A stretch of DNA of 64,000 nt. Origin: an uncultured Methanosarcinaceae archaeon (lineage in GTDB: Archaea > Halobacteriota > Methanosarcinia > Methanosarcinales > Methanosarcinaceae). The position numbers and the translations under genes were made by a program. The notes beneath the pieces are model-generated. The model was not told the origin of the DNA, did not search any database, and saw only the letters and a program-made list of their open reading frames with translations. The DNA lies in the NCBI GenBank assembly GCA_963833425.1, contig CAWHXP010000002.1, positions 224,001 to 288,000 on the forward strand, written 5' to 3'. Below are positions 1-64,000 of this stretch, in pieces (the stretch's first letter is position 1; each line of letters opens with the position of its first letter).

Positions 1-119
1 AGTCTATGCATCAGAATGTTTTTTGCACTTACGCCTTCAAAGATGCTTTTGGAGACATCTTCAAGTGTAACCGGAATTGTACAAATTTTTTCGATTATTT
101 CTTTTTCTTTAAGTAACAT
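1..119 (-). CDS. 5' part of a gene running off the window edge (MLLKEKEIIEKICTIPVTLEDVSKSIFEGVSAKNILMHR...), product unknown
   Basis: ATG at 119 on the minus strand, frame open to position 1, weak SD-like AAGTGA upstream. Confidence 0.4.
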   Translation of the reverse strand, partial: MLLKEKEIIEKICTIPVTLEDVSKSIFEGVSAKNILMHR

Positions 120-1117
120 CTAGTTTTCACTTCTGTAGAAGTATAGCATGGTGGTATCTTCTTTTGTGTTTTAAGGCTTATGCAGTTGGACTGAGGGATC
201 AAGAACGTTGAGACTTCAACTAGTTAAAAATAGCTTAGGTTATAATGTTTAAAGCATTTGATTTTATATCATATCCAAAGTTTTATTTTTATTTTTGGGA
301 ATTGATTCTGGGATTAAACATATCAAAGAATGGATATAGCAGGATTTCGGCATTTTAATCCCAGCTTTTGGACCTCTATTAAAAAACTATGAAAATGAGG
401 TATTAAGTATATAGTATTTTATTATTTTATGTAATATACAGTAAAAGGTCATAGTATATTAATATATTCTAACTCGATATATATTATAATTATTTATCAT
501 GATTAATTTTGTCTAATTATGTGTTTCGAGCTTGAAATTTGAGGGGCACAAGCTAAAGTTTTTGCAACATATCGTCGGAACAAATATAAGGGATATAAAA
601 TAATATGTAATTCTTCGAATAAAATACCTAAATAAATGGAAGTGTGTCTTACCTGAATCTTTTTTGAGCATTTGCTATGTTGTTATTTTGGAAAAAAAAT
701 TTGTCCTAATTTTTATTTTTAAAACAGCCTCAAAACGAATATGTGAATTGCCATCAAAAGCTCAAATGAAGTTTGATCATGGATGTTAAATAGGCCTTTT
801 ATGAAATTTCACTGGCCAATTAATTGGTGATTAAAATTGGCAGAAATAGTAACCAATCAACATTTAGTAGATGCACACAAAAGATATCTGTAGGCGTTAT
901 TATAATACAAAATGGGATCTGGTAGCTTCTTTAGAAGGAGTGAAATTTAGCGAAGTACTGGATTTAGCAGAAAATTCAACAAATTTCATTGAGAAACCTT
1001 CATCTATTGCGGCAAAAAGGATAATCAATACATTTATTGAATGAGTGTATAGTTCTCAATGACACTGAGAATTCACTTTATATTACGACTCCTACATAAA
1101 ATTAAAGAAAATCTATT

Positions 1118-1187
1118 AGAGCGGATCCGAAAAATTTTGTGACATACATTTGATAATGTTGCATCATTGATTTTTCGGATCGGCTCT
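1118..1187. mobile_element. 70-bp miniature inverted-repeat element (GAGCC/GGATCCGAAAA-type ends)
   Basis: AGAGCGGATCCGAAAAA ... TTTTTCGGATCGGCTCT; related ends at 13492, 13544 and 26451-26577. Confidence 0.6.
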
Positions 1188-1516
1188 TAACGGTTGCTGG
1201 TCTCTAACGAATGAATGTAGCAAAAATCAGCTTCAGTGAAGTATGAATATTTGCAGTGAAAAAACTATGGAATGTATAAACAGCAGAGGATAAAGCAAAA
1301 ATGATAATCTTAATAGTACCTTTCCGTTCTATCTGTTTCAGATGATTATTTAGATGAATATGAATGCTTTGAGATTGAAGATATTGAAATTCTAGGATTC
1401 CAGTTGGTAATTTCTCTATAGGCTAGTTAGATGCGAAGTTGAAATTCATAGGAACAATGAGACTTATTTATTCTGAAATTTACAGTAGCAGAAAAAAAGC
1501 AAGCATCAACTAATTT

Positions 1517-1627
1517 GGGCTCACGCAGTTGAACTTAAAATCAACCATGTTAAGTTGTAACTGTTTAAAAAAGAGTTTGTCCACAACGCCTGATGTAGTT
1601 GATTTTGTTCATCAAATGCGTAAGCTC
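1517..1627. mobile_element. ~110-bp MITE (GGGCTCACGCAGTTGA-type ends)
   Basis: Ends GGGCTCACGCAGTTGA / TCAAATGCGTAAGCTC; a diverged inverted copy lies at ~41999-42110. Confidence 0.55.
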
Positions 1628-1981
1628 TAATCAATAAATTTGTGATCAATCGTGTGAGTTCCCTTGATACATATTATCTATATTGCTATAGGAGGTATGT
1701 TACTACTTGGAAATGCAACTTATGGAACTGGAATCTAAGTTGGAAGTTCCTATATCGATATCAGAAAAGTGAAAATTGTTACCTTTTTTAATGATAGTAG
1801 ATCGGTCTCAACCCTAATGAATGCGATACTCAGAGTTCCGTAGCCTTATGAAACCTTTGGTGGATATGGACCTCTTAGTTAAGGATCTTAGGGGGAAAAT
1901 CTAAAAAGCTTATGGCTATAAAGCTTATGCTATGATAGCGTAAAGATCTCGAGAATATGCGGATCTCCATATATGAAGAAT

Positions 1982-2374
1982 TCATATATAGCCTGTAATA
2001 TTCTGCCCAACTGGAGTGCTCTTTCTGATACAATCCTCCCCGTAATTTATTATGTTCTCAATCGCAGTTTTCAATATGGAAGGATATATTTCACCTACTT
2101 GCTCCCATACAGGTTTTCCATGACAGAAAGACTTAAACGTTGGAGTACTCTGAATCCCATACCTTTCTGAAGTCCATGTATTTGTTACAGTATTTATGCG
2201 GGCAAAAACTGCAGAGTTCTTGAATTCTTGTGCATAATCCTCAAAATAAGGCTCCATAGTCTCACAAAAAAGGCACTCTGGGCTGTAAAACATTACAATA
2301 ACTGGTTTTGAAGACTCTTCTACCATCTGTTCCCAGATCATATCATCAACTTCAACTACATTGAGTCCGTTCAA
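1982..2374 (-). CDS. Thioredoxin-family protein
   Basis: VMFYSPECLFC CxxC motif and TPTF cis-Pro motif. Probable start is TTG at 2374 after a GGGGGT SD; the ORF track extends to 2422. Confidence 0.85.
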   Translation of the reverse strand: MNGLNVVEVDDMIWEQMVEESSKPVIVMFYSPECLFCETMEPYFEDYAQEFKNSAVFARINTVTNTWTSERYGIQSTPTFKSFCHGKPVWEQVGEIYPSILKTAIENIINYGEDCIRKSTPVGQNITGYI

Positions 2375-2954
2375 TCTTTTACCCCCGTATATTAATAGCG
2401 GATAGAATATTAGAATTGACAAAATAAGTATCTATTGCTTGGATTATTACCTTAATTTAAACCTGGTCATAATAATTTATGTCTTAGTGCAGCTGAGTAT
2501 TCCAAGATTGATTCTCAGATTCTCTAATGAATATTTAAGATATGGCTTGACTAACTATAGGGTATAGAGAATAACAGTGTACAACTTATCTTTAAAAATC
2601 ATTTATATGAATTTATAGGCGTATGATAAAATATAGGGATTCATCGAAATCCTCTAAGCCAACTCATTAATTATATTTTAAAAATAAATTATAGTTGCAA
2701 ATATAATTATTGACACATAAGCCACCCGAAATTCTGCAATCACGGAAAGAAAGAAACCTTGTGATACGTTATTTTATCACACAATGATTTGCATGATTCA
2801 ATTTCATTTACATTACAAAAGTAGCTAAAAACATAAATCAGTTAGTTAATAATGGTTCTCAGGGAAATTTTCATCCCCGCAGATTACTGCGGGGTATTTA
2901 AATGAAATTAACCCCTGTTGCATCGAAACGTATCTATTTATCATTTCTCGAAGA

Positions 2955-3417
2955 TTATTCAATCTGTATTTTTTTTGCTGGCTCTTCTATTTCCATTTTT
3001 GGGAGTGTTACAGTCAACACACCATTTTCAATTTTTGCAGTGCTTCCCTCCTCTTTAACGCTGGTAGGCAGGCGGACAGCTCGGTAAAAGTGTGTATATT
3101 CTCTTTCCTTACGAATATATCCTTCCTCTTCGGTTTCTTTTTTCCTTTCCGCTCTTTGCACTTATCTCAAGCATGTCTTCTTTAAGGTTTAGCTCGATAT
3201 CTTCTTTATTTATTCCTGGCAGATCTGTAGTGACCAAAAGCTTGTTTCCTTCGTCCTTGATGTCAATGGCAGGAGTAAATACATTTCCTCCTGCCAATTT
3301 TTTCATAGGCATGAAGTCTTCAAAAAGCAGGTTCAGGCGTTCCTGTGTTTTCCTAATCTCTTCAAAAGGATCCCAACGTGTGGATCCTGAAATTGTTCTC
3401 TTAGCAGGCCAGTTCAT
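2955..3417 (-). pseudogene. Small heat-shock protein (Hsp20), split by a 1-nt frameshift
   Basis: N-half (WDPFEEIR..PAIDIKD..DLPGINKEDI) and C-half (RKER..FYRAVRLP..AKIENGVLTVTLPK) are in different frames; junction is in an A6 run at 3138-3143. Confidence 0.85.
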
Positions 3418-3916
3418 ATAAAATATCTCCATAAAATAAAATTATGACACAATAGTTGTATTATTTTGAAGGGGGCTATATAATATTTTCTTTAACAATT
3501 TCATTGAAATTGGGGTATTAATCATTTTTCAAATTTGTTCAATGTCTTAAGGCAAGCCCGCAAAATAAAAATTTTTATTTTATCTATCAAGTGTTTTAAG
3601 AGCTCTGGTCTGGCTCTTAAAACCTATAATTTGATCTAGAATAAATATGCATTGCTTCTTTATGGAATTAAAAAAAAAATCTTAATATTAAATTTGTATT
3701 ATCTCCTATAATAACAAAAAATAATTAATATAAAAATATTGTTTGGTTTTAAAATATTTTATGGGGGAATAATTTTTATTCATAAACTATTTTTTGTATA
3801 ATTAATTTAAAATAATCAAATGGTTAATTGTACGTTGTAACTTAAAGCGAACAGATGGATAGCTGAAGAGTGAAAAAGTGAGAGAGTAGTATGTGTGAGT
3901 ATATTGGGTCATTGTA

Positions 3917-4006
3917 GAGAATTTCAATAAACCTCCAATTTTAACAAATTTCTTATATGGACTAGTACAAATATTTGAATAAAAATTGGAGTTTATCGAA
4001 AGTCTC
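3917..4006. mobile_element. 90-bp MITE with IS5-like terminal inverted repeats
   Basis: GAGAATTTCAATAAACCTCCAATTTT ... AAAATTGGAGTTTATCGAAAGTCTC, TA on both flanks; ends match the IS5 at 33232-34363. Confidence 0.75.
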
Positions 4007-4971
4007 TAAATATGATGGAACTAGAAAGCTACATTTATTTTTAATTATATCTCAATAACAATATAAAATTATTTGTGTTTACATATATTATTGAAAATCA
4101 TAAACACAAAATTCTCCCAACATATTTCCAAATGGGAGATATACTTGTTTTTCACACTTGATCAACGATTCAAAAATACAATATGAAGTCTTATTTCGTG
4201 AATATACATTGCCGACTTTTGTTGGTATGAACTATACTTCCTAAATTATTTGCTATATAATAAGTGAAGAATAAGTACTAAATTGACAAATTGAGGTACT
4301 TTATATATTAATATCGTTTTTGAGGAAGACCTATTCGAAGATTTCTTTATATACGCATTTTTTTTAGCCATGATAAAATATAATTTATATTTTATATTAC
4401 TTGTTATTGCGATGTTTACTAAAAAATAATTAAAGGGCAGAATTCGTGAAAAAAATAATAGATTTATAAGCTACTAAAATTCTGATTTGAGAGCTTCCGA
4501 AAAGAATTTTTTTACGATATATTATATAAAAAAATTATATGATGCTTTATTTAGAGAGAAATTGTTTGGGTAACATAGTTTCCATTTCATGTCGCAAATG
4601 CAGCTTAAAACCATAAATCAGTTGGTTAATAACGGTTCTCTATGCTCTATGATTATTCATAAGTAGTAAATCTGCGGGGTATTCGACGTGAATAAACTCA
4701 AAAATAAGATACATCTCCGCAAAAATCACCAAATCATTTCGTGAAGAATATTAATCATTTCGACTTCAGAATTCTACATATTGAATTCTCTAGAAGTGAA
4801 TACAAAAATAAGTAAGATGCATTGATGAAGTTTTCCTACTAACTATTGCGGATCAATTCTAAATGAATTAAAATAGTCATTTGGAACTATAGCAAAATAA
4901 AACTACCAATTTATACAAAAAGTTTTTATCTTAAAACGCGTAATTCGTATTTCTCAAAATAAAAGCAAATT

Positions 4972-5046
4972 GGGCTCGTGGCTTAGCCTGGATATAGCAC
5001 TGGGCTTCTAACCCAGACGTCGGGGGTTCAAATCCCTTCGAGCCCG
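4972..5046 (+). tRNA. tRNA-Arg (anticodon TCT)
   Basis: Acceptor stem GGGCTCG/CGAGCCC, anticodon arm CTGGG-CTTCTAA-CCCAG, T-loop GTTCAAATC; no intron, CCA not encoded. Confidence 0.95.
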
Positions 5047-5686
5047 CTATTCCTTTTGATAATCTCTGATACCAGTCAAATCAGTAATTAATTCATTTTT
5101 TGTTTGTTCATCAAATATTTTGATCCAATTCTTAAAAAGTGCTGTAGATTTAGCTAATTCTGTGTATTTATCTCTGATAGATTCTCTGAGTCTCGTAACC
5201 AACTTAAATAATTATATTCGGTTTTATCTCTAAACTTTTTTAGATAAATTCAAATAAATTTAGTTCAGGTGAATGTGACGACAAGAATACAAATATAATC
5301 TCCAATTGCTTTGCCTTTTTGACCATAATATCTGAATGATTGTTTTGGAGTTATTTATTACGACTATTATATCAAATTATTTTTTTAACTATTCAAGATA
5401 TAGGTATCTTTTTCTCTTGCGCTTAGATAGAATAGAGTCTTAATCGGCAAACTTTCTTTCTGATTATAGAAGTAATTTTCGGGACTGGAAAGATTCGGAA
5501 CTACTGATATTTTATAAAAAAATTTATAAAATATAGGATTTCATAACTCAAAGTAATTTTTAAAAAATTAAAGGGCAGAATATTAAAACTCGATATCGAT
5601 TCATTTCAGGATAATAGATTTTGGAACTCGCTCTTAAACCATAAAACCAGGATTTCGGATCAATTTCAGAAAAGAAAAAATAAAAT

Positions 5687-7630
5687 GTGGTATTTGAAAT
5701 GGAACAGATAGCAGATGAACAAATCACTGAACATGATAGCAAATCCATGCTACAGAAAATAATTGAAAAAACCATTGATTCTGCCAGTCGGACCATGCTT
5801 CATAAAGCTAAGCAGGAAGGCACGGAGACTGCTTGGGACAGATATGAGAAACAAATCCCCCAGTGCAGTTTCGGGCAACTCGGGGTTTGCTGCCGGAATT
5901 GCAATATGGGTCCTTGCAGGATAGATCCCTTCGGTGAAGCTCCTGATAAGGGAATTTGTGGCGCTACTGCAGATATTATAGTTGCAAGAAATCTTCTGAG
6001 GACTATTGCTGCAGGTGCAGCAGCTCATTCAGATCACGCAAGGGATGCAGTGCTAACCTTTAAGAAAATGAGTGAAAGAGAAACCGGAAGTTACTCGATC
6101 AAAGACGAAGCTAAGCTACTATCTCTTGCCTTGGAATATGGGGTTCTTACCAAGGGGAAAAGCTGTGCTGAAATGGCATCAGAACTCGCAGACTTGCTGC
6201 TTCTTGAGTTTGGAAAACAGAATGGATCGCTTCTGTGTACAAAGCGGGCTCCGGAGCCGCGGCTTAAATTATGGGCTGAACTTGGAATAGAGCCCAGGGG
6301 GATTGACAGGGAGATTGTTGAATGTATGCACAGAACCAATATGGGTGTAGACAATAATGCAACTCATATTCTTCTACATGGTCTGCGTACAGGACTATCG
6401 GATGGCTGGGGAGGATCGATGATTGCAACAGATGTTCAGGACATACTTTTCGGAACCCCACAACCGAGAAGGAGCACTGTTAATCTGGGGGTATTATCCA
6501 GGGATAAAGTAAACGTGATAATCCATGGCCATGAACCCATTCTTTCGGAGATGATTGTGGAAGCCTCAGAAGACCCCGAGCTTATTAAACTTGCACAGGA
6601 AAATGGAGCATCAGGCATAAATGTTGCAGGGATCTGCTGTACTGGGAACGAAATCCTGATGCGCCATGGGACTCCAATAGTGGGAAGTTTCCTTCAGCAG
6701 GAACTGGCAGTGATCACTGGAGCAGTGGAGGCTATGGTCGTAGATGTCCAATGCATTATGCCCTCATTAGGCGATCTTGCTGGCTGCTACCACACAAAAT
6801 TCATATCCACGTCACCAAAGGCCGATTTTCCCGGGACTGTGAGAATGGAATTTCATGAAGATAGAGCTTATGATACCGCAAAAAAAATAGTAAGAATAGC
6901 CGTCGAAAACTTTCCTTCCCGAAATCCAGAGAAGGTAAATATCCCTGAAGAAAAGCAGGAATGTATGGTTGGATTCAGCGCTGAAGCCATACTTAGTGCG
7001 CTTGGTGGAAGCCCTGACCCTCTCATTGAGGCAATAAAAAACGGGACAATTTGGGGAGTAGGCGCGGTTGTCGGCTGCAATAATGTAAAAATAAAGCATA
7101 ACTATGGACATGTCAATCTTGTTAAGGAACTAATAAAAAACAACGTGCTAGTGGTCACAACCGGTTGTAATGCAATTGCCTGTGCAGAAGCCGGGCTTCT
7201 TGTTCCGGAGGCCTCCAAAATTGCCGGTGACGGGCTAAAAGTAGTATGTGAGGCTCTTGGTATACCTCCGATACTGCATATGGGCTCCTGCGTTGACATC
7301 AGTCGCATTCTGTTACTTTCTTCAATCCTTGCAAGCCGATTGGGTGTGGATATAAGCGACCTTCCTGCAGCAGGAGCCGCTCCAGAATGGATGAGTGAAA
7401 AAGCAGTTAGTATCGGGGCATATGTAGTCGCCTCAGGAGTTTTAGTTGTTCTAGGCACTGTTCCGCCTGTTTTTGGGAGCCAGGCAGTTACTGCCCTTCT
7501 GACAAACGGCTTAAACAATGTTGTCGGAGCAAGATTTGCTGTCGAGCCTGATCCCATTAAAGCCGCATACCTGATGCTTGAACATATTGACGAGAAAAGA
7601 AGGTCTTTGGGCTTGAACTCAGTCAGGTGA
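5687..7630 (+). CDS. cooS: Monofunctional Ni-Fe carbon monoxide dehydrogenase, catalytic subunit
   Basis: D/B-cluster Cys (QCSFG..CCRNCNMGPC..GICG); C-cluster ligands HGHEP, GICCTG, DVQC, GCNN, TGC, HMGSCVD; MSEKA. Confidence 0.95.
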   Translation: MVFEMEQIADEQITEHDSKSMLQKIIEKTIDSASRTMLHKAKQEGTETAWDRYEKQIPQCSFGQLGVCCRNCNMGPCRIDPFGEAPDKGICGATADIIVARNLLRTIAAGAAAHSDHARDAVLTFKKMSERETGSYSIKDEAKLLSLALEYGVLTKGKSCAEMASELADLLLLEFGKQNGSLLCTKRAPEPRLKLWAELGIEPRGIDREIVECMHRTNMGVDNNATHILLHGLRTGLSDGWGGSMIATDVQDILFGTPQPRRSTVNLGVLSRDKVNVIIHGHEPILSEMIVEASEDPELIKLAQENGASGINVAGICCTGNEILMRHGTPIVGSFLQQELAVITGAVEAMVVDVQCIMPSLGDLAGCYHTKFISTSPKADFPGTVRMEFHEDRAYDTAKKIVRIAVENFPSRNPEKVNIPEEKQECMVGFSAEAILSALGGSPDPLIEAIKNGTIWGVGAVVGCNNVKIKHNYGHVNLVKELIKNNVLVVTTGCNAIACAEAGLLVPEASKIAGDGLKVVCEALGIPPILHMGSCVDISRILLLSSILASRLGVDISDLPAAGAAPEWMSEKAVSIGAYVVASGVLVVLGTVPPVFGSQAVTALLTNGLNNVVGARFAVEPDPIKAAYLMLEHIDEKRRSLGLNSVR

Positions 7631-7636
7631 TTTGCG

Positions 7637-8173
7637 GTGAAAGATTTAATGATCCGGCCCGAACGTTGCCTTGGATGTCGCTCCTGCGAGATTGCCTGCG
7701 CTGTTGCCCATTCAAAGAGTAAGAGCCTTTTTTCAGCTTTAGGAGAACAACCGGCTCCACAAAAATGCATAAATGTGGATTGTTCACCTAATCTTGAAAT
7801 CTCCATTCCAATAACCTGCCGTCATTGTGAGGATGCGCCTTGTGTAGCGGTTTGTCCCACGAAAGCTCTTGCCCAGGATACAATTACCAGCATTGTAAAC
7901 TGCAATCCTAAGCTTTGCGTAGACTGCTGGACCTGTGCAATGGTTTGTCCTCGCTTTTTGCCACTATACAGATTGATTCTTGTCATCGGCTGCTGGACCA
8001 GTTCCATGGCTTACAATCGTCGAGTGATCAGCAGACAAACTGAAGTGGGGGTAAAATGTGATCTCTGCAATGGTAGGGAGTTACCTGCCTGCGTAGAGGC
8101 TTGTCCGACTCATGCTCTCGTATTTGCCGAGGTAGAAGACATTTTGGGGATCAAACGCACCGAAACTGTCTGA
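7637..8173 (+). CDS. cooF: CooF-like 4Fe-4S electron-transfer protein
   Basis: CLGCRSCEIAC, CRHCEDAPCVAVCP, CVDCWTCAMVCP, KCDLC..PACVEACP; 6 nt after cooS. Confidence 0.9.
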   Translation: MKDLMIRPERCLGCRSCEIACAVAHSKSKSLFSALGEQPAPQKCINVDCSPNLEISIPITCRHCEDAPCVAVCPTKALAQDTITSIVNCNPKLCVDCWTCAMVCPRFLPLYRLILVIGCWTSSMAYNRRVISRQTEVGVKCDLCNGRELPACVEACPTHALVFAEVEDILGIKRTETV

Positions 8174-8905
8174 AGATTTTATTGTTAATGAGAAAGATTC
8201 TTTATGTTAGCCCAGTGACCGTTTACTTAATCTATATTATCGATATTTATTCCAAAAGTATAGGCTCTAACATGCTCTTTGCTTAATCAAGTAACTTCCC
8301 GCTCTCTAATTGAGCTTAATTCAATCTCATGACTTCTGGATAAAAATATGAAGGAGTTGTGTATGGTGTCAAGTGTCGTATTGTTAATTTTTTTCAGGTC
8401 TTTGAATCCACTGCTGAAGTTTTCTTCCCTTTGTTTCGGTTCTGCACCATGCTGTAGAATCCCCAAAAGCTCATTTTAGAGAATTCTAAAGAGAATAACG
8501 AATAGGATGGTAGACTCTTACTTGAAGCAATATAGTTTTTTATGGTTTATACTCATAGGGAGATTGGAAAATTAAGAGAAGTACTTCAGAAAGAGTTTTA
8601 TTTTCCAGGAGCTTGTGAATGCTTAAGTCTCAAAAAAAATTTAAAAATCTAATGTAAGCAAAAATAAAAGGAATAAAAAGAGAACAGAGGTAACTATTAG
8701 CCTTTCAAAAATAAGTTGGTGAATATCTACTTTCGATGCAATATTTAATTATGGATACTAAAATGATTGGAAAATAAAGAAAATAGTCAATATTCGCAGT
8801 TGAATAAAATCAGCCTACAGAAATTTACTCATTGAATCCTTGTAAATGTGGATACTAATAATTTTTATCCGGGCTGAATATTTGTCAAAATGGATCAATT
8901 TGAAT

Positions 8906-9454
8906 TTACATAAATCGTTCAAATCTTTCTGTTCTTGCTTTACAGATCGGACAGACCTCTGGAGGTTTATCCATGGCACATAGATATCCGCAAACCTTAC
9001 ACCTCCATACTGGTTTTGGGATCTTTCCTGAAAGTTCCATTCTTTCTATCATCTCGGTTCTTTTGATTTCTTCAGCTATTGCAGCCTCTCTTTCCTCATG
9101 AGAAGGACGCCTTTCCACAATCGGCTCCAATCTTCTATCTCCTCGAATAACTTTCTCTGAAACATAAAGTGCGCAGTAACAGGCTCCGTAATCGTTTAGA
9201 TCGGGATCTCTGTAATAGCAAGGACAGATTATATCTAGATCCTCTTCTTTGTTATTAGCAGAAAGTCTGCACGGGCAAGACCAGTAGCCATAACGTCTCT
9301 CATTGGCCAACAGTCCCTTCACAAGATCCTTTGTAAACTCAACGTCAGGATTGAGATGATAACCCGATTTTTCAACCTCGTTACTCAAACGTCTATAGAC
9401 CCTGTCAACTTCTTCTTCAGTGATGTATTCTTCTGTAGCTTCTTCTTCCCTCAA
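8906..9454 (-). CDS. Ferredoxin:disulfide reductase (FTR-like catalytic domain plus C-terminal rubredoxin-like domain)
   Basis: CPCR, ICPC, CYCALY motifs; C-terminal [15 protein letters not shown]. Confidence 0.9.
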
Positions 9455-9467
9455 TCAAACTACTCCT

Positions 9468-9773
9468 CTAAGAATCAAAAGCTTCACGAATTTCTTTCTC
9501 TTTAAAACCTAATATTGCTTTTTTCCCATTTATAATAGTCGTTGGGAAAGAAATCGATGGATTAAAACGTCTTATTTCCTGAATGATTTGATTTTTTTCT
9601 TCTCCATCAAGCTTGTCTACATATATATATTCAAAATCTATACCCAGGTCAGTGAGCAATTTCTTTGTCTTTTTGCACCATATACAGGTGCTCAGACTAT
9701 ACATTACAACTTTGCCTTTATCAATTCCAGGAATGTGATCTTTTTTCTCTTTATTCTGACTAGACTGATCCAT
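9468..9773 (-). CDS. Glutaredoxin-like protein (methanoredoxin type)
   Basis: YSLSTCIWC active site and SFPT motif; directly upstream of the disulfide reductase. Confidence 0.85.
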   Translation of the reverse strand: MDQSSQNKEKKDHIPGIDKGKVVMYSLSTCIWCKKTKKLLTDLGIDFEYIYVDKLDGEEKNQIIQEIRRFNPSISFPTTIINGKKAILGFKEKEIREAFDS

Positions 9774-9942
9774 TGCGTAAACCTCACGACCGCGATAAGT
9801 TATTATATATGTTTACTTTGCTTCGGAATAACTTTTATTCGTAGCCTGGCCGAAATTAAAAACTCTATATATTTCGGGTTTTATGAACTGTTCGTAAAAA
9901 ATTTGAATTTAAAGGAAAATAAAAAATAAGGCCTGAAAAGTT

Positions 9943-11154
9943 TTAGCTTTTATAATACCCGATCTCTTCTTTTGTAAGGTAACAGGCAGGGTCATCTGCC
10001 CAGATATCTCCATATACGGCTTCTGCTCGCACTCTTAAATTTCCATTGCATATATCTAACCATTTGCATCTGGCACATCTATCTCCATGAATTTTGATTA
10101 GGAGTTTTCTGTCCTTGAGCCCGGTCATCAGCTCATCTATGCGATCATTCCAGATTTCGCTGAATGGACGTTCTCTGATATTTCCAAAAGAATAATGCCT
10201 CCAGAACTGGTCGGCATGTACCGAACCATCCCATGATACACAGCCAATCCTGATTCCTGAGGAGTTTCCCTGATTCATTGATAGGAGTTCAAATACCTCT
10301 GCAGCCCGTTTTGGATTTTCTTTAAGAAGTTTCATATATAGATAGGGGCCATCACAGTGATTGTCCACAGTAAGGACTTCAGCAGGGAAACCATTTTTGT
10401 GCAGTTCTTTTGTTTTCTTGAGGATCATATCTACAGCTTGTCTTGACTCCTCGAGAGAGAGGTCATCACTTATCATATTCGAACCCCTACCCGCATAAAC
10501 CAGATGGTAAAAACATATTCTAGGAATTTTTTCTTTTTCTAGAAGTTTAAAGATTTCAGGAATTTCTTGGAAGTTTTGCTTATTCATGGTAAAACGGAGC
10601 CCCACCTTTATGCCTTCGTCCTGACAATTGCGTAGGCCCCGTAAAGCTGCATCAAATGCTCCGTTCATCCCCCTAAACTTGTCATTTGTTTCCCTCATCC
10701 CATCCAGAGAAATTCCCACGTAAGAAAGCTTTATAGCCTTTAATTTGCTTGCAAGTTCTTGGTCTATGAGCGTTCCGTTTGTAGAAATTACAGCCCTAAT
10801 CCCTTTTTTTTGAGCATAGGCTGCGAGTTCTGGAAGGTCTTTTCGCAAAGTTGGTTCCCCTCCGGAAAAAAGGATTACCGGACTTCCAAAGTCCACAAGA
10901 TCATCGATAAGAGCCTGTCCTTCTTCTGTAGAAAGCTCGTTTTCAAATTCTATGTTCTTTGCCTGAGCATAACAATGTATACATTTCAGATTGCAGCGGC
11001 GGGTTGTATTCCAGACCACTACAGGCTTTTTGTCTTTTGAGAACTGCAATAGATGAGAGGGGAGCCTCTTGGAATCACTTCCATAGCGGAGTGTATCAGA
11101 AGGTTCCACAGTTCCGCAGTAGAGTTTTGAAATGCCTATCATATCTATCTTCAC
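9943..11154 (-). CDS. ahbC: Radical SAM 12,18-didecarboxysiroheme deacetylase (Fe-coproporphyrin III synthase, alternative heme pathway)
   Basis: KPVVVWN..CNLKCIHCY, LTVDNHCDG, SPASM-like C-terminal Cys; in operon with hemD and cobA. Confidence 0.85.
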   Translation of the reverse strand: MKIDMIGISKLYCGTVEPSDTLRYGSDSKRLPSHLLQFSKDKKPVVVWNTTRRCNLKCIHCYAQAKNIEFENELSTEEGQALIDDLVDFGSPVILFSGGEPTLRKDLPELAAYAQKKGIRAVISTNGTLIDQELASKLKAIKLSYVGISLDGMRETNDKFRGMNGAFDAALRGLRNCQDEGIKVGLRFTMNKQNFQEIPEIFKLLEKEKIPRICFYHLVYAGRGSNMISDDLSLEESRQAVDMILKKTKELHKNGFPAEVLTVDNHCDGPYLYMKLLKENPKRAAEVFELLSMNQGNSSGIRIGCVSWDGSVHADQFWRHYSFGNIRERPFSEIWNDRIDELMTGLKDRKLLIKIHGDRCARCKWLDICNGNLRVRAEAVYGDIWADDPACYLTKEEIGYYKS

Positions 11155-11157
11155 AAC

Positions 11158-11961
11158 TTAGAATCGACTCTTCATTTCCTTTAGTAGCGCTTCGAAAGTG
11201 AACTCTTCTGGAATCACTGTTGTTTTGATCCCGTGTTTCTTCAGGGTGTTTCCTGTAGGGATTCCTATAGCTCCTATAACAGCCCTGTTAAGAGCCTTTT
11301 TGATTGTTTCCCCTGCTCTCAGCATCTCTGCATGCTTCATGAAGCCTTTTACCATCATTGAGCTTGTGAAAGCAAAAGCATTCACTTCTCCAGCAAGAGT
11401 GCATTCTATTAGCTTTTTCTGGATCGCTCCTTCAGGAATGCTGAGGGTATACACATGAGTCTCATATACCCTGGCTCCACATTCTTCAAGTCTTTCTGTT
11501 AAGACCCTTGTCCCAAAAGCGCTTCTGGCAATGTCCACTGTTTTTCCTTTTACTACCGGGCAGAGATCCTCTAAAATGCCTTCAGAGCTGTAATCCTTTG
11601 GGAGGAGGGGGTTGTCAATTCCTATTTTCATGAGTTTTTTTTCTGTATTAGGGCCAATTGCTATCACCCTGCTTTTTTTCAATCCTGCGATTAAGTTGTT
11701 TTTTTCGCTTTCAGAGAGTTTTTCCATAGTAAAATTTATTCCATTTGCACTTGTAAAGATCACATAATCAGAAGTTTCGGTTATAACTCTTCGTACGAAG
11801 GGATCAAAGCCTTCATCTTTCATGCCTTCAAGCTTAATCATAGGGGCATAGATCGGCCTAAAATTGTAATCTCGAGCAAGAGCCTCTGACCTCTTCCTGT
11901 AGTTTTCCGGCCTCATGATTGCGAGGACTGGTATTTTTTTCTTTTTTTGTTTTTCTGTCAT
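11158..11961 (-). CDS. hemD: Uroporphyrinogen-III synthase
   Basis: AIMRP, VIFTSANG, AIGPNT, AFTSS motifs; between cobA and ahbC. Confidence 0.9.
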   Translation of the reverse strand: MTEKQKKKKIPVLAIMRPENYRKRSEALARDYNFRPIYAPMIKLEGMKDEGFDPFVRRVITETSDYVIFTSANGINFTMEKLSESEKNNLIAGLKKSRVIAIGPNTEKKLMKIGIDNPLLPKDYSSEGILEDLCPVVKGKTVDIARSAFGTRVLTERLEECGARVYETHVYTLSIPEGAIQKKLIECTLAGEVNAFAFTSSMMVKGFMKHAEMLRAGETIKKALNRAVIGAIGIPTGNTLKKHGIKTTVIPEEFTFEALLKEMKSRF

Positions 11962-11983
11962 ATCTCTTATCCCTTAGAGTCCA

Positions 11984-12751
11984 TTAAAATTCAGTTCTAG
12001 TATGTTGCTCTCCAAGGACCTTATGCAGGTTGACCACGTCTCCCACAATAATGATGGCTGGAGCCTTCACTTTACGCTCCTTTGCAAGATCTGCAATAGT
12101 TGCAAGTGTTCCCACAGTTACTCTTTGGTCAGGTCTGGTCCCTCTCTCGATAACTGCAACAGGTGTAGTAGGGTCTTTACCGTGCTTAATTAATTCATCT
12201 GCGTTCCAGCCTAACATTTTCACACCCATAAGGATTACAATAGTTCCCCTTAACTTCGCCAGGGTTTTCCAGTCAAGCCCACTCTCAGGCTTTGTGGGAT
12301 CTTCGTGTCCAGTTATGAAAGTAACCATTGAAGCGTTTTCCCGGTGGGTTAATGGAATTCCTGCATAAGCAGGCACTGCGATTGCTGAAGTTATTCCTGG
12401 AACGACTTCGAACTCGATACCTTCTACTACAAGCACTTCGGCTTCTTCTCCCCCTCTTCCAAAAACATAGGGGTCTCCTCCTTTCAGCCGGACAACCATC
12501 TTTCCTGCCTTTGCTTTCTGCACAATCAATTCATTTATTTCTGTCTGAGACATGGTGTGGTTTCCAGCATATTTTCCAACATCAATTTTTTCCGCACTTG
12601 CAGGCATAGAGTCCAAGATAACTTTTCCAGGGAGCTGGTCATAAATAATTACTTCAGCGTTGTCAATTAGACGGCGAGCTTTCAGGGTTAGAAGCTCAGG
12701 GTCGCCTGGACCTGAGCCAATAAGGTAAGCTTTTCCGTAATTTCCTGACAT
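11984..12751 (-). CDS. cobA: Uroporphyrinogen-III C-methyltransferase (SUMT)
   Basis: LIGSGPGDPELLT, VVRLKGGDPYVFGRGGEE, VVPGITSA. Confidence 0.95.
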   Translation of the reverse strand: MSGNYGKAYLIGSGPGDPELLTLKARRLIDNAEVIIYDQLPGKVILDSMPASAEKIDVGKYAGNHTMSQTEINELIVQKAKAGKMVVRLKGGDPYVFGRGGEEAEVLVVEGIEFEVVPGITSAIAVPAYAGIPLTHRENASMVTFITGHEDPTKPESGLDWKTLAKLRGTIVILMGVKMLGWNADELIKHGKDPTTPVAVIERGTRPDQRVTVGTLATIADLAKERKVKAPAIIIVGDVVNLHKVLGEQHTRTEF

Positions 12752-13937
12752 TTGACGACAGTTCCTTTATGGTTTTGAGATCTTAAATGTGTAGTCTGGA
12801 GAAGTTTAACGAGTTTTTAGAATATATATTATCCTGAAAGTGGTAAAATTCTTAGAATAATAGACTTAAATCAAATTTCCGACGTTACATTCTACTGAAA
12901 GTAATGAGATTTTTTAATGCTAAAGCTTTTGATATAATGGAATTATTCAAAATTAAATGTTTTTACTTACTTATATGGTTCTTTTTCTTCATGGTTTCCC
13001 TGATTTTCAACATAGTTTTAATTACATCAAAGTTGTACTATCACCCCTAGTTTCAATGTACCTATCTAATCTCAAATTTCCCACCCTAGAAGTAGTTTTA
13101 ATCCAATGGGGACTCTTTAATATTTTTATTATGTGGTACTTTTATAATCTGAATTCCTCTCAAAGGAACATATTTTGGTTCGCTACCAGCGAAAATCTTT
13201 ACCTGATTCTCATGAGTAAATGAGAGCATTTGTGTAACCCATTCTCAACATCGTTATGGACTCGATAAGTTCTTAGGCATAGGTACATTTTTGTGCAGCA
13301 TAAAAATTTGGTGCACTCTGTACATGGCTGCATCATTATAACGATATGGATTTTCAGATGGTAGCTATTTGTGATCAATTTTTCATCAGGGCCGCAGGCT
13401 ATAATATCAGTAAAAGTACTTATGTGATCGATCTAAAACCGCCACTTTCTTTGAGATATCTGAAAAGAGCAAATGTATGAGTATTAGTATAGAGCCTACT
13501 CGAAAAGTAAAGATTATCCTGGCAAAATAACGATATTGATTTAGAGCCTATCCGAAAAGTCAGTAATATATGTTGAAAAGTTACAATAGGTCTATAAAAA
13601 TATTTTTAATAATCCTAAGCAAGTATTATTCTTAATTACTTTTGTTATATCATCACTTAGTAAAAGAGGGAGTCACCAAAAAGTTTTTTTCCCCTCCTCA
13701 AAACATGTCAACACTTAATAGTTTATAAAACTGTTTGGCATGATAATAGAATAGTGGATTGCATTAACTGATTGGGATAAGTAAAGATGTTTAGAGAAAA
13801 TCTAAAGAAAAATGTAGATCACACTCTTCCATCATTGCTTAAGAAGTAATGTCAAAGGCGTTGGATTCAGAGTCAAACATACAGAACTATATTTTATTAA
13901 AATATAAAAGACGAAAGTGAAAATTATATATCAATTT

Positions 13938-14023
13938 GCGAGAGTTGCCCAGCCAGGTCAAAGGCGATAGACTTAAGATCCTTTTACGAAAGTAACTATG
14001 GGTTCAAAATCCCACCCCTCGCA
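13938..14023 (+). pseudogene. Degenerate tRNA-Leu(TAA)-like sequence
   Basis: Acceptor GCGAGAG/CCCTCGC-A with a mismatch, leucine-type D-arm GCCCAGCCAGGTCAAAGGC, CTTAAGA loop; anticodon stem ATAGA/TCCTT has 2 mismatches; T-loop has an extra A. Confidence 0.75.
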
Positions 14024-14540
14024 CTAAAATAGAAGGTAATAGGGATCTTTAAAAAAGTTTACGCAACTGATAAATTCTTACCGTACAGTTTTCAAAATAT
14101 TATATTGTTTATTAACTAAATTAAACTCGTTTTATCATTTTATTTAAATAAAAGTAGGTCTTTTGTACACAATTGCTCTATATTAACAGCACTGTTCTAA
14201 CAATTATATGCCTTAACCTGATCTTCATTTGTATTCGGTTAAGATACAATCTATAAGAAATATGTTGTTTTTGTTATTTCCTACAAAAATACCATGTATG
14301 ATTGAGAATACAAAAGAATGATCCGCTATAATGGAGAAAAGTAGTGATAAAAAAACATCCTTCTCTTTGTAGTCCTTTTGGCAATAATATCAGGCTGTCT
14401 GTTCAGAAAATAGCAGATTTAAGATTCTGTCTATATGGCATTTCAGGAGAGGTCTAAATCCATAAGTTCAGCGTGAAAAGAAACTCTAAAATGGAGCTGA
14501 CCATCACTGTAAAATAAGATCAAAAGGATAGCAATTTCAA

Positions 14541-15707
14541 ATGATCTGTAAAACTATAGTCGAAGGTACAACAAAGGCTCTGGTCCCGATACCTCCTGAG
14601 GATGCAACCTTCCCCCCATCGGCAGCTCAAGTTTTTTATAATCCCGAAATGGAGCTTAACCGCGATATCAATGTTGCAGCCACAGCAGCATTTGTGGAAA
14701 GGCTTCTTTCCAAAAAAAAGATTATAAGGGGGAAAATTAGTTACCTTGACGCATTTTCTGCGTCAGGAATCAGAGGGCTTCGAATAGCAGGAGAAGTGGG
14801 CATACATGCGATCTTAAATGACTGGAGCCAAGAAGCTTTCGAAATTATAAAGGAAAATATCATAATTAACGGGCTTGAGGAAAAAACACTGGCCATCCAC
14901 AAAAACGCAAAATTGTTGCTTCATGAAAAAAAATTCCATATAGTGGATATCGATCCATTTGGCACACCCTCTCCTTTCCTGGATGCAGCTTCTGCATCAG
15001 TACAGAATATGCTCTCGGTTACGGCAACAGATACAGCTCCCCTTTGTGGAGCCCATCTAAATTCAGGAATTCGTAAATATGCTGCTGTTCCTTTGAACAC
15101 GGAGTATCATGGTGAGATGGGCCTGCGAGTCCTTCTGGGAGCTTGTGCAAGAGAACTTTCAAAACATGAAAAAGGGATGTTACCTCTCCTTTCACATGTG
15201 ACACGTCACTACGTCCGCACTTACCTCGAAATTACTCCCGGGACAAAGCATGTTGATAGGACTTTAAAGTCGATGGGTTTTAGTATTCACTGCCCGATTT
15301 GTGGGTTTAGAGGACATGTGTATGGGCTTGCAGTGCACATTGACAAAGAATGCCCTTCATGCAGTGCTCTCACACAAATCGCAGGCCCTTTATGGCTCGG
15401 GCCCTTCAGAGAACCTAACTTCTGTAATGAGGTTATTTCAAAAATCGAAATATATCCTCTAAATACAAAAAACAAAGCAAAAAAATTAATTTTTTTATGT
15501 AGAGATGAACTAGACATTCCTATGTTCTATGATCAACATATGATCTGCAAAGGACTAGGTGCTTCTGCAACCGAAATAAAAACTCTGATCGAAGTCCTTA
15601 AGGACAATGGGTTTGAAGCTTCCAGAACTCACTTCAGCGGAACTTCGTTCAGGACCGATGCACCTATTTTTGAAATAAAAAAAATAATCAGAGACCTTTC
15701 GAGATAA
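14541..15707 (+). CDS. trm1: tRNA (guanine-26-N2)-dimethyltransferase
   Basis: VFYNPEMELNRD, SASGIRGLR, DIDPFGTP, TATDTAPLCG, GPLWLG. Confidence 0.95.
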   Translation: MICKTIVEGTTKALVPIPPEDATFPPSAAQVFYNPEMELNRDINVAATAAFVERLLSKKKIIRGKISYLDAFSASGIRGLRIAGEVGIHAILNDWSQEAFEIIKENIIINGLEEKTLAIHKNAKLLLHEKKFHIVDIDPFGTPSPFLDAASASVQNMLSVTATDTAPLCGAHLNSGIRKYAAVPLNTEYHGEMGLRVLLGACARELSKHEKGMLPLLSHVTRHYVRTYLEITPGTKHVDRTLKSMGFSIHCPICGFRGHVYGLAVHIDKECPSCSALTQIAGPLWLGPFREPNFCNEVISKIEIYPLNTKNKAKKLIFLCRDELDIPMFYDQHMICKGLGASATEIKTLIEVLKDNGFEASRTHFSGTSFRTDAPIFEIKKIIRDLSR

Positions 15708-15841
15708 TCAAAATTTAGTTGTCGTTACTATATGCAATCCATGGGGCATGTTCACGCCACAACTTAAGATATAATATATTATTCAAAATTAAATATTTTT
15801 ATTTTATTAAGTTTCACTTTTCAACTATATATGTAGAATTT

Positions 15842-16696
15842 GGTTCCGTTGCAAAAAATCCTTTCTAATGATACGATAGAATAAAAAGAAAACCAAAGAT
15901 AGTAATATGTTATCTAATTCCTTTAAATGGAAGCATTATGGAGGAGGAATTATCCTATTGAATGTAAGATGGTACTTAAAATATCCATTAAGCTATAGAA
16001 ATTTAAAGGAAATGATGATAGAAAGAGAAATTCAAGTTGATCACAGTACTATAATGAGATGGGTACATCAATATTCCCCTGAAATAGAAAAGAAAATAAG
16101 AAGACATTTAAGATTAACAAACTATTCGTGGAGAGTTGATGAAACCTATATCAAAGTAAAAGGTAAATGGAAATATTTTTATCGAGCAGTTGACTCAAAT
16201 GGAAAAACAATTGATTTCATGTTAAGTGCAAAACGAAATAGAAAAGCAGCGAATAGATTCTTTAAGAAAGCTTTGAGTTCTAATCATAATCGAATTCCAA
16301 GAGTAATAACAGTTGATAAGAATCCAGCTTATCCGCCTGCTATAGATAAATTAAAAATTGATAAAATACTACCTAAAAACGTAGGCATTAGACAAATCAA
16401 GTATTTGAATAACATTATAGAACAAGATCATAGATCTATAAAGCGGATAGTTCATTCAATGTTAGGATTTCAGTCTTTTCGATCTGCTAATAAAACTTTA
16501 AAAGTAATTGAAGCTATGAATATGATTAAAAAAAGACAAGTCAATAATTTAAATTACTCGGTTCCTAATGAAGTCAAATACATTAATCACTTATTTGGTA
16601 TAGTTATATAATGTTGGTACATTTTCTTTGAATATTTTGATTTTTATTAATTACTTATAGATTTACATATTTTTTTGAAGTTTTTGCAACGGAACC
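15842..16696 (+). mobile_element. IS6-family insertion sequence, 855 bp
   Basis: TIRs GGTTCCGTTGCAAAAA / TTTTTGCAACGGAACC enclosing a DDE transposase; no clear target duplication. Confidence 0.95.
15907..16611 (+). CDS. IS6-family transposase
   Basis: WYLKYPLSYR, WRVDETY, YRAVD, TVDKNPAY, NNIIEQDHR (DDE intact). Confidence 0.95.
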   Translation: MLSNSFKWKHYGGGIILLNVRWYLKYPLSYRNLKEMMIEREIQVDHSTIMRWVHQYSPEIEKKIRRHLRLTNYSWRVDETYIKVKGKWKYFYRAVDSNGKTIDFMLSAKRNRKAANRFFKKALSSNHNRIPRVITVDKNPAYPPAIDKLKIDKILPKNVGIRQIKYLNNIIEQDHRSIKRIVHSMLGFQSFRSANKTLKVIEAMNMIKKRQVNNLNYSVPNEVKYINHLFGIVI

Positions 16697-16945
16697 CCAA
16701 AAACAAACTCATTTTATGAAGAAGCGGTAATTTAGAGTATTAACAAAAATAAATGGAGCGATGGTTCACTTTATCTCTGACTAAAGAACATAGTACTCGT
16801 GACCCTCCAAAATCCAGAAGTAATGAATCGGTAAAAAGTTGAAGGTTGAGATTTTGCTATATTATAGATAAGCCATTAAAAGATAGTAAAAAGCTTTAGC
16901 TCAGATTCAAAAAAATAAGCTACTAATAAATTTCACTGTGATATT

Positions 16946-17578
16946 ATGCCCGATGAAAATGCAGAAAAGTTATTTTTACAGGAAAAACCCACTCTTACGT
17001 TGTTATTTATAGGCTCTATGGAAAAGACATATGCTTCGGTTATTTCAAAAGAAATCGACTCCACGTTTGCTCATACAACGAGAATTTTAGCGAAAATGGA
17101 ACATTCCGGACTCATAAGATTCACACTCGATGGACGAATAAAATTTGTCGAACTTACTGGATACGGAAAGGAGGTTGAAAATGCCCTTAAAGATTTCAGG
17201 AATATTATCTCAGAGGAGATAATTGTAGAAAAAGCACATGAAGAAGAGTCTGAAAAAGAAGACTTAAATGAAATAAAAAGAGAAAATATCGAAGAAGAAA
17301 AAAAGGAAGAACTTGGCTATATAGAAGAACTTGACCCTATAAATGCTGAAATTCTTAAAAAAATAAAAACCCTCACAAGTAAGATGGAAAGCATCCACAG
17401 GGGTGTATTAGAGCAGGGGGATAGCAAAGATGCAATATCCCGAAAACTCGGCCCTTATAGCCGGGACATTAAAAAACTGCAAAATCAGATTACAAAGGCT
17501 GAAACTCCTATCAATGAAACTGTTATATTAGCCCTAAAAGAAAGTGGAAGACTTCTGGAATCTTACCTGAAGGGTTAA
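16946..17578 (+). CDS. Winged-helix (MarR-like) DNA-binding protein with acidic linker and helical C-domain
   Basis: YASVISKEIDSTFAHTTRIL..GLI...GRIKFVELT wHTH pattern. Confidence 0.75.
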   Translation: MPDENAEKLFLQEKPTLTLLFIGSMEKTYASVISKEIDSTFAHTTRILAKMEHSGLIRFTLDGRIKFVELTGYGKEVENALKDFRNIISEEIIVEKAHEEESEKEDLNEIKRENIEEEKKEELGYIEELDPINAEILKKIKTLTSKMESIHRGVLEQGDSKDAISRKLGPYSRDIKKLQNQITKAETPINETVILALKESGRLLESYLKG

Positions 17579-17738
17579 GATCGAGTTGTCTAATTCCAGA
17601 AAAAGAACTTTTAAATATTTATGGGATTGCCATAATTTATCTGTAATTGTATTAGCTATCTAATGCGATCGATTCAAAATGCAGAAAAAGAATTAAAAAT
17701 TTTCAAAAAATATACAGAAGTCCGCTATAGGAAAAAAT

Positions 17739-18452
17739 ATGATCAAAGTTGTAACACTCCAGCATGTTTACGGGAAAAACAGGGAACAGCTGACGGGCTT
17801 TCTGAAAACCCTGATTGAGAATGATTTGAAAAATCTTGAAGTAAAGGTTGATATATCCATTACTTCGAAAAAATTGGTTGAAGTGTTTCTTGAAGGTGAG
17901 GATGAAGAAGTATCTGCCAATGTACTAATCTCGAGGTATGGTACTCCTGCGGTAAAAGCTGAACATGGGACGAAATATATGGGATTCCTTCAAGCTTTTT
18001 TAGAAGATGCTTTTCTGGTTAATATCGGCATACATGTCAGGGTTGAAACCGAAGAATTAAAAGCTATGGGGGGCGGAAAACCAAAACAAATTGCGTCGAG
18101 ATTCGGCTTGATACCTAATCTTCCCGTTGAAATCGAAGTTTTTGAGACAAAAAAAGGAATTAAAACCCGTTTTACCAATAAACAGCTTGATCTGTGGTGG
18201 AAGTGGAAGAAAGCAAGTACTGACAGGGTTACAGTTAATGGAGCAACTCGTTCGGAGATTAAATACGTAATAAAAAAGACCGGCCACAGTAGAGATATTT
18301 ATGGGATAGAGCGCCTTGGGTTATTGGAACATGTAGTAGTATGCCGGGAAAACACAGATGGCCCTGGCATAGTGGCATCAATAGGGCCTTATCTGCAATC
18401 AGATATTGGAGTAGTAATCGGAGATGCACACCGAAGAATTTGCCGAAAATGA
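17739..18452 (+). CDS. DUF2110-family conserved archaeal protein
   Basis: QIASRFGLI..LPVE, GHSRDI..IERLGLLE..VVC..TDGPGIVASIG. Confidence 0.75.
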   Translation: MIKVVTLQHVYGKNREQLTGFLKTLIENDLKNLEVKVDISITSKKLVEVFLEGEDEEVSANVLISRYGTPAVKAEHGTKYMGFLQAFLEDAFLVNIGIHVRVETEELKAMGGGKPKQIASRFGLIPNLPVEIEVFETKKGIKTRFTNKQLDLWWKWKKASTDRVTVNGATRSEIKYVIKKTGHSRDIYGIERLGLLEHVVVCRENTDGPGIVASIGPYLQSDIGVVIGDAHRRICRK

Positions 18453-19707
18453 GTTGAGGCTCGATATATAATCTTTTAGCCAGAAAGTGCTTTTCGCAGA
18501 TCCCCCCTCAAAAAAATAGTAAAATATCTTTTTTCTCTATTAAGGAAAAAATGGTTTTATCACGAAAGTTCTCTGAAACATTTTAGAACAAAGCATTTTG
18601 TAACACAAAAAACACTGTACTTAGAGTACGAATTTTTGTTGTATAAAAAGTATTTTCTATTTGCTTTGTAACATCTTCGATGCAGAGAAAGTACAATAAT
18701 TGACGAATTGTGGCATTTTCTTTGCTGATACAGTTTTCTTGGGAGGCCTCGAAGAGGCCTCCCTTATATGCCATATTTTTTTAGCTATAAGGGCGACGAA
18801 TTTAATCTATTTAATGTTGGAGCTGTCAAATGTAAAATAAGTGAAAATCAAAATTAGTGAAAAAAAGAATAGATTTTTAAGTCCATTCTAATTTAATAGC
18901 TTCATCGCAATCCTCTATAATTAATTGCTGATTTAATCATGATTTAGTGTTTTACCAGGAACTATAATAAGTCTTGAAACCATAATCTTGGAAAGGTGAA
19001 GTCTGAAAACTCTATTTCTCAGACCAATTTTAAAATGTTACTCGAGGTCATTGCCTCATTCAGTCAGGTATCTTCACATGTAACACAGTCAAAGCATAGT
19101 TTTATCAAGAGATATCTCAATTATAGGAGATTAATCCATATAGCTTCTGCAGACTTTCTTAGGTCTAAATCATTTCTTTGGCAATATTCCACTCAGTTTT
19201 TAATTAACAAGAATTATATCTATCTCTGATTATATAGAATTGATCTAATAGTATAGATGGTAATATGAAGATGTATACACAAGTGGAATTTGTTTGCATA
19301 CTTGGCATATCATTCATTGAGAGTTAGATTATTTATTAAGCTGCTGTCACAATAAAAAATAAATGGCATCTCTGTGTACATCTATAGAAAGGGGATAAAG
19401 GATAATTTAATAAAATCTGTCGCTCATTTTATGCAACACAAAGAAAAAAGAGAAAAAAGATTACCTGAATAGGTACTAACCAAGCTATCTCAAACATTTT
19501 GCTGTAAGAAAAGAAGAGGCTATTTTTATAAGCTAGGCTTATAAATTTGATATTAATTATTACATCGCAACTGATTACTTTCAACCCTAAATTCTCATGA
19601 TTGCTAATCTGCCAAGGTTATAAGTTTGGGAAATTATCGCGAATTTTATGGATAGCTTATTAACAATTTTAATTGCGCAAAATTAAAAGATTAAAGGAAG
19701 TATTACT

Positions 19708-20688
19708 TTGAACTTGGAAAAGCTTGCGAAAAGGCTAAAAAACTTTGAAGGAGTCTTTCGGAAAAAGCAGATTGAGGATATTGTTTCAATCTTTGAAGCT
19801 GTTCGTCCTGAATATAAGAACTCAGTCGTCGATTTCGGAGACGATGCAGCAGTAATAGATATAGGAGGGGATGATTTCATCCTCTTTGCAGCGGATGGAA
19901 TATGGGGGAGGTTACTTGATGCTAGTCCCTGGTGGGCAGGCTATGGAGCTGTGGTAGTGAACGTCAACGATATAACAGCAATGGGTGGAAAGCCACTTGC
20001 CATGGTAGATGTAGTTTCTTCAAACTCCCCGAAAGTTTGCAGGGAATTCATGGAAGGCCTAGCTGAAGGGGTTAGGAAATTTGGAGTTCCGATAGTTGGA
20101 GGACATGTACATCCTGATGTCCCGTATAATTCCCTTTCAGTTGCTATTATAGGGATAGTTAAAAGGGATTGCTTAATTCGGAGCGATACAGCAAATTATG
20201 GAGATCTTGTGATTGCAGTCTATGATATGGACGGAAAAATAGGGCCTAACTCCCCCTACAGTTGGGACACGACATCTTTCAAATCACCGGAAATCATCAG
20301 GAAAACCTACCTTGTAACCCAGGAAATTGGACAGAGAAAATTTGCCACTGCGGGCAAAGACATAAGCAACCCTGGACTGATAGGGACACTTGGAATGCTT
20401 TGTGAAACCAGCGGTGTTGGCGCCTCTGTGGATCTCGAAAGAGTCCCTAGACCTGAGAATGTGGACTTTGAACAATGGCTGAAAGTGCATCCTGGAACAG
20501 GTTACGTATTTACAGCATACCATGAGAAAGCAAAAGAATGCATAAATGTTTTTAAAGAAGTTGGGCTTACAGCTGTAGTTATTGGAAAAATCGAAAAAGG
20601 CTCAAAACTCGATATATACGACAAATCAGATAGAGTAACTGTTTTTGATTTCTCAAAAGAAGGTATCACAGGCATTTATTCCGAATAA
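19708..20688 (+). CDS. Methanogenesis marker protein 2 (AIR synthase/PurM-like fold)
   Basis: FEGV.RK, FGDDAAVI, VNVNDITAMGG, GGHVHPD, KDISNPGLIGT. Confidence 0.85.
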   Translation: MNLEKLAKRLKNFEGVFRKKQIEDIVSIFEAVRPEYKNSVVDFGDDAAVIDIGGDDFILFAADGIWGRLLDASPWWAGYGAVVVNVNDITAMGGKPLAMVDVVSSNSPKVCREFMEGLAEGVRKFGVPIVGGHVHPDVPYNSLSVAIIGIVKRDCLIRSDTANYGDLVIAVYDMDGKIGPNSPYSWDTTSFKSPEIIRKTYLVTQEIGQRKFATAGKDISNPGLIGTLGMLCETSGVGASVDLERVPRPENVDFEQWLKVHPGTGYVFTAYHEKAKECINVFKEVGLTAVVIGKIEKGSKLDIYDKSDRVTVFDFSKEGITGIYSE

Positions 20689-20799
20689 TCTGAATTTTTC
20701 TACCTGCTTTAAATTCCTACTAGAGTGAGAATTTTATTTTTGCTGCTATTTCAATCTGGTATTTCTGTCAATCTGACCCTTGGTCCGGATTTAATAGGA

Positions 20800-21108
20800 T
20801 CACTGTTTTTCAATCCATTCCTTCATTTCTTCGTAAAGGAATTTTTCAGCGGTCTGAACTCTCTCTAGAGGGCCGCGCAGAGCCAAAAGTTCTCTTTCTT
20901 CGCTGTTTGCGACCCCTACGAATATCTTTCTGGTTACAGGCTCAAGGTCAAATTCTTCGATTATATCGTAGATAATAGACACAATCGTGCCAGGGGGAAT
21001 TATCAGATCATACAACGCTTCGATATCTAAATCGCCGCATTCTTCCGTTTTTTCTTTTTCAAAATGCTTTGCTGTGATTAATTCATCAAGGTTCAGTATT
21101 TTATGCAT
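20800..21108 (-). CDS. Small conserved hypothetical protein
   Basis: AGGTGA SD before the ATG; YDLIIPPG..RELLALRG segment looks like a folded small protein. Confidence 0.7.
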   Translation of the reverse strand: MHKILNLDELITAKHFEKEKTEECGDLDIEALYDLIIPPGTIVSIIYDIIEEFDLEPVTRKIFVGVANSEERELLALRGPLERVQTAEKFLYEEMKEWIEKQ

Positions 21109-21642
21109 CCTGGGTCACCTTCTTCCTGCTTTCTTATTCTTCAGCTTCCAATATCTCTGGACAAGAAGCAAATCCAAACTAAATTAAGTGTATTAGATTT
21201 TTGCATACGCGTCGTCCTAGAGATAAATCAGATAGATCCAAATAATTGTCAGGCATGTTAAGCAATTTATATGACTCTTTTTTGTATCAACTTGTGATAG
21301 ATATGATTGTGTCTCTGATCTAGATGTTTATTTGTAGAAGTTGGTAATTCATTTTATTACTAAGGTTCTAGTCTTTAAGCTATACATCCTTATTATAATT
21401 ATCAGTAGTTCCGATTTTATGCAGTTCCGAATGATTACTATTATTTTTGCCAATTTTTCCTAAGTTATTCACAAGAAAGAAATTATCCATTAATCTTGAT
21501 CCAATTTTTTTGTAATCGTCCCTAAAAATTCAACGTTATAAAGTTATAAAGTAGAAATTAGGTATAATTTTACTAAGCTATTTCGTAATTTTTGTGAGTA
21601 TATTTTTGAGTTCATTAATCTAGTGCCAACGCTGAATTGATA

Positions 21643-21874
21643 GTGTGCCTGAAGTTCTGTAAAGTGTGATTGATTCTGCATTCTTTATATTCAACGCAAA
21701 AATTAGGATGCAGAGCAAATTATTTTACTAACAAATATTACGTTTCAATTGTTTTCACTAATGCATATTTTTAAAATAAAAATTATGCATCCGTGAACAT
21801 AAGAAAGGCAGATATTTTCTAAGCATAACTACGGACTCAGAATCCTGTAATCTTTTACATAACTTTTGGTACGC
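21643..21874. mobile_element. Possible ~230-bp MITE with imperfect ends
   Basis: GTGTGCCTGAAGTTCTGTAAA versus the reverse complement of TTTTACATAACTTTTGGTACGC; a similar end, TAGTGCGCCGAAAGTTCTGTAAAA, occurs at 54676. Confidence 0.4.
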
Positions 21875-21910
21875 CGTCAATCAGTTTAATCATGTACTTT
21901 CTGTTAAATT

Positions 21911-21942
21911 AAAAAAGGAGTTTTTTGACTCCTTATTTTTTT
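21911..21942 (-). terminator. Hairpin plus T-tract just downstream of the multicopper oxidase
   Basis: AAGGAGT-N6-ACTCCTT flanked by A/T runs, ~20 nt after the stop codon. Confidence 0.6.
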
Positions 21943-21959
21943 AGTCACTATCTAACGTG

Positions 21960-24900
21960 TTATCCCCAATTCAAGGGAAGAAATGTACTATACCCCGACT
22001 CATGGTGGAATCCATGTTTTTCTGAGCACTTGTTTACATTAATATAATCAGTCTTTGATGCACTAGCGTATTTTGTACTATCAGCTGGCACGAAAGTAAC
22101 GTGCAATGGCTGATTTTGACCTGTACTTAATACAGCGTCTACATCTGGATTATAGTAGAAAATGCCAGGTATCGTGGCTCCAGATACTGGATCTAAAGCA
22201 CTTGCATCTAATTGATCATAGCTCAATGGCATTCCCTGACATATGTCAGCAGGATTATTCCAGGTAATGGAATGGGTGTCTGCGATGTTGGAGAACGCCG
22301 AGTCGGCTGAAGTATGCGGGAAGCCTGCCGAGGGTGTGGGGTATACTGTAGTATCTCCAACCACGTTGTTAGCCTGAACCCTGTAGTAGTATCTCTTATT
22401 CTGCTTGATCGTGGTATCGGTGTACTTGACCACGTTTGGCCCGACCATGAAGGTAGTCAATCCCACCGTGAAGCTCGGGTCATCCGCCCTTTGGATGGTG
22501 AAGCCAGTCTCCGAGATCGAGTTGTCCTTCCAGGATAATTCCACGCTGCTCCCCTTAGGAGTTGCTTTCAGGTCGGTGGGCTGCCTCGGCGCAACTGCGA
22601 AGATCTCTGCGTGCATCATGTCATTCTCTTCGTGGCCCAGGACGTGGCAATGGTATACGTACTCCCAGCCGTAGTTGACCTTGTGGTTGACCGCTGTCAC
22701 CGGGTTGCCCTGTGGGTCCTTGTATCCACCGAGCGGTCCTTGCAGGACCACGCCGTCAGGCATGGATGGATCAATAGAGCGGATGACGTTGGGAATCTCA
22801 AAGGGCTGGTTCTTGGGGGTTGTCGGCCGAAGAGCCACGATCGCGAAAGTCATCGGGTTCACTCTGACTGTCTCCTTCCAGCCCAGCTCGTTGGCGTCGG
22901 GAAGCACTATCTTACCATCCATGGCCAAGCGGTTGATCAGCTGTACGTTGTACAGATGGAAGTGCATGGGATGGGTGTCTCCGCCGTTGTGCGTGATCTT
23001 CCAAATCTGGGTTCCATCGCTAGCCACCGCCAGCGGCTCACTAATGACTTTAGAGTCATTAATGATCTCGACCGGTGGGCTGACGTAGGGGTACAGAATG
23101 TAGTTCTGGGTCCCGGAGGTCGGGGATAGTTCAAGCCCCAGCAAGCCGATCATGCGCCCGTAGTCGAGGTCATACGCATAGGGCATCATGTCCTGAATGG
23201 CCTTCTGTTGCAGCGGGATAGTCACCGTTTTCCCAGAGAGCGTCGTGAATGTCAGGGAATTTACACCGTTGCTCACGTTCTGGTCAGGGAAATTCGCGTT
23301 GTACGCACTGTTGTAGCTTGGCTGCGGCACTAAGATGGGATCCTGGCTCGTCTCGAAGACACCCCTCTTCATTGTGGTCTTGGCAAACGTTGCGTTCAAT
23401 GCGGCTAGATTATAGGGAGCGAGGGGCTGGCCATCCGATCTCGTGGCGCTCACGTTGATTTGCATAATAGTCCTGGTATTGGGACCGTAGCCTGCCTGGG
23501 TCGAAGGTGCCCCGCCAATGTTTGTCTGGTCAGGGTCGCCCGTATAGTAGTCGTAGCGGCTGTCGGGCGCTGGGAACCCAGCGGGAGCGTCGTTGTACAG
23601 GATGAGGGTCTTGCCGGCGTACTTCGAGAAGTCAACGATGACGTCGGCCCGCTCGGCACAGCCCAGCAACAGAGAGTGCTTGTCTACGTTGCCGAAGTTG
23701 GAGGAGGTCGGGTCCATGTTCCATGTGATCGGCTGGCTGTCGATGACAGCCGGCGCGGGCAGGAAGCCGCCTTCAGTGCCTATTTGGTAGAACGAAGGGC
23801 CCGCAGTCTTTGGATCTGGCACTCCGCCTGTATCTAATCTAGCGCTTGTCGCTGGGACCATGCTGACCTCAGTATTAGTCCTGCCGTCCGCTGTGACGAT
23901 CGTCGAGTTGGCCACGTACAGCTGCAGGTTCCAGAACCGGTCGTTTGCAGCGTTCAGGATACGGAACCTGTAGGCCTTTGGCTCGACATCTAAGGACGGG
24001 TAGGCTGCGCCGTTGATCAAGGGCGTATCCATATACGCTTCCATCACCAAGGATGGGTGGGGAGTACCGGGTATCATTGGCGGTTCCCATGGCGCATTGA
24101 CCGGGTCATAATATGGGTTCTTGATTGGCGGGTATTTGAGATCTGGAGCCGGCGCACTCAGATTGAACCAAGCGGCGTAGTCCCACCTACCGAAGGGGTT
24201 AATCGGATTCACCGACGAGTTGTTCTGGGTGGGCATGTACACGTGAGGGTACCAGATATCACCGGTATTGGGCACTGGTGGAGTCGTCCCCCACTTCCAA
24301 GTCGGGTCCTGGGCGGAGATCGTGCTTTTGTCCACAAATATCTTGTCCTGAATGATCAGGGGTGTGCCGAGGCCCGGTAACAACTTCTGCAAGCCCGGAT
24401 TGACGCCCGTTACGTTTGTCCCCGCTATCAGATCCTGCTCGACTTTATCTGTTATCAGGTAGCCTGCGGCTTCGCCCGCGTACACATTCAAGCGGGTGAT
24501 ACCCCATGCGTGGTCGTGGAAGAACATCAGCCGGGCACTCTGCTCGTTATTGTAGTAGAAGGTTAACGTACCTTGGGGCTCATATCCGCCATCCATGTCC
24601 GGGACGTTGTATACGCTCACGCCTTGGGGATACGAGGTCTTCTCACCTGAGGGGGTCGTCCACATGTGAGGTGAACCATCGCTGATCCACGGGACGAAGC
24701 CACCGTGCAGGTGAATATCAGCCCGATTCTCAGTGTAATTCATCGGCTTAGCATCCATGCCTAGCGGACCCATACCCGCGCCCATGGCCGTGTGATCCAC
24801 AGGTATGAATAGGTTGCCGGCGTCACCAGTCGGAAGTTTGTTAATGAACTTGATACGTACCGGCCTGTCCTTATTAGCGATGACTAGGGGTCCCAGATAG

Positions 24901-25745
24901 CTGAACTTGCTCAACGTTTTATCTTCGGTATTGACCTGCCGGTAGCCGCGCAGCGTGGTGGTGGGTAGATCTTTATGCAGCTTTTCGGTGTACTGGCCCA
25001 GCTCGATCACGTAGTAATCGCAGCCAGGGTACGTTTTCGTGTCCGGAACGGCGATCGGGATATACTGCCCATTCTGGTTGGCGTTCGTCGCTCCCAGGCC
25101 TGGCAGCCGGTCGACGAACTTTCGTATGCCTCCGTTGATCGAGCCCGTGGTATCACCTATCGTCGCCGTGGCCATCGCCCCGGTGCCCTGGGGGTCGGTC
25201 GCGTTCATGATCGTAACTACCGGGGCGGTATAGTCCTTGCCGCCCCAGGTCAGCACGATGTTGGTGATAGCACCCGTTCCATTCGCCGTCGCCGTTGCAG
25301 TTGCCCCCGTCCCAGTACCGTAAACGTCGTCAATTAAGACGATTGGATTCAGATAGCCTGTGCCTGGAGCATCAAGCGTGATGCCTGTGATGGGGCCCTT
25401 AGGTAATGGTGTATAAGCATAGTTAGGATAGGGGCCGAAGTAATGGGGCACTTCGCTGGGAGACGTCACGGGTTGAACTTTTCTAGCTTTGTTTGCCGAA
25501 TGCGTCGTCTTGAAGTTAGCAGCCGCATCCTCCCTTTTAGCCGGTAATATCTGAGTCTTATACCAGAGGCCATGCTTTTTGGTAATGTCCATGCTAGCGA
25601 TAGAATTGCCATTGGGAACAACTTTAGCTTCGGAGGCGAGAGTGTTCAGCGGTACAGTCGCAAACAATATTACGACAATGATCGATATTGATGCAAATCG
25701 CTTCATGAGATCGATCGCGCTCTTTTGTTTATGTATCGGTTTCAC
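21960..25745 (-). CDS. Large secreted multicopper oxidase (CotA/bilirubin-oxidase-like) with C-terminal FN3 and Ig/MBG-like domains
   Basis: Signal peptide; Cu motifs IHLHGG, FFHDH, HPMHFH, YHCHVLGHEENDMM; FN3 (VELSWKDNS..ETGFTIQR..YYYRVQA). Confidence 0.9.
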   Translation of the reverse strand: MKPIHKQKSAIDLMKRFASISIIVVILFATVPLNTLASEAKVVPNGNSIASMDITKKHGLWYKTQILPAKREDAAANFKTTHSANKARKVQPVTSPSEVPHYFGPYPNYAYTPLPKGPITGITLDAPGTGYLNPIVLIDDVYGTGTGATATATANGTGAITNIVLTWGGKDYTAPVVTIMNATDPQGTGAMATATIGDTTGSINGGIRKFVDRLPGLGATNANQNGQYIPIAVPDTKTYPGCDYYVIELGQYTEKLHKDLPTTTLRGYRQVNTEDKTLSKFSYLGPLVIANKDRPVRIKFINKLPTGDAGNLFIPVDHTAMGAGMGPLGMDAKPMNYTENRADIHLHGGFVPWISDGSPHMWTTPSGEKTSYPQGVSVYNVPDMDGGYEPQGTLTFYYNNEQSARLMFFHDHAWGITRLNVYAGEAAGYLITDKVEQDLIAGTNVTGVNPGLQKLLPGLGTPLIIQDKIFVDKSTISAQDPTWKWGTTPPVPNTGDIWYPHVYMPTQNNSSVNPINPFGRWDYAAWFNLSAPAPDLKYPPIKNPYYDPVNAPWEPPMIPGTPHPSLVMEAYMDTPLINGAAYPSLDVEPKAYRFRILNAANDRFWNLQLYVANSTIVTADGRTNTEVSMVPATSARLDTGGVPDPKTAGPSFYQIGTEGGFLPAPAVIDSQPITWNMDPTSSNFGNVDKHSLLLGCAERADVIVDFSKYAGKTLILYNDAPAGFPAPDSRYDYYTGDPDQTNIGGAPSTQAGYGPNTRTIMQINVSATRSDGQPLAPYNLAALNATFAKTTMKRGVFETSQDPILVPQPSYNSAYNANFPDQNVSNGVNSLTFTTLSGKTVTIPLQQKAIQDMMPYAYDLDYGRMIGLLGLELSPTSGTQNYILYPYVSPPVEIINDSKVISEPLAVASDGTQIWKITHNGGDTHPMHFHLYNVQLINRLAMDGKIVLPDANELGWKETVRVNPMTFAIVALRPTTPKNQPFEIPNVIRSIDPSMPDGVVLQGPLGGYKDPQGNPVTAVNHKVNYGWEYVYHCHVLGHEENDMMHAEIFAVAPRQPTDLKATPKGSSVELSWKDNSISETGFTIQRADDPSFTVGLTTFMVGPNVVKYTDTTIKQNKRYYYRVQANNVVGDTTVYPTPSAGFPHTSADSAFSNIADTHSITWNNPADICQGMPLSYDQLDASALDPVSGATIPGIFYYNPDVDAVLSTGQNQPLHVTFVPADSTKYASASKTDYINVNKCSEKHGFHHESGYSTFLPLNWG

Positions 25746-26450
25746 TATGTTTCCTCCTGTCGGGAAATAGCAAATTTGAAATGCTGTAGTGTCAATTGCC
25801 TTCTGGTTTCCCCTGTCGGCTAATCCGCGTGTTCAAGCCCATTTATCCACGTGTTCACGGAAGTTGGGTCATAAATGTCATGATGGTCATATTTAGCAAA
25901 TATTTTATACTGTAACTGGTTGCCCGATATTTATGCGATCTCTTGGCATGTGTATATCCATTCGAGATCAGCACTATTAGCAGATGCAAGGGAAGATAAC
26001 CGAATCGTATTGTGATGGCAACAGGTAGGATGAGCAGCACTCACCTTGGCAGATTTTTAAAATCTCTCTCTGTAAGCCTTTGGGTCACAGTGTTCGTTAT
26101 CTTTAATGATCACTACCCAGGAGGGATTGATCAACGTACTTTTAACTGTGTAAATTATCCACTCATGTTTTAAATCTGAGGATAAATAACTTTCTGCCAA
26201 AAGGTATTATGTTAAGGATGACACCAAAAACCAACTATACGTAATAATATTATAAAATTAGTTCAATTTATGCCCTAAAAAAGTAAATAAGTAAATAGAA
26301 TAGCAAATTTGAAATTAGAAAGTTATCAGCCACGGCTATTATTTTACACCTCAAGAATAAAGTACCAACAAGGATAAGCAACTATCGAAGTTGATTTGCT
26401 GACTTGTTATGATGGTTCTAAAATGCCTATTGGCTACTCGTTTGCTACTG

Positions 26451-26577
26451 GAGCCTATCCAAATGTGTTGTGACCTGTTACCTTTACAATAACCAATATG
26501 ACAACCGAAACGAATACTTGGATATTATAGACCTAGTGTAATTTTACAATATATGTATCTACTTTTCGGACAGGTTC
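26451..26577. mobile_element. MITE of the same family as 1118-1187
   Basis: GAGCCTATCCAAA ... TTTTCGGACAGGTTC. Confidence 0.5.
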
Positions 26578-28262
26578 TTAGTACCTGTGACGAAATAATC
26601 TATGGAATGCATAGTTTTGTTGAAGTTAAAAGGGTATCTTGTTTGTGTAAATCATTTAATACAGTTAAATAACGCATCGCTTATTTCGCTACGTGATCCT
26701 TTTATTTGGTACTAATCTAATTTTTTTAGATTGTTGATGCGAAAATTAGGGGCAGTCTAAAATGTGTGTCATATAAATAGAGATATCTTATTGGTTTTCA
26801 GATTATTCATTAACCCCGCACATCGATACATTTTGATTAATTAGGTTTATTGGTTATGCTTTCTATGTGAGAATTATAAGAACTTATCACACACCCTACG
26901 CATAAAAACCGAAATTGGGTAACGTTTTTTTATTTTTGTGTTAATTTTATTTAAATTGATAGAAAAACTGTCTGAAAATATATTATAAAAACCTATCAAC
27001 TATATAAAAGCCGTCTTCTAATTCAGTTTCTTTTTTCCTTATACATCTAGCCAAAAGTATATTAATCTTAAATAAAAATATAATAGTATAAACGTGTTAT
27101 AAGAGCAATTAGTTATAAAGTTCGTATAAAGCGTTTCATCCTCCTTAACACCCGTAGACATATTTTTTTCTCTTAGTACGGAGCAATTCACACGGATGAA
27201 CAATATCAGCAATAGTGGATTTATTATTTTGTCCCAAATGTATCTAGTTTATGCTTGCGAGAACTAGATTATCACAGAGCCTATAGAAATGTATAAGTTT
27301 CTATCGATTACATGCCACGTAAATGCAAAACAGTATTAAAAGACATAGCAAGATTCAATAAATTAGCTTGTGATCTATTTTTATCAAATTAATTCGTGAA
27401 AATTATTTTATCAAAACAAATTTACAGCGTATTCAAAGTCAAATTTCTATATATCTTGTTTAATTTGTTCTTCTGAGTAAGATTTTCTACTTAACAATTT
27501 CTTAATACTTGTGATTTGGGATCAATTTCGCTACCTTACTCAAGTTGATGATGTGCATAATTTTCTGTGAAATTTACTCTGTACCCTTTAATCTTAGTTT
27601 TTGATTACTATTCCATTATTACATGCTTGTTTTCTATGATCCTGGATGGGTCCTTAATGTAAAATGAAGCAAAATTTCAAATATTAATTATTCGGCGATT
27701 TAAATAAAACATATGTATTTATCCTAAATTAAAATAAAAATACGCCTTCAATTTCGGGTTAAGCTGAGAAAATATAGAGATTTTGGGACAAAAATTGTGT
27801 ATAGAGTTATTCAGTATAGAATGATAGTAAAACTCGCAGAACAAAATGAAATTATGCTGAAATTCAATGCATTTTTTTATTTGATGAAAGTGTTGATTTT
27901 TATTGCAAACTATAATCAACGAAAATTCAATTGCATTTCAATGAATGGCATACTTGGAGGTGCTGGAAAATCTCTAAGTTGTGGTTAGACATCATCTAAC
28001 CTAAAATGCGGTAGCAAAAAAGTAATTCAAAAGGATCGGATAAAATACGGAAGAGTTATGCTCATTCTGTTTGTAAAACCTTAAATTATCAGTAAATTTT
28101 ATTTCTATTGCATATGGACTCAAACTGATAGGAAAATAAAAATATGGCCATCAATTCAAGGCAGTTTATCATGAATTTATTCTCAATGCCTTGAAAATGG
28201 CCATGCATGATTTCATTTCATACTCAATAGCTCCTAGACTCGGCGACTGTTCTTAATATCTC

Positions 28263-28784
28263 TCAGTTATGATGTCCTTGTCCACCGTGTCCATCGTGTC
28301 CACCGTGTCCATTATGTCCACCACCGTGTCCACCGTGTCCATGCCCATGTCCATGTCCATGCCCGTGTCCATAGTATCCGCCGTCATAGTATCCGCCGTC
28401 ATATTCGCCTACCACAACGGGTGTTTCTGCAACAGGAGTTGCTACAACGGGTGTTGCTACAACGGGTTGTTCTGCTACAACGCCAGGCATGTAGGTCCAG
28501 TCCCACACTAGAGTAGCAGGATTATATACCCATTCATAGTCCCCGTAGTATGTGCCCCTATAATAATGATCATGGTTACCGTGATGCCTTTGGTCGTGCC
28601 AATTGTTGAATTGATGTCCACCGTGTCCGCCATGTCCGTGTCCACCATGTCCGTGTCCACCATGTCCATGTCCATGCCCGTGTCCATCGTGCTGTGGTGC
28701 CGCGCTTACTCCAACAGTTGTCACTGATGCTACAAAAAAAACTGCTAGTAAAATAACTAGTGATTTTTTCATTTGTTTTAACAT
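28263..28784 (-). CDS. Secreted Gly/His-rich low-complexity protein
   Basis: Signal peptide MKKSLVILLAVFFVASVTTVGVSA; two (GH/GGH)n tracts flank a Tyr/Trp-rich core; VATPV and YDGGY repeats. Confidence 0.85.
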   Translation of the reverse strand: MLKQMKKSLVILLAVFFVASVTTVGVSAAPQHDGHGHGHGHGGHGHGGHGHGGHGGHQFNNWHDQRHHGNHDHYYRGTYYGDYEWVYNPATLVWDWTYMPGVVAEQPVVATPVVATPVAETPVVVGEYDGGYYDGGYYGHGHGHGHGHGHGGHGGGHNGHGGHDGHGGQGHHN

Positions 28785-29633
28785 CTTTTATCTCCTATTT
28801 TATTAGTTTTAAATGAGTTTCCCATAAGATAATTTGGTGTAAAATTATCTGCTTGCATCAAATTTGATTGCTTCAATAAAGATATATTTCAATAAAGATA
28901 TTTTTTGTTTTTTATGTGTTTACAGGGATTTTTAAATATTTAAAGGTATTTTGGAGATTTCCATTGTTAAATAAATTAATTATGTTAAATGCATAGTTAC
29001 TTCTAGATATGATATCGTAACTCATGTATTTGTGCTTTATGCGCATGGATCTCAATGGATCTATTCGAGTCTATAAAAATGTAGCTATTGGCAAGTCCAA
29101 AGTGTAGTTTTAGCTGGATCTTAAGGTAATTATATTTTTCAAAAAAGAGAAGTAGTTATATGGTTTCTAAATAAATTATGTTATGCAATAAGTGATTTGA
29201 CGGTGGTTTTATTTAGTGAATCATACTAAGGACTTGTACACTTGAAGTAAAATTACGTGCAGTATACATTTGATTCGATTGACGTTGTAGCTAGTTGGAG
29301 GTTCAATGATATCGATTTTTAGCTCTGTACCAGTTAGATAGTATATTTTTACGATACGACTCCATTTATATCTAGTATTGCAAGGATTTCTGAAGGTATA
29401 TATTGATACTTTGCAAAAATCAAGGATTTATCAAAATCCGTTACAATAACACCTAACGTGTTATTTTCAGTCTAATTATATAACATTCAACTCGAAGATA
29501 TATCATTGGTATTGAAGTTGTGCATATTATTCGTTAAATGATAAAAAAGTTTGAAAAAATCAGAGCCATTTTCTTACATTACCATTTTCTTTCATTAATC
29601 TGTATACCAGGTATTGACAATATTGTTTACGAG

Positions 29634-31730
29634 ATGAAAATGACCGAATTGAATAGGCACCGGAAACAAGTAATTTGTATTACGTTGCTACTATGCTTAC
29701 TCAGTTTTTTGCTACTGGTAAAGGTCTTATATGAGTACAAAAGCAGCAATACGAATGAAATAATCCTGGATAAAGCAAAAGAAGATTCGCGCCAAAAAGC
29801 CGAATTTGCCATAACAAAAATAGAGAATGAACTTAATTCTACTAGCTTGCTTGCTGAAGGAGTTGCAAAAGACCTGAGTTCCGGAAAGTTAAAGGATGAT
29901 TCCACGCTCAATGATTACCTTTTGGCTAAAATGAAGGCCAATCCAGACATTTTCAGCATCGTCGTTGCATATTCCCCAGCTGTCCATGCCGGGAAGCTTT
30001 ACGCACCTCATTTCAAGAGAAACAGCTTGGATATCGTATCTGCACCATTAACATATGACTACACGATGGACAATGAGAAAACTGCTTGGTACAATGATGC
30101 CCTAAAAAAAGGATCAAAGGTATGGATTTCGCCTTATTTCGGGATTGCAGATGGCAATTATCAAATAGATTCTTCGGCTCCTTTCTATCTTAAAGAATTT
30201 GGGGATGGAAATAAAGCTGCAGGAGTAGTAAGTGTAAGTCACTCTCTTGAAGGAGTAAGGGTACAGGTAGGAGACCTTAACCTAGGAAAAAGGGGTTATG
30301 GTTTTATCATCTCCGGGAAGGGGATAATCATTTCTTATCCTATCCAAGAGTATCTGGGCAAAAATATTAACGAACTGGCAAAAAAAGATCAAAACCTTTA
30401 CTTTATAATTGAAAATATGGCAGCAACAGAGCACTCGGTAACAAATTCCTTAACAGGGCAATCCTATTGGATATTTCATAAAAATATTCCTTCTACAGAT
30501 TGGATCCTGGGTTTTGTCCTTCCACAGGAAGAAACTCTGCTGAACAAAAAAATGGATCAGAATCACTCCATAATCCATATCGTATTCGCAACTTTTACTT
30601 TTATATTTTTTTTGTCCCTGCTTTTAGTCTCCACTTACATTTACGATCATAAAGGACTCTGGATACTTGCAGTTATTTTCTCATTACTTTGCATCCTAGG
30701 GATTGGCTTCATATGGCACTTTACCATAAATAATTCTTCTCTTGACGGCAGGAATGGAGACCTCGTTGTTTTCGACAGAGAAGATGTTGAAACGGTTCTG
30801 CAACACACCGGTACGAGCCTGAAAACTTCTAGGATTCCTACAGGAATTTTTCTCCAATCTATTGAGTTTTTGACTGCTAATGATGTCTTAATAACAGGAT
30901 ATGTCTGGCAAAATGTTTCAGGACCAGATGCTAAAAAAAGTTCTCCTGGCTTTAGTTTTCCGGATTCAAAAGAAACCACAATCGAAAAAGCTTATGCTAA
31001 TAGTGACAATGGTATTGTAGGCTGGCATTTTAAGACTACTCTACGTCAGAAGTTTGAGTATTCAAGATACCCATTTGACAGGGAAGATTTATGGATTAGA
31101 TTATGGAGTAACAATTCTACAGAGAGCGTCATAGTCCCGAACTTTGATTCCTATAAAAGTTTGATTCCAGAAAATCTTCCAGGATTGGAGCCTTCTATCT
31201 TGCTTGGGGGCTGGAAACCACAAAAAACTTTTTTTAGTTACAGGGTAAATCCTTATACCACCAATTTTGGGTTAGGGAATTTTTCAAATTCCAATGTGCC
31301 CGAATTTTATTTCAACGTTGATTTCAAAAGGGATTTTAAGACTCCCTTTGAATCCGATCTTTTACCAGTAATAGTAGTAGTTATTCTTCTGTTTGCAATA
31401 CTTACGATAATAACCAAGACTGAGAGCATAACCCATTTTGGATTTAGTTCTCATGGAGTCCTGACCTATTGTACCTCTCTTTTTTTTACTCTTATCCTCG
31501 CCCATTCCTCTCTGAGAAATAAAATTCCAATAGACAGTACCATCTACCTTGAGTATTTCTACTTTATTATGTATCTGGCAATTTTAGTTGTTTCCTTGAA
31601 TTCAATAGCTTTTGCATCAAATCGGCATTTCCCCTTCATCGATGTAAAAGATAACTTGTATGTGAAAGTACTGTACTGGCCTGTTATCACAGGAATTCTG
31701 TTGTTAATCACATTCCTGAATTTTTATTGA
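29634..31730 (+). CDS. Cache-domain membrane protein fused to a pentameric ligand-gated ion channel (pLGIC)-like module
   Basis: TM, then dCache (WY..A..W.SPY..GVV; GYGFIIS.KG.IISYP..W), 2 TMs, a beta-rich domain with SRYPFDRE and GWK, then 4 C-terminal TMs. ORF track begins at 29538. Confidence 0.75.
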   Translation: MKMTELNRHRKQVICITLLLCLLSFLLLVKVLYEYKSSNTNEIILDKAKEDSRQKAEFAITKIENELNSTSLLAEGVAKDLSSGKLKDDSTLNDYLLAKMKANPDIFSIVVAYSPAVHAGKLYAPHFKRNSLDIVSAPLTYDYTMDNEKTAWYNDALKKGSKVWISPYFGIADGNYQIDSSAPFYLKEFGDGNKAAGVVSVSHSLEGVRVQVGDLNLGKRGYGFIISGKGIIISYPIQEYLGKNINELAKKDQNLYFIIENMAATEHSVTNSLTGQSYWIFHKNIPSTDWILGFVLPQEETLLNKKMDQNHSIIHIVFATFTFIFFLSLLLVSTYIYDHKGLWILAVIFSLLCILGIGFIWHFTINNSSLDGRNGDLVVFDREDVETVLQHTGTSLKTSRIPTGIFLQSIEFLTANDVLITGYVWQNVSGPDAKKSSPGFSFPDSKETTIEKAYANSDNGIVGWHFKTTLRQKFEYSRYPFDREDLWIRLWSNNSTESVIVPNFDSYKSLIPENLPGLEPSILLGGWKPQKTFFSYRVNPYTTNFGLGNFSNSNVPEFYFNVDFKRDFKTPFESDLLPVIVVVILLFAILTIITKTESITHFGFSSHGVLTYCTSLFFTLILAHSSLRNKIPIDSTIYLEYFYFIMYLAILVVSLNSIAFASNRHFPFIDVKDNLYVKVLYWPVITGILLLITFLNFY

Positions 31731-32049
31731 CATATATTCTTTTTGGAAGTTTAGTTGATTTATTTAATAATTCTAAATATGCAGTATGAAATGCAAATAC
31801 CTGCTCAGAGCTTGATTATTTTTAGTTTTAAAATTTGTTATCAGAAAGTAAATTTTATTCAGAAAATATTTTTTATATCATTAATTAAATATAATACAGA
31901 GGGGTAGTTAACATCTGGTTGCAACAAATTATGTACAATAAGCTTTATAAGAATTTGTTGAAATCAGATCTTAATAAATGCCAAAATATTTGACCTTTCC
32001 TTGAAGTACAAATTCAAAAAATATTATCGATGAAGGGAGATCTTAATAC

Positions 32050-32280
32050 ATGTGCGAAGAACATTCCATGATTGAAAGGTCCAATAATGCAGACTGTGAT
32101 GACTCAGACTTGGGAGCTCCTGACTGAAGAACAAAAAAAGAAAGTTTCAGTAATGAGAATGGAAATGATAATACAATGGATGGAAGTAAAAATCCATGAT
32201 ATGGAAAAGATGATAGATTAAAGAAAACTGCTATAGCTGATATTCAAAAGGTCAAGGAAATGATTCAACAAGGCAAATAA
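32050..32280 (+). pseudogene. Frameshifted small Met/Lys-rich helical protein (MCEEH../..WELLTEEQKKKVSVMRMEM..MEKMID/LKKTAIADIQKVKEMIQQGK)
   Basis: SD AAGGGAG; coherent coiled-coil-like peptide in pieces needing two frame changes. Confidence 0.55.
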
Positions 32281-32487
32281 GTTAGACAGAAAAACGATAA
32301 TGGAATTTAGTCACTGTAGAAGGTATCTGAAATAGCAGATTTTCGTAACTATTCAAGTAGCCATTCAAATGTTACAATTTTTTTTCTAGGAAATATCGCG
32401 TATGATTGGACTCATTTATTAAAGGCTAACGAATTTTATGCAAAACTTTGTATTTCAAAAAGTTAGATTTAAGGAGTTGATGGCTCT

Positions 32488-32640
32488 ATGGCAAAACAAC
32501 TTCAAAAGATACTCGCTGTTTTGTTGATAGTGGTTATAGCAACGCTGACAGCTGCGGCAGCAGTGACAGCAGCAGTAGCTAGCAAGATAAAAGAATACTA
32601 TGCTAGTCGTAAAAATAAAGACAAGAATAAAAGGGTGTAA
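32488..32640 (+). CDS. 50-aa small membrane or secreted peptide (MAKQLQKILAVLLIVVIATLTAAAAVTAAVASKIKEYYASRKNKDKNKRV)
   Basis: AAGGAG SD, hydrophobic helix plus basic tail, downstream T-rich tract and hairpin (32676-32708); below the ORF-track cutoff. Confidence 0.6.
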   Translation: MAKQLQKILAVLLIVVIATLTAAAAVTAAVASKIKEYYASRKNKDKNKRV

Positions 32641-33231
32641 ATTTTCATCCCCTTCCCTGTTTTTAATTTTGAAGTTTAAGCACTTGAAATCAAAAATCAA
32701 GTGCTAAAGGTATTTTTGTTTTAAGTTATTTTTATACAATTCATGGTTCATGTATCTTTCAAGTATAAAAACTTAGATTCTTAGCTCGATTGCATGAGTC
32801 TTTTCGATTATAAATGCTAAATACATAGTTTTTATAGCAAAAACTATGCATGAACGAAACTCTAAAACAGATATTTTGTCAGGGCTTTTGTTGTAACTTC
32901 TTTAGCATCTACAACGGTTAGATCCATAGTAATGGTAAAAGTAGCGCCAGTAACGGTGTTATGGTAGATGGTGGTACAAGTCCTGGCACCGACTTTAATA
33001 TTCTATCGCACTATTTCAAATACATTATCCAATTTCTGACAAACCAACCAAACTTCATAGAGAAATTAATTCATTTATACTTAACTGGCATCAATATGTA
33101 TTAAATACATTTCTATATTTTAGAATTCTTTTTAGGTACTCACTGAGCATGAAATTCATCTCTGATTCAATTTATTCATATTTCTAGTTTTAAGTACTAT
33201 AAAATTAGTTTTCTATTATTTTTTTATTTAT

Positions 33232-34363
33232 GAGAATTTCGATAACCTCCATGCTCTTGAGCATGGTTGGCTTTAAATTTGTCAATATTTATGTATATTC
33301 ATGAAAACTCTTACTGATTTTGCTCTTAAAGAAGAGTATAAACGTCTTGAATCTGTTGGAGATAAGCTGGCTGAAATTGATTCCTTAATTGATTGGAAAA
33401 ACTTTTCGTATTATTCTTTAGTCTATGTATATTAACAAAACCGTTTCAGGAGGGAGACCTGAAACTGATGTCATTGTGATGTTCAAAATGCTTGTTTTAC
33501 AACAATGGCACAGGCTCTCTGATTTTGAACTTGAGAAACATTGTATAGATCGAATTTTTTTAGGAAATTCCTTGGATTTCTGGAATACATACCTGACAGT
33601 ACTACTGTATAGCTATTTAGGGAGAGAATTATCGAAAATTTCAAAGAAAATATGGGGAAAGTTGCAAAGCCAACTTGATACTCTGGGTTTACAGATAAAG
33701 AGGGAATGATTCAGGATGCTACTTTTATCCATTCAGATCCAGGACATGCGAAAGCAGAGAGATGAGGCAAAAACAAGAAGAAGCAGAGACGGAACATGGA
33801 CAAAAAAGGGAGGTAAGTCTCATTTTGGATATAAGCTTCATAATATAATAGACAGAGATTATGAGCTAATCAGAAGATTCAAAACAACAACTGCGTCAGT
33901 ACATGATTCGTATGTAGATGTGACAGAGGAAAATGAAGTGGTTTATAGGGACAGAGGATACTTTGAGCAAAAACGAAAGGGTATAATGCAACAATGAAAA
34001 GAGCAGTCAAAGGACATACGCTGGGAATAAAGGATATATTCAGAAATAAAAAAATTAGCTCAAAAAGAGTCCCAGTAGAAGGAGTTTATTCAGTAACGAA
34101 AGAAATTTTCAAAGCAGGAAGAGTTTTTGTTACTACTGTTAAAAGAGTAAATCTAAAAATGTTGTGTACGGCTTTTTGTTATAATTTCCATCAATTGAGG
34201 ACACTGAAAATAAAAAAAGTATATTTAAAATAGCGGAAGCTATCTTTAAAATCAAAGAATTGAGGATAAGTAAAGCCAAAAAGAGGAATTAAATAGAGAA
34301 ATTGAGGGGAAGATATGGGAAATTCCTGCTAAGAAATAAAATCCGAAGTTTATCGAAATCCTC
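33232..34363 (+). mobile_element. IS5-family element with frameshifted transposase (from ATG 33301 to ~34233)
   Basis: TIRs GAGAATTTCGATAACCTCC / GAAGTTTATCGAAATCCTC, TTAT direct repeats; GGRP..MFKMLVLQQWH.LSD, DGTWTKKG..FGYKLH and DRGY are in different frames. Confidence 0.9.
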
Positions 34364-35047
34364 TTATGATTGTAGTTTAGTTTAATTAGTTCCAAGTGTC
34401 CCAAATGTTTCAATTGTTCCACGAACTCCCTATGCTCTATGAGTCTTATAAGCTTCATAATAAATAGATCAACAAGCTTTTCTTAATTCAGACTGAAATT
34501 AGGGAATCCAGAGATTTTAGTACAAAAAACGATGTATTTTCTAATTTTTCAGTCGAACTATATATTGTGATATAAAGCAAAAACTCTGCTATATTTATTT
34601 CGTGAAGAATAAAAATAAATGAAAATTAAGTAACTATTCGATCCACACATCGAATCTATTTTTTCTAGGTGAATTAATTTTATTGTGACAAGCTTCTGAA
34701 CTTAGGGTTAATTTCAATTGCTTTATCAGTTCCCCAATTCTCTTTCACAAATTTAAAAACTTGATCGAAAATACTTTCTAATTTATTGAAGCAATTAATA
34801 TAAAAAATGTTTTTTGTAGATTGTTCTTTTTATTGCCTACGAAAGAGTTCTCAACCTTTAATTATTTCACAATATTGTTTTGTCGGCTCTTCCACTCCAG
34901 ATCCTTTCGAAAAGAAGGCTTCTCTGCAAAGGAGTATATGTATGAAAGTGGATGCCAACAGAATATTTTTATTTCCGAAAAACTACTTTTGTTTACCGAA
35001 TTCTAAGTCGGGTATCAATTTTAGATGTAAGTTCGGAGAAGCGAATT

Positions 35048-35305
35048 GTGAGTTGTAAATCTATTACTTTTTGTAACGTTTCACCTGATACTTTTAAGCG
35101 CATGAAGAAAAAGCTTCAGGATGCAGACGTCCAAATACCCCCTGGAAATAAAGGAAAGCTTTCTTGGACTGGAATTGTGGCAGATTTTGAATGGGATGGG
35201 AAGTGCAATCTTACAATCAAAATCATGCAAAAGCCCCTTTTCATCAGTTGTGATATCGCAGCCTATAAAATAAAAAAATTCGTGATACTATGCCATGGTT
35301 CATAA
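35048..35305 (+). CDS. Small Cys-containing hypothetical protein (paralogue 1)
   Basis: Probable GTG start after GGAG SD; aligns with the next ORF (NV.P..F..KKKL..GIVA.F.WDG..NL.I.I..C..C.G). Confidence 0.65.
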   Translation: MSCKSITFCNVSPDTFKRMKKKLQDADVQIPPGNKGKLSWTGIVADFEWDGKCNLTIKIMQKPLFISCDIAAYKIKKFVILCHGS

Positions 35306-35609
35306 GGAAAATATTGGGACTAAGAGCATGAATAGTCGAAAACTGGATACTGAAGGTTGTCAGGGCATTAAGCTTATAAATGTGACTCCTGAGGTGTTTT
35401 CCTGTATAAAGAAGAAACTTATGAGCTACGGGACTGTAGTTTTATTTGGCAATTCCGTAGTGTTTAAAGGAGATGGAATAGTTGCTAACTTTAGCTGGGA
35501 TGGGGAGGCAAATCTGATAATCGAGATCATAGAACGTTCTCTTAATACTTACTGTGGGCAGGTAAGTAGAAAACTGAGGTCTTTGGTGCGTGAATGCCAG
35601 GGGATGTGA
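35295..35609 (+). CDS. Small Cys-containing hypothetical protein (paralogue 2)
   Basis: Tandem paralogue of the previous ORF; alternative start at 35328. Confidence 0.65.
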   Translation: MVHKENIGTKSMNSRKLDTEGCQGIKLINVTPEVFSCIKKKLMSYGTVVLFGNSVVFKGDGIVANFSWDGEANLIIEIIERSLNTYCGQVSRKLRSLVRECQGM

Positions 35610-35709
35610 AAGAAAACCAGACTCTGAAATCACTAACATAAAAATTTGATGACACACTATTATAAAATTTAAGCGCGCTTTTCTACTAATTTAAGCTATT
35701 GAAAGTATT

Positions 35710-37881
35710 TCATTTTTTTTCTCTTTTTATCAAACAGTTGTAGGTATTTCCCACAAGATCAAATCTTCCTGCTTTTTTCAGAGCTTCATACACAAGTTCA
35801 TAATTCCCCGGACTCCTGTAGTGCATAAGAGCCCGTTGCATTGCTTTTTCTTTTTTGTTTCTTGCAACGTACATTTTTTTGCCTGTGAATGGGTCAAGCC
35901 CCGTATAATACATGCAGGTAGCTACGGTCATAGGTGTTGGAGTAAAATCCTGTACATTTTTTGTATAGCCCCCATAGTCCCGCACATATTCTGCCATTTT
36001 GATCATATCTTCAAGGGTGCAGCTAGGATGTCCTGACATCAGATAATTTACGATATACTGTTCTTTGCTATATTTTCTGTTGAGAGCAGCAAATTTATCG
36101 ACAAATTTTTCGTATTTTTCTCTAGCTGGTTTGTTCATAGCATTAGTGACCTTTTTTGAGAAATGTTCCGGTGCGATCCGAAGTTGCCCGCTTATATGGT
36201 GAGCGCAGAGTTCTTCTAGATATTCTTCATCTTCAAGAGCCAAGTCGTAGCGTACTCCGTAGCCTGTAAAGACATTCTTGACTCCTGGAAGTTCGCGTAT
36301 GTGGCGCAGGAGTTTTAGTAACTTTTTGTGGCTAGTATCCAGAGAAGGGCATACTTCGGGGTAAAGACAAGTTTTGTCAAGGCAAGCTCCTTTTTTCATC
36401 CAAACTTTGCACTCCATGCCATACATATTAGCACTTGGACCTCCGACTCCGGTTATAATTCCTTTGAAGTATGGTTTTTCTGTAAGTTTTTTCGCTTCAT
36501 GAAGGATGGACTCGGTGCTGCGGCTTGCAATCATGCGTCCCTGGTGTTGAGTAATGGCGCAAAATGCACAACCTCCAAAGCAGCCCCTGTGCGTTGTCAG
36601 GGATAATTTTATCATTTCAAGGGCGGGGATAGGCTCAGTGTAGAATGGATGAGTTTCGCCAGTAAATGGTAGCTCATATACATGGTCCATTTCAGTGTCT
36701 TTCAGAGGTCTCATAGGCCTATTCTGAATGATAATAGTTTTTGGGTGAGGTTGGATAACACCTTTTCCAATAAAAGGATTCAGTTCCAGAAATTGCATGC
36801 GAAAAGCCTTTGCAAAGGCTACTTTATCTTGAGAAACTTCTGAAAAGGAGGGTATTTCTATATAATCTTTGCAAAATTCGGTTGCTTTCTCATATGCTTC
36901 TCCATCATTTTCTTCAAATGCTATATATTTTTTTTTCGCCTTGTTACCTCTTTCTTTAAGCTCTTTCCAGGCTTTAACTTCCATCTTCCAAACAGTGCCT
37001 GGAATGTTTCTGATCTCCTTGATATCTTCCCCTGCCTGTAACCGTCTTGCAAGCTCTACAATCTGCAGCTCTCCCATACCATAAACAACTAAATCTGCAG
37101 GTGCATCAGCTAGAATGGATTGTCTGACTTTATTCGAGAGGTAATCGTAATGTGCAAAACGTCGCAGGGAAGCCTCAATACCTCCCATTATAATCGGTAC
37201 CTTAGGAAAGGCTTCTTTTATCCTGTTAGAGTAAATAATCACTGCACGATTTGGGCGGAGTCCTGTTTTGCCTCCAGGGGAATAAACGTCCTTATTCCGC
37301 GGTTTTAGACCTGGGGTTAGATTGCTGATCATGGAATCTGTGTTTCCAGCGCTTATGGAAAAGAAAAGCTTTGGCATTCCAAGTTTCTTGAAATCCTCTG
37401 AGTTATCCCATCTTGGCTGGGCAATGATTCCAACTCGGAAACCAGCGTCTTCAAGAACCCTTCCAATAATTGCGGTTCCAAAACTAGAATGGTCAACATA
37501 GGCATCTCCAGTAACGAGGATAATGTCAAGTTCTTTCCAGCCACAGGCTTTTACTTCTTCAGAGCTCATTGGAAGAAATTTTGCTGTAGGTGTACGTGAA
37601 GAAAAATATTTTTCGGACTCGTTTTCTTTTTTTTCCTTTTTTCGAGTTTTATTTTCGGATCCTTTATCAGATTTTTTTTCTATTTTTTCTGGAAATTTGA
37701 TTTTTAGCATTTTTGATTTTATTTTTGGATTCGATCCTGATTTCAAGTCTTCTATTATTTCTACTTCCATAGGGACAAATAATCCTATTTTGCTACAAAA
37801 TCTGATGTTATTCGACTTTTCCACGACATATTTTTTATTTTCTTTCGAAAGTGTATATTTGTCGGCATAATCTGTTTCCAA
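35710..37881 (-). CDS. YgiQ/UPF0313-family radical SAM protein
   Basis: DIILVTGDAYVDH.SFG, GGIEASLRRFAHYDY, RGCFGGCAFC, GGPSANMY, VQDFTPTPMT. Confidence 0.9.
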   Translation of the reverse strand: METDYADKYTLSKENKKYVVEKSNNIRFCSKIGLFVPMEVEIIEDLKSGSNPKIKSKMLKIKFPEKIEKKSDKGSENKTRKKEKKENESEKYFSSRTPTAKFLPMSSEEVKACGWKELDIILVTGDAYVDHSSFGTAIIGRVLEDAGFRVGIIAQPRWDNSEDFKKLGMPKLFFSISAGNTDSMISNLTPGLKPRNKDVYSPGGKTGLRPNRAVIIYSNRIKEAFPKVPIIMGGIEASLRRFAHYDYLSNKVRQSILADAPADLVVYGMGELQIVELARRLQAGEDIKEIRNIPGTVWKMEVKAWKELKERGNKAKKKYIAFEENDGEAYEKATEFCKDYIEIPSFSEVSQDKVAFAKAFRMQFLELNPFIGKGVIQPHPKTIIIQNRPMRPLKDTEMDHVYELPFTGETHPFYTEPIPALEMIKLSLTTHRGCFGGCAFCAITQHQGRMIASRSTESILHEAKKLTEKPYFKGIITGVGGPSANMYGMECKVWMKKGACLDKTCLYPEVCPSLDTSHKKLLKLLRHIRELPGVKNVFTGYGVRYDLALEDEEYLEELCAHHISGQLRIAPEHFSKKVTNAMNKPAREKYEKFVDKFAALNRKYSKEQYIVNYLMSGHPSCTLEDMIKMAEYVRDYGGYTKNVQDFTPTPMTVATCMYYTGLDPFTGKKMYVARNKKEKAMQRALMHYRSPGNYELVYEALKKAGRFDLVGNTYNCLIKREKK

Positions 37882-38074
37882 GCCCCTTATTTCCTTTGAT
37901 TCTCAGGTACACAGATGCCAGAGTTATTTTGTCACTTAAGTTTTTTTAGTGTCATGGCAATTTAATTGCATAACCTAATAATTAGATAGCTCCTTTCATC
38001 ATACCAAAGTTCAAGATTTTATTTAGGTAATTAATGATTAAATTGTTTGGACACTAGGTCTCTCTGAATCTTCT

Positions 38075-38716
38075 TTATGCTTTCATCATCATTTTTAGCA
38101 TGGTGTATGAGGCCATAATCTGGTTGTTTCCGTCTTTGTCCGTAGGAGCTCCATGTCCGGAATATAGGTTCTTCACATCTAGTTTTATTAGTTTTTCAAC
38201 TGATCCAAGCATCTTGTCAGGTTCTGAACCTTCAAAGTCCATCCTTCCGAACCCCCCACTCGTAAATACAGTGTCCCCAGAAAAGAGACTTTTTGAAACT
38301 GGTTCGTAGAGGCAGATGCTCCCCTTTGAATGACCAGGTGTATGAATCACTTCTAGGTATTCCCCATTTCCTATTTCAATTTTGTCTCCTTCTTTATACG
38401 TAATTGTGGGTTTGACAGCAGGTGCACGGTCTCCGAAAAGTATAGATACACTCAAATATTCGTCGTTTACGCCTTCCAGGTCGTCTCTGTGAACTCCGAC
38501 TTTCGCCCCGCTTTTTTCTACAATTGCTGCTGCTGCTGCTGTATGGTCATAATGGCAATGAGTCAGGATAATGAGTTCCAAATTTTTAAGCTGGATATAT
38601 TTTTCCAGTTGTTTAATGATAAGGTCACTATTCATGCCTGCGTCGATCAGAACTTTTCTATTTACTAGGTAAACACTGGAATCGTAGGCTGTGGGGCAAA
38701 TGTACAGAACTTCTAT
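38075..38716 (-). CDS. Metallo-beta-lactamase-fold hydrolase (glyoxalase II-like)
   Basis: THCHYDH, HTPGHS, FSGD, SGHG. The frame extends 27 codons upstream of the tracked ATG (..SVYLV..VLIDAG) to an ATA after a GGAGG SD. Confidence 0.85.
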   Translation of the reverse strand: MEVLYICPTAYDSSVYLVNRKVLIDAGMNSDLIIKQLEKYIQLKNLELIILTHCHYDHTAAAAAIVEKSGAKVGVHRDDLEGVNDEYLSVSILFGDRAPAVKPTITYKEGDKIEIGNGEYLEVIHTPGHSKGSICLYEPVSKSLFSGDTVFTSGGFGRMDFEGSEPDKMLGSVEKLIKLDVKNLYSGHGAPTDKDGNNQIMASYTMLKMMMKA

Positions 38717-39774
38717 TTTTTTTCCTCCTTTATTGTTATTTTACTGTATCCTTTTTCATATCTTTACTCTTTTTTCCTACATTTTTTTTGTATCATTCCC
38801 CATAAGTTTTTTACTTTTAATGCGTAAGTCTAAATTTCTACAATAAAACCCTGTTCGCATTTTCAGTCTCTAATTTTGTGATCTCTATAGTTCTCATATC
38901 CTTAATTTGCGCTACTATATGAATCGAATCAATTGTAAATACATGTTGTTTCTGTTTTTGCGTGAAGAAAAATAGAAAATGCTGATTTCAAGAAGCAGTT
39001 TTCAAGTGGCAATTCTGCTGCAAGAAGCTGACGATGTCTAAAAAATATACAAGATTTGTCGGAAAACTGTGATGTCTTATATCCACTATTACTTGAATTG
39101 TCTCAATAGAGCAGACTGTGGCAACGATAAATAACTGTATCCATATGATCTAAAAAGTTTCAGAACTTACGCTTCATCCAACTTAATGTGTATCCTTAAT
39201 GGGATTTCCAATGTATTTTTGAATGTCTGTCACTTTTGTGAACTAATTTGTTTGCCTCCAAAGCTCATCATTTTTTTGCATTCCTGGAAGTTTAGGCCTG
39301 CATCTCCGATGCTTACTTTATTTCCTGAGTTAGCTTCAATTTGGGCAAGAATCGGATTCATTTCTTCATATAGCCTTTAATGTCTATATAACGAATTAGG
39401 TTAAATGTGAAATAAATTGGTTCCTAATCTTTCACAAGTCAAAGGTTCATGCTGTTGTCCGTCAGGAAAATTTCTGAATTGATCTTTTCTACAATTTCCA
39501 TTTTCCTGGCTCAAAAATAGTCTCTTCTCGATTGCGGTTGAATTTAAGAAAATCAAGGTGACAGCGAGAAGCACTATACTTGACAAAGCATGGATCTGTC
39601 TTTATTCCATCTCATTTTATTTTACTTTTTACACAATTTTGAAATACAAACCTGAAAAAGAATAGGTACAGTCATATATCCAATTTTTTTGTCTTTCTGA
39701 CTGTTCCTTGAACTATGCTTCGATCTTAACTATGAGCTAAACGTTTTCTAGCTTTTTAGTCAATTTTGGAAATT

Positions 39775-41316
39775 TTAGCTCTTTTCTTTATTTTTGTAGA
39801 GCAAATTCATTGCATTCACGAGGGCTTCTACAGAAGCCATAACTATATCTGGATTTGCAGATCTAGCAGTTACAATTCTGCCTTTTTCGTTTTCAAGACC
39901 TATATATACGTCTGCAAGGGCATCTGCTCCTCCAGTGATGGCATCGATTCTGAACTCCTGAAGTTTGAAGTGGTTATTCTCTCCCAGGATATCTCTTACC
40001 GCATTGAGGGCGGCATCTACAGGGCCAACCCCTACTCTTGCAGCAATGACTTCTTTGCCTTCGATGTCTGCTTTGACAACAGCAGTGGGCGTAAGGATAT
40101 TTCCGGTCATCACGGATACTTCTTTAAGCTTGATAAGTTCTTCTTCGGAGCTTGCTTTCCCGAGTACTGCAGAAGCAACAGCATAAAGGTCAACATCTGT
40201 GATCTGTTTGCCCTTATTTGCAATCTCCTTGATCCTGTACACTATTTCATCGAGTTGCTTATCATTGGTTATTATTCCTGCAGATTCAAGGGACTGTTTA
40301 ACTGCATGTTTGCCTGTATGTTTTCCAAGAACAATACGTCTTCTGTGACCTACCATTTCCGGAGTCATTATTCCAGGCTCGAAAGTATCGGATTTCTCAA
40401 GCACTCCCTGGCTGTGGATCCCAGACTCGTGGGAAAAAGCATTTTGGCCTACTACAGGAGTGTTTGGAGGAAGCCTGATTCCAGTATAGTTTTCAATCAT
40501 TTTTGAAGTTTCCACAAGGTATTCGGTCTTAATGTTTGTTTTTATCCCATAAATTGCCTTAAGACTCATAACTGTCTGTGGAAGGTCGGCATTTCCGGCT
40601 CTCTCTCCTATGCCATTTATAGTGACCTGGACCTGAGATGCTCCGGCTTCGACAGCCATGAGGCTGTTTGCTACCGCAAGTCCAAAATCGTTATGGCAAT
40701 GCACATCTATAGGAATTGTTATTTCAGTTGCAATGTCTTTTATCTGCCTGTACATTGCCGACGGGACCATAATGCCAACAGTATCTGGCACGTTGATTAT
40801 ATCGCATCCTGCTTCTTGGACCGCCTTGAAGACATCTATGAGATACTCTGGATCAGTCCTAGTTGCGTCCATTGCAGAAAACATGCACTCCAGACCATGG
40901 TCTTTGATATACTGGACAGCTTCCACAGCCAGTTGGATAACTTCTTCCTGGCTTTTTTTGATAGTGTATGTCCTTTGAACGTCTGACGTGGGGACGAAAG
41001 TATGCACAAGGCCAACATCGCTTTCGAAACATGCATTTATATCTTTCTTCAACACACGAGCAAGTCCACAAATTACAGCACCCAGCCCGGCATTAGAGAT
41101 CGATTTTATAGATTCCTTGTCGCTTTCTGAAGAGACTGGGAATCCCGCTTCTATTATGTCTACCCCGAGTTTGTCAAGTTGTTGGGCAATTTCCAGCTTC
41201 TGAGCAGAATTCAGGGATACTCCAGGAGTTTGTTCTCCGTCGCGCAGTGTAGTGTCAAAAATAGTTACCGTTTTATTCTGTAGGGATTCGATGTAAAAAT
41301 CGATCCCTTCTTTCAG
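39775..41316 (-). CDS. leuA: 2-isopropylmalate synthase (LeuA/CimA family); start site atypical
   Basis: The frame is open 87 codons upstream of the tracked start and includes IFDTTLRDGEQTPG and IEAGFP; also HCHNDFG, GIGERAGNA, HESGIH and a C-terminal regulatory domain (GVGPVDA). Citramalate synthase is not excluded. Confidence 0.85.
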   Translation of the reverse strand: MKEGIDFYIESLQNKTVTIFDTTLRDGEQTPGVSLNSAQKLEIAQQLDKLGVDIIEAGFPVSSESDKESIKSISNAGLGAVICGLARVLKKDINACFESDVGLVHTFVPTSDVQRTYTIKKSQEEVIQLAVEAVQYIKDHGLECMFSAMDATRTDPEYLIDVFKAVQEAGCDIINVPDTVGIMVPSAMYRQIKDIATEITIPIDVHCHNDFGLAVANSLMAVEAGASQVQVTINGIGERAGNADLPQTVMSLKAIYGIKTNIKTEYLVETSKMIENYTGIRLPPNTPVVGQNAFSHESGIHSQGVLEKSDTFEPGIMTPEMVGHRRRIVLGKHTGKHAVKQSLESAGIITNDKQLDEIVYRIKEIANKGKQITDVDLYAVASAVLGKASSEEELIKLKEVSVMTGNILTPTAVVKADIEGKEVIAARVGVGPVDAALNAVRDILGENNHFKLQEFRIDAITGGADALADVYIGLENEKGRIVTARSANPDIVMASVEALVNAMNLLYKNKEKS

Positions 41317-41329
41317 TTCTTACATTCAT
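41273..41329 (-). CDS. 18-codon leader ORF (MNVRTERRDRFLHRIPTE) overlapping the 5' end of leuA
   Basis: ATG at 41329 after AGTGAT, ~30 nt downstream of a TATA box; the leuA frame is +1 relative to it. Confidence 0.6.
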   Translation of the reverse strand: MNVRTERRDRFLHRIPTE

Positions 41330-41359
41330 GGTAATCACTACATGGATGCACATTCCTGG

Positions 41360-41367
41360 TATATAAA
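41360..41367 (-). promoter_or_regulatory. Candidate TATA box (TTTATATA) of the leuA transcript
   Basis: Matches the archaeal TATA consensus; predicts a TSS near 41335-41337. Confidence 0.55.
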
Positions 41368-41998
41368 TATCATGTGTGTTTGCGAATTTTTTGACAATTC
41401 CGTTTTTCGCTCTTTACTTCAGTGGTTGAAACCCAAACTTGGCAGAACATACTATTTATAACGCATAAATGGGCTTTAAGGTTCAGTTTCCTCACATATT
41501 TCAAAGTTTCATATTGCACAAAGTTTCTTATTGCATTTTTTGATTTTTGACATTTTCCATTTTTCTGAAAGATTATGTGTCAACAAAACGCATTTTTAGC
41601 AAGAAAACATTGTACTAATCATGGTATATGTCAAGTTCAGGGATAGGAAAAATTTAATGATATTTTGATTCCACATATTGTTTTATTTAAGTCCTTCTGC
41701 AGTATTTTTGATTATTTCCTTTGATTCTTGATTTATGTCGGGTTGACATCGATTGTTAATCATTCGAAGACTTGTGAAAAAAACGATTCTTTAGTTTACA
41801 CTGGAAATCGATCATATTGATCTCTATTTAGGCAAATTTAAAGTTTTATCTATAAGATTAATAAGTAACGGATTCAGAGCTTATTGATATAATCAATAAT
41901 TAAATCGCTAGTACATTAGTTCTATTTGAAGAATGTTGGCTGTGTTAGCTCCTAAAGTTCTCCTAAAGAGCCTAAACGGTTATATTTAACGCTTTTAT

Positions 41999-42110
41999 GG
42001 CTCACGCGCTCAATATGCACAATTAAACACAATATGGGTTGTGGCTAAACTGATTTTTTAGACAATTGAATGTTTGTTGCGATTGGTTTTTCTGCTTATC
42101 TGTGTAAGTC
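41999..42110. mobile_element. Diverged inverted copy of the 1517-1627 MITE
   Basis: GGCTCACGC..GTTGTGGCTAAACTGATTTTTTAGACAATT..TGTGTAAGTC resembles the reverse complement of 1517-1627. Confidence 0.45.
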
Positions 42111-42505
42111 ACAAATATTTAAGTTCCAGTTAGGGTTATTCAGTTAAGTCGTTGATAAAAATGGCATTAAATATAACTTGAGATTAATGCAATTGAATCG
42201 GGAAGTAGGAATAATAAGAATCAATCACCTAAATGTCAATAATTCTCGAGAGATTATAGGATTTTATTTTATCCTAACTGCTTGGTTCTAATTAATTGTA
42301 AATTTGTGGGCATCGGGAATTTGCGAAGAACAAAGCCCTTAAACAATAATTGAAGCAGCCGCCAGTTTTGAATCTAACTCGCATAATAATAATAAAAAGT
42401 ATTCATAAATTTAAACTAATAATGCATACTTTTAATCCATGTATATTCTTCACTGTTGTTTATATTCTACAAGCTTTAAAGCTTGTTGATGTGTCAATTG
42501 ACTAG

Positions 42506-42554
42506 AAAACTATAAATATAGCATCTCTTGTTATGTCATATTTTGATATATCAA
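42506..42554 (+). promoter_or_regulatory. BRE/TATA (GAAAAC-TATAAATA) and palindrome TTGATATATCAA upstream of padR
   Basis: Perfect 12-bp palindrome at 42543-42554, at the expected TSS. Confidence 0.5.
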
Positions 42555-42579
42555 CTTTCGAGATGTTGAGGCTCGAATT

Positions 42580-43029
42580 ATGCAAAACAAAATGTGTACA
42601 GAGATCAGGCGGGTTTTTCTCAAGTATATAGTTCTGAAGATTATTAAGGAGAAGCCTACCCATGGCTATGATATAATAAAGATCATCAAGCTCCGCTCGA
42701 AAGGGTGCTGGACTCCAAGTACAGGTTCTATCTATCCAATACTGGAAAGCCTAGAGTCAAACGGCTTAATCCAGAGTAAAGAGATAGAGGAGCGCCGCAA
42801 GAAGGTGTACTCAATCACCTATACAGGAATAGTGGCGCTGGATCACATGACACAGAAGAGGTTGGAGCTCCTGGATGAAATGTCTCAGATCATCAATATT
42901 ATGACTGAAGGTAATGACAGTAGCGATGCTGGTGGTAAAGTCGGCAATAACCATAGCTCGGATCAGCAGCCTGAAAAAGCACACAATGGCAATTCTCAGA
43001 CTCTACAAACAGATGATGATAGAAGGTAA
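42580..43029 (+). CDS. PadR-family transcriptional regulator
   Basis: [36 protein letters not shown]. Confidence 0.9.
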
Positions 43030-43033
43030 CAGG

Positions 43034-44845
43034 TTGAGCGAAAATAGTGATATAACAGACAAAGTGATCGCTGGAAGATTATGGAAAGGCGTTGGATACA
43101 AGTGGATTGCACTGTTCAATGTGACCTTAGCAACTTTGATGGGGTCTACCGATAACAGCATTGTTCTGATCGCGCTGCCTACGATATTTAAGGGCATACA
43201 GATTAACCCTATGTCTCCTGACGTATTTCAATATCTTCTGTGGATCCTGATGGGCTATGGGCTGGTAACTGCAACGCTGCTCCTCAGTTTCGGGCGACTT
43301 GCGGATATGTATGGTCGGGTGAAACTTTTCAGATTGGGTTTCCTTATATTTGCTATTGGATCAACCCTACTTTACCTTACTCCAAGCACCGGTAACACAG
43401 GTGCACTGGAACTGATTATTTTCCGGTTCATACAGGCCGTGGGTAGTGCGTTCACCATGTCAAACGGTGCAGCTATTATCACAGACGCTTTTCCGGCTAG
43501 TGAGAGGGGAAAGGCCCTAGGCATAAATATGGTTGCTTTTATGTCTGGTCAGTTCATTGGCTTATTGTTGGGTGGAGTGCTAGCAGTATATAACTGGAGA
43601 TATGTGTTTTTAGTCAGCGTCCCATTTGCTATATTTGGGACAATATGGTCTTACTGGAAGTTAAAGGAAGTTTCTTTCCGTGCACCAAAAACAAGCATCG
43701 ATTTCTTGGGCAATTTGGTCTTCATTGGTGGGCTAACATCTCTGCTAGTTGGTGTAACCTATGGCCTGATGCCGTACAAGCATGATGGCATCACCGATGC
43801 TATGGGCTGGGGAAACCCCTGGGTAATTAGGGCAATCATTGTTGGCATACTACTTTTGATTATTTTCCCATTTGTAGAGAGCAAGGTGAAGAATCCTATG
43901 TTCAGATTAGAGTTCTTTAGGATCCGGGCTTTCACCTACGCAAATCTCGCCAGCTTCTCAGCAGCTATTTCGCGGGGAGGCGTCATGTTTATGCTTATTA
44001 TGCTATTGCAAGGTATCTGGCTGCCACTTCATGGTTATCGCTTCGAAGATACACCTTTTTGGGCAGGTATCTACATGCTTCCCATGACTTTTGGATTTGT
44101 CGTTATGGGCCCTATCTCGGGGATGCTTTCGGATAAGTATGGGCCAAGATGGATCGCTACCTGTGGAATGACCCTTGTGACTCTAGTCTTTATTGGGCTT
44201 TCAATGCTTCCCTATAACTTTGATTATTGGGAATTAGGACTCCTAATTTTCCTAATGGGTGCTGGTAATGGCATGTTTAGCTCTCCTAATAGTTCGTCAG
44301 TCATGAACTCAGTGCCACCGCAAGATCGGGGCGTAGCATCTGGTACGATGTTCACACTAACAAGTTCGGCCAATACGGTAAGTATGGCTGTGTTTTTCAC
44401 TATTGTTATCGTAGGCATCAAGGGAGCTTTTCCAGGAGCTATACATGACTATTTCGCTAGCCTTGGATCCTTACAGATTAATCCCATTGTGCAACAACTC
44501 GCAGGCCGGCTAGCTAGCATGTCACCGACCAACGCGTTATTCTCTGCTTTCCTAGGGTACAATCCAATGGGCTCAATCCTGGACTCCATGGATCCTCATA
44601 TCGTCAGCGAGATACCGCAACAGATCGTGACCACCCTAACAAGCAGATACTGGTTCCCACAGACGTTGCAACAGGCTTTTATGCCAGCGCTTCAGCTTGC
44701 GTTCAGAATCGGAGCTGTACTCTCAGGCATAGCTGCGGTATTGTCTGCAATGAGGGGCAAACGATATGTTCACGAAACCCATTTCTCAGCTAACGATGTT
44801 AGCAAAAGTGGTATTGAAGGAAGAGGAAAGAGGGAGCAGACTTGA
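43034..44845 (+). CDS. MFS drug:H+ antiporter (DHA2/EmrB-QacA-like, ~14 TM)
   Basis: [29 protein letters not shown] motifs. Likely start is TTG at 43034, just after the padR stop. Confidence 0.9.
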
Positions 44846-44985
44846 TAATTGACATTCTAGATAATATCAGTTGAAGAGTACTGATTGGCAGGTTTGTGAA
44901 AAATTAGCTTCAACGCATAAAATAATTTTTTTAAAATATTAATTCTTAAATTTTGGGAACGTGCAACTAAAAAGGAGATTATTAA

Positions 44986-45909
44986 ATGAAAGAGAACCAA
45001 GCTAGTTTTACTGCAATGTCTGTGGCTTACATGCGTGCCTATCATTCCATGTATGAGACTCCTAAAATTTTTGATGACTTTTTGGCCTATGATTTGATAC
45101 CAGAGGAAAAACGAGTACTAATCGAACAACATTTTATTGAACAATATGTTACTTTGGATCAACAATTCAATGATCATGGAAATGCTGTATCGCTCTCCGA
45201 TCGAATTACTACTTCAGAGTCCTTAATGCAAGCAATTAATAATGTTATCAGTCGTGCTCGATACACGGAAGATACCTTGAAGGAAGCTTTCAGGCAAGGA
45301 GTTAAGCAATATGTAATTCTTGGGGCAGGAATGGATACATTTGCATTCAGGCAATCCGAAATGATGGAAGAGTTGGAAGTATTTGAGGTAGATCACCCCG
45401 CCACTCAAGAATTTAAGCTCCATCGCCTTGCCGAGTTGGGATGGAAACATCCAGCAAAATTACACTTCATTCCGATAGATTTCACAAAGGAAAGTTTAGT
45501 TTCAGCACTCACTCGCTCATCATCTTATAACCCAAAAATTAAAAGTTTTTTCAGTTGGTTCGGTGTTACCCCGTACTTGCCACAAAAAGATGTGTTGGCA
45601 ACACTGCGTTTTATCGCTGATGTTGCTCCTGTTGGCAGTACTCTAGTTTTCGATTATATTGATACCGATGCATTTATACCCGAAAAACTGTCTCCACAAA
45701 TGCGAGAGCTAATAGAGTATTTGAATAAAATAGGTGAACCAATGAAAAGTAGGGGCTTCAATCCGTCAAACTTGGTCGAAGACCTCGCAAGTTTAGGATT
45801 CCAGCTATATGAGGATCTGAGCCCGAAAGATATCGAAGGACGTTATTTGCAAGGACGCAAGTATGGACATTATGAGCATGGACATTTTGCATGTGCGCTT
45901 GTCGATTAA
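44986..45909 (+). CDS. SAM-dependent methyltransferase (leucine carboxyl methyltransferase/TIGR00027-like)
   Basis: TA..VAYMRA, RARY.ED, QYVILGAGMDT.AFR, FEVDHP, GVTPYL. Confidence 0.85.
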   Translation: MKENQASFTAMSVAYMRAYHSMYETPKIFDDFLAYDLIPEEKRVLIEQHFIEQYVTLDQQFNDHGNAVSLSDRITTSESLMQAINNVISRARYTEDTLKEAFRQGVKQYVILGAGMDTFAFRQSEMMEELEVFEVDHPATQEFKLHRLAELGWKHPAKLHFIPIDFTKESLVSALTRSSSYNPKIKSFFSWFGVTPYLPQKDVLATLRFIADVAPVGSTLVFDYIDTDAFIPEKLSPQMRELIEYLNKIGEPMKSRGFNPSNLVEDLASLGFQLYEDLSPKDIEGRYLQGRKYGHYEHGHFACALVD

Positions 45910-46258
45910 TTAAAATCATAATTCATTTACTTGCCTAACGACAGCAAAGTTTGTCATTAATTTGCTACTCAACTTTTAGGTGCAAATTTTCGTGCAAATG
46001 CACTCAAGGGATAGAAACTGTCCCATGGACCGTACAAAATTCACGATATTTGTCCATTAATAGTTGTGAATTTCTGCTGAAAACATCAAATCAGATATCT
46101 GAGTATCGAATTATTAAGTCTAAAATTACTTGACTAATTTTACATTCAGAGCCTCCTCTGAAAGTATGGAAAACGCGGAAGAAGGAAATAAGAGCACAAG
46201 GATTTCTGTGCTTTCCATGGTTATAAATCTTAAATGAAATTAACCATTAAATTCAATG

Positions 46259-47416
46259 TTACATGGCTTTCCTGTAAATCTCAATAATATCTTCTTTTGA
46301 GAAACATCTGGGATTTGTTAGGCGGCAGTGATCCTGCATGGCATTTTCAGCCAGAATTTCAATGTCTTCTTCCCTAGCCCCGAGTTCCTTTAAGCCAATA
46401 GGAATTCCAATCTCAGTTGCAAGCTTTTTGATGGCATCTATGGCTTTATCTGCAGCTTTTTCCAAACTTAAGCCTTCTATATTCTCTCCCATTGACTTTG
46501 CGATATTCGCAAAACGTTCCGGACATACCTGCTTGTTGTAGATCTCCACATAAGGCAGGAGGATTGCATTGCAGATTCCGTGCGGAAGATTATAAAATCC
46601 ACCTAGCTGATGAGCCATTGAATGTACATAGCCAAGGCTTGCATTGTTGAAAGCAATGCCTGCTAGATATTCAGCGTGTGCCATCATGTCCCTTGTTCTT
46701 ACATCCTCTCCATTAGCAACGGCTTTTCGCAAGTATTTTGAGATAAGTTCGATTGCCTTGATGGCAGCTGCATCAGTGGTCGGGGTAGCCATGGTGGAAA
46801 CGTAAGCTTCAACTGCATGAGTAAGGGCATCCATCCCGGTTGCAGCCGTGAGTTCAGGCGGCATACTTACCATCAGCTCGGGATCGTTGACTGCTACGTC
46901 AGGAGTGATGTGGGAGTCAACGATTGCCATCTTGATATATCTCTTTGTGTCCGTAATAATTGTAACCCTTGTCATCTCGCTTCCAGTACCCGCTGTTGTG
47001 TTTACTGCAATAAGCGGTGGAATTCCTTTCGTAACTTTCCCCACTCCTTCGTAATCATTAATTTTCCCTCCATTCTTAACTACAACGCCAACTGCCTTTG
47101 CACAGTCCATTGGACTTCCTCCACCAACTGCGACGATCATATCGCAGAGTTCATTTTTGTAGATTTTTGCTCCTTCCATGATAGAATTGTCAGTGGGATT
47201 CGGTTCTGCTCCAGCAAAGATTGCTGCTTTTAGCCCTGCATTTTCAATGATTTTCTTTATATCTTCAGCAAGCTTTTCTCCATGTCTACTTTTGCCTGAA
47301 ACAATCAAGGCTTTCGTGCCCCCAAGTTCCTTTGCCTGCTTTCCGATTCTTTTTACGCAGCCAGGCCCCATGAGCGCTACCCTTGGGTTCAGATATGTAT
47401 ATATCATGAGTTTCAC
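46259..47416 (-). CDS. Iron-containing (type III) alcohol dehydrogenase
   Basis: AEPNP, GGGSPMDCAK, TTAGTGSE, GMDALTHAVE, HSMAH..HG. Confidence 0.95.
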   Translation of the reverse strand: MKLMIYTYLNPRVALMGPGCVKRIGKQAKELGGTKALIVSGKSRHGEKLAEDIKKIIENAGLKAAIFAGAEPNPTDNSIMEGAKIYKNELCDMIVAVGGGSPMDCAKAVGVVVKNGGKINDYEGVGKVTKGIPPLIAVNTTAGTGSEMTRVTIITDTKRYIKMAIVDSHITPDVAVNDPELMVSMPPELTAATGMDALTHAVEAYVSTMATPTTDAAAIKAIELISKYLRKAVANGEDVRTRDMMAHAEYLAGIAFNNASLGYVHSMAHQLGGFYNLPHGICNAILLPYVEIYNKQVCPERFANIAKSMGENIEGLSLEKAADKAIDAIKKLATEIGIPIGLKELGAREEDIEILAENAMQDHCRLTNPRCFSKEDIIEIYRKAM

Positions 47417-48594
47417 TTCCTTTAATCACAATTTCCAAAATTTTCAAATTGTTATCAAAAACACAAACTATCTATTGAAATTATTTTTATCTCTCCGGCT
47501 AATAACTTTTTGCTCCGTAAAAGGGTTTATCTGAGCAGCGAGTATAAAGCAGGGTAAAAGATAGATACTTTTTGTAATTTGTATTATCCTCTTTTTCTAG
47601 AATTATTACTCGTAGAAAATTTATTCTTGTACTACAATTGCGTAAATCCTAAATACAAAATAAATATCAACTTCAGGTACATACATCAACCCCATTATCG
47701 TTATCTAGTGGTCGAACGAAGATAAATAAAGAACATACCTATATGGCTATTACAGGGGCTATAAATAGGTTGTCTGCAATATTAAGTAAAAACTTGTGAC
47801 GAAGTATGTCTAAGTCAAGTGGTTTTCTTGCATTAAATACGATTGAAAAACCTGAATATGGTGGATCACCATCATTACTTTAGCTTTCTACTTTGATTAA
47901 ATATTTTTAATATTTGCCTTTAAGATAGAATTGTCGATCTTTTATTTCTGTTTTAGAATATATTCAAATGATTTAGTCAACTACTTCACACTAAGTTATA
48001 GGGCAGTTGACTGCCATTCATTTCATGTATAATTTTTTTGTGGCAATAATTTATGCATTTTCTAGGGCCGCTTCAATTGCATCTTATGATTAGGACATCC
48101 CTTCAAGATGTAGAGTCTGAGGTCCTCAAAGGTCAATACTTTCAGCGCCACATCATTATTTCGGTATGAAAAAAGCAGACAGATTTGGATTTGAAAATGC
48201 TTTACTAATAGAATTAACTCTACGAGCCAAGTGACCATTAAAAAATAGGATTATACTTACTTATTTTGTGTGCTTACGTATGGTAGTCAAGCATTCTTAG
48301 ATATTTGCTGGTATAATTGTCTGAAGTCTTTTTAAACTTAATAGAAAATTATTGTATTAAGGAAAATAAATACTATTGAATTTATATATTTTAGAGTATA
48401 TTAATGTAGTAAACATATTTGTTCTCATATGGATGCTTATAATGTGTATTTTAGTGTGAATATAATAATTATACTTATTGAAACAAATTTAGGCATGAAT
48501 TTTCAAAAAATTAGATTTCTAGCCGAATAGTGAAAATTGTCTAGTTATCCACAATTTTTTTAAAATTCCTGTGAAAAAATAAGGGGGTAAATAA

Positions 48595-49035
48595 ATGGGA
48601 AAATTAAAATTATACAAAAGAATGGGAGTACTTGCTGTTCTATTTGCCGTTCTTTTTGTGATATTTGTGACATCAGCTGCAGCAGCACAAACATATAATG
48701 TGTTAATAGTAGAAACAGCATCTCCAATGACTTATAGTGCTGTAGGGCAAAATATCACATTCGACTATGCTGTGTTCAACATAGGATCTTCACCGATCCC
48801 AGGATACATTAATGTTACAGGCAACAAAACTGGAATAGTGGTTCTCTCCGACGGTGTTCCAGAACTTGATGCTATTGGTGGAACATATTCTTCACCTTTT
48901 GTTACAGGACAGGCAAACTACACAATAACGCAAGCAGATCTTGATATTGGTTCCATAACCAATTCTGTGAGTATAACAACACCGCAGTCGATATCAGGAA
49001 TTACTAGTGATACTGCAACCGTAAAAGCCTTATAG
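48595..49035 (+). CDS. Secreted Ig-like repeat (DUF11/DUF7507-like) surface protein, truncated
   Basis: Signal peptide; SPMTYSAVGQNITFDY.VFNIG and YTITQADLD.GSITNS; a decayed second repeat follows the stop. Confidence 0.7.
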   Translation: MGKLKLYKRMGVLAVLFAVLFVIFVTSAAAAQTYNVLIVETASPMTYSAVGQNITFDYAVFNIGSSPIPGYINVTGNKTGIVVLSDGVPELDAIGGTYSSPFVTGQANYTITQADLDIGSITNSVSITTPQSISGITSDTATVKAL

Positions 49036-50551
49036 AGGCCAGCTTTATAAAACTACATTATCATTTCCATAAGTTTATTTCCGATATAGCAGGATCTCCA
49101 ACTATTATGTAGCTAACTTTGGAAAGATTAGCAGCAAAGGAAATTTTACATTATAGATAATTGAAATGTCAAACCTCTATACCAAATACGTATCTTGATC
49201 AATGTAAAAGAGTTAAAGAAACAGATACGTACAAAATAACATGGGCAGATCTGGAGTCATGTTTTGTGAACCATTTATCAAATGGGAAACTGTTCATTCA
49301 ATAACCAACCAGTAATTTCATGCAATAGTACTGCGACAGTTATCCATGAATAACATAGTGGATAACCCACGCTAATTTTGCGTAAATTTCTACAGTAACG
49401 TATTGCCACAAAACTTTAAATAGAATAATGCAAGAACGAATCGATGATATTTACTGTTCACATATAATGGACGAAGTAGAGAAGATCTCGATATATCGTT
49501 GATTTTCAAGAGTCAATTAATATACCACTTATGCGCATATGACAAAATTTAAAGGTTTATCAAAATTCTCCTATGTTAATTTGACGATGCCAATTTATTA
49601 GAAATTCACATTAATTTAAAAAGCAGCCTAAGCTTTTTCTTGTAAGAAAATTTTGCTGATTCACTTAATTTTGAACAGTGGAATAGACGCTAGAACCTAA
49701 TCCCAAATTTATTGGAGAATTAGTTACAACGATACCTATTTAGTCATCAAAAAAGTTAATTGTTATCTGTTTTAGCTCAATAAATAATTCTGATGTGTAT
49801 TAACAACACGGCAATTGATGTTTTTTTCCTGGCTGAGAGTTACTATTAATATAATATATACGCGCTTTTAAGACACAATGTCAAAATATAGTGATAAACG
49901 TAAAAAAAAACGTAAAAAAGTAAAGTTGAGAATCACTAGATTTTGAAAATTATCACAATTATTTGAATGTGACCTATTTACTGATGTAGGAAGAATTCAA
50001 ATACAGAATTTATTGAAGACCAAATTCTCCTTCGCAATTTAGATTTCAATCAAAAAATGTAAAATCACTAAATTTTGAACTAAGTCGCTGTTAAATAGTA
50101 TATGAAGTCTTTATAATTAATTTAAATACATTTCTTCATCGATTAAGAAATTTTCTGCCTGCTTGCTATAGATTTATGACACAAAATAATCCCAAATTTT
50201 GAAAATCAACATAGTCAGACACTTTGACCCAACTTGCTATCGGAGAATATCTTATTTAACTATTAGGGGAAATACATCACTATAATCTCTTATCACAAGT
50301 TAAGTTTTCGGCCTCATTATTACAGAATTAAGCACTAGGTAGCGTAAAAAATAGGGCTTATGTAGGAAGTTAACGACAAGTAAGCTTAATATTGAAACTT
50401 GGAGAAATCACTATTATCACGTAAAGGGAACGGCACAGTTAGCTAGTTCAGTTAAGATTCAAGTTGTGATTGTTGAAGTGTGGATAAGAAAACTTATGGA
50501 TGAAACAGATGTTATTAGTTTTGATGATATATAGGGGAGGAACTTAAAAAT

Positions 50552-51103
50552 ATGAATTTAATAACTACGAAAATAAGTGACCTCTTCGTACTTGAACCTA
50601 AAGTTTTTGGGGACCACCGAGGTTACTTTTTTGAAAGTTATAACAAAATAACACTTGATAATCTTTTGGGAAAGAGGTATGATTTCGTTCAGGATAATGA
50701 GTCAAAGTCTTACTATGGAGTGGTACGAGGTCTGCATTATCAATTGGCTCCTTTTAGTCAAACAAAACTTATTAGGGTTTTGCAAGGGAAAGTATATGAC
50801 ATTGCAGTAGATCTTAGGAAAGAATCCCCTACTTTTCTGTATTGGGTTGGAGTTGAGCTTTCTGCTGAAAATAAAAAACAACTTTTGATTCCAAAAGGAT
50901 TTGCTCACGGTTTTTCCGTTCTAAGTGAAAGTGCCATATTTGCATATAAATGTGATGAATATTACCACCCTGAGGTTGAAGCAGGAATTATTTATAATGA
51001 CCCTTCATTGAATATTGACTGGAAAATAAAAGATGAAGATGTGAAAATTTCTCAGAAAGATATGCTGCTCCCAAAATTGGAAAAAGCTAACATGAATTTT
51101 TAA
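50552..51103 (+). CDS. rfbC: dTDP-4-dehydrorhamnose 3,5-epimerase
   Basis: FGDHRGYFFE, FVQDN.S, RGLHYQ, GFAHGF. Confidence 0.95.
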   Translation: MNLITTKISDLFVLEPKVFGDHRGYFFESYNKITLDNLLGKRYDFVQDNESKSYYGVVRGLHYQLAPFSQTKLIRVLQGKVYDIAVDLRKESPTFLYWVGVELSAENKKQLLIPKGFAHGFSVLSESAIFAYKCDEYYHPEVEAGIIYNDPSLNIDWKIKDEDVKISQKDMLLPKLEKANMNF

Positions 51104-51150
51104 AACTTCAATGAACTGTTGTCATTTTATTGCATTTCCAGATTATGCAT

Positions 51151-51237
51151 GAGAATTTGATAAACCTTATATTTTGTCATAGGCCTATAACTGGCATATA
51201 ATTGACTTGTGAAAATCATAGGTTTATCGAAATCCTC
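51151..51237. mobile_element. 87-bp IS5-end MITE between rfbC and rfbB
   Basis: GAGAATTTGATAAACCT ... AGGTTTATCGAAATCCTC. Confidence 0.7.
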
Positions 51238-51270
51238 TATAATTTATTAACATATTTAGAGGTGGCCAGA

Positions 51271-52227
51271 ACGAAATTGCTAGTAACAGGGGGTTGTGGA
51301 TTCATAGGCAGCAATTTCATCAATTATATGATGAAAAAGTACCCAGATTATCAAATTGTAAATCTTGACAAACTAACTTATGCCGGAAATCCTACAAATC
51401 TAAAGGATATTGAAAATAATCCGAATTATTTTTTTGTACAGGGAGATATCTGTGATTCTCGAATTGTTAATGAAGTAATGGAACAAGTGGATAAAATTGT
51501 CCATTTTGCAGCCGAAAGCCATGTTGACCGCTCAATTGAGGATGGATCGGTTTTTGTCAGAACAAACGTCCTCGGAACTAATACTCTTCTGCAAAGTGCG
51601 CTTGCACATAATATAAACAAATTTATCCATATCTCAACAGACGAAGTCTATGGCAGCATTAAAGAAGGCTTTTTTACCGAAATGGATAAGCTTAATCCTT
51701 CAAGTCCATATTCTTCAAGCAAAGCATGTTCTGATCTTCTTGCTTTGTCCTACTATACAACTTACGGTTTGCCAGTATGTGTGACCCGATGTACAAACAA
51801 CTTCGGGCCTTATCAGCACCCTGAAAAACTAATTCCATTTTTCATCAGCAGATTAATGGAAGGGAAAAAAGTTCCAATTTATGGCACAGGTCTGAACATT
51901 CGGGACTGGATCTATGTTGAAGATCATTGCTTTGCAGTAGATTTCGTCCTCCACAACGGAAGGATTGGAGAAATATATAATATAGATGGTGGAAACGAAC
52001 TTACAAACCTTGAAATCACTCATCACATTCTAAAAATACTTGGCAAAGACGAATCTTCAATTGAATATGTGCAAGATCGAAAAGGTCATGATTTTCGTTA
52101 TTCTCTTGATGGAAGTAAACTGGTAAAAATGGGCTGGAAGCCAACGTATAACTTTGATACCGCCCTTGAACAAACAGTGAGGTGGTATGTTGAAAATAGA
52201 TGGTGGTGGGAACCATTAAAGCGCTAA
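51271..52227 (+). CDS. rfbB: dTDP-glucose 4,6-dehydratase
   Basis: LVTGGCGFIGS, DKLTYAGN, AAESHVDRSI, STDEVYG, YSSSK; the expected start position reads ACG. Confidence 0.95.
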   Translation, partial: TKLLVTGGCGFIGSNFINYMMKKYPDYQIVNLDKLTYAGNPTNLKDIENNPNYFFVQGDICDSRIVNEVMEQVDKIVHFAAESHVDRSIEDGSVFVRTNVLGTNTLLQSALAHNINKFIHISTDEVYGSIKEGFFTEMDKLNPSSPYSSSKACSDLLALSYYTTYGLPVCVTRCTNNFGPYQHPEKLIPFFISRLMEGKKVPIYGTGLNIRDWIYVEDHCFAVDFVLHNGRIGEIYNIDGGNELTNLEITHHILKILGKDESSIEYVQDRKGHDFRYSLDGSKLVKMGWKPTYNFDTALEQTVRWYVENRWWWEPLKR

Positions 52228-53009
52228 TTATTGGTGCAAGTGGAATGCTCGGATTCGACCTCTGCAAAGTGTTTACTACTTCTGTTAAACTAACACACAA
52301 GGAACTTGACATAATAAATAGAGATCAGGTTTTGGGGTCTATCCAAAGAATAAAACCGAATCTTGTGATAAATGCAGCTGCCTATACTGATGTTGAAGGC
52401 TGTGAGACTAACCAGGAACTGGCACTTCAGGTCAATGCATATGGGCCCGGATATATTGCTGAAGCCTGTAATAAAATAGGTGCAACACTTGTACACTTTA
52501 GTACAGACTATGTGTTTGACGGTTCTGATAATGAGTATATCGAGTCTGCGACTCCCAATCCTATCAATGTATATGGCCGATCAAAATTTTTTGGAGAACT
52601 GAAAATTGCAGAAAAGATGGATAATTACAGAATTGTCAGAATTTCTTGGTTATTTGGTACACACGGGAAAAATTTTGTAGAAACAATGCTTAAGCTATCC
52701 GGTGAGATGGCTGAAGTAAGGGTTGTAAATGATCAATTTGGAAAACCCACCTATACAGTAGACCTTGCACATAAAATTGCGGAAATTATCGAACTCAATC
52801 CCGGGATTTACCACCTAACAAATGAGGGTATATGTTCCTGGTATGAGTTTGCATCTGCCTTTCTAAATAACGTTGTCCCATGTAGAAGTGAAGAATTTCC
52901 AAGAAAAGCAAAACGCCCAAAGTATTCAGTTCTTGTAAATACCAAAACAGGACCTATGAAGCATTGGAAAGAAGCGCTTAAAGATTATCTAAGGGAGAAA
53001 AATCTATGA
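52200..53009 (+). CDS. rfbD: dTDP-4-dehydrorhamnose reductase
   Basis: GASGMLG, NAAAYTDV, STDYVFDG, YGRSK, DQFGKPTY. Confidence 0.95.
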   Translation: MVVGTIKALIIGASGMLGFDLCKVFTTSVKLTHKELDIINRDQVLGSIQRIKPNLVINAAAYTDVEGCETNQELALQVNAYGPGYIAEACNKIGATLVHFSTDYVFDGSDNEYIESATPNPINVYGRSKFFGELKIAEKMDNYRIVRISWLFGTHGKNFVETMLKLSGEMAEVRVVNDQFGKPTYTVDLAHKIAEIIELNPGIYHLTNEGICSWYEFASAFLNNVVPCRSEEFPRKAKRPKYSVLVNTKTGPMKHWKEALKDYLREKNL

Positions 53010-53728
53010 AAGGCATAATACTTGCAGGAGGTACAGGTAGCCGGCTCTATCCCTTGACTAAGGTTACAAACAAGCACCTTTTGCCTGTATACGACAATCC
53101 AATGATATTTTATCCTATCCAGACTCTCATCGACGCAGGAATCAAAGAGATATTGATTGTATCTGGCAGAGGTCACGCAGGACACTTTCTCGAGCTTCTT
53201 GGATCAGGTGCAAATTTTGGGGTTAAGTTCACGTATGAAATTCAAGAAGAAGCCGGAGGGATCGCACAGGCTTTAGGCCTAGCAGAAAGTTTTTCGGATG
53301 ATGATGATGTCACCGTAATTCTCGGGGACAACATTTTTCAGGATAACATTAAAAGGGATGTTTTAAACTTCAAGGGCGGTGCCAAGATCTTCTTGAAGGA
53401 AGTTTCAGAAGCCCAAAGATTCGGAGTAGCTGAACTAAAAGGCAACAGGGTTGTAGGAATACAAGAGAAACCTCATAAGCCAAAAAGCAATTTTGCAGTT
53501 ACTGGTCTTTATATTTACAGCAATAAAGTTTTCGACGTGATTAAAAATCTCAAACCTTCTGCGCGATGTGAACTTGAGATTACTGATGTTAATAATTATT
53601 TCACTAATAAAGGAACTCTGGAGTACCGCATTCTTTATGGTTTTTGGAGTGATGCAGGTACATTTGAAAGTTTATTGAGGGCAGGAGTACTAATACAAAA
53701 TTATCGTAAAGACAAAAATACGGAGTAG
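53006..53728 (+). CDS. rfbA: Glucose-1-phosphate thymidylyltransferase (short form)
   Basis: GIILAGGTGSRLYPLT..NKHLLPVY, LGDN, EKP, ELEITD, WSDAGT. Confidence 0.9.
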   Translation: MKGIILAGGTGSRLYPLTKVTNKHLLPVYDNPMIFYPIQTLIDAGIKEILIVSGRGHAGHFLELLGSGANFGVKFTYEIQEEAGGIAQALGLAESFSDDDDVTVILGDNIFQDNIKRDVLNFKGGAKIFLKEVSEAQRFGVAELKGNRVVGIQEKPHKPKSNFAVTGLYIYSNKVFDVIKNLKPSARCELEITDVNNYFTNKGTLEYRILYGFWSDAGTFESLLRAGVLIQNYRKDKNTE

Positions 53729-53735
53729 AAAAGAT

Positions 53736-54590
53736 GGTTCCGTTGCAAAAAATCCTTTCTACTGATACAATAGAATAAAAAGAAAACCAAAGATGGTAAC
53801 ATGCTATCTAATTCCTTTAAATGGAAGCATTATGAAAGAGAAATTATCTTATTGAATGTAAGATGGTACTTAAAATACCCACTGAGCTATAGAAATTTAA
53901 AGGAAATGATGATAGAAAGAGGAATTCAAGTTGATCACAGTACTATAATGATATGGGTACATCAATATTCTCCTGAAATAGAAAAGAAGATAAGAAAACA
54001 TTTAAGGCCAACAAATGATTCGTGGAGAGTTGATGAAACCTATATCAAAGTAAAAAGTAAATGGAAATATCTTTATCGAGCAGTTGATTCAAATGGAGAT
54101 ACAATTGATTTCATGTTAAGTGCAAAAAGAAACCGAGCAGCTGCGAAGAGATTCTTTAAGAAAGCTTTAAGTTCGTATCATAATCAAATTCCAAAGGTAA
54201 TAACCGTTGATAAGAATCCAGCTTATCCATCTGCTATAGGTAAACTGAAAAATGATAAAATACTACCTAAAAACGTAGACATTCGACAAATCAAGTATCT
54301 GAATAATATCATAGAACAAGATCATAGATCTATAAAGCGAATCGTTAATCCAATGTTAGAATTTCAGTCTTTTCGATCTGCTAATAAAACCTTAAAAGGA
54401 ATTGAATCTATGAGTATGGTCAAAAAAGGACAAGTCAATAATATAAATTACTCTGTTTTTAATGAAGTCAAATACATTAATCAATTGTTTGGTATAGGTT
54501 TATAATGTTAGTACATTTTCTTTGAATATTTCGATTTTTATTCATTACTTATAGATTTACATATTTTTTTTAATTTTTTGCAACGGAACC
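53736..54590 (+). mobile_element. IS6-family insertion sequence, 855 bp (second copy)
   Basis: Same TIRs and length as 15842-16696. Confidence 0.95.
53801..54505 (+). CDS. IS6-family transposase
   Basis: WRVDETY, TVDKNPAY, NNIIEQDHR. Confidence 0.95.
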   Translation: MLSNSFKWKHYEREIILLNVRWYLKYPLSYRNLKEMMIERGIQVDHSTIMIWVHQYSPEIEKKIRKHLRPTNDSWRVDETYIKVKSKWKYLYRAVDSNGDTIDFMLSAKRNRAAAKRFFKKALSSYHNQIPKVITVDKNPAYPSAIGKLKNDKILPKNVDIRQIKYLNNIIEQDHRSIKRIVNPMLEFQSFRSANKTLKGIESMSMVKKGQVNNINYSVFNEVKYINQLFGIGL

Positions 54591-54760
54591 CAAAAAAAGC
54601 ATATTTAACCTTTTTGTAACCTTCAATCCTGTAATAAATCTTTAATTTCTCAAGTTGAACGATGAATTGAAAAACTAGTGCGCCGAAAGTTCTGTAAAAT
54701 AAGAAATATAAAAAAAATATTTAAAAGATAAAGTATTATTCGATTCTAATGGTGAAATAA

Positions 54761-55537
54761 ATGCAAGTTGTGATTCTTTGCGGAGGTAAAGGCACGCGTC
54801 TCAGGGAAGAAACTGAGTACCGCCCTAAGCCAATGGTTAGTATCGGCGACCGGCCGATACTGTGGCATATCATGAAAACGTACGCACATTACGGTCACAA
54901 AGATTTCGTCCTGTGCCTTGGTTATAAGGGTGAAATGATCAAGGAATATTTTCTATATTACGAAGCAATGAACAACGACTTTACCATTAACTTGGGAAAC
55001 CGCAAAAAAATCCAGCTACATAATAATCACGATGAATACGATTGGAATGTAACACTTGTCAACACTGGTGAGGAAACGATGACAGGGGCAAGGGTGAAAA
55101 GGATCGAGCGATATATAGTGGGGGACACATTCATGCTGACTTACGGCGATGGTGTGGCTGATATAAACATCGGAAGTCTAGTTAAATATCACGAATTGCA
55201 TGACAAGATTGGCACTATGACTGGAGTATACCTTTCATCGAGATTTGGTGAGATAAGTACCGAGAACAATTTGGTGACCCTATTCAACGAGAAACCCAAG
55301 AGTATGAATGGATTATTCAATGGCGGATATTTCGTCTACAATACAGAATTCTTTGATTACCTATCAAGTGAACCTGACTGTGTGCTGGAAAAAGATCCAC
55401 TTGAAAGTTTGGTTAAAGATAGTCAGTTAATGGTATATCCTCATAAAGGTTTTTGGCAATGTATGGATACCTACAGGGAGTTCGAGCTATTGAATGCTTT
55501 GTGGAAATCTAATCATGCGCCTTGGAAAGTTTGGTGA
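54761..55537 (+). CDS. rfbF: Glucose-1-phosphate cytidylyltransferase
   Basis: ILCGGKGTRLREET..PKPMV.IG.RPILWHIMK, TYGDGV, GFWQCMDT. Confidence 0.95.
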   Translation: MQVVILCGGKGTRLREETEYRPKPMVSIGDRPILWHIMKTYAHYGHKDFVLCLGYKGEMIKEYFLYYEAMNNDFTINLGNRKKIQLHNNHDEYDWNVTLVNTGEETMTGARVKRIERYIVGDTFMLTYGDGVADINIGSLVKYHELHDKIGTMTGVYLSSRFGEISTENNLVTLFNEKPKSMNGLFNGGYFVYNTEFFDYLSSEPDCVLEKDPLESLVKDSQLMVYPHKGFWQCMDTYREFELLNALWKSNHAPWKVW

Positions 55538-55547
55538 GGCATGAAAT

Positions 55548-56519
55548 ATGGTCGACGAATTCTGGAGAGATAGAAATATATTTGTTACAGGGTGTACCGG
55601 ATTACTAGGCTCGTGTCTCACTAGGTTTCTTATTGAACAAAAGGCTAATGTCGTCGGTCTGATAAGAGACTCTGTCCCGAAGTCCAATTTATATGGTCAG
55701 CAGTTGGACAAAGAGATCAATGTGGTCAGAGGTACTGTAGAGAATTATCTGTTAATGGAGCGTGTACTTAATGAATATGAGATCGATACCGTTTTCCACC
55801 TGGCTGCCCAAACTATAGTGACTATCGCGAATAGGAATCCTCTATCTACATTTGGAACTAATATACAAGGTACATGGAATATTCTCGAGGCTTGTAGGAA
55901 GTCACCAACTGTTACAAGGATTGTAACCGCTTCTAGCGATAAGGCATATGGGGATCAGCTACAGCTACCTTATAACGAACAAACGCCGCTTGAGGGGAGA
56001 CATCCTTACGACGTTTCCAAGAGCTGCTCGGACCTTATATGTAGGGCTTACTACGAGACCTACAGGCTGCCAGTCTGTGTTACGAGATGTGGTAATTTTT
56101 ACGGTGGCGGAGATCTCAATTTTAATAGGATCGTGCCCGGTACTATCCGTTCAATCATAAAAAGTGAAGCTCCAGTCATCAGAGGGACTGGAAAATTCAT
56201 CCGTGATTACTTCTATATCGAAGACGGCGCCACGGCCTACCTGACTCTAGCGGAAAAGATGGAAGATCAGCGGGTCCGAGGTGAAGCATTTAACTTCAGT
56301 AATGAACTTCAAATCTCAGTACTCGATATAGTCAACAAGGTAATCGAGATGATGGACAGTGACTTGGAACCTGTTGTGTTGGGCCAGGCCTCCAACGAGA
56401 TAGAGCACCAGTACCTTTCGGCTGAAAAAGCGAGAAAGTTGCTGGGTTGGAAGCCACATTATACACTCGATGAGGGCCTGACCAGGACAATAGCCTGGTA
56501 CAGAAAGTTTTTCGAGTGA
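55548..56519 (+). CDS. CDP-glucose 4,6-dehydratase-like extended SDR
   Basis: FW....[39 protein letters not shown]; follows rfbF. Confidence 0.8.
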
Positions 56520-56522
56520 CAT

Positions 56523-57476
56523 TTGATGGAGTTCGATATGAGTGGTAAGAAGCTAATAAGCATCGTCATACCGGCATACAACGAGGAGGAGGTGCTGGAC
56601 GAGCTAAAGAACAGGATCCAGTCGATGATGGATTGCAATCACAGGTACGACTTCGAGATCATCATCGTCGATAACGGCTCTTTCGACTCGACGTATGACA
56701 AACTGCTCAAAATACACACCGAAGATAGTCGTTTCAAGATCTTGCAGCTGTCACGCAACTTCCGGTGCGACGGTGGAATAACTGCCGGGTTACAGTACGT
56801 TCGGGGCGTCGCAGCGGTCATCATGATGGCCGATTTACAGGATCCACCAGAGCTGATTCCCAAATTCCTCGAAAAATGGGAAGAAGGCTATGACATCGTT
56901 TACACCCTGGTCCTCAAAAGGAATGGAACCGGGATATCGAGGAGATTCTTCTCCCGACTTTTCTACAAGATAATCAGAGTGCTTACTGGCGGAATCATCC
57001 CAGAAAATGCCAGTGATTTCCGGCTTATCGATCGAAGGGTGTACGAAACGGTCAACCAGATGAACGAACGAAATCGGATGCTCAGGGGCATCATTGCGTG
57101 GGTTGGCTTCAGGCAGTACGCGATCGGCTATCAACGACCCCCCCGGTTCGGTGGTGAGTCCAAGGCGGACTTCATGCAGGTTTTAAAGCTGGCGTTAGAT
57201 GGCATTTTCTCGTTCTCCTACATTCCGCTCAAGCTGACCACCTATCTCGGTTTAATCATTTCAGTTCTATCCTTCATCATGATCATTGTTGAGCTAGAGC
57301 TGTTTTTTCAATATGGGAGGGAGGTTCCAGGGTTCACGACACTCGTCATCTTGATACTGTTCCTGTTCGGCATGCTGTTCATGGTCATGGGAATCATTGG
57401 AGAATACATAGCCCGGATTTATGATGAAGTAAAGCAGAGACCGAATTACGTAGTAAAAAAGGAGATCGGATTCTAG
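56523..57476 (+). CDS. GtrB-like polyprenyl-phosphate glycosyltransferase (GT2 with two C-terminal TMs)
   Basis: SIVIPAYNEE, VDNGS.D, SRNF, ADLQDPPE, DFRLIDR, GEYIARIY.EVK.RP.Y. Confidence 0.9.
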   Translation: MMEFDMSGKKLISIVIPAYNEEEVLDELKNRIQSMMDCNHRYDFEIIIVDNGSFDSTYDKLLKIHTEDSRFKILQLSRNFRCDGGITAGLQYVRGVAAVIMMADLQDPPELIPKFLEKWEEGYDIVYTLVLKRNGTGISRRFFSRLFYKIIRVLTGGIIPENASDFRLIDRRVYETVNQMNERNRMLRGIIAWVGFRQYAIGYQRPPRFGGESKADFMQVLKLALDGIFSFSYIPLKLTTYLGLIISVLSFIMIIVELELFFQYGREVPGFTTLVILILFLFGMLFMVMGIIGEYIARIYDEVKQRPNYVVKKEIGF

Positions 57477-57503
57477 GGGCCCATAAAAAATCGAGGGTAG
57501 ATA

Positions 57504-58466
57504 ATGGAAACAAGGAAAATCATCATCACTGGCTCCACAGGCTTCGTCGGTTCTAACCTCGCCCGCTACTTTGTCGAGCAAAATAACGAAGTCCACCTGC
57601 TGTTGAGGTCTTCCTCCGATACATGGAGGATTGCCGACATTATGGGCGACATCAGTGCGCATGAAGTCGATTTGACCGCGCCCGTGCAACTGGAACGAGT
57701 CATGACATATGTCAAGCCGGATATCATCCTGCACACCGCCGTCTACGGTGGCCATCCACTCCAGAACGATATCTACAAAGTCTTCGACTCTAATCTCAAT
57801 GGGACTATTAATCTGGTGAAAGCTTGCAAGAGCTTTGATTATGAGCTTTTCATTAACACCGGGTCTTCCTCCGAATACGGAACTAAGAGACAGCCTGTGG
57901 TAGAGACGGAGGTTTGCGAGCCCGGTGAAGACTATGGAGTGTCAAAGATTGCCGCTTCCCTGTACTGTCAAATGGCTGCCCGACGGGATCGGAAACCGAT
58001 CATTACCTTCCGGCTGTTCTCACCCTACGGGAGCTACGATGATGCCACACGCCTAATTCCTTCGGTCATCATCTCCTGCCTCAACGGGCGCTCGCCCAAG
58101 GTATCGTCTCCAATTTTCGTGCGGGATTACATTTACATCCGCGACATCGTCAGCGCATACGAAAAAGCTATCCAGAAGTCCCACCTGCAGAATCCTGGAG
58201 AAATATTCAACGTCGGTTCAGGCAAACAGCAAACAGTCGGAGATGTAGTGCAAAATATAATACAGCTGGTAGATAAAAACATACAGTCCGAATGGGGAAA
58301 TCCAGGCAAGCGGCAGAACGAGCCCCGTGTATGGCAGGCTGACATTAGCAAGGCGGAAAGATCATTGGGCTGGAAGCCCCGGTATTCGATAGATCACGGC
58401 CTGAGCGAAACAGTGGAATGGTTCAGGAAAAACGTCGGACTATACGAAGGTAAGAGGTTCTTATGA
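57504..58466 (+). CDS. NAD(P)-dependent nucleotide-sugar reductase/epimerase (extended SDR)
   Basis: ITGSTGFVG, GSSSEYG, YGVSK, RLFSPYG. Confidence 0.85.
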   Translation: METRKIIITGSTGFVGSNLARYFVEQNNEVHLLLRSSSDTWRIADIMGDISAHEVDLTAPVQLERVMTYVKPDIILHTAVYGGHPLQNDIYKVFDSNLNGTINLVKACKSFDYELFINTGSSSEYGTKRQPVVETEVCEPGEDYGVSKIAASLYCQMAARRDRKPIITFRLFSPYGSYDDATRLIPSVIISCLNGRSPKVSSPIFVRDYIYIRDIVSAYEKAIQKSHLQNPGEIFNVGSGKQQTVGDVVQNIIQLVDKNIQSEWGNPGKRQNEPRVWQADISKAERSLGWKPRYSIDHGLSETVEWFRKNVGLYEGKRFL

Positions 58467-60211
58467 AACTATCAGACTACGTGATCGACTTTCTCGTCAG
58501 CAAAGGAGTGACCCATGTTTTTGATGTGGCCGGAGGCTCAATAACTCATCTGCTCGATTCCCTCTACGACCGGAAGGATATCCAGACGGTGTGCATGCAC
58601 CACGAGCAGTCTGCATCCTTCGCAGCCGAAGGTTACGCGCGGATTAGCGGGAAGCCAGGCGTGGCTATGGCCACAAGCGGACCCGGGGCCACCAACCTGA
58701 TCACTGGCATAGGCAGTTGCTTCTTCGACTCGGTACCTGCATTATTCATTACCGGGCAAGTGAACACGTACGAGTTCAAGTTTGACAGGCCCGTAAGGCA
58801 AGTTGGTTTCCAGGAGACCGACATTATCAGCATAGTCAAACCTATAGTCAAGGACGCTTTGTTGATGATCGACGAGACTAAAATTAGGTACGAGCTAGAA
58901 CGGCTCTTTGACGTCGCATGCAGCGGGCGTCCCGGTCCGGTTCTGATTGATCTGCCCATGAATATCCAGAGGGCTGATATCAATCCTTCAGAGCAGACAA
59001 CGTATGAAAGGACACGCTTAGAGTCGGACAAGTTCAGCGACGAAGTTATCGATAAAATTTTCACTTTAATTCAACATTCAAAGAGACCTGTAGTACTAAT
59101 AGGGGGTGGGATAAGGCTTTCTGGAGCTACCGAAGAACTATATTGTTTTTCGCAAAAGACTGGCATTCCAGTTGCATCTTCCCTTATGGGACTTGATGCT
59201 TTCCCTCACGATAACGAGCTATACGTCGGCATGATCGGTACCTACGGAAACCGGTATGCTAACCTTACATTGGCGAATTCGGACCTGGTAATTGCCCTGG
59301 GCACACGGCTGGACACCAGGCAAACCGGCACAAATCCCGATTCATTCGCTCGTTATGCCACGATCGTACATGTCGACATCGATCCGTCGGAGCTTAATAG
59401 CAAGATTAAGGCTGACATCGCGATCAATTGCGATGTCTTAAAATTTTTAGTTAAGCTCAACAACTGGCCTCTAATGTGCAAAAATGTTTCGTTGTGGATG
59501 GCCAGTATAAAGCAATATAAGATCCGGTACCCGGACTATGTGAAACCAGATAGCAATAAGATCTCTCCAAACTATTTCATACATGAGCTGTCCGGATATT
59601 TGCCGGAAGACGCTATCCTGTGCGTTGACATCGGCCAGAACCAAATGTGGTCGGCCCAGTCAATTGTTTTGAAGAAGGGACAGCGATTGCTTACCGAGGG
59701 GGGTATGGCTTCCATGGGTTCTGCGCTGCCTATGGCCATCGGGGCTTCGTTCGCTTGTCCTGGCCGGCAGATCGTAATCATCACCGGAGACGGCGGGTTC
59801 CAGCTGAACACGCAGGAGCTGCAGACGGTGTACCATCACGATTTACCCATTAAGATAATTTTGCTGAATAACCAGAGCTATGGCATGATCCGCCAGTTCC
59901 AGGATCAGTATTTCGATGGTAGGTACCAGTCGACTGTCGTCGGGTACAGTTGTCCAGACTTTCAGAAAGTAGTAGCAGCGTACTCCATACCGGTAGCCAG
60001 AGCAGTGGCCGTCAGAAATGTAACGAAAGGGCTGAAATGGCTTTTCGAGGATAAGAAACCTAAATTCTTCGAAGTGCTCATTAGCGACAAGTCGGTTGTC
60101 ACGCCCAAACTGGCTGTTAACAAGCCGATTGAGGAGCAAGACCCTCCCCTGTCCCCTGATGAGCTTAGGTCAAATATGGTCACCAGCATCCAGGATAATG
60201 AAAAAGTTTAG
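58463..60211 (+). CDS. ThDP-dependent acetolactate-synthase-like enzyme in a sugar cluster (YerE-like candidate)
   Basis: HHEQ.A.FAAEGYAR, TSGPGATN, GRPGPV.IDLP, ThDP motif GDGG..NN; no AHAS small subunit nearby. Confidence 0.8.
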   Translation: MKLSDYVIDFLVSKGVTHVFDVAGGSITHLLDSLYDRKDIQTVCMHHEQSASFAAEGYARISGKPGVAMATSGPGATNLITGIGSCFFDSVPALFITGQVNTYEFKFDRPVRQVGFQETDIISIVKPIVKDALLMIDETKIRYELERLFDVACSGRPGPVLIDLPMNIQRADINPSEQTTYERTRLESDKFSDEVIDKIFTLIQHSKRPVVLIGGGIRLSGATEELYCFSQKTGIPVASSLMGLDAFPHDNELYVGMIGTYGNRYANLTLANSDLVIALGTRLDTRQTGTNPDSFARYATIVHVDIDPSELNSKIKADIAINCDVLKFLVKLNNWPLMCKNVSLWMASIKQYKIRYPDYVKPDSNKISPNYFIHELSGYLPEDAILCVDIGQNQMWSAQSIVLKKGQRLLTEGGMASMGSALPMAIGASFACPGRQIVIITGDGGFQLNTQELQTVYHHDLPIKIILLNNQSYGMIRQFQDQYFDGRYQSTVVGYSCPDFQKVVAAYSIPVARAVAVRNVTKGLKWLFEDKKPKFFEVLISDKSVVTPKLAVNKPIEEQDPPLSPDELRSNMVTSIQDNEKV

Positions 60212-60220
60212 CAGGCTAAC

Positions 60221-60673
60221 ATGGCATCATTTGATAACACCAAGATCCAATTGGTTACCGGGCCTATCACCAGCTCAGAGGAGGCCAGGCGCATATTTAA
60301 GTTCATCTGTGTCGGTATGATGAACACCGTCATAGGATACGGCGCTTTCTTTATATTGTTGTTTTTTCTAAACTATCTGGTCGCCCTAGTCGTGGCACAC
60401 TTTATCGGCGTCACTAACAGCTATCTATGGAACAAGTATTGGACGTTCCAAGTGAAAAAATTCCGGCTGGCTGAACTTGTCAAGTTCAACGTCGTTTACC
60501 TGCTCGTGCTCGGAGCTAACATGCTAATACTGTATATCGCCGTGGAATTACTGGCCGTCGATCCCAGGCTCGGGCAATTGATCGTGCTACCACTGATAAC
60601 GCTATTGAGCTATTTTGGCCACAAGTACTGGAGCTTCCATGGTGCAAAATCAGTCACTGGCCGTGAGGCATGA
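60221..60673 (+). CDS. GtrA-family 4-TM flippase-like protein
   Basis: KFICVG..NT, NSYLWNKYWTF, SYFGHKYWSF. Confidence 0.9.
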   Translation: MASFDNTKIQLVTGPITSSEEARRIFKFICVGMMNTVIGYGAFFILLFFLNYLVALVVAHFIGVTNSYLWNKYWTFQVKKFRLAELVKFNVVYLLVLGANMLILYIAVELLAVDPRLGQLIVLPLITLLSYFGHKYWSFHGAKSVTGREA

Positions 60674-62001
60674 AGGTCAGGACGGTGGATCAAATGGGCG
60701 AAGATGAATTAAGGAATGAGATACTGGAAAAGGTAAAGCAGTACTATCGACAGAAGAAGGAAAGTCGGTTCGTCCCGGGCCAGTCTATGGTCAACTACGC
60801 TGGCAGGGTCTACGATGAAGAGGAAATGACGCTGCTTGTGGACGCTTCGCTGGATTTCTGGCTGACCGCCGGTCGCTACTCAAAGCATTTTGAAACTGAG
60901 TTCGCAGAATTTATGGGTGTGAAGCATTGTTTGCTAACGAACTCCGGATCTTCGGCCAACCTGCTTGCAATATCCGCTTTGACTTCTCCGAAGCTTGGAG
61001 TGAGAAGGCTCAATCCCGAAGACGAAATCATTACAACTGCGTGTGGCTTCCCCACTACGCTCAATCCCATTCTCCAAAACAATCTAATTCCTGTGTTCAT
61101 AGATGTGGAGCTGGGCACGTACAACATCCGGACGGATCTCCTTGAAGATGCAATTACTGATAAAACTAAAGCGATTTTTATTCCCCACACCCTTGGCAAC
61201 CCGGCTGATCTCAGTACCATCACAGAGATAGCACAGGATCACGGCCTCTGGCTCATCGAGGACAACTGTGATGCTCTGGGCTCACAGTATGAAGGGAAAT
61301 ACACTGGCACATTTGGCGATATGTCCACGTTTAGCTTCTACCCAGCTCACCACATGACCATGGGCGAAGGCGGAGCAGTATTGACTAACGATCAAAATCT
61401 AAAGAAAATAATTATGTCCTTCCGGGATTGGGGGAGGGATTGCTGGTGTGACACTGGACAGGACAACAGCTGTCATAAACGTTTCTCTTGGCAGTTGGGG
61501 CAGCTGCCTTATGGCTACGATCACAAATACACCTACTCCCACGTTGGGTATAACCTCAAGGTGACCGACATGCAGGCGGCCGTTGGAGTCGCACAGCTCA
61601 AAAAGCTACCCCAATTCATCGAAAAACGAAAGAGAAACTTCCGGATATTATTCGAAGGCCTTAGAACCTATGAAAAACACTTGATGTTGCCGTCTGCGAC
61701 ACAAAATTCGAATCCTTGCTGGTTTGGGTTCCCGATCCTGATTCGGGAAAATATGCAGTTTACCCGTAAGGATCTGGTGGACTATCTCGAGAGTAATAAA
61801 ATAGCAACTAGAATGTTGTTCGGAGGGAACTTGTTGAAGCAACCGGCTTATGCAGGGATTAAATACCGGATTGTTGGTGGCCTGAACAACACAAATTTGG
61901 TCGTGGATGATCTGTTCTGGATCGGAGTATATCCGGGACTGACCGGAGAAATGATCGATTATATTCTCTCGAAGTTCAGGAGCTTTATGGGAGGATACTA
62001 A
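60670..62001 (+). CDS. rfbH: CDP-4-keto-6-deoxyglucose 3-dehydrase (E1/DdhC-like)
   Basis: NSGSSANL, FPTT.NP, EDNCDALG, SFYPAHHMTMGEGG (His at the usual Lys site), RDWGRDCWC..C Fe-S segment, YDHKY. Confidence 0.9.
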   Translation: MKVRTVDQMGEDELRNEILEKVKQYYRQKKESRFVPGQSMVNYAGRVYDEEEMTLLVDASLDFWLTAGRYSKHFETEFAEFMGVKHCLLTNSGSSANLLAISALTSPKLGVRRLNPEDEIITTACGFPTTLNPILQNNLIPVFIDVELGTYNIRTDLLEDAITDKTKAIFIPHTLGNPADLSTITEIAQDHGLWLIEDNCDALGSQYEGKYTGTFGDMSTFSFYPAHHMTMGEGGAVLTNDQNLKKIIMSFRDWGRDCWCDTGQDNSCHKRFSWQLGQLPYGYDHKYTYSHVGYNLKVTDMQAAVGVAQLKKLPQFIEKRKRNFRILFEGLRTYEKHLMLPSATQNSNPCWFGFPILIRENMQFTRKDLVDYLESNKIATRMLFGGNLLKQPAYAGIKYRIVGGLNNTNLVVDDLFWIGVYPGLTGEMIDYILSKFRSFMGGY

Positions 62002-62003
62002 TT

Positions 62004-63653
62004 TCACCCTATTTTTACATATACAAGTTTTACGATGTTTCCGATATTCTGGTTGAAACTGTTGCAATCGAAGCGCTCCTCGAGCATTAGTCTGAAAAGG
62101 TTATCGAGGCTAGAAAGGCTAGCGTAAAATTGGCCGTAATCTATATCATAGCTTCCCTTATCTATAATGACCAAGTACTGTGGGCTTCTTTCGACGTAAT
62201 CCCTATTCTTTAAGGAAAATAATACACCATTGTAGATATATTTCTTTAAAATCTGGTAATTTGAGATGTTCATAGAATGAGGAAGAGGTTCGGAGCCAAA
62301 GCGCGTCTCGTCATTGAACACATGTACCATCATGCCCAGATATTCAAAATAGACGTAATTGCGGTACCTAGCATTCAAGTCACGAGCATCGTCGATGAAT
62401 AAAAATGCGGTATTGTTCTTCATGACGCTGCTAGATTTGAACTGGTCCATCAAAGACAATTGTTTATAGTCATCCTTCTGACACTCCAGATAGTTCGACA
62501 TGCAGGAGCATATGCAAAATACGATGACAATGGACAGTAGAATAATTTTAATTGTCCGATTTAGTTTAAGCAGATCGGTCACTATGTTGAATCCAAAGTA
62601 CAACACGAAGCTAAATCCTAGAGGTAGTAGAAGCTCGTGTCTGCTATCCCAGTTATAATATCCGGGAATTTTCCCGACGGCCAGGTAAGGGAATAATCCT
62701 ATCAGAAACAAAATGATTCCGGTTAGGAAATATTTCGTATCCTTACTGCTTTGATTATGATTGTCCACGCTCCTGATCAGCATATACGTAGGTGGTAACA
62801 ATAAAATTATGAAAAGCCCTAGGATCAATAAGGTTTCCCGCGAAATAATTGATAATTCCACAAGCAGGTTAAATATCGCATAGACGATGTAAAAGGGCAA
62901 CTTGATCAGGTTTAGGACTGTAATGGAGTTGTAATCCCTATACATGCCATGGGGCTGGAAAAAGATGGTCCTTAGTACCCAGAACAACAACGGCATAATA
63001 ATAAAATCGACATACCTGCCAGAGAGCCTGAAAATCGACGTCCAAGATATATGTTTGAGCTCCTTGTATCCAATATACAGTAATACGACCGAGTAGAATA
63101 CCAGGAACGAATTGGTAAAGAACGATAAGAATAGGAATATCAGCGCTGCAATCCTGAGAATAATCTTCCCCTGCGTGAGATACCTTGATGTAAGCCACAG
63201 ACCGAGGAAGTAGAAAAAATAGCATAGTGCGTATTGAGAGACAGAAATCGCAATCCTAAAACCGTTTAAAGGTATTATTGCGAATAGGAGGACCAACATG
63301 AGCCTTGATGTGTGGTCGATATCGTTTATCGATTTCATTGTCTCGTTTAGCAGTAATGCTGATAACAAGAAGGCGAGAAACACCAGTAACCTGAAAATGA
63401 AAACACTGTTGCTCAGCGAAAATATAAGGTTAAAATAGTGCCCTAGAAAGATGTTGCCAAATTGGTAGAAATTATCAAGCATAATGTTTTTGTCCAAGTC
63501 GATGTATAACCAATCGTCAAGGAAAATTCCGTTGTTCAATAGCATTAAAAAATGAGCAAACGTGTAAATAATGGTTATTATGCTAATATCGCTTTTTAGT
63601 AAACTTGTTAACGAAAAGTTAATTTTTTTATTTGCGTTTAATGAAGGGCTCAT
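62004..63653 (-). CDS. Polytopic membrane glycosyltransferase, GT-C/GtrC-like
   Basis: DDW after the first TM, ~11-12 TMs, SRH motif, soluble C-tail; converges on rfbH with a 2-nt gap. Confidence 0.65.
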   Translation of the reverse strand: MSPSLNANKKINFSLTSLLKSDISIITIIYTFAHFLMLLNNGIFLDDWLYIDLDKNIMLDNFYQFGNIFLGHYFNLIFSLSNSVFIFRLLVFLAFLLSALLLNETMKSINDIDHTSRLMLVLLFAIIPLNGFRIAISVSQYALCYFFYFLGLWLTSRYLTQGKIILRIAALIFLFLSFFTNSFLVFYSVVLLYIGYKELKHISWTSIFRLSGRYVDFIIMPLLFWVLRTIFFQPHGMYRDYNSITVLNLIKLPFYIVYAIFNLLVELSIISRETLLILGLFIILLLPPTYMLIRSVDNHNQSSKDTKYFLTGIILFLIGLFPYLAVGKIPGYYNWDSRHELLLPLGFSFVLYFGFNIVTDLLKLNRTIKIILLSIVIVFCICSCMSNYLECQKDDYKQLSLMDQFKSSSVMKNNTAFLFIDDARDLNARYRNYVYFEYLGMMVHVFNDETRFGSEPLPHSMNISNYQILKKYIYNGVLFSLKNRDYVERSPQYLVIIDKGSYDIDYGQFYASLSSLDNLFRLMLEERFDCNSFNQNIGNIVKLVYVKIG

Positions 63654-63689
63654 TACAGTAAATGTAAACTGATTAAGTTATAAAATGGT

Positions 63690-64000
63690 TTTCGTCAATG
63701 GATACCAAAAAATGGTAAGTCTATACTTTAGATATAATCTTCATAGCATAATAGGTAGAGATTATGAGCTGCTCAGAAGATTCAAAACAACGACTACATT
63801 ACTTCATGATTTGTCAGATAAATTTCTCAAAAAAATGAAGTTTTTTATGTGGATGGATGATACTTTGAAGCAAAGTCAATGATGTAACAACGAAAAAAAA
63901 CAGTAAATAACTTCCTCTGGAAACAAGTGATATATTAAGAAACAAGAAGCTTAGCTTAAAACAGTTCCTAGGAACTAATTTATGCAGTAACTAAAAGATA
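63690..64000 (+). pseudogene. Heavily decayed IS5 transposase fragment
   Basis: YNLHSIIGRDYELLRRFKTTT..LHD matches YKLHNIIDRDYELIRRFKTTTASVHD at ~33830-33910. Confidence 0.8.

Follow-up and report, generated by a model that had tools for sequence, protein, structure and literature searches.

In the window, as we call the whole stretch of 64,000 nucleotides that was analyzed, leuA is located on the minus strand together with a short overlapping leader open reading frame, ORF0, and several sequence elements preceding the enzyme-coding frame (Table 1). The leuA product was assigned to 2-isopropylmalate synthase by family profile, with a score of 768.9 bits for NCBIfam NF002085 versus a cut-off of 517, and its specificity as LeuA rather than citramalate synthase is a prediction made on this basis; in the profile search, the score for TIGR00977 was under the cut-off of that profile. 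Relatives carry PF00682 and PF08502. No leuA paralogue was found within the 64-kb window. Strong purifying selection acts on the gene body, where variation is nearly confined to wobble positions. The LeuA frame is open from the stop codon TAA at 41322–41320, and the aspartate of the catalytic motif DTTLRDGEQ is encoded at 41256. As a preliminary description of this DNA had stated and the sequence confirms, no usable ATG, GTG or TTG precedes this motif in the main frame; the ATG at 41325 is directly followed by TAA.

Table 1. Sequence features of the leuA locus (positions within the 64-kb window).
Feature	Position	Strand	Description
TATA box TTTATATA	41360..41367	-	leuA promoter, predicted from sequence
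ORF0, leader ORF (0 frame)	41273..41329	-	ATG 41329, MNVRTERRDRFLHRIPTE, stop TAA 41275–41273
ATG-TAA "start-stop" in the LeuA frame	41320..41325	-	4 nt after the ORF0 ATG; ATG 41325–41323, TAA directly next
Purine-rich block AGGGATCG	41301..41308	-	0-frame codons AGG GAT CG-; forms the hairpin's 5' arm; candidate Shine-Dalgarno-like stimulator
Hairpin AGGGAUCGAU[UUUUAC]AUCG-A-AUCCCU	41282..41308	-	slip site in the loop
Slip heptamer TTT_TTA_C	41293..41299	-	P-site TTT 41299–41297, A-site Leu codon TTA 41296–41294
leuA main frame	39775..41298	-	+1 frame with respect to ORF0; begins at the slipped TTT, stop codon 39775–39777
CTA (Leu)	41281..41283	-	site of the usual annotated-start ATG of Methanosarcina (..EP-M-QNK..)

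ORF0 comprises 18 codons and overlaps leuA in the −1 frame; only its first 11 codons would enter LeuA. The TATA box and the leader ATG reported previously are both present in the sequence, and a GTG at 41338 shares the frame of ORF0. The leader of the window contains a single Leu codon (two in Methanoperedens), which is a part of CGA-TTT-TTA-CAT at 41302–41291, the site for which +1 slippage had been proposed. Reading of TTTT as one step at this site gives MNVRTERRDRF-YIESLQNKTVTIFDTTLRDGEQ, in agreement with that proposal. After the +1 slip, TTT at 41298–41296 is followed by the codon TAC at 41295–41293, and the predicted trans-frame product consists of 517 aa (11 + 506). A second in-frame TTTT occurs at residue 150 of the one-step reading. 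The coding signature of the LeuA frame (position 3 > position 1 > position 2) begins directly after the slip site. In the AlphaFold model of the LeuA-frame ORF, residues 1–9 of the extension had pLDDT values below 50, and the model therefore provides no structural argument for or against the extension.

The objects for comparative analysis were the window and 78 informative orthologous loci, together 79 sequences. The loci were taken from the best 80 of 546 relatives, after exclusion of L022, whose leader falls in an NN gap, and L028, whose upstream DNA is unrelated, and represented the genera Methanosarcina, Methanolobus, Methanomethylovorans, Methanoperedens, Methanohalobium, and Methanosalsum, as well as unnamed Methanosarcinaceae. 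Between the leader ATG and the slip site, the 0 frame is open in all 79 sequences, the LeuA frame in 3, and the third frame in 39. Between the slip site and DTTLRDGEQ, the LeuA frame is open in 79/79, the 0 frame in none, and the third frame in 2. An ATG in the leader frame was found in every sequence, at a distance of 10, 9, 8, and 7 codons from the site in 61, 2, 1, and 15 sequences, respectively, and changes in the length of this interval always involve whole codons. No stop interrupts the 0 frame up to and including TTA in any of the 79 sequences, and some genera have one directly behind this codon. The overlap of the two frames in Methanomethylovorans is confined to AGG GAT CGT TTT TTA, flanked by TGA before and TAA after, which pins the frame switch to 15 nt. 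For the first seven codons after the site (75 of the 79 sequences, five clades), 23 synonymous and 16 mostly conservative variants were counted in the LeuA frame versus 6 synonymous and 26 amino-acid variants in the 0 frame of the same 75 sequences. A one-codon indel separates Methanosarcina from the rest. This frame architecture is present in 78/78 informative loci from at least six genera and is more than a chance arrangement.

The promoter position is also similar among these loci. Where a TATA-like hexamer was found (74 sequences), it ends 28–33 nt before the leader ATG in 67 of them. In Methanolobus psychrophilus, BRE/TATA elements lie approximately 19–22 nt from the mapped transcription start sites (PMC5378194), so the 5' untranslated region of the leader mRNA would be about 10 nt or less. 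The leuA gene is absent from one supplement of the same paper.

The block AGG GAT CGN YTT TTA Y is nearly invariant and was found in 79/79 sequences. The P site holds TTT in 62 of them and CTT in 17, TTA always occupies the A site, C (68) or T (11) comes next, and the base preceding the T run is a pyrimidine in 79/79. The run consists of five T in the window and six in some genera; Methanoperedens has no more than four (CTTTTA, 17 sequences). The purine-rich part, AGGGATCG, ends 2 nt before the P-site codon. Across the 79 sequences, column entropy of the block was 0–0.23 bits, wobble positions of both frames included, and its sole free base is the third base of the 0-frame Arg codon CGN (1.53 bits). 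The wobble positions of invariant residues in DTTLRDGEQTPGVSL had 0.4–2.0 bits. Within three clades, the block wobbles were less variable than control wobbles (P = 0.00035; 0/20,000 draws twice). Judged by these statistics, conservation of the block exceeds coding needs, but Methanomicrobiales homologues carry an in-frame extension (..KWQIAFFGDK..), and therefore a part of it could be inherited protein coding.

The sequence AGGGATCG-N-YTTTTAY occurs once in the 64-kb window, and no other copy of the full-site block was found elsewhere in 310 kb of orthologous loci. The bare heptamer occurs in frame four further times within the 33 long ORFs of the window. In these ORFs, TTA accounts for 159 of 1120 Leu codons (14%). 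With such average usage, the idea that TTA is a rare codon was rejected, and slow reading of UUA would have to stem from leucine limitation alone. A gene for tRNA-Leu(UAA) is located in the window. The genes of the window have motifs of AGGAG-, GGTGA-, and AGGTGAT-type before their starts; a 16S gene was not found within the window.

Start codons in the LeuA frame are not conserved. A canonical one is missing in 42 of the 79 sequences; in 28, including most Methanosarcina, it is present solely downstream of the site, and in 9 an ATG or TTG lies upstream, as in the ATG-TAC variant of the M. mazei type. Species with an in-frame start could make LeuA without slipping. On the tree, the start state changes at least seven times, while the slip site was never lost. 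The codon after the LeuA-frame ATG corresponding to 41325 is a stop in most Methanosarcina loci and TAC (Tyr) in L007, L024, L026, and L033. The M. mazei gene MM_1284 likewise has TAC after this ATG, where RefSeq places the gene start, and is well translated, with a Ribo-seq base mean of 3165 and a TE of 21 (PMC11456600, supplement). At the position of the CTA at 41281–41283, 27 of 32 Methanosarcina-clade sequences have ATG, and five have CTA or CTG. Since the clade of the window (window, L001, L002, and L023) is nested inside ATG-bearing Methanosarcina, this ATG was lost without loss of the gene. In Methanolobus, there is no conserved start codon at the annotated "start", where ATA, CTA, or GTA is found, preceded by CTT, CTA, CTG, ATT, or ATA.

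The hairpin with the slip site in its loop, described previously, is present in the window, with a folding energy of −11.9 kcal/mol and z = −2.9 (2/200 shuffles were as stable). Significant folding was likewise found for L003 (z −2.2) and Methanolobus L045 (z −3.2, A-U replaced by C-G). Conservation of the hairpin is seen in Methanosarcina and Methanolobus, with one compensatory pair, but it is weak or absent elsewhere: it was not significant in Methanomethylovorans, Methanoperedens, L034, L062, and L078 (z −1.0 to +0.8), and RNAalifold on 77 aligned leaders found zero consensus pairs across the order. Being lineage-specific in single-sequence folds, the hairpin was dropped as a defining part of the site. 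A known structured cis-regulatory RNA (riboswitch, T-box, or an Rfam motif upstream of leuA) was rejected, as covariance models gave no match: at the gathering score, Rfam detected a single tRNA in the whole window and nothing in the leader, and no match was obtained in 41150–41500 up to E = 10. The motif name "leuA-Halobacteria" was not found in the literature searched. Transcription attenuation was rejected as well, since the leader has one Leu codon and no intrinsic-terminator-like structure, zero terminator-like sites were detected in 41000–41600, and the hairpin is not order-wide.

The reading of this locus as a frameshift site, put forward in the preliminary description, is supported by three of its four comparative parts, namely conservation of the out-of-frame ATG, always in the leader frame although at a varying distance, conservation of the slip site with a Leu codon in the A site, and lack of conservation of in-frame starts. 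The opposite picture, a conserved in-frame start with neither a leader ORF nor a TTT-TTA site, was not observed. It is probable, on the strength of these comparisons, that LeuA is made by an obligatory programmed +1 ribosomal frameshift, both here and in Methanosarcinales generally. We infer from this architecture the slip as such and the codon at which it occurs, the function of the upstream block, and regulation by leucine. Transcription would start a few bases upstream of the ATG at 41329, as the TATA spacing suggests, and ribosomes initiating at this ATG would translate 11 codons (MNVRTERRDRF). With UUA in the A site, tRNA-Phe on the P-site UUU (41299–41297) could re-pair in the +1 direction on UUU at 41298–41296; UAC (Tyr) would be read next, and translation through YIESLQNKTVTIFDTTLRDGEQ would yield the 517-aa enzyme. 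Ribosomes that do not slip would decode UUA and terminate seven codons later at TAA 41275–41273. By analogy, the invariant AGGGAUCG immediately preceding the site is probably a counterpart of the internal Shine-Dalgarno stimulator of bacterial prfB. Scarcity of Leu-tRNA(UAA) would slow the filling of the A site, resulting in more slipping and more LeuA. Feedback is the likely purpose, because the A site of the first gene of leucine synthesis holds a leucine codon. More tentatively, and as a distinct possibility, we propose an order-wide obligatory "hungry-codon" switch, in which Leu-tRNA(UAA) is sensed at a single UUA of an 11-codon, nearly leaderless ORF and ribosomes slip into leuA with the aid of the Shine-Dalgarno-like block. 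No prior report of a +1 frameshift in leuA was found in the literature searched.

LeuA could be made without any slip if the leader were a regulatory upstream ORF acting by stalling or termination-reinitiation, and LeuA started in its own frame at ATG, TTG, or a non-canonical codon, for which CTA 41283, ATC 41304 or 41292, and ATT 41262 are candidates. Such initiation would suit the 28 sequences with ATG, TTG, or GTG solely downstream of the site, and the leader stop of Methanosarcina, located 5 nt after the downstream ATG, suits reinitiation. Annotation pipelines already assign ATA, ATT, or ATC starts, and the M. mazei paralogue MM_0671 is given an ATC start (PMC11456600, supplement). We nevertheless regard the absence of frameshifting as unlikely: 42 sequences have no canonical start at all, no position is start-capable throughout Methanolobus, and the ATG was lost in the clade of the window. 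The four to five codons between the site and the ATG evolve as coding sequence of the LeuA frame, no Shine-Dalgarno-like sequence lies at a working distance before the candidate codons, and nothing would explain why the leader ATG keeps its exact frame relation. Initiation at CTG 41316, considered in the preliminary description, is unlikely as well, for in most other genera this codon lies upstream of in-frame stops. A shift at another position, AGG_G at 41308–41305, would move tRNA-Arg from AGG to GGG, add I-D-F-Y in the LeuA frame, and leave the Leu codon without a role. The loci L001, L002, and L037 have AGG_A, which is unable to re-pair, with all else kept; the next codon, GAU, is not slow, and AGG is a common Arg codon here (29%). 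Moreover, the free block base is the wobble of the 0-frame CGN, where it changes LeuA-frame residues between D, A, and V, the pyrimidine before the T run is that needed for UUU_U or CUU_U, and the 0 frame is kept open through TTA. Some features do match a slip at AGG_G. In most genera, TGA directly precedes GGG, and this GGG is exactly where the LeuA frame opens; a similar ..(G/Q)I(A/V)F(F/Y).. is translated in frame by homologues elsewhere; and three changes in the block, GGG to GGA twice (L001/L002; L037) and ATC to ATT (L077), are silent in the LeuA frame and alter the leader peptide. These changes leave some room for a slip at AGG_G, which we consider quite improbable.

A further explanation is slippage of RNA polymerase on the T run, with one U dropped, so that the leader ATG would be in frame in some transcripts. 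The loss of one base that this requires falls on a homopolymer, T5 here and T6 in some genera; however, the 17 Methanoperedens sequences have T4 only, and neither the conserved Leu codon nor the 3' base nor the upstream block would have a role. The cases of programmed transcriptional slippage known to us use much longer runs, and we hold this explanation to be very unlikely. Finally, no sequencing error is more common than a single extra T in a homopolymer, and reading T5 as one step restores a single frame. An artefact of this kind, or decay of the gene to a pseudogene by a nonsense or frameshift mutation of recent date, is practically refuted by the same arrangement in 78 independent assemblies of at least six genera, by the purifying selection on the gene body, and by the translation of MM_1284 (PMC11456600). 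The nearest relatives, L023, L001, and L002, with 96–97% protein identity, have a Leu codon in place of the internal ATG and share with the window both the T5 run and the TAA, which rules out the assembly error suggested earlier; the recent nonsense mutation suggested along with it is excluded by conservation across loci.

Among known systems, the bacterial RF2 gene prfB shares with the proposed leuA frameshift a short ORF0, a functional protein encoded wholly in the +1 frame without its own start, and a conserved Shine-Dalgarno-like stretch a few bases upstream, whose pairing with 16S rRNA is putative here. The shift in bacterial RF2 genes takes place at one of two sites, CUU_U or, in a minority, UUU_U; the 3' base is nearly always C, as it usually is after the A-site codon of leuA, and a shortage of the regulated commodity slows decoding of the A-site codon, as it would in our case (PMC5009743). 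In contrast to the stop UGA of prfB, the A-site codon here is the sense codon UUA (Leu) in 79/79; the site is therefore not a strict prfB-type autoregulatory site but would work like one with a different sensor. The commodity sensed would be Leu-tRNA, downstream of the pathway of the enzyme, rather than the encoded protein. ORF0 contains 7–13 codons before the site versus 25 in Escherichia coli, and the spacer measures 5 nt when counted from GAGGG/AAGGG and 2 nt if pairing extends to GAUC, compared to 3 nt in prfB. The host is an archaeon.

A P-site tRNA moving from CUU to UUU before a slow A-site sense codon is also characteristic of Ty1 (CUU_AGG_C) and of hungry-codon shifting (PMC5009743), and the Methanoperedens site is CUU_UUA_C. 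In the Ty1 retrotransposon, a permanently scarce tRNA sets a fixed Gag:Pol ratio, whereas here the codon has an ordinary frequency and its slowness would be conditional. Regarding starvation-specific trans-frame proteins made via hungry codons, the 2016 review states that "no examples are known" (PMC5009743). With the leaders of leu operon attenuation and of pheL/pheA, ORF0 shares its position as a very short ORF directly before the first gene of the pathway, as well as, in our proposal, use of the codon of the pathway's own amino acid and of the ribosome as a sensor of charged tRNA; unlike them, it overlaps and feeds into the gene. Classical attenuation leaders contain runs of the regulatory codon and a terminator/antiterminator. 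Frameshifting in the pheA leader has been described as incidental (PMC5009743). In antizyme, a +1 frameshift responds to a metabolite and serves biosynthetic feedback as sensor and effector at once (PMC8211752), as proposed for leuA, but antizyme is a eukaryotic system responding to polyamines, with a stop in the A site and a 3' pseudoknot, and it makes an inhibitor, so the regulation is opposite in sign. The fucA1 gene of Saccharolobus solfataricus is a cellular archaeal gene that, like leuA in our proposal, extends over two frames and depends on ribosomal frameshifting for its expression; the 2021 review names no other reported case in Archaea and calls the field under-explored (PMC8211752). 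It differs in using a −1 shift on A_AAA_AAT in the middle of the gene, is limited to two strains, and has no known regulatory logic.

If true, leuA would be the first cellular archaeal gene with a programmed +1 frameshift, and its slip would be the first natural starvation frameshifting that makes the enzyme relieving the same starvation. The site would thereby supply both missing cases, an archaeal cellular frameshift and a useful hungry-codon frameshift. We know of no classical attenuators in archaea, and this mechanism, if real, would be an archaeal substitute for bacterial attenuation, which suggests that in archaea decoding may be the step at which enzyme synthesis is adjusted to amino-acid supply. 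A slip at a leucine codon of the leader would then seem to be a new way of amino-acid sensing by the cell. Since the arrangement is conserved throughout the order, in methanogens and methane oxidizers, including the genetically tractable Methanosarcina, the proposal is directly testable.

The arrangement also matters for annotation. No fused ..RDRFY..-type N-terminus was found among 223 database proteins taken from the matches listed, the first 40 residues of the one-step reading having been searched against longer proteins; this counts, if weakly, against the frameshift. The supplements of the M. mazei Ribo-seq/peptidomics paper, as far as searchable, yielded neither the leader nor the junction peptide strings (PMC11456600). 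The starts chosen by gene callers conflict with each other, being MQNK, TTG, or ATA or ATT written as M, and 19 of 51 among the clusters listed are 467-aa proteins starting downstream of the catalytic motif. The leuA gene is mis-started or shortened both by gene callers and in curated pipelines, the 467-aa products lack the catalytic motif, and this mis-annotation affects metabolic reconstructions of leucine synthesis in these archaea. The ATC start given for MM_0671 points to possible use of this mechanism in the citramalate/isoleucine branch as well.

The 2-isopropylmalate synthase gene of the window lies on the minus strand with its 3' end at 39775, and its product scored 768.9 bits against NCBIfam NF002085 (cut-off 517). 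The LeuA frame is open upstream as far as the stop codon TAA 41322-41320. As the preliminary description had noted, this intact frame has no usable start, since ATG, GTG and TTG are absent from it 5' of the catalytic DTTLRDGEQ motif (D at 41256), except for an ATG at 41325 followed directly by that TAA. The TATA box and the leader ORF described there are both present, and reading TTTT 41299-41296 as a single step joins the leader to LeuA, the conceptual translation being MNVRTERRDRF-YIESLQNKTVTIFDTTLRDGEQ... on paper. Every element of the earlier observation is real.

Features of the leuA upstream region and other window features mentioned in the text
Feature	Position	Strand	Remark
TATA box TTTATATA	41367-41360	-	seen in sequence
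Leader ORF MNVRTERRDRFLHRIPTE*	from ATG 41329	-	one base behind the LeuA frame
ATG-TAA "start-stop"	41320-41325	-	LeuA frame, 4 nt past the leader ATG; present in most Methanosarcina loci
Purine-rich part of block, AGGGATCG	41301-41308	-	full block AGG GAT CGN YTT TTA Y
Candidate slip site, P-site TTT	41299-41297	-	
Candidate slip site, A-site TTA	41296-41294	-	
AGG_G	41308-41305	-	alternative shift position
Hairpin	41308-41282	-	-11.9 kcal/mol, z = -2.9
tRNA-Leu, anticodon UAA	13938-14024	+	ARAGORN
tRNA-Arg	4972-5046		Rfam
Upstream gap	41370-42580		~1.2 kb, 5' of the leuA promoter
Small ORF	42580-43029	+	
643-aa ORF	42914-44845	+	hydrophobic sequence

Scanning one genome per species with the protein as guide gave 546 relatives, and the best 80 of these 546 loci were compared. 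All 80 belonged to Methanosarcinales (Methanosarcina, Methanolobus, Methanomethylovorans, Methanoperedens, Methanohalobium, Methanosalsum and unnamed bins). Two loci were left out as uninformative: L022 (1380-1600), where an NN gap stands in place of the entire leader from the TATA box to the catalytic motif, and L028 (1380-1560), a contig binned as Saccharibacteria in which the T run marks the exact junction between a Methanosarcina-type leuA and unrelated DNA, likely a chimeric assembly. One arrangement was common to the 78 informative loci and the window. Alignment of the leuA 5' ends across these 79 Methanosarcinales sequences found the out-of-frame ATG and the slip site with its leucine codon TTA, whose conservation the preliminary description had proposed to examine, in 79/79. 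An assembly error private to the window was ruled out because its nearest relatives (L023, L001 and L002, 96-97% identity) have the same T5 run and the same TAA and likewise lack the ATG.

From the leader ATG to the site, the leader (0) frame was open in 79/79 sequences, the LeuA frame in 3/79 and the third frame in 39/79; from the site to DTTLRDGEQ, the corresponding counts were 0/79, 79/79 and 2/79. The distance from the leader ATG to the P-site codon is 10 codons in 61 sequences, 7 in 15, 9 in two and 8 in one, so that length changes in this stretch were whole codons every time. From the site to the catalytic motif, Methanosarcina sequences are shorter by one codon than the others, also an in-frame change. 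In Methanomethylovorans, the putative frame switch must lie inside AGG GAT CGT TTT TTA, since a TGA followed by GGG opens the LeuA frame and a TAA directly after TTA closes the leader frame.

The P-site codon was TTT in 62/79 sequences and CTT in 17/79, the A-site codon was TTA in 79/79, and the next base was C in 68/79 and T in 11/79. Column entropy within the block was 0-0.23 bits across the 79 sequences, wobble positions of either frame included; only one base was free, at the third position of the Arg codon in the leader frame (1.53 bits). For the invariant residues DTTLRDGEQTPGVSL, by comparison, entropy at wobble positions ranged from 0.4 to 2.0 bits. Within each of three clades, random sets of five control wobble positions varied more than the block's own five in the LeuA frame (P = 0.00035 for Methanosarcina, 0/20,000 draws for Methanolobus and 0/20,000 draws for Methanoperedens). 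To judge from these alignments, conservation of the block exceeds what coding would explain.

From +7 to +45, variability in the LeuA frame decreased from third to first to second codon positions in four clades. In 75/79 sequences of five clades (L038, L041, L062 and L078 left out), the seven LeuA-frame codons starting at the site contained 23 synonymous and 16 amino-acid variants, the latter mostly conservative (I/V, E/D, P/S, M/L/I, K/E), whereas the leader-frame reading of the same bases gave 6 synonymous and 26 amino-acid variants, plus stops. Because of this pattern, the stretch 5' of the "annotated" ATG appears to be already translated as LeuA.

Annotated and canonical in-frame starts, the other subject of the proposed comparison, proved not to be conserved. 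In the LeuA frame from the last stop to the catalytic motif, an ATG, GTG or TTG was lacking in 42/79 sequences, present only downstream of the site in 28/79 and upstream in 9/79. On the FastTree protein tree, the start state changes at least seven times and the site is lost 0 times; the window's four-member clade without ATG is nested within ATG-bearing Methanosarcina. The codon written as M by the NCBI pipeline in Methanolobus is ATA, CTA or GTA depending on the species, and the one preceding it is CTT, CTA, CTG, ATT or ATA. Gene callers disagree widely: the starts that they propose are MQNK.., TTG, V or L, and MRGIVFY.. (ATA in L078). A 467-aa product starting past the catalytic motif was found in 19 of the 51 clusters listed; such shortened predictions (467 or 475-477 aa; database proteins P0082-P0117, P0030 and P0031) apparently stem from gene finders meeting no upstream start codon, and a metabolic reconstruction would take them for inactive enzymes.

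In the M. mazei group (L007, L024, L026 and L033), the TAA of the start-stop is replaced by TAC, leaving the LeuA frame open from that ATG; the substitution either is neutral or provides a leaky way round the proposed switch. RefSeq begins M. mazei MM_1284, which is well translated, at this ATG-TAC (PMC11456600, supplement file 6). Since most Methanosarcina have an internal ATG and the M. mazei group has ATG-TAC, these organisms may bypass the slip in part. The same supplement lists an ATC start (IRFLDTTLRDGEQ..) for the second isopropylmalate/citramalate-synthase paralogue of M. mazei, MM_0671. This gene also lacks a canonical start just 5' of the catalytic motif, and might have its own leader and slip site, perhaps with an Ile codon.

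On this comparative evidence, a frameshift of some kind is likely, and the best explanation is probably an obligatory programmed +1 frameshift with a slip on the T run. Three block changes that are silent in the LeuA frame only, and the alignment of a Methanomicrobiales in-frame extension with the leader region, leave room for a slip at AGG_G instead, which is unlikely; the AGG_A of three sequences and the invariable pyrimidine before the T run favour the T run. That N-terminal extension (..KWQIAFFGDK..) lines up with Methanolobus *GIAFYSDK. Extensions homologous to the Methanosarcinales leader/slip region read ..MEKSLQKWQIAFFGDK.. in Methanomicrobiales and ..KRGIVFYITES.. or ..MLRGIAFFTDS.. 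in unnamed clades (P0138, P0148, P0155-P0157, P0066, P0073, P0125-P0131); starts in the ..LRGIAFF.. clade are inconsistent too (M, L or far upstream). The leader region therefore seems to have been protein-coding in its ancestry, which may explain some of its conservation. The 223 database proteins compared included no naturally fused gene, and AlphaFold gave pLDDT <50 for the first nine residues of the LeuA-frame extension.

The T-run site closely matches that of prfB/RF2 in shift codons and 3' base, and its 5' block is a candidate counterpart of the RF2 stimulator. In RF2, CUU_U is conserved, with UUU_U in a minority of species, the next base is nearly always C and a 5' Shine-Dalgarno stimulator is conserved, while Ty1 uses CUU_AGG_C with a slow sense codon (Atkins 2016 review, PMC5009743). 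Unlike in prfB, the A-site codon of leuA is a leucine codon; the leuA site would extend the prfB/Ty1 type of site to a further domain of life and to a novel kind of sensor codon. TTA is in ordinary use (14% of Leu codons in 33 long window ORFs), and the bare heptamer occurs in frame four further times in these ORFs; therefore, a leucine response is suggested only by which gene this is and which codon sits at the site, and we put forward leucine sensing as an attractive purpose, tentatively and as somewhat short of probable. The literature searched contained no description of frameshifting in leuA or in the order Methanosarcinales; other papers and supplements may hold more. The first 300,000 of the 449,034 characters of PMC5009743 do not mention leuA, isopropylmalate or Methanosarcina, and that review states of trans-frame proteins made on starvation that "no examples are known". 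In the GeneTack survey, leuA is absent from the main text, and a 2021 review of archaeal recoding names one proven cellular case, fucA1 (-1), and one suggested, Mg chelatase (PMC8211752).

The hairpin around the site, also part of the preliminary description, folds in the window and is significant in Methanosarcina and Methanolobus, between which one A-U pair is exchanged for C-G; the other five lineages tested gave no significant fold, and the hairpin is not a general requirement. A TATA-like hexamer was found in 74 sequences, and in 67 of these it ended 28-33 nt 5' of the leader ATG. In Methanolobus psychrophilus, mapped TSSs are ~19-22 nt away from the promoter elements, and the 5' UTR is <10 nt in ~16% of transcripts (PMC5378194). 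Given this spacing and these distances, we infer that the leuA mRNA is nearly leaderless, with the leader ATG as its first AUG and a TSS predicted within ~10 nt upstream of 41329.

The window encodes a tRNA-Leu whose anticodon decodes TTA, the A-site codon at the proposed slip; the Rfam gathering search missed it, reporting tRNA-Arg as the sole tRNA. The gap upstream of the leuA promoter contains no ORF of at least 60 aa in any frame and no Rfam match, and past it lie the two plus-strand ORFs.
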